Source: Planctomycetota bacterium (lineage in GTDB: Bacteria; Planctomycetota; Phycisphaerae; SM23-33). From it: 40,105 nucleotides of DNA. The stretch lies in the NCBI GenBank assembly GCA_034189755.1, contig JAXIHJ010000082.1, forward strand, positions 1 to 40,105, read 5' to 3'. Positions 1-40,105 of the stretch are shown piece after piece. The translations under genes and the position numbers were made by a program. Within the stretch, counting starts at the first letter, position 1; each line of letters starts with the position of its first letter. Below the pieces are notes generated by a model. That model made no database searches. It was not told where the DNA came from and saw only the letters and a list, made by a program, of their open reading frames with translations.

Positions 1-1
1 A

Positions 2-247
2 CGGAACGCTTTTGCAGGCAACGGGTTAGCGAACCACTGCTCAAAAACCCCAATGTTTGAAAAATTTCAAAAAGGCGGTTTTTGGAACCCCAAAAATAGC
101 TAAGTGTTTTGTGCTGTGCGGTTTACGCAAAAAACGGTTTGGGCGCAATTGGGCGCAACTGGGCGCAACTGGGCGCAATTGGGCGCAATTGGGCGCAACT
201 GGGCGCAATTGGGCGCAATTGGGCGCAATCGGGTGGAATTGGGCGCG
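2..247 (+). repeat. Dispersed ~246-bp element, copy 1 (AT-rich leader plus decamer array); may be truncated by the window start
   Basis: Aligns to the reverse complement of 39436-39671; leader 2-140 is gapless at 102/139 identity by hand count, followed by the same array and the same terminal signature. Confidence 0.95.
141..247 (+). repeat. Tandem array of 10-bp units GGGCGCAAYY (9 units, then degenerate GGGTGGAATT and partial GGGCGCG)
   Basis: Read directly at 141-230 with exact 10-bp period; degenerate unit at 231-240. Confidence 0.98.
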
Positions 248-278
248 GCCAATCAGCTACGCATAAGCGTTGATTCGC

Positions 279-917
279 CTAATCGTTTTCCGCCAACATG
301 CTGCGGAGCAGGGCGGCGAACTGGCGGACGGCCTGGCCGCGATGGCTGACTGCGTTTTTCTTTTCCGGTGCGAGTTGTGCGGTTGTACAGCCAAGTGTGG
401 GCACGAAGAACAGCGGGTCGTATCCGAATCCGTTCTCGCCGCGCGGCGCATGGGCGATTCGCCCTTCGATGGCGCCGGATGTTTCGATGATGACTTGTTT
501 GCCGTCGGCCAGTGCGAGATGGCAGACGAATCTGGCGGTGCGTTTTTCATCCGGCACGCCGGCCAGGTCGGCCAGCAGGCGAGCGTTATTTGCATGGTCG
601 ATTGTTTTTCGATCTGCGTCGGGCTTGCAGTCGTTAGCGGCGTAGCGTGCGCTTCTTACGCCGGGTTCGCCGTTCAAAGCGTCCACCTCCAGGCCGGAAT
701 CATCCGCCAGGCACCATTCGCCCGTGGCGCGGGCGTAGTAGGTGGCCTTGTCGCGGGCGTTTTCGGCGAAGGTTGCGGCGGTCTCGTCCGGGGCGGCGAT
801 GTCGCCGAATGACTCCAGGCCGACCATCTCCACCGGCAGCTCACCCAGCGTATGTATGATCTCACGAAGCTTACCGCGGTTGCGGCTGGCTAGTACGATC
901 GAGCGAATCCGTGTCAT
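279..917 (-). CDS. rdgB: RdgB/HAM1 family non-canonical purine NTP pyrophosphatase
   Basis: Motifs LASRNRGK, TFAENA, ADDSGLEVDAL, PGVRSARYA, GFGYDPLF, SHRG; start set to ATG 917 (MTRIRSIVLAS). Confidence 0.95.
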   Translation of the reverse strand: MTRIRSIVLASRNRGKLREIIHTLGELPVEMVGLESFGDIAAPDETAATFAENARDKATYYARATGEWCLADDSGLEVDALNGEPGVRSARYAANDCKPDADRKTIDHANNARLLADLAGVPDEKRTARFVCHLALADGKQVIIETSGAIEGRIAHAPRGENGFGYDPLFFVPTLGCTTAQLAPEKKNAVSHRGQAVRQFAALLRSMLAEND

Positions 918-1692
918 TCTGCTTTTTCTTTTTGGGTATGTGCACCGGTTCACTTTTGGCGAAGACGCGTTCGGCCTCGCCCTGCTTGTTGATAATCGTT
1001 ACCGTTATCTTTCGGCCGTTGACCGCCAGGAATGGATAACGCCGCTTGACGGCCTCAATTCGCGGGTCATGAATTACAGGCTTAACTCTCGACCCTTCCT
1101 TGACCATCTGAACGGCCGAGTCGGGAAACGACCCGACCGTTACCGTTGACTGCGACGGGCCGTGATTGTAGTACGCCTCTTCGCCCTTGTCCCTAAGCTG
1201 CCTGCAGTACATTACGGCGAATCGTTTTCTGCCGTAATAATCCGCCTTAGGCTCGTCGTAGAACGTGGCGACGACGACGGTATACGCGCCGTCGGCGTTT
1301 TGGAGGTTCCATTCCGGCGGACCGATGTCGGAGCCGGGCAGCGGCACGACTATCGCCTTCTTGAACGGGCCGATCCCCGCCGGCGTGACCCAGTTTTTCG
1401 CCTTTTTCAGATTGCCCCGGCTGGCCTTGTGGCTTCTGTATTTGCCCCAGTACAGCTCGCTCCGCCCGTCGCCGTGGACGATAAACAGGTCTTTCCATTT
1501 CGCCAGTTGTTCCGTGGACTGCTTGTAGTACTTGGCCTGGCTGATGTGGGACGGACCTGAAAAGGTATGCAGCAGTATGGTGTAATCGGACTGGCCTGCC
1601 GGAGGCTTGTTTGCCAGGTTGCAGCCGGCCAGCACCGCCGCAAACGACGCCGCCAGACCGAGCCAACAGTTGCAGGTTCGTAATCGGTTCAT
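871..1692 (-). CDS. Putative lipoprotein, possibly with two SPOR-like segments
   Basis: 273-aa ORF co-oriented between argF and rdgB; signal peptide ending in lipobox LAGC; SPOR resemblance by eye only. Confidence 0.7.
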   Translation of the reverse strand: MNRLRTCNCWLGLAASFAAVLAGCNLANKPPAGQSDYTILLHTFSGPSHISQAKYYKQSTEQLAKWKDLFIVHGDGRSELYWGKYRSHKASRGNLKKAKNWVTPAGIGPFKKAIVVPLPGSDIGPPEWNLQNADGAYTVVVATFYDEPKADYYGRKRFAVMYCRQLRDKGEEAYYNHGPSQSTVTVGSFPDSAVQMVKEGSRVKPVIHDPRIEAVKRRYPFLAVNGRKITVTIINKQGEAERVFAKSEPVHIPKKKKQNDTDSLDRTSQPQPR

Positions 1693-1747
1693 CGCGTCGT
1701 CTCCTGCGAATCGTCAGCCGTCATCCTGTTTACGGAAGACCGAAAGT

Positions 1748-2665
1748 TTATTCGATTCCGCCCTTGCCGATAAGCACGTTCAACAGCGTCCGCTGGAAAT
1801 GCAGGCGGTTCTCCGCCTCGGCGAAAATCGTACCACTGTGTGCCTCGAAGACGTCGTCCGTAATTTCCAAACCTCGTTTGGCGGGCAGGCAATGCAGGAC
1901 AATCACGCCGTCCGGCGCAGCGGCCAGAAGATCGGCGTTTACCTGGAAGCCCTTGAAGTGCTCGGCTCGCTGGTCTTTTTCGGCCTCCTGGCCCATGGAG
2001 ACCCAGGTATCGGTGTAAATGGCGTCGGCCTCGGCTACGGCTGCGCGTGGGTCGTGTATTATCCGGAAAAACTCTTCCGGCAGCGCGCCGACGAATTCGT
2101 CTTGCAGTTCGTAGCCTTCGGGTGAGGCGAGGATGAATTTCACCTTCAGTTTTGCGCAGGCGGCGGCCAGGCTCAGGGCGACGTTGTTGCCGTCGCCGAT
2201 AAACAGCATCGTCCGCCCGGCGAGCTTGCCTGACTCTTGCTGCACCGTCATCAGGTCGGCCATGGCCTGGCAGGGATGAGAATAATCCGTCAGGCCGTTG
2301 ATCACCGGCACCGGGGCGAAGGTGCCGAGCTGCTCGACATACTCGTGGTTGAATGTGCGGGCCATAATGGCGTTACACATTCGCCCGAGCACGCGGGCGA
2401 TGTCCTGGACCGCTTCCCGGCTGCCCAGCCCTATGTCCGCCTGCGACAGATAAACGGCATGCCCGCCGAGATGCGTCATGGCCGTCTCGAAACTCACTCG
2501 CGTCCGCAGCGACGGTTTCTCGAAGATCATCGCCAGCGTTTTGTTCCTCAGCGTTGCCGGCAGCTTACCGGCCTTGAACGCCGCCTTCTCGGCAATCGCA
2601 AGGTCAAGCAGCTTGTTCAGTTGCTCGCCTGTGAAATCCTTGATGTTAATGAAGTCCTTTATCAT
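1748..2665 (-). CDS. argF: Ornithine carbamoyltransferase
   Basis: FEKPSLRTR, HPCQ, GDGNNV, DTWVSMG, HCLP and AENR motifs. Confidence 0.96.
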   Translation of the reverse strand: MIKDFINIKDFTGEQLNKLLDLAIAEKAAFKAGKLPATLRNKTLAMIFEKPSLRTRVSFETAMTHLGGHAVYLSQADIGLGSREAVQDIARVLGRMCNAIMARTFNHEYVEQLGTFAPVPVINGLTDYSHPCQAMADLMTVQQESGKLAGRTMLFIGDGNNVALSLAAACAKLKVKFILASPEGYELQDEFVGALPEEFFRIIHDPRAAVAEADAIYTDTWVSMGQEAEKDQRAEHFKGFQVNADLLAAAPDGVIVLHCLPAKRGLEITDDVFEAHSGTIFAEAENRLHFQRTLLNVLIGKGGIE

Positions 2666-2677
2666 TTTTTCTGACGC

Positions 2678-3550
2678 CTATTTCTGTATCAGCGTTCCCA
2701 CGCCGCGGTCTGAGAAGATTTCCAATAGCAGAGAGTGTGCCAGCCGCCCGTCGATTACATGCGTCCTGGCCACGCCGCCGTCCAGCGCTCGCAGACAAGC
2801 TTCGACCTTCGGCAACATGCCGCCTGAGATAGTACCGTCGGCGATCAGCTTTTGTATCTCCGCCTCGCTAATCTGGCGGATCATGCTTTCGGGGTCGTCG
2901 GGTTTTCGCCGGATGCCGTGCGTGTCGGAAACGACAACGAGCTTCTCCGCCTTCAGTGCCGCAGCCACCTCGCCGGCGGCGGTGTCGGCGTTGCAGTTGA
3001 GCTTGGCGCCGGTGCGGTCCTTGGCCAGCGGCGCGATGACAGGTATCGCGCCGTCCCGGCAGGGTAACTCTATCAGCTTGACGTTGACGTTCGTAACGTA
3101 ACCGACGGAGCCGAGGTCTATCTTTCGAGCATCCTGTTCGAGGAAGAGCTTCTCGCCGAACAGCACGCAACTGCCGAGCGTATGCAGTTCCATCACGCTG
3201 GCGCCCAGGGACTCGAGGGTCGTGGTGATGTGGCGGTTGATCTCGTTGCACAGCACGTGCTCGACGACGTTCAGCGTTCGCTGGTCGGTGTAGCGCCGGC
3301 CCTGGACAAACTGCACCTGAAGCCCGCTGGCTTCCATGGCGTTGGAGATGGCCTTGCCGCCGCCGTGAACGATGACGGGTCTCATGCCAACCGTGCTCAT
3401 AAACACGATGTCCGTCAGCAGGTCCGTCAAGGCGCGCTCGTTGTCCATGACGGCCCCGCCCGCCTTGACGACGACCGTCTTGCCGCGGAAACGCTGGATG
3501 TAGCTTATCGCTTCAATCAGCGTATTGGCCTTGGCGATTGCCTCTTCCAC
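2678..3550 (-). CDS. argB: Acetylglutamate kinase
   Basis: VVKAGG, VHGGG, GRRYTD, NCNADTAA, GGMLPK motifs; start moved to GTG 3550, which has AGGAG 6 nt upstream. Confidence 0.95.
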   Translation of the reverse strand: MEEAIAKANTLIEAISYIQRFRGKTVVVKAGGAVMDNERALTDLLTDIVFMSTVGMRPVIVHGGGKAISNAMEASGLQVQFVQGRRYTDQRTLNVVEHVLCNEINRHITTTLESLGASVMELHTLGSCVLFGEKLFLEQDARKIDLGSVGYVTNVNVKLIELPCRDGAIPVIAPLAKDRTGAKLNCNADTAAGEVAAALKAEKLVVVSDTHGIRRKPDDPESMIRQISEAEIQKLIADGTISGGMLPKVEACLRALDGGVARTHVIDGRLAHSLLLEIFSDRGVGTLIQK

Positions 3551-3576
3551 AGGCTTCTCCTGAACTGGAATCAAGA

Positions 3577-3606
3577 AGGCTACCATGCAGGCGGCGGACT
3601 TGTCAA
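3577..3606 (-). promoter_or_regulatory. Putative sigma70 promoter for argB-argF
   Basis: TTGACA-18 nt-TAGCCT with extended -10 TG on the minus strand. Confidence 0.45.
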
Positions 3607-4031
3607 TCGGCGATACGCCGCAACAGGAACCGCCGACTGTTCCGGCCTGTGATTTCGATTTGAATTTGCCATAGCGGCCTGGGCAGGGCCTTTTCGGCTC
3701 GGTCGGCCCATTCGATCAACGCCACGCCGTCGGCAAGCATTTCTTCCAGGCCCAACGCGCCAAGTTCCGCCTCGGGGTCTGCTGTTCTATACAAATCGAC
3801 GTGGTAGACGGTCAGGCTGGCGGCATATTCTCGAACAAGCACGAACGTCGGGCTGGCGACCAGGCGTTCGTCGGCCAGTCCAAGCCCGGCTGCGATGCCT
3901 CGGACCAGGACGGTCTTGCCCGCCCCCAGCTCGCCCACCATCGCGACGCAGTCGCCGCGGCTCAGCCGGCCGGCGAGTCGACGGCCCAGCGCGACAGTGC
4001 CGCGAACGCTCTTTGTCTCAAACGTTTCCAT
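3603..4031 (-). CDS. tsaE: tRNA threonylcarbamoyladenosine biosynthesis ATPase TsaE
   Basis: GELGAGKT, SPTF, HVDLYR, IEWA motifs; start ATG 4031. Confidence 0.95.
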   Translation of the reverse strand: METFETKSVRGTVALGRRLAGRLSRGDCVAMVGELGAGKTVLVRGIAAGLGLADERLVASPTFVLVREYAASLTVYHVDLYRTADPEAELGALGLEEMLADGVALIEWADRAEKALPRPLWQIQIEITGRNSRRFLLRRIAD

Positions 4032-4055
4032 CTTATCGAAAGCCAACGGGAAACC

Positions 4056-4949
4056 TTACGTTTGATGTTCCCAGCCCTCCGGCACCAGTTTTTCATCCGT
4101 ACCGTCAGGCAGAACCAGGACGAGCGACTGCCTTTGTGTTATCGTCCCGACTCGCGTTACCTTGACGGTAAGAGGGTTATACTTGCAGAGCCGCTTAGCC
4201 TGGTCAGCCGGAAGTGTAAACAGCAGTTCGTAATCTTCACCGTCTGCGAATGCGGCTTCTAGCGCCACGTTCGGATGAATCGGCACGTCGGCGGCGATGA
4301 TTTTAGCCCCTGCGCCGGAGGCCTTGCATATATGGTTAAGGTCCTTCGCCAGGCCGTCGGAAATGTCGATCATGGCGTGCAGGTCGTAGTTTTTCGCCAG
4401 CGTGCGGGCCTCGGCGATTCGCGGCGTGAAGTTCAGGTCTCTGCCGGACCGCCAGGCCCCGCCGAGCGAGCCGGTCAGACAAATCGCATCGCCGAGCTTC
4501 GCCCCGCTTCGCAGAACGGGTTCGATGTCGCCGTCTCTGGCGAACACCGTTGCACTGACAGCGAGCGGGCCGGCCCAGGCCGCGACGTCACCGCCGACCA
4601 GAGGACAGCCGAACTCGTCGCCGATGCGGCGCAGACCCTTGTAAATCGCCTCGGCGTCGCTGCGTGTCAAACCCTTCGACAGAGAAACCGAAGCCACCGC
4701 GCCGAACGGCACGGCAGCCATCGCCGCGACGTCCGAGAGGTTGCGTGCCATCGCCTTTCGGCCGGCGGCTTCCGCGCCGTGGGTGGCGAGGTTGAAATGC
4801 ACTCCGTCGAGCACCTGGTCGGTCGTTACCAGCAGCTTATCCGAGCCGCAGAGAACCACGGCACAGTCGTCGCCCGGTCCTACCAGCACAGTCGACGGAT
4901 CGAACCCGCCCTGCCGGCAAACCCAGTCGATGAAATCCGATTCGAGCAT
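4056..4949 (-). CDS. thiL: Thiamine-monophosphate kinase
   Basis: GPGDDCAV, GVHF, NLSDVAAM, GGD, DISDGL and GEDYELLF motifs. Confidence 0.95.
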   Translation of the reverse strand: MLESDFIDWVCRQGGFDPSTVLVGPGDDCAVVLCGSDKLLVTTDQVLDGVHFNLATHGAEAAGRKAMARNLSDVAAMAAVPFGAVASVSLSKGLTRSDAEAIYKGLRRIGDEFGCPLVGGDVAAWAGPLAVSATVFARDGDIEPVLRSGAKLGDAICLTGSLGGAWRSGRDLNFTPRIAEARTLAKNYDLHAMIDISDGLAKDLNHICKASGAGAKIIAADVPIHPNVALEAAFADGEDYELLFTLPADQAKRLCKYNPLTVKVTRVGTITQRQSLVLVLPDGTDEKLVPEGWEHQT

Positions 4950-4951
4950 GG

Positions 4952-6364
4952 CTAAGTGAGTTTTCGCCGCCAGAAGGCCAATTGCTTGCGGAGTTGTTTT
5001 TTGCCGCCGGCGCCGTCTGTGGCGTATCGCTTCACGACGTTTACCGGGCCGAGATGGTTGTAGACGTCCTTGTCGATTTTGCCCGCGGCGGCCCGGAGCG
5101 TCTTCAGCGGCAGCTCGGCGAGTGTTTTGCCTTCGCGCTCGGCCCGGCTAACGAGCTTGGCGATAATCCCATGTGCGGTGCGGAACGGCACGCCCTTGGT
5201 GACGAGGTATTCCGCCAGCGCCGTCGCATCAAGGAAGCCGGCGTCCAGATCGGCTGCGATGCGCTCGGTGTTGAACTTTGTCGTGGCTGCAATCTTCGCC
5301 GCGACCGTCAGTGATTGTTGCATTGCATCGACGGCTGCCAAGGCGAATCGCTTGTCGTCCTGCATGTCGCGGTTGTAAGCCAGCGGCAGGCCCTTCAGCA
5401 GTGTAAGCAGGCCGACCAGTTGTGCAATCGCGCCGGCCGACTTGCCGCGGACAAGTTCCAGCGTGTCGGCGTTTTTCTTCTGCGGCATCATCGAGCTTCC
5501 CGTGCAGTAGGCCTCGTGCAGTTCGAGCATGCCGAACTCAGTCGTCGAGTAGATAATCCAGTCTTCGGCCCAGCGTGACAGGTGCACCGCCAGCATCGCG
5601 CAGTCGAAGCACAGCTCGGCCAGGAAATCCCGGTCGGAGGTTGCGTCGATGCTGTTTCGGCTGAACTTCTCGAAGCCCAAAAGCTCGGCGGTTCGCGTGC
5701 GGTCCAGCGGCAGTGAGCTGCCGGCTACGGCCCCAGCGCCCAGCGGGCAGACGTTGATCCGCCGCCGCGCATCGGCCAGGCGCTCGGCGTCGCGCTGTAG
5801 CATTTCGACGTAGGCCAGCACCGCATGGCCGGCCAGAACGGGCTGGGCGCGCTGAAGGTGCGTGTAGGCCGGAACGATCAGATCGCCATATTTTTCCGCC
5901 AGGCCGGTCAGCGCCCGCTGCAAAGCGGCGATGCCGTCGCGCAGGTTATCGACCGCGTCGCGCGCCCAGAGTCGCAGGTCCAGTGCGACCTGGTCGTTTC
6001 GGCTTCGGCCGGTGTGCAGCTTGGCCCCGGCGGCGCCCACACGGTCGATCAGGGCCTTCTCGATTACCATGTGGATGTCTTCCAGCTCGACGGGCATCTC
6101 CAGCCGGCCGGCCTCGATTGCAGCGGCGACGGCCAGAAGGCCCTTTTTAATTCGGCCGAAATCCGACCGCGTAACAATGCCGACCTCGCTCAGCATCTGC
6201 GCGTGCGCGATCGAGCCGACGATGTCGTACCGCCACAGTGCCTCATCAACGTCGAGGCTGGCGAGAAACTTTGCCGTCGCCTCGTCGGCGTCGGCTTTCA
6301 GGCGACCGTGCCAGGATTTTTTCAACCGTTTCGCCTGCTTCGGTTTCGCTTTTTTACCGGCCAT
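4952..6364 (-). CDS. argH: Argininosuccinate lyase
   Basis: EDIH, LHTGRSRNDQV, YTHLQRAQP, GSSMMPQKKN, YNRDMQ motifs; start ATG 6364 with AAGGAG RBS. Confidence 0.96.
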   Translation of the reverse strand: MAGKKAKPKQAKRLKKSWHGRLKADADEATAKFLASLDVDEALWRYDIVGSIAHAQMLSEVGIVTRSDFGRIKKGLLAVAAAIEAGRLEMPVELEDIHMVIEKALIDRVGAAGAKLHTGRSRNDQVALDLRLWARDAVDNLRDGIAALQRALTGLAEKYGDLIVPAYTHLQRAQPVLAGHAVLAYVEMLQRDAERLADARRRINVCPLGAGAVAGSSLPLDRTRTAELLGFEKFSRNSIDATSDRDFLAELCFDCAMLAVHLSRWAEDWIIYSTTEFGMLELHEAYCTGSSMMPQKKNADTLELVRGKSAGAIAQLVGLLTLLKGLPLAYNRDMQDDKRFALAAVDAMQQSLTVAAKIAATTKFNTERIAADLDAGFLDATALAEYLVTKGVPFRTAHGIIAKLVSRAEREGKTLAELPLKTLRAAAGKIDKDVYNHLGPVNVVKRYATDGAGGKKQLRKQLAFWRRKLT

Positions 6365-6386
6365 GATGAATCTCCTTCGCAGCGCG

Positions 6387-6415
6387 ATGGTAGAGGCCCA
6401 CACCACGTCTGTCAA
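6387..6415 (-). promoter_or_regulatory. Putative sigma70 promoter for argH-thiL-tsaE
   Basis: TTGACA-17 nt-TACCAT on the minus strand, just upstream of the argH RBS. Confidence 0.55.
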
Positions 6416-6464
6416 CGGCGCAACACGTACATTGACGATGGGGTGGTGGTCTACGATGAGTTCG

Positions 6465-6617
6465 ATGCCTTCCGGTTCGACCTCTAAAACACGCGGGACC
6501 TTCGTCGCCGAGATAATCGCCAACGAGCGTCTTTGCGACGAGCATTTTCTCCTACGGCTTCGCGTTGCCGCGACCGGGCGCGGGCCGACTGATTTTCCGC
6601 TTGGCGTACCAAAATAG
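6465..6617 (+). pseudogene. Truncated duplicate of the pyrK 5' end (50-codon ORF)
   Basis: ATG 6465 gives MPSGSTSKTRGTFVAEIIANERLCDEHFLLRLR, matching the PyrK N-terminus at 6985, then runs into unrelated sequence and stops. Confidence 0.8.
6486..6548 (+). repeat. 63-bp perfect direct repeat, copy 1 (imperfect extent 6465-6564)
   Basis: Identical to 7006-7068 at offset 520. Confidence 0.97.
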
Positions 6618-6878
6618 TTGCACAGCCATGATGACTATGCAAACGCCCTTCCACACCAGCAGCCACCACGGCCGCCACCACATACCGGTGTGCACTTCCA
6701 CAAAGTCCGAGCACCCAAAAGCGGCGAAGTTGGCTGTGGCGATATATTTGGTCCGGTGCCGCCCCGGCCACAAGCAGGAGACAAGAAAGCAGGCGGCAAT
6801 GCCGAGCCAGAAAATGCCTTCGACGAGATTTGCGGTCTGCGTGAAGCTGTCTAGCGAAGAGGCAAGCATTGCTACCAT
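6552..6878 (-). CDS. Small multi-pass membrane protein (Trp-rich FGCSDFVEVHTGMWWRPWWLL motif)
   Basis: About 108 aa with three hydrophobic segments; start ATG 6878 or 6869; lies between the two pyrK repeats. Confidence 0.7.
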   Translation of the reverse strand: MVAMLASSLDSFTQTANLVEGIFWLGIAACFLVSCLWPGRHRTKYIATANFAAFGCSDFVEVHTGMWWRPWWLLVWKGVCIVIMAVQLFWYAKRKISRPAPGRGNAKP

Positions 6879-6947
6879 GTTATTGCCAAATACCGAACCA
6901 GCCAAGGACTTCAACAGAAAGACGCATGGAAGCCGTTGCCGATTCCG

Positions 6948-6976
6948 TTGACGGGTGGGCATGCTCGCTCTAGGAT
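6948..6976 (+). promoter_or_regulatory. Putative sigma70 promoter for pyrK, implying a near-leaderless mRNA
   Basis: TTGACG-17 nt-TAGGAT ending 8 nt before ATG 6985; no obvious RBS. Confidence 0.5.
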
Positions 6977-6984
6977 GTTTTTTA

Positions 6985-7944
6985 ATGTCTCCCGGTCGAA
7001 CCTTGAAAACACGCGGGACCTTCGTCGCCGAGATAATCGCCAACGAGCGTCTTTGCGACGAGCATTTTTGCCTGCGGCTTCGCGCGGATGAGTTTCCGCC
7101 GAGCCGGGCGGGCCAGTTTGTTCAATTGCAGTGCTGCCGACCGGCGGAGCAAGGCGGCCTCGGCGAGGTGGACTGGCCTGAAGGTAAGTGGCCTAAACTT
7201 GCACAGCCGGAACTCACCCGTCGCCACCCGCTGCTGCGCAGGCCATTTAGCCTCGCCGGGCGGCGGGACGTTCAGGGCGGCGTAGAGCTGGACGTTATCT
7301 ATCGAACCATCGGAGCGGGCACGGCCCGGCTGGCCGGGCTTCAGCCGGCCGAGCGGCTGAGCGTGCTGGGGCCGCTGGGCAACGGTTTTACCCTCGGCAA
7401 CAACAAGCCCGCCGCCGTTCTGGTCGGCGGCGGCGTGGGGATACCGCCTCTGCTCTACCTGGCCGAGGCGCTCGCGTCGGCCGGCAAGGACGTAACGGCC
7501 TTTGTCGGCTCGCGCAGCGCGAACCTGCTGCCGCTGGAGCTTGTTGCGGACAAGCCGCCTGATGCCAACGGCAAGCCCGCCCTGTGCATACGGCAGTTCA
7601 GCGCCCTGGGCATCGAGGCGGCCGTTGCCACGGACGACGGGACACTGGGGGTCGAGGGTTTCGTCTCCGGCGCCTTGGCGCGATGGCTTGGCCGGAAGAC
7701 GATTTCGCCGGGCAGCCTTGTGGTCTACAGTTGCGGGCCTGAAGCGATGATGGCCGCCGTCGCGGATACCTGCATCGCCGCCGGCATAGAATGCCAACTC
7801 GCACTGGAGCGATACATGGCCTGCGGCATGGGCACATGCCAGTCGTGCGTGGTGAAAATCCGCGATGAAAGCGAACAAGGCTGGAGCTTCAAGCTTTGCT
7901 GCACCGACGGGCCTGTCTTCGACGCGAGGGACGTTCTGTGGTAA
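6985..7944 (+). CDS. pyrK: Dihydroorotate dehydrogenase electron transfer subunit (FAD/2Fe-2S)
   Basis: GQFV, LRRPFS, GPLGNGF, GGGVGIPP, CGPEAM, ERYMACGMGTCQSC and CTDGPVF motifs. Confidence 0.9.
   Translation: MSPGRTLKTRGTFVAEIIANERLCDEHFCLRLRADEFPPSRAGQFVQLQCCRPAEQGGLGEVDWPEGKWPKLAQPELTRRHPLLRRPFSLAGRRDVQGGVELDVIYRTIGAGTARLAGLQPAERLSVLGPLGNGFTLGNNKPAAVLVGGGVGIPPLLYLAEALASAGKDVTAFVGSRSANLLPLELVADKPPDANGKPALCIRQFSALGIEAAVATDDGTLGVEGFVSGALARWLGRKTISPGSLVVYSCGPEAMMAAVADTCIAAGIECQLALERYMACGMGTCQSCVVKIRDESEQGWSFKLCCTDGPVFDARDVLW
7006..7068 (+). repeat. 63-bp perfect direct repeat, copy 2 (imperfect extent 6985-7084)
   Basis: Identical to 6486-6548. Confidence 0.97.
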
Positions 7945-7960
7945 TAACGAACAGTATCGT

Positions 7961-8047
7961 CACAAAGACCACCAAGACCAAAAGAGAAAAATCTTTTTCA
8001 TGATTTTGATATTCTTGGTGATCTTCGTGATCTTTGGGGTCTTTGTG
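7961..8047. repeat. Long imperfect inverted repeat built from ~9-bp CACNAAGAY units, between convergent genes; possible bidirectional terminator
   Basis: CACAAAGACC at 7961 pairs with GGTCTTTGTG ending at 8047; the right arm has four ~9-bp units. Confidence 0.7.
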
Positions 8048-9823
8048 TTACGTCTTCAGGATGTCTATCATCTTTCGATATTCCGCCAGTAGGAAATCCG
8101 TCCCGCGTTTGTCGGTGATGTGCGAGAAGCACAGCGGTTCGTCGGTCGGGATTTGGCGGTGGACGTAGAACGCCGGGTCGATGCCGGTCTGCTCGAGTGC
8201 GGCGGTCCATTTTTCGTAGTCGAAGTGCTCGTCCCACGCGTCCATCCGCGCGCCCAGTCGCCAGGCGGCCTCGATAGTCGCCGCGACGCGGCGGTCGCAG
8301 CGACACAGCAGGGCCTCCAGCAGGCTTCGCTCGATCCGGTGAAATTTGAAGTTCACGGGCGAGCGGCGTGAAAGCTCTCGCAATCGCCGGCGGACGGCGA
8401 AGAAATAATTCGGCTCGCGCATCGCGCACCAATGCATGGGCGTGTGCGGCTTGGGCACGAACCATGATACGCTTGCGTCAATCGCCCCGCGCCGGCCGTC
8501 CACTTCTTTTCGGGTGTTAGACAGTCTCAGGCAGAGCTCGAAGATGGCGTCGATGTCGGCGTCGGTTTCGCCGGGCAGGCCGGCCATGAAGTACACCTTG
8601 ACCTTCTGCCAGCCTGCTTCGTAGGCGGCACGGACGCCGGCGAGCATGTCCTGTTCGGTGATGTTCTTTCGTATAGCCCGCCGCAGCCGCTCGCTGCCCG
8701 CCTCGGCTGCGATGGTCAGCCCGCCCTTGCGAACCGTACTGGTGAGCTTGGGCAGTATGCGAAGCTGGCTGTCGGCGCGAAGCGACGGCAGCGAGATCGA
8801 GACGTGCCGGCCGGCAAATTCGGCGTTTAGACGCTCGATGAGTTCGTCCAGGTGCGGATAATCGCTTGTCGAAAGGCTCAGCAGCGATATCTCCTCGTAT
8901 CCGGTCGCCGCGACGGCTGACCGTGCTGCATTCAGGATTTCGTCCACCGTTCGGCGGCGTACCGGCAGGCGCGTATGACCGGCCTGGCAGAACCGGCAAC
9001 CGTGGGGGCAGCCTCGCATGATTTCTATGGTTACGCGCTCGTGGACGGCCTCTGAAAGCGGTACGAGCGGGCTGGCAACAACCGGCGAATCGGACATGCT
9101 CGGCAGGTGGGCGCGTTGAATTTGACGAGGCACGTCGTTTCGCAATCGCTGCATGGCCGCGAGCTTGCCGTCGCTGTGATACTGCGGCTCGTAGAAACGC
9201 GGCGCGTATGTAGCGGGTATGGTGCGTGCGGCTTCGAGTACGATTTCCTCGCGCGCGGCGTGTTGGCGTTTCATTCGCCCTACAAGCTCCGCCAGCGCAG
9301 CCAGCGGCCGCTCACCGTCACCGACGAGGAACAGGTCGATAAACGGCGCCATAGGTTCTGGGCTGTCGGCCCACGCGTCGCCGGCGATTACCAGCGGGTC
9401 CTGCTCGGTTCGCCCGGCTGCGTGCAGAGGCACGCCGGCCAAATCCAGCATCGTCAGCACGTTCGTGGCGCACATCTCGTAGGCCAGCGAGAAGCCCACA
9501 ACGTCGAAGTCGCGCACGCGGCAGCGGCTTTCCCAGCCGAACAGGTCCAGGCTGCGGCTTCGCATTACCGCCTCGGCGTCGGGAAACGGGCAATACGTCC
9601 GGTCGCATGCTACGTGCGGCATGTCGTTCAGCATGTGATATAAAAGCTGGCTTCCGAGGTGGCTGATGCCGATGTTGTAGGCGTCGGGAAAGGCCAATAC
9701 GACGCTTACTTCAGCCGATTGCACGTCGCCGCAGCGGGCGTTGGTCTCCAGGCCGATGTATTGCCCAGGCCGGCTGACCCGCGGCAAAAGTTCACTGCTG
9801 ATTGTCCGGCCGATGTTCTCCAT
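8048..9823 (-). CDS. TIGR03960-type B12-binding radical SAM protein
   Basis: VSRPGQYIGLE start, FPDAYNIGISHLG, EIMRGCPHGCRFCQAG (CX3CX2C), SLPSLR, FVPKPHTP, GARMDAWDEHF. Confidence 0.9.
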   Translation of the reverse strand: MENIGRTISSELLPRVSRPGQYIGLETNARCGDVQSAEVSVVLAFPDAYNIGISHLGSQLLYHMLNDMPHVACDRTYCPFPDAEAVMRSRSLDLFGWESRCRVRDFDVVGFSLAYEMCATNVLTMLDLAGVPLHAAGRTEQDPLVIAGDAWADSPEPMAPFIDLFLVGDGERPLAALAELVGRMKRQHAAREEIVLEAARTIPATYAPRFYEPQYHSDGKLAAMQRLRNDVPRQIQRAHLPSMSDSPVVASPLVPLSEAVHERVTIEIMRGCPHGCRFCQAGHTRLPVRRRTVDEILNAARSAVAATGYEEISLLSLSTSDYPHLDELIERLNAEFAGRHVSISLPSLRADSQLRILPKLTSTVRKGGLTIAAEAGSERLRRAIRKNITEQDMLAGVRAAYEAGWQKVKVYFMAGLPGETDADIDAIFELCLRLSNTRKEVDGRRGAIDASVSWFVPKPHTPMHWCAMREPNYFFAVRRRLRELSRRSPVNFKFHRIERSLLEALLCRCDRRVAATIEAAWRLGARMDAWDEHFDYEKWTAALEQTGIDPAFYVHRQIPTDEPLCFSHITDKRGTDFLLAEYRKMIDILKT

Positions 9824-9862
9824 CCAATTTCGCCTTCCGGCGTGATATCATTGATGTGGTAA

Positions 9863-9888
9863 TCCATGAATTGTACGAATTTCACGAA
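9863..9888 (+). repeat. 9-bp-period repeat (CACGAATTN-like)
   Basis: TCCATGAATTGTACGAATTTCACGAA matches 39933-39958 at 22/26. Confidence 0.65.
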
Positions 9889-9931
9889 AAAACGCGGCGA
9901 CCCTGACATGGTGGAGCCGCCGCGTTTATTT
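9887..9931 (-). terminator. Probable intrinsic terminator of the 621-aa exported-protein gene
   Basis: Stem AAACGCGGCG/CGCCGCGTTT with A/T runs on both sides. Confidence 0.65.
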
Positions 9932-9953
9932 AATTCGCAATCCGCAATTCGTC

Positions 9954-9979
9954 CCGCTCGCTTCCGCTCGCGGCTAGTA
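9954..9979. repeat. REP-like motif CCGCTCGCTTCCGCTCGCGGCTAGTA embedded in AATYCGC heptamer repeats
   Basis: Both ends (CCGCTCGCTT and TCGCGGCTAGTA) recur at 39711-39765. Confidence 0.6.
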
Positions 9980-9998
9980 AATGCAAAATTCGTAATTA

Positions 9999-11864
9999 TT
10001 AAAAGTCTTCCCCGCCCTGCGTCGGCTCGCCGCCGGCGGGCATGGCGGGCTGGGGCATCATAAACATCATCGCTGCGCCCACGGCTTCCTGAATCAACTT
10101 GTTGGGCACATAGGCTACCACGCGAACGGCGTTTGCCTGTACGCCGGCGCCGATGGCGATTGGTGTCTTGGTGGTAATCTGGATCGGCAGCATCGCCTCT
10201 TCATTGTCTTGCATGACCCTGGTGCCTTTGAGGATCACATCGAAGAGGTTCCCGACGTTCAGCAGCATAATTCCCGTGGGCTTGTCGGGCATGTATTTAA
10301 GCGCCTCGGCGAGTTCTTCGCCGGCGGGTATAGTCCCGCCGCCGGCGGCGGTCTTTAGCGCCTCGGCCATGAAGGCCTGCGAGCCGCCGAACGTTACGAC
10401 TACGGCATTTTCGTCCGCGGCGGCTATAAGCAGGCGGACGCCGTCCTCGCCGAGGACCTTTTTCATTTCCGCCTTATCTTCCTCGTCCATCTCGGCCAGT
10501 TCCGGGTGGGTGATGCTGATCGCATCGACCTGCGCTTCCCCGGCGGTGTCTGCGGCCTCGATGTAGGAAATCTTCAACTGCTGTGCGTCCTCATCGTCGA
10601 CGAGGCTTTTGATAAGAGTTTCCGTTACCGCTGCGCTGTCGGCCAGCATGCCCTTGACGGTTTCGGCGTCCTTGCACTGGATGACGTAGGCCAGGCCGAA
10701 GAGGCCGCTGCCTTCCGGCGCTCCGCCGCCGACAAGCTGCGCGCCCGTAACCTGCTCGTTGAAGCCGATGGCCAGCTCCTTGATTTTCGCCTTGGTCTCT
10801 TCGGGGACCTCGGCCATCGACTCGTCAGCCAGCAGCTTATCCAGCAGCTCATCGGTCATTTCTTTTTCCTGCTCGCTGGTATTGCCGACGGCGCCGAAAG
10901 CCAGAACGTAGGGCAGGTTCGGCAGGCGGTTCAGCAGCTCTTTCGCGGTCGAGGTCTTGGCCTCGGCCATAGCCTTGGCGAAATTGCTGTCGGGCAGGAA
11001 GGTAATCGCCTCTTCAAAGACCAACCCGGTCTCGACGAACCGGCCGCCCACCGCGACTGACTGCATCTGGGCGATCATGGTTTTATAGAACGGAAAGACG
11101 CTGGCCAAGAACTTCGGCGGCCCCATCATGCCCGGGCGGGCCATCTGCTCCTGGAACTTGTCGAGCATCGTACTGTAGATCGGGGCGACGGTCTTCATAT
11201 TGACCCACGCACCGATGTCCGACCGCACCAACAGCTCCGCCTCGTCGCCGGTCAGCTCCGTGGCGGCCTTCTGTTCAGCCTGCAGGACCGCGTCGAGCGC
11301 CTTGGGAGTAGGGCTGAGGATTACGTAACCGCCGCACTTGGCGGCGAACATCTCGCCCATCCGCAGCGAGACCTTGGTATAGTTTTCGGCTTCGACGCAC
11401 GGATAGTTGCCGAAGACCTCCTTGACGCCCGTACCGGGCACGAACAGCACGAAGGGGACCTTCGGCTTTTCATCCGGCTGCGTGGCCGCCATGTCGGGCA
11501 TCATCATCTGGATCAGGTCCACGCCGAACTGCTGCGGGTCGAGCATGACGGCTGCGAACCCACCCTGGGCGTTGAAACCTTCACCGAGCATGGCTGCGCC
11601 CTTCAACATTGCCAGTACCATGCCGGGCGTTTCGTCGCTGATTCCGAGCATCGGGGCCAGGCCGATCTCTTTCAGGAACGACTCCACTTTCTCAGTGGTG
11701 GCCTGGACGTCGTTGACCACGACAAAGCCCATCGTCCCGGCCGGGATGTGGCTGATAATCGGCTCGGGCTTCGGCATCGGCATCGGCGCCGCCTCTTGCG
11801 CCAGGGCGACTGCGGCAGCCAAAGCAACAAGGACAACAGCGAAGTACGTCTGTAGTAAACGCAT
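9999..11864 (-). CDS. Exported hypothetical protein, 621 aa, acidic
   Basis: Sec signal peptide ending AVALA-QE, AAGGAG RBS, long GC3-biased ORF; no catalytic motif recognised. Confidence 0.85.
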   Translation of the reverse strand: MRLLQTYFAVVLVALAAAVALAQEAAPMPMPKPEPIISHIPAGTMGFVVVNDVQATTEKVESFLKEIGLAPMLGISDETPGMVLAMLKGAAMLGEGFNAQGGFAAVMLDPQQFGVDLIQMMMPDMAATQPDEKPKVPFVLFVPGTGVKEVFGNYPCVEAENYTKVSLRMGEMFAAKCGGYVILSPTPKALDAVLQAEQKAATELTGDEAELLVRSDIGAWVNMKTVAPIYSTMLDKFQEQMARPGMMGPPKFLASVFPFYKTMIAQMQSVAVGGRFVETGLVFEEAITFLPDSNFAKAMAEAKTSTAKELLNRLPNLPYVLAFGAVGNTSEQEKEMTDELLDKLLADESMAEVPEETKAKIKELAIGFNEQVTGAQLVGGGAPEGSGLFGLAYVIQCKDAETVKGMLADSAAVTETLIKSLVDDEDAQQLKISYIEAADTAGEAQVDAISITHPELAEMDEEDKAEMKKVLGEDGVRLLIAAADENAVVVTFGGSQAFMAEALKTAAGGGTIPAGEELAEALKYMPDKPTGIMLLNVGNLFDVILKGTRVMQDNEEAMLPIQITTKTPIAIGAGVQANAVRVVAYVPNKLIQEAVGAAMMFMMPQPAMPAGGEPTQGGEDF

Positions 11865-12068
11865 GGCTTTCTCCTTGTAAAGGAACCTTAACTGATTGTC
11901 TCGCAGGGTAAGAACCCAGCGAAAATAATATCCGCCCGCCTTGGGCGATGCAACCTTGGCAGCTAAATTTTACTGAGGCGGGTCGGCGTTTAGCGGGTCG
12001 CCGGCCGTTGCAATCGCAGCTTCTTGTAGATACGATGCATCCGGACGCAACAGCCGCAAGGAGAAAAC

Positions 12069-12605
12069 ATGACGCCGACGGCTGAACCCGCCAGCCCGTC
12101 CGTAGCAGGCGAGACTCTCGTACCGGCCAAGCTGCTGGATGAGGACGAGATCGTTATCCTCGCCGTCAAGCCCAGCGGGTGGTTTGTGCTGCTGCAATCC
12201 CTGCCGGTGCTGGCGGTGGCGGTGGTGGTTGTCGTTGCGGCAATTCTCGCCGCCGACGTCTTCAGCATAGCCGTAGCCAAACGCACGGTGGTGTGGATAT
12301 GTGCGGCGGCGGTGTGTTTGCAACTGCTGGCGGCGGGCTGCCAGTGGCTCGGCCGGCTATACGTGCTGACAAACCGCCGCATGATGCGCATCCGAGGCGT
12401 GCTGCAGGTGGATGTTTTTCAGTGTCCGCTGAGGTGCGTCGGGCGGGCGACAGCCTCGGCGACGCGGCTGGAACGATGCATCGGCGTCGGCAGCCTGTTC
12501 TTCGGAGGCGGACAGGCCGAATTGCCAGACGTCGCCTGGATTCACGTCGCCAGGCCGGTCGAAGTTCAAGACCTGATTAACGAGACGATTCGACGCATCA
12601 GGTAA
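12069..12605 (+). CDS. Membrane protein with bacterial PH (bPH_2-like) domain
   Basis: Two TM segments followed by YVLTNRR..RIRGVL...LERCIGVGSL; AAGGAG RBS. Confidence 0.75.
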   Translation: MTPTAEPASPSVAGETLVPAKLLDEDEIVILAVKPSGWFVLLQSLPVLAVAVVVVVAAILAADVFSIAVAKRTVVWICAAAVCLQLLAAGCQWLGRLYVLTNRRMMRIRGVLQVDVFQCPLRCVGRATASATRLERCIGVGSLFFGGGQAELPDVAWIHVARPVEVQDLINETIRRIR

Positions 12606-12639
12606 CGCCGCCGAATCCGGGCGGGCGGAAACAAGCCGA

Positions 12640-13167
12640 ATGGCCGAAACCGACAAATACCGATTGGTGGTCGTCGCCGCGGCGGCTACGCTGACGGAGG
12701 CCGACGTAATCCGCGCCTCACTGGACGCGGCCGGCATCGATGCGATGATCCTCAACGAAACCACCACAAACGTCTTAAGCCATTTGAATTTTGCGATTAA
12801 TCCAGGTGGAATCCGCATCGCCGTTTCCGCTCGGGACACCGAGGCCGCACGAGAACTGCTGGCCCATCATGGGGTCCATTCGGAGGAGGCGGATGAATAC
12901 TTCACGACCCCGCAGGAAGATGCCCCCGCGCCGGACGACTACGCGCAAAAGGCATATTGGTCGGCTTTTTTCTCCTGGTGGCTGTTCCCGTTTATCATCA
13001 TTACGCTGTACTGGTTCATCAAAGCTGCCAAGGCACATCGCAGGCGCCCTGCGGAACAGCCCGGTCGATTCAAGAGACACATGCTCATAGCCTTTTTCGT
13101 GGGCATACTCCCCGCCCTTGTATGCGCTTCGGCGTGCGTCGCGTTCCTGGTGCGAACCGGCCTATAG
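12640..13167 (+). CDS. DUF2007-like putative signal-transducing membrane protein
   Basis: EADVIRASLDAAGIDA...GGIRIAV...ARELL pattern plus two C-terminal TM segments. Confidence 0.7.
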   Translation: MAETDKYRLVVVAAAATLTEADVIRASLDAAGIDAMILNETTTNVLSHLNFAINPGGIRIAVSARDTEAARELLAHHGVHSEEADEYFTTPQEDAPAPDDYAQKAYWSAFFSWWLFPFIIITLYWFIKAAKAHRRRPAEQPGRFKRHMLIAFFVGILPALVCASACVAFLVRTGL

Positions 13168-13620
13168 GTGGACGGCCAGGTCTGCCGTGGCCGGGTCGAC
13201 CAGCTTGGCGTAGTCGGAGAAGACCATGAGAATCGCGTGGCGGTGGTCGCCGGCCTGGAAGGCAATCTCCCGGCACTCGGCGAGATTCTCGTCGACCAGC
13301 GTCGGCAGGCCGTACAGGTTGCCGAACGGCGGCGCGGCTCCGACCTCAACGTCCGGAAAGAGCTTGGCAAGCTCGGTTTCGTCGGCCAAGCGGACCTTCT
13401 CGGACTTCAGCACCTTCGCTACCTTGGCCATGTCCAGTTTGTAGCTCGCCGGCAGGACACACATGGCGTAGCCGTCGCCGGTATGGACGATTACCGTCTT
13501 GGCCAGTATGTTGCCGCTGACGTGTTCTTCGGCGGCGACCTCCTGGGCGGTATAAGCCGCAGGGTGCTCGTGCATTTCGAAGGCCGCCTTCTGCTTCTTT
13601 AGATAGTCTACAATATTCAT
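13162..13620 (-). CDS. YbaK/EbsC family aminoacyl-tRNA deacylase-like protein
   Basis: HPAAYTAQEVA, LAKTVI, FPDVEVGAAPPFG motifs; start ATG 13620. Confidence 0.88.
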   Translation of the reverse strand: MNIVDYLKKQKAAFEMHEHPAAYTAQEVAAEEHVSGNILAKTVIVHTGDGYAMCVLPASYKLDMAKVAKVLKSEKVRLADETELAKLFPDVEVGAAPPFGNLYGLPTLVDENLAECREIAFQAGDHRHAILMVFSDYAKLVDPATADLAVHL

Positions 13621-13732
13621 AGCCGTTCCCCTTTCCGTCTGGAATTGACTGCCAGCCGAACTATCGTACATGGCGCAGGGCACAAAATTCAAGGCTTCTG
13701 CGGCAGTTCAAAACGAAGCCTTGGCGTGAAAT

Positions 13733-15142
13733 CTATTTGCCCACGCAGAAGCGTGCGAAGATTCGTCCCAGTATGTTTTCGGTAACGATTTCACCGCTGA
13801 TTTGGCCCATCTCAGCCAGGGCTGCGCGAAGGTCGACGGCGGCCAGTTCGGCGACGTCGGCAACGTCGTTGGCCCCGGCGAGCAGCCGGGCTGCCCGCTG
13901 AGCCGCTTCGGCGGCTGAAAGCAGGCACCGTTTCTGACGTGTGTGCAGGCCAAGCGACTCGCCGCCGCGCAACGCGGTCAGGTTCAACTGGTCGGCGAGC
14001 CTGCTTCGCATTAAGTCCAGCCCATCTAGGCGCTTAGCCGAAGTAGCTATAGCCGCCAGGCCCAGGGCCGACTCCAGCTTATCCAGGCGCAACCTTGCGA
14101 CGGCGGCGTCGAGCAGGTCAACCTTGTTGGCCAGCAGCAACAGGGGCGCCCGCGGATTAGCCAGGCGAACCTCAGCCAGCAGCTTCAGATCGTCCCGGAT
14201 ACGGTGGTCGGCAAGATCGGCCACGAAGCAGACGGCGTCGGCCCGGGCCACTGCCCGGCGTGCGGCGTTGTCGGCGGCTGCGGCAAGCGGCTCGGCCGGC
14301 TGGGTAAGGCCTGCGGCGTCCTGGAGGAGTACGGCCCCGCCGTCCGGCAGTATCGTCGATGCGCTTAACACGTCGCGGGTCGTGCCGGCCAGGGCCGAAA
14401 CAATCGCCCGGTCGGTCCCAGTCAGTGCGTTCAGGAGAGAACTTTTGCCGACGTTGCACCTGCCTGCGATTACCACGCGCGGCGTGTCGGCGGTTTCGCT
14501 GATGTCAGCGGCCTGGGCTGCGGTGTTACGGAGTTTCTCGGCCAGCTTAGTCAGCCGAGAGGCCAGCTTGCCGGGCTGATCGAGTTGAATGTTTTCCTCG
14601 GCCAGGTCGATAGCCGCCTCCACGCTGGCCAGCACGTCGGCGACCTGTCCGGCGAAGTCCCCGCACAGCCGGGCGACCTGCCCGGACAATGCAGCCATCG
14701 CCGTGCGAAGCTGAAAGTCGTCTGCGGCGCTGATGATGTCCGCGACGGCCTCGGCGGCCGATAAGTCAAGCCGCCCGGACAGAAAGGCCCTGGCGGTGAA
14801 TTCACCTGCCTCCGACTGCCGTGCGCCTGCGGCGATCAATTCCGCTGTCAATGCCGTGGCTGCCGCGGCTGGGCCTGGAATGTGAATCTCCACTACGTCC
14901 TGACGGGTGTAGCTTTTCGGTGCGCAGAAGACATATGCCCTGGCGGGCAGTTCCGCCGGACCAACTCTGGCGCGTCCGTCCAGCCAGCGGAACCCGCCGG
15001 CCCGGCTGAGCCTGCGGGCCGACGGCATGAATACGGTTTCAGCCAGCGGGCCCGCCTGCGGGCCGCTTAAGCGCACGATTGCCCTGGCGGCTGAACCAGC
15101 CGCCGTCGAAATAGCGACAATCGTGTCATCCGTGCGAAACAT
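13733..15142 (-). CDS. mnmE: tRNA modification GTPase MnmE (TrmE)
   Basis: DTIVAIST, IVRLSGP, PKSYTRQD, GEFTARAF, GRCNVGKSS, GTTRD, NKVD and C-terminal FCVGK. Confidence 0.93.
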   Translation of the reverse strand: MFRTDDTIVAISTAAGSAARAIVRLSGPQAGPLAETVFMPSARRLSRAGGFRWLDGRARVGPAELPARAYVFCAPKSYTRQDVVEIHIPGPAAAATALTAELIAAGARQSEAGEFTARAFLSGRLDLSAAEAVADIISAADDFQLRTAMAALSGQVARLCGDFAGQVADVLASVEAAIDLAEENIQLDQPGKLASRLTKLAEKLRNTAAQAADISETADTPRVVIAGRCNVGKSSLLNALTGTDRAIVSALAGTTRDVLSASTILPDGGAVLLQDAAGLTQPAEPLAAAADNAARRAVARADAVCFVADLADHRIRDDLKLLAEVRLANPRAPLLLLANKVDLLDAAVARLRLDKLESALGLAAIATSAKRLDGLDLMRSRLADQLNLTALRGGESLGLHTRQKRCLLSAAEAAQRAARLLAGANDVADVAELAAVDLRAALAEMGQISGEIVTENILGRIFARFCVGK

Positions 15143-15174
15143 CTTTTTTTATGTCTGATTCGTTGAAAACTTTC

Positions 15175-15203
15175 TTGAACCCTTAACCGGCAAATGTCAT
15201 ACT
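15175..15203 (+). promoter_or_regulatory. Putative sigma70 promoter for the zinc-ribbon/RNase HI/dnaG run
   Basis: TTGAAC-17 nt-CATACT with extended TG, in an AT-rich divergent spacer. Confidence 0.5.
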
Positions 15204-15243
15204 AAATAATTCAAGTAATTTAACAAGTGAAGAGGGCTATTGC

Positions 15244-15996
15244 ATGGGAACGATGCTAGCGTCATTGCTTCGTCTCCAATCGATAGAGGGTAAACTGGCA
15301 CGTGTCAGGCAAAGGCTGAAGTCGCGGCAAAAGGCCGTAGCCACCCAACAAATGCGGATCGACCAGTTTCGCGACGATTGGAACGTATTACACGAAAAAT
15401 CGCTCACACGCCGGCAAGAAGCTGACAGTCTGGAACTGGACCTGAAAGACAAGGAAGCACAGGTTTCCAAGTACCGGACGGCGCTCAATACCGCCAGGAC
15501 CAATAAGGAATACGCCGGCATCCTCACGCAGATTAACTCCCTCAAGGCCGACAACGCCAAGCTGGAAGACAGGATCTTAAAAATCATGCAGGAGGCGGAC
15601 TCGGTTCACGCCGAGGCCGACGAGGTCCGGGCACGTATAGAGACGGAGGAGAAACGCCTGGAGGAAATTCATCGCATCAGTGCCGAAGAGATCGAAAAAC
15701 TGGAGGCCATGGTCAATGAGCTGTCAGCCAGCCGCGCCGAGGCCGCTGCCGACGTGCCGCCCAAGGCGTTGGTTGTTTTTGACCGCATCGCCGAAAACTA
15801 CGACGGCGAGGCGATGGCCGCCATCGAGATACATGGCCGAAAACCCCCGCACGAATATGTATGCGGGGGCTGTTTTATGAGCCTTAACCCTGAACATGCT
15901 AACGCCCTCAGGACCCGCGACGAAGTCCGCACCTGCGACAATTGTGGGCGGATACTCTACCTGGAACCGCAGGCTGAAGGCTCGCCGACGTCGTAG
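15244..15996 (+). CDS. Coiled-coil protein with C-terminal C4 zinc ribbon (DUF164/CT398-like)
   Basis: LLRLQSIE start, long coiled coil, TNKEY, CGGC...CDNCGRILY. Confidence 0.88.
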   Translation: MGTMLASLLRLQSIEGKLARVRQRLKSRQKAVATQQMRIDQFRDDWNVLHEKSLTRRQEADSLELDLKDKEAQVSKYRTALNTARTNKEYAGILTQINSLKADNAKLEDRILKIMQEADSVHAEADEVRARIETEEKRLEEIHRISAEEIEKLEAMVNELSASRAEAAADVPPKALVVFDRIAENYDGEAMAAIEIHGRKPPHEYVCGGCFMSLNPEHANALRTRDEVRTCDNCGRILYLEPQAEGSPTS

Positions 15997-16043
15997 CCGT
16001 CAGGGCCGGGGGCCAGTTCAAGCTAAGTTCGTGCCGGCGGTGA

Positions 16044-16487
16044 ATGAAAATGAGCAATGAGGCGTTGCGCTTAATAGCAAATATTGACGGAGGCGCACGG
16101 GGTAACCCCGGCCCGGCCGGCGCAGGCGTGGTCCTTCGCGATGCTGCGGACGGGGCTGTTGTTTACCAGGCGGGCTTGTATCTCGGCAAGGCCACCAACA
16201 ACGTCGCCGAGTACCGGGCGCTGCTGGCGGCTTGCAAGACCGCCGGCGACTTTAACGCCGCGGAGGTGGAAGTATTCAGCGATTCGGAGCTGCTGGTCAG
16301 GCAGATGAACGGTGAGTACCGTGTAAAAAACGCCGGTCTCAAGCCGCTTTTCGAAGAAGCGCTCCGCCTGGCGGGGGTGTTCGGGCGTTTTACGGTTCGC
16401 CACGTCCGACGGGAGGACAACAAGGACGCCGACCAGCTCGCCAACCAGGCTATCAACCTGAGGCGCAACGTCGAAGACGCCGAATAG
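16044..16487 (+). CDS. rnhA: Ribonuclease HI family protein (archaeal/actinobacterial-like)
   Basis: DGGARGNPGPAG, TNNVAEY, SDSELLVRQMNGEYRVK, HVRREDNKDADQLAN. Confidence 0.9.
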   Translation: MKMSNEALRLIANIDGGARGNPGPAGAGVVLRDAADGAVVYQAGLYLGKATNNVAEYRALLAACKTAGDFNAAEVEVFSDSELLVRQMNGEYRVKNAGLKPLFEEALRLAGVFGRFTVRHVRREDNKDADQLANQAINLRRNVEDAE

Positions 16488-16516
16488 GATATTTGCCGGG
16501 CAGCCGTGACGCAACA

Positions 16517-18301
16517 ATGGCGAGATTCTCACAACAATTCATTCAGCAGGTGGCCCAGGCGACGGACATCGTCGAGCTGATTGGCCAATATGTTGCGCTG
16601 AAAAAACGAGGCAGGGAATTCGTGGGACTCTGCCCCTTCCACGACGATCATAAGCCGTCGATGTACGTCGCGCCGGCAAAGGAAATTTTCAAGTGTTTCG
16701 CCTGCGGCGCCGGCGGCGGCGTGTTTCAGTTCGTCATGCGGTATGACAAACTTGAGTTCCCTGAGGCGGTGCGGACATTGGCCGAGCGGGCGAATATCCC
16801 GCTGCCGGCTGAAACCGAGACCGCTCCCGTCCAGGCGGGCATGAGCAAGAACGACCTGATGAATGTCTGCACCTTCGCGGCGAGGTTCTTCCGCTCGCAA
16901 TTGCGGTCGGAGGTGGGCAAGGCCGCACTGGAATACGCGCTGAGCCGCAAGCTGACGGACAAGTCGATTGAACGTTTCGGCCTGGGTTATGCACCGCAAT
17001 CTTGGGAATCGCTTCTGGCGGCGGCCCGCCGCGACGGGCTTAGCGAGAGCCAGCTCATCGCAGCGGGACTTGCAGTTCGCCGGGACAACGGCGCCGGCTG
17101 CTACGATCGTTTTCGACACCGCCTGATGTTTCCGATTTTCGACCCGACGGGGCGTGTTATCGCCTTCGGCGGTCGGGCACTCGACGAGCAGGAAACAGCG
17201 AAGTATCTCAACTCGCCCGACACCGTGCTGTTCGACAAATCCAGCCAGCTTTATGGGTTGAACTTTTCCCGAGAGGCGATCGTTTCAGCGGGCGAGGCAA
17301 TAGTGGTGGAAGGCTACCTCGATACGCTTATGGCGCTTCAGTCCGGTCTGCCCAACGTCGTCGCGACGCTGGGGACGGCTTTGACCGACCGCCATGTACG
17401 GCTGCTGTCGCGGTACGCGCAGGAGGCGGTGCTGGTCTTTGACTCCGACGCCGCGGGCACAGCCGCCGCTGAGCGGGCGCTGGAGGTGTTCCTCTCCCAG
17501 CAGATTCACGTTCGCGTGGCGACGATCCCCGCCGGCAAAGACCCGTGCGACTTTTGCCTGGCCGCCGGCGGCGAGGCGCTGAAAAACCTGGCGGCCGAGG
17601 CCCCCGATGCCCTGCAATATGTCTGGGGCCGCCGCCTTGAGGCCATTAAGCAGGCCGGCCAGAACCTCGCCGATCGCCGCCGCCTGGTTGAGCAATTCCT
17701 GCAATTTGTGGTTTCTTCGGCTGCATACGGTGCTATCGATGCAGTCCGCCGTGGACAACTCGCCCAGCGCATCGGACACCTGCTGAACGTTCCGCCGATT
17801 GAGCTTCAGCAGCAGATGCGTCGCCTGGCACGTCGTATTCCTCGCCCCGGCCAAGCCGCCCAACCGGCCGAGCCGGACCTGTCCAACGAGCCGAGTACAC
17901 TGGCCGAGCGACATCTGCTTGAGGTCCTGCTGAACAGGCCCGACCTGTTCGACGCCGTCGCCGAACGGGTTACACCGCAAGATTTTACATGTAAAGGGCT
18001 TGGCGAAGTTGCCGAGTGCGTCTGGTCGCTGGGCCGGGCCGGTGGGCTTTCGCTGGAGGCCTTGCTGGCCATGGATGAAATGTCGGACGGGGGGGCGCTG
18101 CTTACGGACTTGGCAGCCGACGGTGAGCGTCGAGGCAACTACGAACAAACAATTGCCGGGGCCATGGAACATCTGGCCTACCGTGACGGCAGGCGTCAGT
18201 TGCAGGAGCTGAAGGCCTCCGGCTACAGCGACGAGGCCTTGCGAGAGCTTGGCCAGCGACTGCAACAACCAGACGCCCGAAGAAAGCCGAGAATTACGTG
18301 A
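16517..18301 (+). CDS. dnaG: DNA primase
   Basis: CPFH..CFAC zinc finger, DRFRHRLMFPI, KYLNSP, TOPRIM VEGYLD and FDSD; start ATG 16517. Confidence 0.97.
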   Translation: MARFSQQFIQQVAQATDIVELIGQYVALKKRGREFVGLCPFHDDHKPSMYVAPAKEIFKCFACGAGGGVFQFVMRYDKLEFPEAVRTLAERANIPLPAETETAPVQAGMSKNDLMNVCTFAARFFRSQLRSEVGKAALEYALSRKLTDKSIERFGLGYAPQSWESLLAAARRDGLSESQLIAAGLAVRRDNGAGCYDRFRHRLMFPIFDPTGRVIAFGGRALDEQETAKYLNSPDTVLFDKSSQLYGLNFSREAIVSAGEAIVVEGYLDTLMALQSGLPNVVATLGTALTDRHVRLLSRYAQEAVLVFDSDAAGTAAAERALEVFLSQQIHVRVATIPAGKDPCDFCLAAGGEALKNLAAEAPDALQYVWGRRLEAIKQAGQNLADRRRLVEQFLQFVVSSAAYGAIDAVRRGQLAQRIGHLLNVPPIELQQQMRRLARRIPRPGQAAQPAEPDLSNEPSTLAERHLLEVLLNRPDLFDAVAERVTPQDFTCKGLGEVAECVWSLGRAGGLSLEALLAMDEMSDGGALLTDLAADGERRGNYEQTIAGAMEHLAYRDGRRQLQELKASGYSDEALRELGQRLQQPDARRKPRIT

Positions 18302-18329
18302 AACCGGAACCAAAACACTATAACCAGCC

Positions 18330-18359
18330 TTGATTTTCAGAGGCCATGTTTCGTATAAT
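18330..18359 (+). promoter_or_regulatory. Putative sigma70 promoter for rpoD
   Basis: TTGATT-18 nt-TATAAT in the dnaG-rpoD spacer. Confidence 0.5.
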
Positions 18360-18412
18360 AGCCAGATTCGTATGATGTTAAGGCACTCTGTGTACCTACC
18401 GGGAGTTGGCGT

Positions 18413-20089
<1,677 letters not shown>

Positions 20090-20241
20090 AAACGCCTTTA
20101 CTACGGCCCGGCGCATATCGGCATTTTCGACTGGGTTTGTTGACCGGCGGGATTTCGATGGTGGTGTTAAAGCCGCTACGCTCTTGTGCCGATAGCCACA
20201 GTACAAGCCGGACTTCTTGTCGCTGCTAATGCAGCACACGG

Positions 20242-21336
20242 TTGGGGGTCGAAACGGCAGGAGATGTTCCTGTGCAATCTGTGCCAACCGATGTGCTGAT
20301 CGTGGATGACGAATCCCAAGTCTGTAAGTTGCTCTGCAACGCGCTGAGCGAGGCGGGCGTGGCCTGTACAACCGCAACCGGGGGTCTTGAGGCCAAAAAA
20401 CTCCTTAAGAGCGGTAGATTTTCCGTCATGGTCACCGATGCGTACATGCCGGACATGAACGGCCTGGACCTGCTGAAATACGCAAGCCGAAACGTACCTG
20501 AATGCCGGGTTGTACTTATTACCGGCGTTTCCAGCACGCGATGCCTGGCCCGGGCCATCACGCTGGGCGCCTACGACTACCTGCAAAAGCCTCTGGAAAT
20601 GCGATCATTCGTTGAAACGGTCCAGCGGGCACTGTCAAAAGGCGCCCCTCAGACCCTGCCGGTCAAGGCGGCCCTTGCGATCCAGAGAGAAGGACAAGTT
20701 CGCCAATTGTCCCTGGAGGTCATTCGGGCCTTGGTGCACGCGGTCGAGGCGAAAGACCCATACACGCGCCGCCACAGCGAGCACGTTACACATTACGCGA
20801 CCCATCTGGCTCGGCAGTTGAGCACCGATCCTGAGGTGGTCGAGGCCATACGCATCGCCTCGTTGGTCCACGACATCGGCAAAATAGGCGTTCCGGATCA
20901 CATCCTCACTAAGCCGGGCAAACTCAGCTCCGAAGAGTTCGAGCAGATCCGGCGCCACCCGCTGCTTGGCGCGAGAATCGTGGAGAACGTATCCATGTTC
21001 TCGGTCGAGGCCCAATTGGTCAGGCATCACCACGAGTGCTGGAACGGCAGCGGCTATCCGGACGGGCTGACAGGCGAGACCATCCCCTTCGGGGCACGCA
21101 TCATCAATATCGCCGACTCCATAGATGCCATGTTGATGCGGCGAACCTATAAGCCGGCCTATTCAGTGGAACAGATGCTGGACGAGATGGCCCGCTGTGC
21201 CGGAAGCCAGTTTGCCCCGGACCTGGTTAACGTGGCAGACAAGTGGTGCCGCGAGCATGTAGACGAACTGATTCTTCCGGGCAAGACTATCGAAGCAGGA
21301 CATTTCCAACTCATCTACGGCAGCAACGTCGCCTGA
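20242..21336 (+). CDS. Response regulator with HD-GYP cyclic-dinucleotide phosphodiesterase domain
   Basis: REC motifs VLIVDDE, TDAYMPDMNG, YLQKP; HD-GYP motifs HS, HDIGK, HHECWNGSGYP, IADSIDAM; start uncertain. Confidence 0.9.
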   Translation: MGVETAGDVPVQSVPTDVLIVDDESQVCKLLCNALSEAGVACTTATGGLEAKKLLKSGRFSVMVTDAYMPDMNGLDLLKYASRNVPECRVVLITGVSSTRCLARAITLGAYDYLQKPLEMRSFVETVQRALSKGAPQTLPVKAALAIQREGQVRQLSLEVIRALVHAVEAKDPYTRRHSEHVTHYATHLARQLSTDPEVVEAIRIASLVHDIGKIGVPDHILTKPGKLSSEEFEQIRRHPLLGARIVENVSMFSVEAQLVRHHHECWNGSGYPDGLTGETIPFGARIINIADSIDAMLMRRTYKPAYSVEQMLDEMARCAGSQFAPDLVNVADKWCREHVDELILPGKTIEAGHFQLIYGSNVA

Positions 21337-21466
21337 GGTCGCCTGAGATGGACAAATCGCCTCAGGCGAACCGAAGCCGTCCCTTGCCAATTCCCTTCGA
21401 ACTATTTACCATTCCGCTTTCGATTTTATTGTGGGACAACCACACCAGGCGAAGGGACAAAGACTC

Positions 21467-22684
21467 ATGGCGACCAGAACGATTGCGGACCTTTTGGAAA
21501 AAGACGTAGCGGGCAGGCGGGTATTGATGCGCGTGGATTTCAACGTCCCGCTGGCCGGCGAGAAGATAACCGACGACCGGCGCATCCAGGCGGCGCTGCC
21601 GAGCATCCGGAAAATTCTCAGCTATGGCGGCAGGCTGATTCTGATGAGTCACCTCGGCCGGCCTGAGGGCCAGGTCCGGCCGGAACTGTCGCTCAGGCCC
21701 GCCGCCGAGCGGCTGGGCGAATTGCTGGGCAAGGAAGTCAAGCTAGGCCCGGCCCAGGTCGTAGGCCCGGAGGCTGAAAAGATGGCCGGCGCCCTGGCTG
21801 ACGGAGACGTATTATTGCTGGAGAACCTCCGCTTCCACAAGGGTGAGACCAGCAAAGATGAGGCGGAGCTGGACGCCTTTGCCAAGGAATTGGCCGGGCT
21901 CGGCGAGGTATACGTCAATGACGCCTTTGGTACCTGCCATCGCAAGCACGCCAGCATGTACGGCCTGGCCAAGGCCATTCAGGCCGGCGGCGGACCGGCT
22001 GTCGCAGGCTTCCTCGTTGATAAGGAAATCAAATATCTCCACGAGGCCCTTGCCTCGCCCGCCAGGCCATTCGTGGCTATCCTCGGCGGGGCGAAAGCCT
22101 CCGGCAAGATCAAGCTCATCTCCAGCCTGCTTCAGAAGGTCGACCAAATCCTGATTGGCGGGGCGATGGCTTACACGCTGCTGAAGGCCAGGGGTGTCGC
22201 TGTGGGCAAGAGTCTCATCGAGGCCGACCATCTAGACCAGATGAAGTCGCTGCTGAAGACCGCCGGCCAGAAGATACTCCTGCCGTGCGACCACGTGGCT
22301 ACGGACGATTTCGAGGCAGGCGGGCCTACCATCACCGAATGCTCAGGCATACCCGACAATCTGTTGGGCATGGATATCGGCCCGAAGACCGTCAAGCAGT
22401 TCAGTCAGGCAATCGCCGCAGCCGGTACAATCGTCTGGAACGGGCCAATGGGCGTGTTTGAGAAAGAGGCCTACGCCGCCGGCACAAAGGCCGTCGCCGA
22501 GGCCGTTGCCGAAGCAACCGGCGCCGGTGCGGTCAGTATAATCGGCGGCGGCGACTCAGCCGCAGCCGTCGAGCAGATGAAACTCGCCGGGAAGATGACA
22601 CATGTATCCACCGGCGGGGGGGCGTCGCTGACCTATCTCGAAGGCAAGCCCATGCCGCCCATTGAAGTATTGGACGCCAGGTAG
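21467..22684 (+). CDS. pgk: Phosphoglycerate kinase
   Basis: [48 protein letters not shown]; start ATG 21467. Confidence 0.97.
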
Positions 22685-22716
22685 GCTTGCCGGGTAAAAT
22701 ATGACATCATTTCGCC

Positions 22717-22747
22717 AAGCCCACGGAAGGTTTTTCCCGTGGGTTTT
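22717..22747 (+). terminator. Putative intrinsic terminator or stabilising hairpin between pgk and rpe
   Basis: Stem AAGCCCACGG/CCGTGGGTTT with a short T run. Confidence 0.5.
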
Positions 22748-22764
22748 GGTTACCCGAAACAGAA

Positions 22765-23463
22765 ATGGGTGAACAAAAGGGAAATCCTTGGAAGCATCTT
22801 CCCGACGGTCTGCTGATAGCGCCGTCGCTGCTGGCGTGTGATTTCGCCCGCCTGGGCGAACAGGCCGACCAGGCCCTCGCCGCCGGGGCAGACTTACTCC
22901 ACGTGGACGTCATGGACGGGCATTTCGTGCCCAACCTGTCCATGGGGCCAGGCTTCGTCAAGAGCGTACGCAAATATGCCGACTGCCCGCTGGACGTGCA
23001 TATAATGGTCAATGACCCGGCCAATTACATCGAACGATTCGCCGAAGCCGGCGCCGACAGCATCACGTTTCACGTCGAGGCGACAGATGAGCCGGCCAAA
23101 CTCGTTGACCGCCTGCACGAGCTGGGGCTGGGCGCGGGCGTTTCGTTCCGACCGGGCACCGGGCCTGATGTGCTGCGCGAGGTTATAGAAAATGTGGACC
23201 TGGTCCTGGTAATGACCGTCGAGCCCGGTTTCGGCGGACAGAAATTCATGCACGAAATGCTGGACAAAATCGCCGTTGTGCGCAGTATGCTAACGGATAA
23301 GCAGAGGCTGGAAGTAGACGGTGGTATCAGCCTTGAGACGGCCCCGATGTGTGCCAAGTGCGGCGCGGACGTGTTCGTAGCCGGTGAGAACGTTTTTGGA
23401 GCTGCGGATATCGGCGAAGCCGTCCGCCGGCTGCGGCAGGCCGCTGAAGGCGGGTTAACTTGA
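22765..23463 (+). CDS. rpe: Ribulose-phosphate 3-epimerase
   Basis: IAPSLL, HVDVMDGHFVPN, DVHIM, MTVEPGFGGQ, EVDGGI. Confidence 0.96.
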   Translation: MGEQKGNPWKHLPDGLLIAPSLLACDFARLGEQADQALAAGADLLHVDVMDGHFVPNLSMGPGFVKSVRKYADCPLDVHIMVNDPANYIERFAEAGADSITFHVEATDEPAKLVDRLHELGLGAGVSFRPGTGPDVLREVIENVDLVLVMTVEPGFGGQKFMHEMLDKIAVVRSMLTDKQRLEVDGGISLETAPMCAKCGADVFVAGENVFGAADIGEAVRRLRQAAEGGLT

Positions 23464-23467
23464 GCGA

Positions 23468-24037
23468 ATGGCCAAGCTGTACGTGATTCCGACGGGGCGC
23501 ACTACCTGGGAAGAGCAGGATCGGGTGGAGTCCGCTGCCGGTGCGCCGCTATGTGAGCAGGGCATCCAATGTGTCCAGGACCTTGCCAAGGAGCTTACCC
23601 CTCACAACATCCGCACGGTGTACGTCAGTTCCGGGGAGGCCGAACGACAAACCGCCAAGCTCCTGGCCAAAGTGCTGAAGATCAAGATGCGGCCGGACCG
23701 CGACCTGCGTGAAATTGACTATGGGCTTTGGCAGGGATTGATGCTTCAGGAGATTAAGCGACGCCAACCCAAGCTGTATCATCAGTGGATTGAGTCTCCG
23801 GCCAGTGTCCGCCCGCCGGGCGGTGAGACGCTAGCCGAGGCCGACCGGAGACTCCGCCAGGCCCTAAGCAGAATTGTAAAGCGCCAGAAGGAAGACGCAG
23901 CCTTGCTGGTGCTTAGGCCGGTGGCGCTGGGGCTGGTGCGATGCGCTCTTGCCGATGAGCCGATCAATAATCTCCCGCAGCACATGGACCGGAGTTTCAG
24001 GTGGGCCAGCTACGAAACGGACGGCGATTTACTGTGA
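23468..24037 (+). CDS. Histidine phosphatase superfamily protein lacking catalytic residues
   Basis: Fold motifs LREIDYGLWQG, RQTA and PPGGET are present, but RHG reads PTG. Confidence 0.8.
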   Translation: MAKLYVIPTGRTTWEEQDRVESAAGAPLCEQGIQCVQDLAKELTPHNIRTVYVSSGEAERQTAKLLAKVLKIKMRPDRDLREIDYGLWQGLMLQEIKRRQPKLYHQWIESPASVRPPGGETLAEADRRLRQALSRIVKRQKEDAALLVLRPVALGLVRCALADEPINNLPQHMDRSFRWASYETDGDLL

Positions 24038-24069
24038 TTCCCAGCCGTCTGCGCAGGAGATAATATTAA

Positions 24070-24939
24070 ATGGCCGAGCCACAATCAGAAACGTCCAAAC
24101 CATACGATTCGGCCTCTTGGGAAGGGCCGGCGTTTCGCAGGAAACGCGAGGTGCCGGACGGGCTATGGATGCGCTGCCCTGCCTGCGAGGCCATGCTCTA
24201 CCGCAAGGTCGTCGCTGAGAACATGGAGGTCTGCCCGGAGTGCGATTATCATTTTCGCGTGGCGGCCCGCCGGCGGATAGAGCAATTGACGGACCCCGAA
24301 AGCTTCGAGGAGCTTTTTGCGGACATCGCACCGGCTGACCCGCTTCAGTTCAAATGGCTCGGGCAGAGTTACGCCGACCGCACCCGCAAGGAGCAGAAAA
24401 AGACCGGTAACACCGAAGCGGTGATGACGGGCATCGCCTACATCAAGGGCCGGCGCGTCGCGTTGAGCGTGATGGACGGCGAGTTCCTGATGGGTTCGAT
24501 GGGGTCGGTGCTGGGCGAGAAGGTTACGCTGCTGATCGAGGCGGCGACTGCCTCGTCGCTGCCGCTGGTTATCGTTTGCGTCTCCGGCGGGGCCAGGATG
24601 CACGAAGGGGTGCTTAGCCTGATGCAGATGGCTAAGACCTCGGCGGCGCTGGCGAAGTTCGACGATGCAGGCGGCCTGTACCTGTCGATACTGACCGACC
24701 CGACCACCGGCGGCACGACAGCCAGCTTTGCGATGCTCGCCGATATCATCATCGCCGAACCGGGCGCTCTGATCGGATTCGCCGGGCAGCGGGTCATCGC
24801 CAACACAATCAAGGCCGAGCTGCCGGAAGGCTTTCAGCGGGCCGAGTTCCTTATGGAGCACGGCTTCGTGGATATGATCGTACCACGGCATGAGCTGCGG
24901 AGCGAAATCGCACGGCTGATCGATTATTTGAAGCCGTAA
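24070..24939 (+). CDS. accD: Acetyl-CoA carboxylase carboxyltransferase beta subunit
   Basis: C4 zinc finger CPAC/CPEC, GSMGSV, SGGARMHEG, DPTTGG, IGFAGQRVI, FQRAEFL. Confidence 0.96.
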   Translation: MAEPQSETSKPYDSASWEGPAFRRKREVPDGLWMRCPACEAMLYRKVVAENMEVCPECDYHFRVAARRRIEQLTDPESFEELFADIAPADPLQFKWLGQSYADRTRKEQKKTGNTEAVMTGIAYIKGRRVALSVMDGEFLMGSMGSVLGEKVTLLIEAATASSLPLVIVCVSGGARMHEGVLSLMQMAKTSAALAKFDDAGGLYLSILTDPTTGGTTASFAMLADIIIAEPGALIGFAGQRVIANTIKAELPEGFQRAEFLMEHGFVDMIVPRHELRSEIARLIDYLKP

Positions 24940-24960
24940 AGCACGTCGAGATTTGCCGAA

Positions 24961-26712
24961 CTACGATTTTTTGTGCGCCGTCTTGGCGTCACCTTTAGCC
25001 TCGTCCTCGTTTTTGTTCTCGTTCCGCTTGTGTTTTCTGCCGCCACGCCTCCGACGCGGCCTTTTCTTTGGCTTCTTTTCTTCCGTATCGGCCTTAGGCG
25101 GTTCGCCGGCCGGTTCTTCAGGGGCTGGGAGGTCTTCGATACTGGTGGTGGCGAGCTTTAGCTTGCCGGACGCTGCCGGCGCCTGCCATTGCCATTGGAC
25201 TGTGCTGCCTCGGCCGTTTGTGCAGGTGATGCGAATTTCATCGCCGGCCAGGTCCGCATCGGCGTTGATGATGACGGTCTTGTCGGTCCGGCTTTCGATT
25301 TGGCATATTTGCTGGCGATGATGGTTCGCCAGATGATTCGCCACGGCGGGCGATACGGCGACGTTGACCTGGGTCACCTCCTCGTTGGCAGTTGCACGTT
25401 GGAGGTTGCGCATGACCATAAGGCCCAGTGATTCATCGGACTTGATCAGTCCGGCCCCCTGGCAGTACGTGCAGGTCTGGTAGGTGCTGTCCCGCAGCGA
25501 CGGGCCAAGGCGCTGGCGGGTCATCTCGACAAGGCCAAGGCTGCTGATCCGCAGAACCTTGGTCTTCGCACGGTCCTGCTTGATCGCCTTGCGCAGCGCC
25601 AGTTCGACGGCGCGGCGGTTGGCCTCATTGCGCATGTCGATAAAATCGATGACAATCACCCCGCCGAGGTCGCGCAGACGGAGTTGCCGCACGATTTCAC
25701 CGGCCGCCTCGATATTAATCTTGAGCGCCGTAGCCTCGGCATCGGACTGGTCCCGGTAGCGTCCTGAGTTGACGTCGATGGCCACCATGGCCTCGGTCTG
25801 ATCGATCACCAGCGAGCCACCGGATTTCAGCATCACACGGCGGGAGGAAATCTTCTCGATTTCCTTCTCCAGGCCGACATCGTGGAATATGCCGTCGGTG
25901 CCGGTGTACAACTCGACCACGCGCTTGCGTCGAGGCACAATCACACGGAGGAAGTCCGTAACCTTTCGGGCGATCTGCTCGTTGTCGCAGACAATCCGGG
26001 AGATGTCGCTGTTGTAAACGTCGCGGATGGTGCGGATAACCAGGTCGGATTCCTGGTAGATTTCAGCCGGCGCCTTGGACGACTTGGTGCGCTGGCGGAC
26101 TACGTCCCATAGTCGCATCAGATAATTCAGGTCGCGTTGTAGTTCCCGCTTAGGCCGGTCGACACCGGCTGTGCGGACGATTATCCCCATGTCACTGGGC
26201 AGGTTCATATCGGTCAGTGCGCTGCGCGCCTTGGCGCGGATGTCTTCATCCTCGACCTTTCGTGAGATGCCCAGCCGGCTCATTCCGGGCATCATCACAA
26301 GCAGCCTGCCGGGTATCGAAAGATAGGTCGTCAGCGTCGGGCCTTTGGTGCCGATGCCTTCCTTGGTCATCTGGACGACGACCTCCTGCCCGCGGCGAAG
26401 ACATGCCTGGATGGACGGCCGATCGTGGCGGGCACGTTTGCGCCCTACCGATTCGGCGCCCTTCTGGCCCTTGGGGAAGTATTGGGGACTGACGTCGGAG
26501 ATGTGCAGGAAGCCGTTCTTGCTCAGGCCGAAGTCAACGAACGCCGCCTGGATGCTCGGCTCGACATTTGTGACGCGCCCCTTGTAAATGTTTCCCACAT
26601 GCGACGTACTGGAAACGCGCTCGATGTAAAGTTCTTCCAGGCTGCCGCCGCTGGTAATAGCGATTCGGCACTCCCGGCCTTCCACGGTGTTGATCAACAT
26701 TTCTTTAGACAT
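24961..26712 (-). CDS. rne: Rne/Rng family ribonuclease
   Basis: GNIYKGRV, AAFVDFG, S1 domain, IDVNSG, RLRDLGG, DFIDM, CxxC, basic tail (RRRRGGRK). Could equally be called rng. Confidence 0.92.
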   Translation of the reverse strand: MSKEMLINTVEGRECRIAITSGGSLEELYIERVSSTSHVGNIYKGRVTNVEPSIQAAFVDFGLSKNGFLHISDVSPQYFPKGQKGAESVGRKRARHDRPSIQACLRRGQEVVVQMTKEGIGTKGPTLTTYLSIPGRLLVMMPGMSRLGISRKVEDEDIRAKARSALTDMNLPSDMGIIVRTAGVDRPKRELQRDLNYLMRLWDVVRQRTKSSKAPAEIYQESDLVIRTIRDVYNSDISRIVCDNEQIARKVTDFLRVIVPRRKRVVELYTGTDGIFHDVGLEKEIEKISSRRVMLKSGGSLVIDQTEAMVAIDVNSGRYRDQSDAEATALKINIEAAGEIVRQLRLRDLGGVIVIDFIDMRNEANRRAVELALRKAIKQDRAKTKVLRISSLGLVEMTRQRLGPSLRDSTYQTCTYCQGAGLIKSDESLGLMVMRNLQRATANEEVTQVNVAVSPAVANHLANHHRQQICQIESRTDKTVIINADADLAGDEIRITCTNGRGSTVQWQWQAPAASGKLKLATTSIEDLPAPEEPAGEPPKADTEEKKPKKRPRRRRGGRKHKRNENKNEDEAKGDAKTAHKKS

Positions 26713-26768
26713 GGTTCACATAATAGCTTAGTTAGGCGGACCTTGCCACAGATTGGCCCGGTCCGCAA

Positions 26769-27458
26769 TTATATTTCACATTCCACAGCGGTGCGGACCA
26801 TCTCGGCCAGGTCCACCCGCGCATCCAGGTCCAGCAGCCTCAAGACCTCGCCGGGGCGGGCCCAGAGGTCGCCTTTCGGAACGAGCGTCACTCGGAGCAG
26901 GCCGTCTTGCAGGGTAATATTGCTGATGAGAGGCTTTAAGTCAATCTGTCTCGTGGTGGGGGACCTGCCTCTGGATGTGGTGTGCCGCTCGACCGGCCAG
27001 CGGTCCCTAGCGTGCAGCTCGCCAAGTCGCCGGCCGACCTGCCCAAGCCTTTCGGGGCAGACGTTCAGCTCATATCGGCATTGTCGCGTCTTTGGCGTTC
27101 GGCTGGCTTTGTGCCCAAAGGCCTGGAAGAATCGCAGGCCTCTCGGCGCGTGGGAATTCAGCCGGGCCAGCAGCAATTCCGGCTCGATCGGCCCGTCCAG
27201 GGACAGCATCAGCAGCTCGTCCTGCGAGGCGATGCCGACGGGGCGGGCGCACGGAAGCGAGAGGATCGGATGAGGGTTGAACCCTTGTGAATATCGCAGC
27301 GGCAACTGTGCCCTGGCAGCCACCAGCCTGATCAGCCGCATCATGTCCAGATGCGAGATGAACCGCAGGTCGCCGCTAACGGCCAGCCGTATCGCCCACC
27401 GCTGCGGTGAGTTTTGCGTCGTTCCTTCGCAGTTTCCCAACTTTTGCGTCCCCGCCAA
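26769..27458 (-). CDS. TIGR03936/DUF2344 radical SAM-linked protein
   Basis: GDLRFISHLDMMR, LRYSQGFNPHP, LNSHAPRGL, IDLKP, ARPGEVL; start uncertain (TTG 27458 just after the ptsI stop). Confidence 0.85.
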   Translation of the reverse strand: MAGTQKLGNCEGTTQNSPQRWAIRLAVSGDLRFISHLDMMRLIRLVAARAQLPLRYSQGFNPHPILSLPCARPVGIASQDELLMLSLDGPIEPELLLARLNSHAPRGLRFFQAFGHKASRTPKTRQCRYELNVCPERLGQVGRRLGELHARDRWPVERHTTSRGRSPTTRQIDLKPLISNITLQDGLLRVTLVPKGDLWARPGEVLRLLDLDARVDLAEMVRTAVECEI

Positions 27459-27465
27459 TTTCAGG

Positions 27466-29208
27466 TTATTGCGCAACCGCCTCCGGCAGGACCTCTCGGA
27501 GCTGCACACGGAGGTAGTTGAGGATTTCCTTATCGGAGTTAAAACTCATCACGCGCCGGGCCGCGTCCATGCATTGGGCCATGGTGACGGAGCGGATGAT
27601 TTTCTTTACTTCCGGGATAGCCGACGGCGCGCAGGAGAATGCCCGCAGCCCCAAACCCAACAGCAGCATGGTATACACCGGATCGCCGGCCATCTCGCCG
27701 CACAGGCTGACCGATACGCCATGTCGCTGCCCGGCGCGGATAACCTGCTTGATCAGCCGAAGCACTGACGGATTAGCGGCGGTGTATAGCGAGGCGACCT
27801 TCTCGTTGCCGCGGTCCACCGCCATGGTGTACTGGATCAGGTCGTTGGTCCCGATGGAAAAGAAATCCACCTCTTGTGCGAACGCGTCGCACTGGAGCGC
27901 CGCCGATGGCGTCTCCACCATCATCCCGACGGGAATGTCGTTGCAGTGGGGCAGGTCCTCTTCTTCCAGGTCCTCGGCAACGTCTCGCACTATCATCTTG
28001 GCCTGGCGGAGTTCCGTCAGATTGGAAATCAGCGGGAAGAGCATCGAGACTTCCGCATCCACGCAGGCCCGGAGGATTGCGCGTATCTGCGTCTTGAACA
28101 GGGCGAGATTCTGGAGGCAGAAGCGAATACTCCGCAGTCCGAGGAACGGGTTGCGCTCGGGAGCGCGGGACCGGGACTGTGTGTACTTGTCGGCCCCGAG
28201 GTCCAACGTGCGGATAATGATAGGCCGGCCCTGGCATATTTCTATCACCCGGCGGTAAGCGTGATAGTGATCTTCCTCGGTCGGCTCGGTGTCGCTGCCG
28301 AGGTAGAGGAACTCCGTCCGATACAGGCCGATGCCCTGTCCGCCCTTTTCCAGAACGCCGTTGGCTTCGTTGGGAAATTCGATATTGCCCAGCAGCGTCG
28401 CCTCGTGTCCATCGCTGGTGATGGCCGGCAAGTCGCGCAGCGCGTCCAGGCTGTGGACGAAATCGACCTGTTGCTGGGCGAGCTGCTCGTACTTGCGGAC
28501 TGTTTCTTCGTCGGGGTCGATAATGACCACGCCGCTGGTGCCGTCTATGATGACGATATCGCCGCCGGCAGCGTCAGCCGTTACGTCGTTCAGCCCCACC
28601 ACGGCAGGCAGGCCCAGCGCGCGGGCGACGATGGCGGTGTGGCTGGTTTGGCCGCCGGCATCAGTTGCCATGCCCCGAACGTGCTGGCGGTCCATGTCGG
28701 CTGTCTGTGAGGGCGTCAAATCATGCGCCAGCACTATCCGGTCCTGTCTCAGGTTCGACAAAAGCCGGCGATGCTGGCCGATTAAATTCCGAAGCAGCCG
28801 CTTCTCAATGTCGTAAACGTCCTTGACCCGATCGGCCAGGTACTCCGGCATGGACAGAAAGTCCTTGGCGAAGTCGCGAAGCACCGTCGCGACGGCGTAC
28901 TCAGCCGTTACGTGGTCGCCCGTGATACTGTCGCTGAATTTCTTCTGAAGGACCTTGTCGTCCAACAGGCCCAGGTGAAAGTCGAAAATGCTGGCGGTTT
29001 CCTTGCCGAGCCGCTTGGCGGTCTGCTTGCGGAGCTGGAGAATATCCTTGCGGGAGACGTCGCAGGCCTTTTTCAGGCGGGCCAGCTCTTCCTGCGCGCA
29101 GTCCGTGGGCACATGACGTTCGGGTATGTCAAATTCCTCGGTGTCAACGACCACAGCCGGGCCTATCGCCATACCGGGTGACACTCCTATACCCTTCTTG
29201 GTTTTCAT
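27466..29208 (-). CDS. ptsI: PEP-protein phosphotransferase (PTS enzyme I)
   Basis: SHTAIVAR phospho-His motif, GLYRTEF, RTLDLGADK, NPFLGLR, FSIGTNDL, CGEMAG. Confidence 0.96.
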   Translation of the reverse strand: MKTKKGIGVSPGMAIGPAVVVDTEEFDIPERHVPTDCAQEELARLKKACDVSRKDILQLRKQTAKRLGKETASIFDFHLGLLDDKVLQKKFSDSITGDHVTAEYAVATVLRDFAKDFLSMPEYLADRVKDVYDIEKRLLRNLIGQHRRLLSNLRQDRIVLAHDLTPSQTADMDRQHVRGMATDAGGQTSHTAIVARALGLPAVVGLNDVTADAAGGDIVIIDGTSGVVIIDPDEETVRKYEQLAQQQVDFVHSLDALRDLPAITSDGHEATLLGNIEFPNEANGVLEKGGQGIGLYRTEFLYLGSDTEPTEEDHYHAYRRVIEICQGRPIIIRTLDLGADKYTQSRSRAPERNPFLGLRSIRFCLQNLALFKTQIRAILRACVDAEVSMLFPLISNLTELRQAKMIVRDVAEDLEEEDLPHCNDIPVGMMVETPSAALQCDAFAQEVDFFSIGTNDLIQYTMAVDRGNEKVASLYTAANPSVLRLIKQVIRAGQRHGVSVSLCGEMAGDPVYTMLLLGLGLRAFSCAPSAIPEVKKIIRSVTMAQCMDAARRVMSFNSDKEILNYLRVQLREVLPEAVAQ

Positions 29209-29243
29209 GGGCCGCTTCTCGCAAAATTGCTCGAACGAAAGTT

Positions 29244-29552
29244 TTATTCTTCGCTAGAGACGGTGCTTGCCTCGTCCGGCTTCATTTCACCAAAGCCGTT
29301 TTCCACCAGTTGTACCAGGACGGCGGCAGCCTGCTCGGCGTCGTGGCCGTCCGCGACGATCTTCAGCACTGCGCCCTGCGTCGCCGCCAGCCTCATTACC
29401 GACATGATGCTCTTGGCGTCCACGGTGATAGGCCCGTTGGAGACCTCCACCTTGCTGGTATAGCCGTTGGCCAACTCCACGATCTGCATCGCCGGACGCG
29501 CATGCAGTCCGTACTTGTTGGGAATCGTCACTTCTCGTTCGATCGTGGTCAA
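29244..29552 (-). CDS. ptsH: HPr family phosphocarrier
   Basis: GLHARPA (His15) and DAKSIM (Ser46) motifs. Confidence 0.95.
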   Translation of the reverse strand: MTTIEREVTIPNKYGLHARPAMQIVELANGYTSKVEVSNGPITVDAKSIMSVMRLAATQGAVLKIVADGHDAEQAAAVLVQLVENGFGEMKPDEASTVSSEE

Positions 29553-29607
29553 TTCAAAATCTCAGCCAACTCGTTTTTGCTGAAAACCTTCCAGGTCCGG
29601 GGCGACG

Positions 29608-30075
29608 CTAGGCTACTTCATCGGCTTCCTGGATGAGTTCAATGAGGTCTTGTTTCGTCTCACTCTGGCGAAGAAACTTGCGGAAGATATCCCGTTGGAC
29701 GTTTTTGAAAATAGCTTCCATTGCCTGGAGGTGCTCGTCCGGGCCGTCCGGATTTGAAAGAAGCAAAATCACCGAATACACTGGTTTGGAATCAAGCGCA
29801 GCGAAGTCGACACCCTCGGCGGATCGCCCGATGGTGCCAACCGGTCTTTTCAGACCTTTCAGCTTGGCGTGCGGCAGCGCCACACCCTTTCCGATGCCCG
29901 TAGTGGCCTGCGACTCGCGGGCAATGACCGCTTTAACAACAGCCGCAACGTTCTTCCTGGCGACCGCTCCGGCTGAAGCAAGCGCCTCGACCAACTCTTC
30001 GATTGCCTCGTTCCGCGTCTTGGCCTTCAACTGCGGGACAATCGCATCGGCAACCATGATATCCGTCAACTTCAT
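29608..30075 (-). CDS. PTS EIIA, Ntr/fructose type
   Basis: RESQATTGIGKGVALPHAK and GVDFAALD motifs. Confidence 0.92.
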   Translation of the reverse strand: MKLTDIMVADAIVPQLKAKTRNEAIEELVEALASAGAVARKNVAAVVKAVIARESQATTGIGKGVALPHAKLKGLKRPVGTIGRSAEGVDFAALDSKPVYSVILLLSNPDGPDEHLQAMEAIFKNVQRDIFRKFLRQSETKQDLIELIQEADEVA

Positions 30076-30184
30076 TCAGTGCTCCTGCTGTGATTCCTGT
30101 TGGGAACCGCCACTACGGGCGGGACATAAGTGTACCGAGTTCCGCCCAGTACCGCCAGAGACCACTGCCCGAATTTCAGGGATT

Positions 30185-30526
30185 TTAGAGGGGGTGCTGC
30201 CCGCTTCGCTGGGCCGTCTCGCTGTGGGGCGGGCCTTGGCGATGGCGGACCTTGTCCTTGTGTCGCCGGATCTGCTCGGTCATCTTGTCGAGACACTGAT
30301 CCACACACGCGTACATGTCGTCGTCCCGATGCCTGGCCACGAAAGTATGCTTCCGTTTGGCCACCGCGACTATCTCGACGACAGGCTTGTCAGCTTCCAT
30401 ATCGAGAATGACCTCGATCGACTGAATCTTGTCGTAAAACCGCGGCAGCTTTGAGACTTTGCCTTCCACGTACTGCCTTATGGGTTCGGTAGTTTCCATG
30501 TGTCGAATGTTTACAGAGAAATTCAC
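30185..30526 (-). CDS. hpf: Ribosome hibernation factor, short HPF/RaiA
   Basis: RHMETTEPIRQYVEGKVSKL and DMYACVD...QIRRHKDK patterns; upstream of EIIA. Confidence 0.9.
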   Translation of the reverse strand: MNFSVNIRHMETTEPIRQYVEGKVSKLPRFYDKIQSIEVILDMEADKPVVEIVAVAKRKHTFVARHRDDDMYACVDQCLDKMTEQIRRHKDKVRHRQGPPHSETAQRSGQHPL

Positions 30527-31296
30527 GCCGGACTCTCCTTATCCTGTGATGCCGGGAGCATTCCCTGCCTGGCCTGATCGGTTTCCGCCTTGCCGAGCTG
30601 CTGGCTGACAGGCATGATCACGCCGCCGCTGACCGTGAACCTCAGCGCATCGTCGATGCTTATGGGCAAGTCGATTACGTCATCGCGCCTCACTGTAATG
30701 GTATAGCCGGTAACCGGGGTCGGGCTGGAAGGAATGAAAATAGTCAGCAGGTCTTTACTGATCTGAGTACACAGCTTGCGCATACCCGGGCCGGTCACCA
30801 GGCCCACCGACCAGATACCCTTTCGGGGATACTCCACGGCCACCACCCTGGAAAACTCCAGCTTCTTCTCCGAGAGCAGGAAATCGGTCACCTGTTTGAC
30901 GTGTGGATAAACCTGTCTTATCACCGGTGTGCGGTAAAGCGTCTGATCGACGAGTTTCCACAGGCCGCGCCCAACGAAGCTTGCCACGAATCGGCCGACG
31001 ATGTAGATGCCGGCGATCGCCAGCGTGAAGCCTATCCACCCCAGGTGATAATCCTGCCAGGCCGCCTTGACCACGTCCCAGGCCTTGTCAGGCCCCCGCC
31101 AACTGAAAGGTGTTGTGCGCGCCGCGCCGGCCTGGACCACAAGCCACTGCACGCCGACGTTCATGTACTTGCCGAGGTAACTGTCGACAAACTTGAACAC
31201 GTAGATGAGGATCATCACCGTGATCAGCGTCGGCAGCACCGCCGCCAACCCGCGAAGAAAAAATTGCCTGAAATCACTCATAAAACTCTTGGCCAC
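30523..31296 (-). CDS. DUF502 membrane protein
   Basis: FLRGLAAVLP, PVIRQVY, VVAVEYPRKGIW, FIPSSPTPVTG, SGGV. Confidence 0.88.
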   Translation of the reverse strand: MAKSFMSDFRQFFLRGLAAVLPTLITVMILIYVFKFVDSYLGKYMNVGVQWLVVQAGAARTTPFSWRGPDKAWDVVKAAWQDYHLGWIGFTLAIAGIYIVGRFVASFVGRGLWKLVDQTLYRTPVIRQVYPHVKQVTDFLLSEKKLEFSRVVAVEYPRKGIWSVGLVTGPGMRKLCTQISKDLLTIFIPSSPTPVTGYTITVRRDDVIDLPISIDDALRFTVSGGVIMPVSQQLGKAETDQARQGMLPASQDKESPA

Positions 31297-31346
31297 AACC
31301 GGACTCCTAATTCGGGCAGTCGGGCGTGCGCCCCCGACAGAAGCGG

Positions 31347-31375
31347 ATTCTAGCTGTTAAGCCCGGCTGCGTCAA
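31347..31375 (-). promoter_or_regulatory. Putative sigma70 promoter for the DUF502-hpf-PTS operon
   Basis: TTGACG-17 nt-TAGAAT on the minus strand. Confidence 0.6.
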
Positions 31376-31471
31376 GCGCCGGCGGCTGCTCGAGACGCGC
31401 ACGCTTGACAGTGCAGCCGGTTTTTCGTAGGAGTAGACCTTTTTGCCCCCCCTGGGCTAATAAAGGATGCC

Positions 31472-32677
31472 ATGAAGGTCTTTGTCGTCAATTGCGGCAG
31501 CAGTTCCATCAAGTACCAGCTGTTCGATATGACCGACGAATCGGTGCTGGGGCGGGGGGTCCTGGAGCGTCTGGGCACCGGCCACGCCAGGCTGCATCAC
31601 ACCGCCGACGGCACGACGCGCGAGATGTCTGTCGCTGCGGACGACCACACCGCTGGGATGAAGATGATCGTCGAGATGCTGGTCGACCCGAAGACAGGCG
31701 TGCTTTCAAGTATCGACGAGGTTGAAGGCGTCGGCCATCGTGTCGTTCACGGGGCTGAGGAAATTACAGAATCACGGCTTATCGACGAACAGTTGCTGGC
31801 GGTAATCCGCCGCAACGTCGAACTGGCGCCGTTGCACAACCCGCCGAACCTGGCCGGCATCGAGGCCGCCAGTGCCGCCATGCCGAACGCGCCGCACGTG
31901 GCTGTGTTCGACACCGCCTTTTTGACAACGTTGCCGCCGGTGGCCTACCGCTACGCCGTGCCGGAACAGTGGTACGCGAAGCATCACGTTCGCCGGTACG
32001 GTTTTCACGGCACTTCCCATCGGTACGTAACGCTGCGTGCGGCTGAGCTTCTCGGTAAGCCTGTCGAGAAAGTGAACCTGATTACGGCGCACCTGGGCAA
32101 CGGCTGTTCGATGACGGCTATAGCCGGCGGCGTGGCGGTAGATCATTCCATGGGCATGACGCCCCTGGAGGGCCTAATCATGGGCACGCGCAGCGGGGAC
32201 GTGGACCCGGCGATCGTACTGTACATGATTTCACGGGGCCTGAGCGCCGAAGAGGTGGACCGCGCTATGAACAACTCTTCCGGGCTGCTGGGTGTCAGTC
32301 AGTGCAGCAACGATATGCGAGACGTGCTTGCCGCCGCCGATAAGGGCAACCCAAAGGCCGCGCTCGCCGTCGAGATGTTCGCCTATCGTGTGGCGAAGTA
32401 CGTCGGCGCCTACCACGCGATATTGCCGGCGGTGGATGCGGTCGTACTGACCGGCGGCATCGGCGAAAACTCCGTTCCCGTCCGCCGGGCAATCTGCCGG
32501 CGGTTGGTCGGCCTGGGGGTTGTCGGCGACCAGCAGCGCAACGACCAGACAGTCGGCGGCAAGGACGGACCAATCACCGCGGCCGGATCGGCAATGCCGG
32601 TTTGGGTGGTGCCGACCAACGAGGAACTGATGATCGCCCGCGATACACGGCAGGTTTTAGCCGGCACCGACGGGTAA
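31472..32677 (+). CDS. ackA: Acetate kinase
   Basis: NCGSSSIK, GHRVVHG, APLHNP, FDTAF, RYGFHGTSH, HLGNG, GTRSGD, GGIGEN, TNEE. Confidence 0.97.
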   Translation: MKVFVVNCGSSSIKYQLFDMTDESVLGRGVLERLGTGHARLHHTADGTTREMSVAADDHTAGMKMIVEMLVDPKTGVLSSIDEVEGVGHRVVHGAEEITESRLIDEQLLAVIRRNVELAPLHNPPNLAGIEAASAAMPNAPHVAVFDTAFLTTLPPVAYRYAVPEQWYAKHHVRRYGFHGTSHRYVTLRAAELLGKPVEKVNLITAHLGNGCSMTAIAGGVAVDHSMGMTPLEGLIMGTRSGDVDPAIVLYMISRGLSAEEVDRAMNNSSGLLGVSQCSNDMRDVLAAADKGNPKAALAVEMFAYRVAKYVGAYHAILPAVDAVVLTGGIGENSVPVRRAICRRLVGLGVVGDQQRNDQTVGGKDGPITAAGSAMPVWVVPTNEELMIARDTRQVLAGTDG

Positions 32678-32784
32678 GGCGGCTTGCACGTCGGTGAGAA
32701 TTCGTTTGCAATCGTGCCGGACCACGCGTAAAAAAGCTCCGGACGCAGGGATTACTGCATAGAAAAAGTTTGGGAGTTACTCAC

Positions 32785-33870
32785 ATGCGCACTGAAACCA
32801 AAATTGGCGTCGCGGTGGGCATCTTCGTAGCCGTGCTGGCTGTCATCTACTTTGTCCTCAATTCCGGTCCGAAGCTTCCCTCTACGGACCAGGAGCAGGC
32901 CAGCAGGAACGCGGCGCGCGACGAAGAACAGAATCTGCCCGAATTCGAGACTGCCGCTCCGTCAACCGCCGAAGAGCCGGTACCGGTCATCCCGCGGGTA
33001 AGCGAGATAGCAGAACCCTCAGATGTCGATAGTACGCCTGCCCCGGAGCATGGGCCGATTATCCCGCCCCTCACGCCGCCAGGTGGGCGGGTCACTGCGC
33101 CGAAGATCACACCCGCGTCGACGGACGCCGGGGAAGATGCGCCGATAATCCCGCGCATCCGGCCATCGGAGCTTAAACCGCCAGCCGTCGAAAAGACCTA
33201 CGTCGTGAAAAAGGGCGACGCCGGCTTCTGGGGCGTCGCCAAGAAGGTCTATGGAAACGGCAAGCATTGGCGCCTGATTGAAAAGGCCAACCCGAATGCA
33301 GTCTCCGGATTATTGCGACCCGGCCAAAAACTCATCATTCCACCGCTGCCGGAAAAGACCCGGCCGGCGGGGCTGGCCGGGTCCGTCAAGCCGGTCGGCA
33401 CGGCAGGCCGAGAGCAGAGAATCTACACCGTCCAGAAGGGCGATGCCGGCTTCTGGGGCATCGCCACGAAGGTCTACGGAGACGGCAAACATTGGCGCCT
33501 GATTGAAAACGCCAACCCGAATGCGGTCTCCAGATCATTGCGACCTGGCCAGAAGCTTATCATTCCACCGCTTGCCGACCGACCCGTAGCTGTAAGCCGG
33601 CCTGTCGCCCTGGTCGCGAAGCAGCGTACCTACGTGGTTCAGGCCGACGATTCCGGGCTTTGGGACATAGCGGTTAAGGTCTACGGTGACGGGAACCACT
33701 GGGGGCTTATCGAGAAGGCCAATCCAAGCACCGTTTCGGGTCGGCTCAGGGTGGGACAAAAGCTCGTAATTCCGCCCTTGCCTGGTGCGTCCGACATCAG
33801 GTCTGAGCGGACAGGGCGAGCGACCCGAGCGCAACCGAGTGACGGTCGGCCTATACTGGACTTGGACTAA
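32785..33870 (+). CDS. Membrane-anchored protein with Pro-rich linker and three LysM domains
   Basis: N-terminal TM helix; three YxVxxxD.G(F/L)W..A.KVYG.G.HW.LIE.ANP...L(R).GQKL.IP repeats; start ATG 32785. Confidence 0.9.
   Translation: MRTETKIGVAVGIFVAVLAVIYFVLNSGPKLPSTDQEQASRNAARDEEQNLPEFETAAPSTAEEPVPVIPRVSEIAEPSDVDSTPAPEHGPIIPPLTPPGGRVTAPKITPASTDAGEDAPIIPRIRPSELKPPAVEKTYVVKKGDAGFWGVAKKVYGNGKHWRLIEKANPNAVSGLLRPGQKLIIPPLPEKTRPAGLAGSVKPVGTAGREQRIYTVQKGDAGFWGIATKVYGDGKHWRLIENANPNAVSRSLRPGQKLIIPPLADRPVAVSRPVALVAKQRTYVVQADDSGLWDIAVKVYGDGNHWGLIEKANPSTVSGRLRVGQKLVIPPLPGASDIRSERTGRATRAQPSDGRPILDLD
33196..33783 (+). repeat. Three intragenic ~150-bp LysM-coding repeats
   Basis: Copies start near 33199, 33424 and 33631; the first two are highly similar at DNA level. 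Confidence 0.85.
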
Positions 33871-33876
33871 TCCCGC

Positions 33877-33903
33877 CAGACGCTTTAGCAGGAAGGGCGT
33901 CTG
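33877..33903 (+). terminator. Hairpin after the LysM gene, possible terminator
   Basis: CAGACGCTTT/AGGGCGTCTG stem; weak U tract. Confidence 0.4.
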
Positions 33904-34007
33904 CTTCACCAAGATTTAAACCATGCCCAGATTGGTACATAAGTATAAACCTTCAAGGCAATTGTCGGGAAGGTCCGATACGTATCGTAAAATAAGGTAG
34001 ATACGCC

Positions 34008-35720
34008 GTGCCCAAGAAGGTCATTCGACTTTTTGCCGTGGGGGTGTGTCTCTGCGCTGCCGGTGCCGGATGCAAGAAGCTCAAGCAAGACTCGGCCGAC
34101 AAGCGGCCCCTTGTTACACCGCCGCACATATCCGGGACGGTTGCCGAATACGCCCGGCTGCTTAGTGGCGACGAGTTGCCTGTTCAGGGCTACGGCGTGG
34201 TGGTTGGGCTGGGGACCAGCGGCTCGGCCGAGGTGCCGGCCCACGTTCAGGAATATCTCCGGCAATATCTGTTGAGACGCAAACTCGGCTGGTATACCCA
34301 CGGCACCGAGGCGTTAATGCCGAAGCGGATCCTGCGGGACCTGGACACCGCCGTTGTTCTTGTGGGAGCGGCTATTCCGCCGGGAGCACCGGCAGGAAGC
34401 CGGTTCGACGTATTTGTCAGCGCGATGCCGCAGACGCAGACTACCAGTCTCGACGGAGGCATCCTGTGGGGGACCGAGCTGCGTCTGGCGGTAGAAGGCA
34501 AGGCCTTCGTGGAAGGGCCTACCTTGCCCTGGGCCGAAGCCGGCGGACCAATTTTCGTCAACCCCTTTATTGATCCGACAAAACCCGCCGAAGCCGGCAA
34601 GCTAAGAACCGGGCGAATCATCGGTGGCGGGATAAACAAACGGGACCGGCAGATACGGCTGCAATTGCGACGCCCGGACTACGCCAAAGCACGTAGAATG
34701 CAGCAGAGGATCAACGCACGTTTCCGAGGCGTCTGCCGCGTCGCCAACGCCAGAGATTCATCCATCATCGAGTTGAAGATTCCCCAGTCCTATCGGGACT
34801 GGCATGAGCATTTCCTTCAGTTGGTGTTGCACCTGCCGCTGCGAAGCGCTCCGGGCAGTCCGGAGCGCAAGGCGCGGGAAATCGCCGCCGCCATGGCCGA
34901 ACCGACGGCCAATCATGAGGAGCTTTCACTGGTATGGGAAGCGATGGGGCGGCAGGTACTGCCGATTGTTCGAGAGTACTACACCTCCGGCAATGCGCCG
35001 ACGGCGTTCTATTCGGCCCGGACCGGGCTGCGGCTGAGAGACACCTCAGCCGCCGAAGTGATCCTCCGATTCGCCACGAGCGCCAACTCTGCCTTGCAGA
35101 TTCCCGCCGTCAAGGAGATCGGCCGACACCGCAGGATTCCACGCGGAATACCAACGCTGCGAAGACTCGTCGATGATGAGAACGAGCTGGTTCGCATCGC
35201 GGCCTATGAATCGCTGCTGAAGCAGGGCGATCAGGGCATGGTCCGCACGATCGACGTCTCCGGGCAGTTCAAGCTGGACCTGGTCAACTCCTCGCGCGGC
35301 TACACGATCTACGCCACGCAGACGTCCGAGCCTCGAATCGCCCTGTTCGGAAAGGACATGGCGGTGTCGCGCCCGCTGTTTTTCAACTCGCCGGATGACC
35401 TTCTTACAATCAACGCCCGGGCGGAGGATACGACGCTGACGGTCTTTCGCAAAATCCCTCGCACCGGCGGCTACAGCGATACGTTTCAGGTCGCCCCGCG
35501 AGTGGAAAAACTGGTCGTTGTGATCGGCTCGCTGCCGGAGCGGAACTTACGAGGCGAGATCAAAGGCCTTGGCCTGGCCTACAGCCAGGTCGTCGGCGTG
35601 CTGTATAGACTGTGTTACGAAAAGGACATACGGGCAAAATTCGTCTTGCAACCGCTGCCAAGCATCCAGAGAATCTATAGTCGGACTGCAACGGTGGGCA
35701 GGCCCGATACGCCGGATTGA
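34008..35720 (+). CDS. FlgI (flagellar P-ring)-like lipoprotein with HEAT-like repeats
   Basis: Lipobox AGAGC; VQGYGVVVGLGTSGS, TAVVLVGAAIPP, FDVFVSA, SLDGGIL (FlgI N-terminal pattern); LVDDENELVRIAAYESL HEAT-like segment. Confidence 0.75.
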   Translation: MPKKVIRLFAVGVCLCAAGAGCKKLKQDSADKRPLVTPPHISGTVAEYARLLSGDELPVQGYGVVVGLGTSGSAEVPAHVQEYLRQYLLRRKLGWYTHGTEALMPKRILRDLDTAVVLVGAAIPPGAPAGSRFDVFVSAMPQTQTTSLDGGILWGTELRLAVEGKAFVEGPTLPWAEAGGPIFVNPFIDPTKPAEAGKLRTGRIIGGGINKRDRQIRLQLRRPDYAKARRMQQRINARFRGVCRVANARDSSIIELKIPQSYRDWHEHFLQLVLHLPLRSAPGSPERKAREIAAAMAEPTANHEELSLVWEAMGRQVLPIVREYYTSGNAPTAFYSARTGLRLRDTSAAEVILRFATSANSALQIPAVKEIGRHRRIPRGIPTLRRLVDDENELVRIAAYESLLKQGDQGMVRTIDVSGQFKLDLVNSSRGYTIYATQTSEPRIALFGKDMAVSRPLFFNSPDDLLTINARAEDTTLTVFRKIPRTGGYSDTFQVAPRVEKLVVVIGSLPERNLRGEIKGLGLAYSQVVGVLYRLCYEKDIRAKFVLQPLPSIQRIYSRTATVGRPDTPD

Positions 35721-35784
35721 TAAACTCGGGCGCCTTGGTCATGGACGGCCTATATGTAAAAGGCGTTAAGGAGAGCGCAGATAA

Positions 35785-38700
35785 ATGAAACTCAGGAAGC
35801 TCATTCTGCACGGGTTCAAAAGTTTTGCCGATCGGACAACGTTTGATTTTGACGAAGGAGTAAGTTGCGTTGTCGGGCCAAACGGCTGTGGCAAGAGTAA
35901 CATTGTCGATGCCGTCAAATGGGTGCTCGGTACCCAGTCGGCCAAGAGTCTTCGCGGTTCGGAGATGATGGATGTAGTTTTCAACGGCTCAGCCGGCCGG
36001 CGGGCTGCAAGCATGGCGGAGGTTACGCTGGTCTTCGACAACGGCACCGGCGTGCTCCAGCCCAATGTCAAGGAGGATTCAGCCAACGGCGCTGACGGCC
36101 TCGTTTCCGTCTCTCGGCAGCTGTTCCGGTCCGGGCAGAGCAAATATCTCATCAACAAAACCCCGTGCCGTCTGAAGGACGTCCGCGAGATGTTCATGGA
36201 CACGGGCATCGGCATAGATGCCTACAGCCTTATCGAGCAGGGGCGCGTCGAGATGTTCCTTCAGGCCTCGCAGGACGAACGACGCGCGATATTCGATGAA
36301 GCCGCCGGAATCAGCAAGTACAAGGCCCGCAAAGCGGAGGCTATCCGAAAGCTTCAGCGCGTCGAGCAGAACCTGCTGCGGCTGAACGATATCCTGGCTG
36401 AAGTTGAGAAACAGCTTCGCTCGGTCAAATATCAAGCCGGCAAGGCGCGAAACTATCAGACCTATACCGAAAGGCTCAAAGACCTGCGGTCGTTGTATTT
36501 CCTCGCCCAGTACCACAGTTTGAACCAACAGCGCACCGAGTTGCAGCGGCAGCTTGATGCCGACACCGATGCGCTTTCGGCGGTCAGTGCACGCATCGAT
36601 CAGCTCGAAGCGGCCCGCAGCGCAACGGAGGTCGAGTCGGTTGACTTAGAGCAGGCCGCCCGCGGGTTACAGGGGCGACTTGCCGCGGTAAGCGGGCAGA
36701 TTGCCACCTGCCGGGATCGGACCGAAATGCTCTCGGCCCGAGTCAAGGAACTCGGCGAGCAGATCGTAACCGCCGCATCGCGCTGCGAGGAGGTCGAGGC
36801 CAAGCTCGAAGCCGCCGACGCCGACATCACCCGGCGCCGCGCCGAGGCCGATCGTGTCGAAGCCGCCTCCGCCGAACTTACCGGCCAACTCGAAGCCGTC
36901 CATGCCGAACACACCTCCGGCGAAAAGGCCGTCGTTCATTTGCAGGCCAGGCTGGCTGACGAAAAGGCCGGCACTATCGACCTGTTTCGCCGCACCGCAC
37001 AGCTTCACAACGAGATACACACGTTCGGCGTCCGCCGGGAAACGCTGCACGGTCAGGAGGCGCGCCTCACCAGCCGGGCCGAGGAAATAACCGAAACCCA
37101 CAACGCCGCCGCAGCCGAGCGGGCCGGCGTACAAGCAAAGCTGGACGACGTGGCGAAAATCCTGGCCGAAACCCAGGCCAAGCTGGATCAGACCCAGCAG
37201 GCCGGGCAACGTGTCTTCGATGAACAACAGCAGTTTCAACGCCAACTTGCCGAGTCGCGCGAGGCCCGAAGCGCCCTTGCCAGTCGCATGGACGCGATCC
37301 GCGAGATGCAGGCCCGTATGGAAGGCATAGCCGCCGGTGCCCGACGCGTGGTCGAGGCCCGCCGCGACGGCCGGTGCCAGGCCATACGCGGAATGCTGTG
37401 CGAGTTCCTCTCAAGCGACCTCGAGCACGCACCGGTGGTCGAAGCTGCCTTGGCGGGGGCCGACCAGCAACTTCTGGCGATGAAGCTGGATGAGTTGACA
37501 GCATCGGCCGACGAACTCAACGAGGTCGTCGGCGAAGGCGGCTCGGTCGAGGTAATCTGCCTGGACCGCGTTCCGGCCCACCGCAGCGAGTTGGACATTT
37601 CAGCCTGCCCGCAGGCGGTATCGCGGGCGATCGACCTGGTGCGGTTCGAGCCGTGGCTGGAGCCTGTGATGCAGCGGCTGCTCGGCCGAACGCTGGTGGT
37701 CCGCACACTGGCCGACGCCGTCGAAGCCGCCGCCCAAAAGTCCGATACGCGGTTCGTAACGCTCAATGGCGAGGTGCTCGAAGCCGACGGGCGGGTTCGC
37801 ATCGGCGCCGCCAATCGCGCCGCCGGAATCATCACGCGGCGCAGCGAGTTGGCCGAACTCCAAACCGACCACCGGAAGCTCGACGAACAGATCGATCACC
37901 TTGCTCAGCAGTGCGACACCGCGTGCAACGAGCACGAGCATCTGGAACAGATCGGCAAGAAACTGCGAACGGCTATCTACGAGGCGAACACCGAGCGGGT
38001 CGAGTGTAAAAGCCGGCTGGCCCAACTCGACGGGCAGATTGAAAAACTCCAGCGCGAGCAGCCGCTTATCGCCGACGACCTGAAGCACGTCGCCGAGCAG
38101 ATCGTCGCCGCCGTCCGCGATACCCGCCAGGCCGAGGAAAAGGCCGGCGAACTGGAAAAACTCAACCGGCAGCGTGAGCAGGAAATCGTCCGCTTCGAAG
38201 AGCAGATCGCCGCAGCCCAAACCCGGCAGCGGGAACTGGCGGCGAAGCTGACCGAATTGAAGGTTGCACTGGCCCAGTCGGAGGAAAAGAAGCAGGCGAT
38301 TCGCGAGGCCCTCTCGGCCCTGGCCCGGCAGCGAGATGCGATGCAGGCCGACCTGTCGTCGGACCGTTCACAGATCGACCTGAACCGTCAGCGCCGCGAC
38401 GACGCCAAGGCCGCCATAACCGCCGCAGGCGAAGAAACCGACCGCCTCTGCGCCGAGCAGACAAAGCTCAACGTCGAGGCCGAGGAAACCGACCAGACCC
38501 GCCACGGCTTGCGGGAAAAACTCGAGCAGATTCGCCAGGAGCTTACCAGTCAGCGGCGGACGCAGGAAGAGGCCTCCGAAAAAGTCAACACCGCACGCGT
38601 CGAACTGTCCGAAGCGGACGTCCGTATCGAGAACCTCATCGCGCGGGCGTCCGACGAGATGAACATGGCCCTGCTTCAGCGCTACGCCGACTACAGCCAC

Positions 38701-39405
38701 GACGAGGCCCGTGACTGGGACGCCGTAGAGGCCGAAATCACGGAGCTGCGCGGCAAGATCGAGCGTCTTGGCAACGTCAACCTCGACGCCATCGCCGAAC
38801 AGGACGAGTTGCAGCAGCGGCGGGAGTTTCTATCGGGCCAGCTCGACGACGTCAACGCCTCGCGCAAGCAGCTCGATGAGCTGATCCGCCGTATCAACAC
38901 CGAAAGCCGCCAGCGATTCACCGAAATGTTCGAGAAGGTTCGCGCCAACTTCCAGGATCTGTTCCGCAAACTTTTCGGCGGAGGCCGGGCCGACATCGTG
39001 CTGCTGGACGACGAAGACGTGCTCGAAAGCGGCATCGAAATAGTAGCCCGCCCGCCCGGCAAGGAGCTTCGCAGCCTCTCGCTTCTGTCCGGCGGCGAAA
39101 AAACAATGACCGCGCTGGCACTGCTGTTCAGCATCTTCAAGTCCAAGCCAAGCCCGTTCTGCCTCCTGGACGAGGTCGACGCCGCGCTCGACGAAGCCAA
39201 CACCGAGCGGTTCGCCAACCTCTTGCAGCAGTTCGTCCACTCCAGCCAGTTCATCATCATCTCGCACGCCAAGCGGACCATGGGCATGTCCAACGTGCTC
39301 TACGGCGTGACGATGCAGGAACCGGGCGTCTCAAAGCGGATATCCGTCCGTTTCGAAGACGTCGGCCACCGGCTCAAGCAGCAGCTTGAACCGGTTGAGG
39401 CGTAA
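35785..39405 (+). CDS. smc: Chromosome segregation protein SMC
   Basis: GFKSFAD, Walker A GPNGCGKSN, coiled coils with central hinge, LSGGEK, Walker B LDEVDAALD; 1206 aa. Confidence 0.97.
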   Translation: MKLRKLILHGFKSFADRTTFDFDEGVSCVVGPNGCGKSNIVDAVKWVLGTQSAKSLRGSEMMDVVFNGSAGRRAASMAEVTLVFDNGTGVLQPNVKEDSANGADGLVSVSRQLFRSGQSKYLINKTPCRLKDVREMFMDTGIGIDAYSLIEQGRVEMFLQASQDERRAIFDEAAGISKYKARKAEAIRKLQRVEQNLLRLNDILAEVEKQLRSVKYQAGKARNYQTYTERLKDLRSLYFLAQYHSLNQQRTELQRQLDADTDALSAVSARIDQLEAARSATEVESVDLEQAARGLQGRLAAVSGQIATCRDRTEMLSARVKELGEQIVTAASRCEEVEAKLEAADADITRRRAEADRVEAASAELTGQLEAVHAEHTSGEKAVVHLQARLADEKAGTIDLFRRTAQLHNEIHTFGVRRETLHGQEARLTSRAEEITETHNAAAAERAGVQAKLDDVAKILAETQAKLDQTQQAGQRVFDEQQQFQRQLAESREARSALASRMDAIREMQARMEGIAAGARRVVEARRDGRCQAIRGMLCEFLSSDLEHAPVVEAALAGADQQLLAMKLDELTASADELNEVVGEGGSVEVICLDRVPAHRSELDISACPQAVSRAIDLVRFEPWLEPVMQRLLGRTLVVRTLADAVEAAAQKSDTRFVTLNGEVLEADGRVRIGAANRAAGIITRRSELAELQTDHRKLDEQIDHLAQQCDTACNEHEHLEQIGKKLRTAIYEANTERVECKSRLAQLDGQIEKLQREQPLIADDLKHVAEQIVAAVRDTRQAEEKAGELEKLNRQREQEIVRFEEQIAAAQTRQRELAAKLTELKVALAQSEEKKQAIREALSALARQRDAMQADLSSDRSQIDLNRQRRDDAKAAITAAGEETDRLCAEQTKLNVEAEETDQTRHGLREKLEQIRQELTSQRRTQEEASEKVNTARVELSEADVRIENLIARASDEMNMALLQRYADYSHDEARDWDAVEAEITELRGKIERLGNVNLDAIAEQDELQQRREFLSGQLDDVNASRKQLDELIRRINTESRQRFTEMFEKVRANFQDLFRKLFGGGRADIVLLDDEDVLESGIEIVARPPGKELRSLSLLSGGEKTMTALALLFSIFKSKPSPFCLLDEVDAALDEANTERFANLLQQFVHSSQFIIISHAKRTMGMSNVLYGVTMQEPGVSKRISVRFEDVGHRLKQQLEPVEA

Positions 39406-39435
39406 AGCCCCGCACCTCCGGCGAAACGCACCTTT

Positions 39436-39532
39436 CGCGCCCAATTCCACCCGATTGCGCCCAATTGCGCCCAGTTGCGCCCAATTGCGCCCAGTTGCGC
39501 CCAATTGCGCCCGATTGCGCCCAATTGCGCCC
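39436..39532 (-). repeat. Tandem array of 10-bp units GGGCGCAAYY (8 units, then degenerate unit and partial)
   Basis: Plus strand reads (RRTTGCGCCC)x8 at 39453-39532, preceded by CGCGCCC-AATTCCACCC. Confidence 0.98.
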
Positions 39533-39671
39533 AAAGTGTTTTTTGCGTAAGTCGCGAGTAAACAAACACTTAGCTGTTTTAGACCCCCATAAATGAGCGG
39601 TTTTGAAATTTTTAAAACATTGGGGTTTTTGAGTGTTGGTTCAGTAACCTATTGCCTGTTAAGACGTTCCG
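39436..39671 (-). repeat. Dispersed element, copy 2 (inverted relative to copy 1)
   Basis: Reverse complement aligns to 2-247 with one fewer array unit. Confidence 0.95.
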
Positions 39672-39710
39672 GGTTCCGGTCTTCACTTGTCAAATAGCGT
39701 TTAACAGATA

Positions 39711-40105
39711 CCGCTCGCTTAGGCGCCCCGCCTACCTACCGGAGGTGGGCAGGTCGCGGCTAGTAGGCGCATAGGACGCCCCCGTCTTCTATCAGATGAC
39801 GTTATTTGCGCGCGCAAACGGCGTCGCAAAACTTCTGTTGACGTTGTAAGTCCCGGCTGGCCAAGGAGAATTTTTTTTTATTTTCCGGGGGTGCTTTCGG
39901 TGTGAGTTTGCAAATCCGTGCGCGCAAAACAGTCCACGAATTACACGAATTGCACGAATGTAGAAGAAAAAGAAGAAACAATCCACGAGTTACGGATTAC
40001 TCCTGCCTACCCGGCTAGCGACAGCTAGGCAGGCAGGGATTACGGATTACGGTTTCAACAAGCCGCGAACGACGCGAACAAAAACTGACCGCTGATCGCT
40101 GACTG
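39711..40105. repeat. Non-coding cluster of short repeats: REP-like motif, two CCTRCC...GGCAGG hairpins, 9-mer and 7-mer tandem runs
   Basis: 39711-39765 REP-like; hairpins at 39731-39753 and 40002-40037; CACGAATTN run 39933-39959; GGATTAC run 39987-40056; CTGANNG run 40085-40105. Confidence 0.7.

Follow-up and report, generated by a model that had tools for sequence, protein, structure and literature searches.

A dispersed composite repeat of a Phycisphaerae genome shares its core with the leader of a phage-derived portal operon

Correia elements of Neisseria (CREE/NEMIS) are non-coding modules of about 100-160 bp, bounded by inverted repeats and present in many dispersed intergenic copies. 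They often lie directly upstream of genes, so that the hairpin-forming element becomes part of the promoter or of the 5' leader. The pac sites of phages of the SPP1, P22 and Sf6 types are cis sites with phased or bent boxes, located in or next to the gene of the small terminase, which has a helix-turn-helix at its N-terminus and long helices for oligomerisation. We know of no gene transfer agent with a multi-copy non-coding element that shares the leader of its operon. Tandem arrays of 7-bp units in the intergenic DNA of heterocystous cyanobacteria, called STRR, were reportedly described by Mazel et al. in 1990. In the REPIN-RAYT system a multi-copy hairpin doublet is inherited vertically together with a single-copy gene that it flanks, according to excerpts of the two reports (Bertels and Rainey 2011, PMC3116915; bioRxiv 10.1101/2021.07.10.451892). 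Excerpts of two further papers describe the loci of RcGTA-type gene transfer agents as dispersed and co-regulated (PMC6854486, PMC11150451).

The window, that is, the whole stretch of 40,105 nucleotides that was analysed, is contig C137 of genome G000 (2.10 Mb in 155 contigs, 94.6% complete), referred to below as the own genome. The original prediction was that a leader followed by a decamer array is present in it twice, in inverted orientation. Indeed, positions 2-247 align within the window to the reverse complement of 39436-39671 with 80% identity (E 3.9e-59), and a motif scan recovered the nine units GGGCGCAAYY of copy A and the eight units of copy B, both closed by the common end GGGTGGAATT-GGGCGCG. 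A tandem-repeat scan of the array of copy A (TRF) gave a period of 10 with 10.8 copies. The G+C content of the leaders is 43% in copy A and 38% in copy B, compared to 60% in the genome. Both copies are abutted by the stop codons of converging genes, those of Ham1 and SMC. An open reading frame on the minus strand between the two copies (871-1692) belongs to no Pfam family. Scans of copy B found no promoter-like site and one terminator-like site, which is within expectation. The features are listed in Table 1.

Table 1. Modules of the two copies in the window, their flanking genes, and the portal locus on another contig of the same genome. Coordinates are those of the window unless a contig is named.
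Feature	Position	Strand	Remarks
Copy A, 'leader' segment	1..140	+	5' side truncated by the contig start, inside a CGGAACN heptamer array
Copy A, decamer array	141..247	+	9 x GGGCGCAAYY (141-230), GGGTGGAATT (231-240), GGGCGCG (241-247)
Copy A, short terminal segment	248..263	+	Minority end type: copy on C59, first four bases also on C57
Ham1/RdgB-type gene, flanking, outside the element	279..953	-	Converges on the array end of copy A; PF01725, E 5e-62
SMC gene, flanking, outside the element	35785..39405	+	Converges on the array end of copy B; SMC_N, SMC_hinge
Copy B, terminal segment after GGGCGCG	39420..39435	-	Commonest end type, 11 of the 21 assembled ends listed
Copy B, decamer array	39436..39532	-	8 x GGGCGCAAYY and GGGTGGAATT (39532-39443), GGGCGCG (39442-39436)
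Copy B, AT-rich 'leader'	39533..39664	-	Two conserved blocks flanking hypervariable 12-13 nt
Copy B, TTGACAA box, then short CGGAACN heptamer array	39665..39698	-	Unit number differs among copies
Nested REP-like hairpin module	39725..39755	-	In some copies only; related hairpins beside Y1 transposase genes
Copy B, 161-nt core	39778..39938	-	Two complementary GCGCGC-centred boxes; model R1 130.7 bits, E 1.9e-33
9-mer tandem array, ATTCGTGYA on the element strand	39935..39959	-	Period 9, 2.8 copies; motif widespread in relatives
Copy B, 5' mosaic of heptamer arrays and hairpin module	39960..40105	-	Truncated by the contig end; left boundary copy-dependent
Portal locus, contig C102 of G000	4072-7380		purB divergent from a diverged core (78.9 bits), core directly before the portal-like gene

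What was flagged corresponds to the 3' modules of a non-coding composite repeat of 0.65-0.75 kb, in two of its copies. In an all-against-all comparison of 13 copies with long flanks, similarity begins approximately 600 bp upstream of the array. Copy B spans from 39420 to the contig end and thus continues at least to 40105; therefore the leader of 139 bp, initially drawn as the boundary of the element, is an internal segment, and only the 3' third of the element had been in view. The composite unit measures 615-775 bp in the ten core-bearing copies that are not cut by contig ends. Its right end is sharp, one short terminal segment being prevalent, and its left end is copy-dependent and preceded by copy-specific short tandem arrays.

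The expectation of a genome-wide non-coding family was borne out. The first 250 bases of the window match 24 places in the own genome, distributed over 23 loci and 22 contigs. A scan with the decamer motif yielded 23 array stretches, corresponding to 22 arrays, since a variant unit divides one of them. The stretches contain 2-13 units, exactly ten in 11 of the 23 cases, and GGGTGGAATT is the closing unit of 18 of the 22 arrays. Ten of the 23 stretches are situated less than 200 bp from a contig end, and contig C63 begins at the same element position as copy A. It is because of these repeats that the assembly is fragmented into 155 contigs. A public contig from the independent sequencing run X1 spans 38600-39459 without a difference; thus the junction of SMC and the array is bridged and is not an assembly artefact of this metagenome-assembled genome alone. 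The summed depth in run X1 is 17.6 in the unique flank, 85-566 over most of the element (11 in one bin) and 1404-2986 in the bins of the array, as expected for a multi-copy repeat. In short, the copies are far more numerous than two, they have homologues in relatives, as described below, and the one junction that could be checked is supported.

In the direction from 5' to 3', the composite starts with heptamer arrays and hairpin modules, a 9-mer array, the conserved core and a small GC hairpin. These are followed by a nested REP-like hairpin in some copies, a TTGACAA box, a CGGAACN heptamer array of variable length, the leader and the decamer array. The unit number of the CGGAACN and CCGTAAT tandem heptamers varies among the copies, as in STRR-like arrays, and in both cases the intergenic heptamers are mixed with hairpins. 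However, unlike in STRR, the arrays here have a fixed order inside the 0.7-kb unit and adjoin an array with a 10-bp period and a conserved core. The decamer units are arranged head to tail with a period of 10 and no spacers and do not form a CRISPR, in agreement with the original prediction. The broader claim that the element fits no definition of an IS, MITE, REP or CRISPR stands with respect to CRISPR; it is not supported as worded, since the full element contains nested REP-like hairpins and a module bounded by inverted repeats.

No conserved open reading frame was found among the copies. A period of 10 bp leaves all six frames of the array open, and reading frames through the leader and the array were rejected as genes, since they are interrupted by stop codons in several copies. 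Long frames through the arrays of a related genus, g16, overlap frames on the opposite strand with a higher third-position G+C and hence were taken as spurious. Coding on the reverse strand of the core, with a synonymous run Leu-Leu-Leu, was also considered, but the loop of the hairpin explains the changes better. Sigma-54-like and sigma-70-like readings of the core, made by eye, were inconsistent among copies and were dropped.

Several parts of the composite deserve separate mention. Just before the array, the leaders carry between two conserved blocks a hypervariable stretch of 12-13 nt whose length is nearly fixed (e.g. window 39546-39562); the leaders of genus g16 likewise have a hypervariable stretch between two conserved blocks. 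Short arrays of the 9-mer ATTCGTGYA are widespread in related genera, with many loci in G004, G011, G012, G015, G022 and G041. They often form inverted pairs approximately 40-100 bp apart near contig ends, and this motif may be a separate repeat family of its own. Some copies contain nested REP-like hairpin modules (window 39725-39755 and about 40002-40038), and similar hairpins flank Y1 transposase genes on two other contigs of the own genome (C146:1-1000 and C111:9000-9560).

The ends of the 161-nt core are closed by two mutually complementary boxes. According to the original prediction, a copy has neither a terminal inverted repeat nor a target duplication. The second statement holds, as no target-site duplication was seen by eye in the flanks of the 13 listed copies, and the first must be amended, as the core itself is bounded by inverted repeats. 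The composite unit of 0.7 kb has no matching (inverted-repeat) ends, and its left boundary is not fixed.

The length of the core is 158-165 nt in 15 sequences from nine genera. In an alignment of 17 sequences, 76.9% of the cells in the 30 pairs of the box1:box2 helix are paired, compared to 67.6% in shuffled controls (0 of 500 shuffles reach 76.9%) and 29-46% in slid controls. Both sides have changed in 19 of the 30 pairs. Judged from this alignment, the complementarity of the boxes is maintained by compensatory changes. The helix is closed in most single-sequence folds, and the two strands fold alike. In genus g16 the minimum free energy z-scores range from -4 to -9, and the cores of the own genome fold no better than shuffled sequences (z from -0.6 to +1.5).

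One possibility is that the copies are genes of a multi-copy structured non-coding RNA, in which the core would fold via the box1:box2 helix and the decamer tail would serve as an RNA sponge or scaffold. The compensatory changes, the constant length of the core and the low z-scores in genus g16 agree with it. So do the variants of the 9-bp GCGCGC stem in the own copies, since all three variant types create G-U and not A-C on the element strand. However, an inverted repeat in DNA yields the same pairing counts, both strands fold equally well, and the z-scores of the own copies are near zero. Moreover, the inner hairpin favours the opposite strand, which makes the strand signal contradictory. 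Searches of Rfam 15 with gathering and relaxed thresholds produced only sub-threshold matches at chance level (ncS16, 20.3 of 48 bits; MIR7486, 37.9 of 67 bits). We consider this RNA improbable.

A covariance model of the core, R1, was used to search 92 genomes of the same Phycisphaerae family (62 genera), up to 32 candidates per genome being scored. It matched in 26 genomes from 19 genera, with about 500 hits among the candidates scored. Among the candidates scored, 15 of these 26 genomes have at least ten matches, and the own genome has 16. A scan of metagenomes with the core pattern gave three hits, all of them unrelated by eye. As a short dispersed non-coding module that is bounded by inverted repeats and often lies directly upstream of genes, the core resembles Correia elements. 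It differs from them in that no TA target duplication is seen, in that it has a long tail of periodic arrays, and in that it holds a fixed place, across genera, before two particular genes, one small and one of the portal type.

The small gene was found in the own genome on contig C32, where an open reading frame of 149 codons separates the core from the final part of the leader and its array. Since this copy retains a gene between the core and the leader with the array, the other copies are gene-less paralogues of the non-coding flanks of this cassette. Homologues of the small protein, of approximately 100-150 aa, are encoded in 21 of the 92 family genomes, with one or two in each, and represent 17 of the 62 genera; the own genome contains no paralogue. 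Only 20 matches were found in a large protein collection, all annotated as hypothetical and one labelled Phycisphaerae. There are no significant matches in Pfam, NCBIfam, PHROGs, PDB or BFVD (fold searches at E <= 0.001).

The AlphaFold model of the small protein (pLDDT 78) consists of three short N-terminal helices and two long helices. A structure search of the ESM Atlas listed helix-turn-helix clusters. The nearest clusters are unnamed and 89-100% viral (scores 0.94-0.95); we treat this viral-type affinity as a lead only. A wide fold search (VIA) returned generic helical hairpins only: the best Z, 5.9, belongs to unrelated helical hairpins, and the small terminase of NV1 is 23rd (Z 4.9, rmsd 3.3 over 50 residues). 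The pattern of helices suggests that the protein may bind DNA.

Of 18 small-gene loci, 12 have the core upstream of the gene; these represent at least eight genera. It is present in 18 of the 21 genomes with the small gene and in 8 of the 71 genomes without it. The corresponding Fisher p-value, 2.5e-10, takes no account of kinship, and part of the association is trivial, as one core copy adjoins the small gene. Two of the eight core-bearing genomes without the small gene have approximately 20 copies each and are 88% and 77% complete. As far as the excerpts of the REPIN-RAYT reports go, the similarity includes two inverted arms forming one hairpin, a large number of copies and a co-occurring single-copy gene flanked by them. 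However, the product of the gene flanked here, about 100-150 aa long, shows a helix-turn-helix pattern and no match to PF01797, and is not a Y1 HUH transposase. Besides, compared with these excerpts, the spacer is larger and conserved, and periodic arrays are attached.

A large gene of the portal type has its start codon 8-9 nt downstream of the end of the core in five genomes, each from a different genus (contigs C102 of G000, C348 of G094, C210 of G071, C20 of G052 and C102 of G014). At all four core-portal loci that were read, this gene is divergent from purB. In G052 its product matches PF05133 (E 1.2e-15) and the portal PHROG (2.8e-20), and downstream of it there are a scaffold-like gene, which scores below the Pfam cut-off, and an SU10-type major capsid gene (E 3.1e-80). 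The portal-like protein of the own genome is 58% identical to that of G052; it matches the portal PHROG with 1.5e-8 and scores 25.0 bits on PF05133, the cut-off being 25.5. Three genes follow it (600, 187 and 348 aa), which have no match in Pfam or PHROG; the 348-aa product does not resemble the G052 capsid of the SU10 type.

Of the 92 family genomes, 46 contain portal-like genes, mostly one each, with 57-68% identity in most full-length matches. Comparison of the core and portal lists places them in 23 of the 26 core-bearing genomes. The gene order murD-purB-portal is common to G000 and G053, and no core was found in the fetched flanks of the G053 portal gene. A large terminase of the own genome is represented by a gene truncated by the start of contig C119 (138-608; Terminase_6C, 30.2 bits). 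The fragment is the C-terminal nuclease domain; the N-terminal half and the neighbours are unassembled. Four other terminase models have no match in the own genome. The fetched flanks of the three large-terminase loci examined in genus g16 contain no core. Across the family, Terminase_6N occurs sporadically, in 15 of the 92 genomes, and has no connection with the conserved operon. With a chromosomally fixed, phage-derived head operon and parts at several loci, the system resembles RcGTA-type agents as portrayed in the excerpts cited above.

The order of core, heptamers and an array with a 10-bp period was observed in five of the six genera examined (g1, g16, g56, g43, g64). Downstream of the cores of g16, g56, g43 and g64, as in the own genus, there are first a hairpin, a TTGACAA-like box and heptamer arrays. 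After these come a short conserved block with a TTAYG-like motif at its end and, finally, the array. In G019 (genus g20) the first modules are seen and there is no clear decamer array. The units are genus-specific, e.g. GGCCCGAATT or GTTCCCAATC, TTCCGAAACT, TTGCGAATCG, CGGCAGAAAA. Across these genera, the flagged 3' module is kept as an architecture and not as a sequence.

In most genus-specific units an A/T-rich tetramer is adjacent to a G/C-rich hexamer. In these units the A/T tracts are thereby placed one helical turn apart. Such spacing of A/T tracts is the rule for intrinsically curved or protein-wrapped DNA. Thus the arrays could provide phased curvature or wrapping.

A scan of a genome collection with the decamer pattern produced ten loci, seven of which are short arrays in other phyla, namely arrays of 3-5 units GGGCGCAAYY in the intergenic DNA of seven genomes. 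They are taken as independent origins, and no cross-phylum claim is made. At three loci (L046, L050 and L053, from Chloroflexia, Lyngbya and Limnoraphis) a palindrome follows directly on the 3' side of a short GGGCGCAAYY array, and the same octamer makes up its left arm, which suggests tandem duplication of a single hairpin arm as a way for these arrays to lengthen.

The arrays in other phyla show that such sequences arise easily, and one could think of the whole element as neutral, STRR-like slippage DNA, in which arrays and hairpins accumulate between genes and spread by recombination without any function. The unit number, which ranges from 2 to 13, and the left part of the element, which is a variable mosaic, are in line with this. 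However, the order of the modules and the 10-bp period are kept in five of six genera despite changes of the unit sequence, and the same decamer closes most of the arrays of the own genome. Further, a gene-less element (cores of 137-141 bits each) has been kept beside the same gene in G093 and G094, and the coding DNA flanking it is only 79% identical. We regard neutrality as very improbable.

The genes near the copies provide little guidance. Based on crude gene calls of our own, the array end faces a converging gene in 9 of 22 copies and a co-directional gene in 13, that is, there is no bias. The co-directional genes beside the array end of ten copies belong to ordinary cellular Pfam families in nine cases (RNase HII, DprA, CTP synthase, MetRS and PheRS beta are among the families seen beside arrays) and to none in one; none of them is phage-like, and thus no coherent regulon is visible.

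Some own copies at different loci are 98-99% identical (those on C63 and C18 compared to copy A). Hence recent copying or gene conversion is needed, and a reading of the copies as static sites itself offers no explanation for that. A counterpart of the copy on C18 was seen on contig C43 of G041, where it adjoins a homologous gene; we take G041 to be the same genome as G096, as the contig numbers and coordinates match. The leader on C43 is 95% identical to the own copy on C134 over 218 nt, with two differences in the leader of about 112 nt. The remainder of the contig has no DNA match in G000, and the housekeeping genes of the two genomes are only 71-73% identical, which points to mis-binning or transfer of C43. 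We therefore set this leader aside as evidence of selection, since the contig may have been mis-binned or transferred. In the region 5464-8363 of the same contig, katG and a short gene with LTDEQ repeats adjoin a leader and an array of the own-genus type.

The near-identity of copies at unrelated loci is one argument for a mobile, non-autonomous element akin to MITEs, Correia elements or REPINs, which would be copied in trans, e.g. by one of the four Y1 transposases (Y1_Tnp, PF01797) of the own genome, and could be either selfish or secondarily useful. The frequent position of arrays at contig ends, the lack of an orientation preference, the inverted repeats bounding the core and the absence of the element from the 3' flank of SMC in G041 can be explained in the same way. 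Other REP-like hairpins flank the Y1 genes, and one of their modules is also present in the 5' mosaic of the element. However, no core adjoins any of the four Y1 genes, no gene of the IS110 type was found in the search for a parent transposase (which covered the Y1 and IS110 types), and, as stated originally, no recombinase is adjacent to the copies in the window. Like a MITE, the element is short and non-coding (core of 161 nt, composite of 615-775 bp). Complementary boxes close the core, and the composite as a whole has no matching ends. Unlike a MITE with a parent IS, it has one gene-bearing copy only, and the protein encoded there has no transposase domain; nor was a duplication seen by eye in the flanks. 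The retention of copies beside the same gene across species and the fixed place of the core before the portal and small genes across genera also argue against mobility, and we think such an element rather unlikely.

The description of a 0.7-kb composite in approximately 20 copies, which are gene-less paralogues of the small-gene cassette and share their core with the leader of the portal operon, is well supported. As to function, we tentatively favour, at slightly less than an even chance, vertically kept cis-acting sites of a phage-derived system; in broader terms, the copies are probably control or docking sites of such a system rather than ordinary jumping DNA. The core would then act as a shared promoter or operator, or as a hairpin of the 5' leader. 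The decamer array could be a phased-bend platform for protein binding or for wrapping of the DNA, and its unit number would change by replication slippage. The small helix-turn-helix protein is the best candidate for a protein binding to the array. Of the original suggestion of cis-acting sites or an element acted on in trans, the trans-acting partner is plausible; the boundaries given there were wrong.

A more specific version of the cis-acting sites can be imagined. The composites may be about twenty dispersed, pac-like sites of entry into, or docking on, the host genome of a domesticated phage particle, each made up of a core and a phased-bend decamer platform and bound by the small helix-turn-helix protein. 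Packaging of chromosomal DNA, or another DNA transaction linked to the particle, would start at these sites in a defined direction. This fits with the observation that the element flanks the small gene as pac flanks terS, that the core abuts the portal gene, that the element co-occurs with both genes and that the genome contains a fragment of a large terminase. As with pac and the small terminase, there is a cis site beside the gene of a small protein, an N-terminal helix-turn-helix pattern followed by long helices, and phased repeats. However, the sites are about twenty, among ordinary cellular genes, rather than one, and the small protein has no match to small terminases above noise in either sequence or fold. 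In our opinion, this version is improbable.

Titles and abstract openings of the literature on planctomycete and Phycisphaerae repeats, MITEs and gene transfer agents report no such element. The original prediction spoke of an undescribed system. This is too strong in one respect, as the element resembles known dispersed intergenic repeats (Correia, REPIN, STRR); new is the tie of a dispersed repeat to a phage-derived operon and a small phage-like gene. Most dispersed intergenic repeats of bacteria are unexplained, and this family offers a testable case, with a candidate trans-acting protein, a front module shared with the leader of a particle operon, and an architecture that outlasts changes of its units. 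The portal operon is conserved in about half of the Phycisphaerae family. If the element is mobile, it would represent a long-lived repeat population similar to REPINs, with a partner other than a Y1 transposase. If the pac-like version is true, the gene-transfer-agent-like system would be sequence-directed. If the sites direct the packaging or the timing of the particle, then, to our knowledge, there would be no earlier example of a gene-transfer-agent-like system that has chromosomal cis sites dedicated to it.
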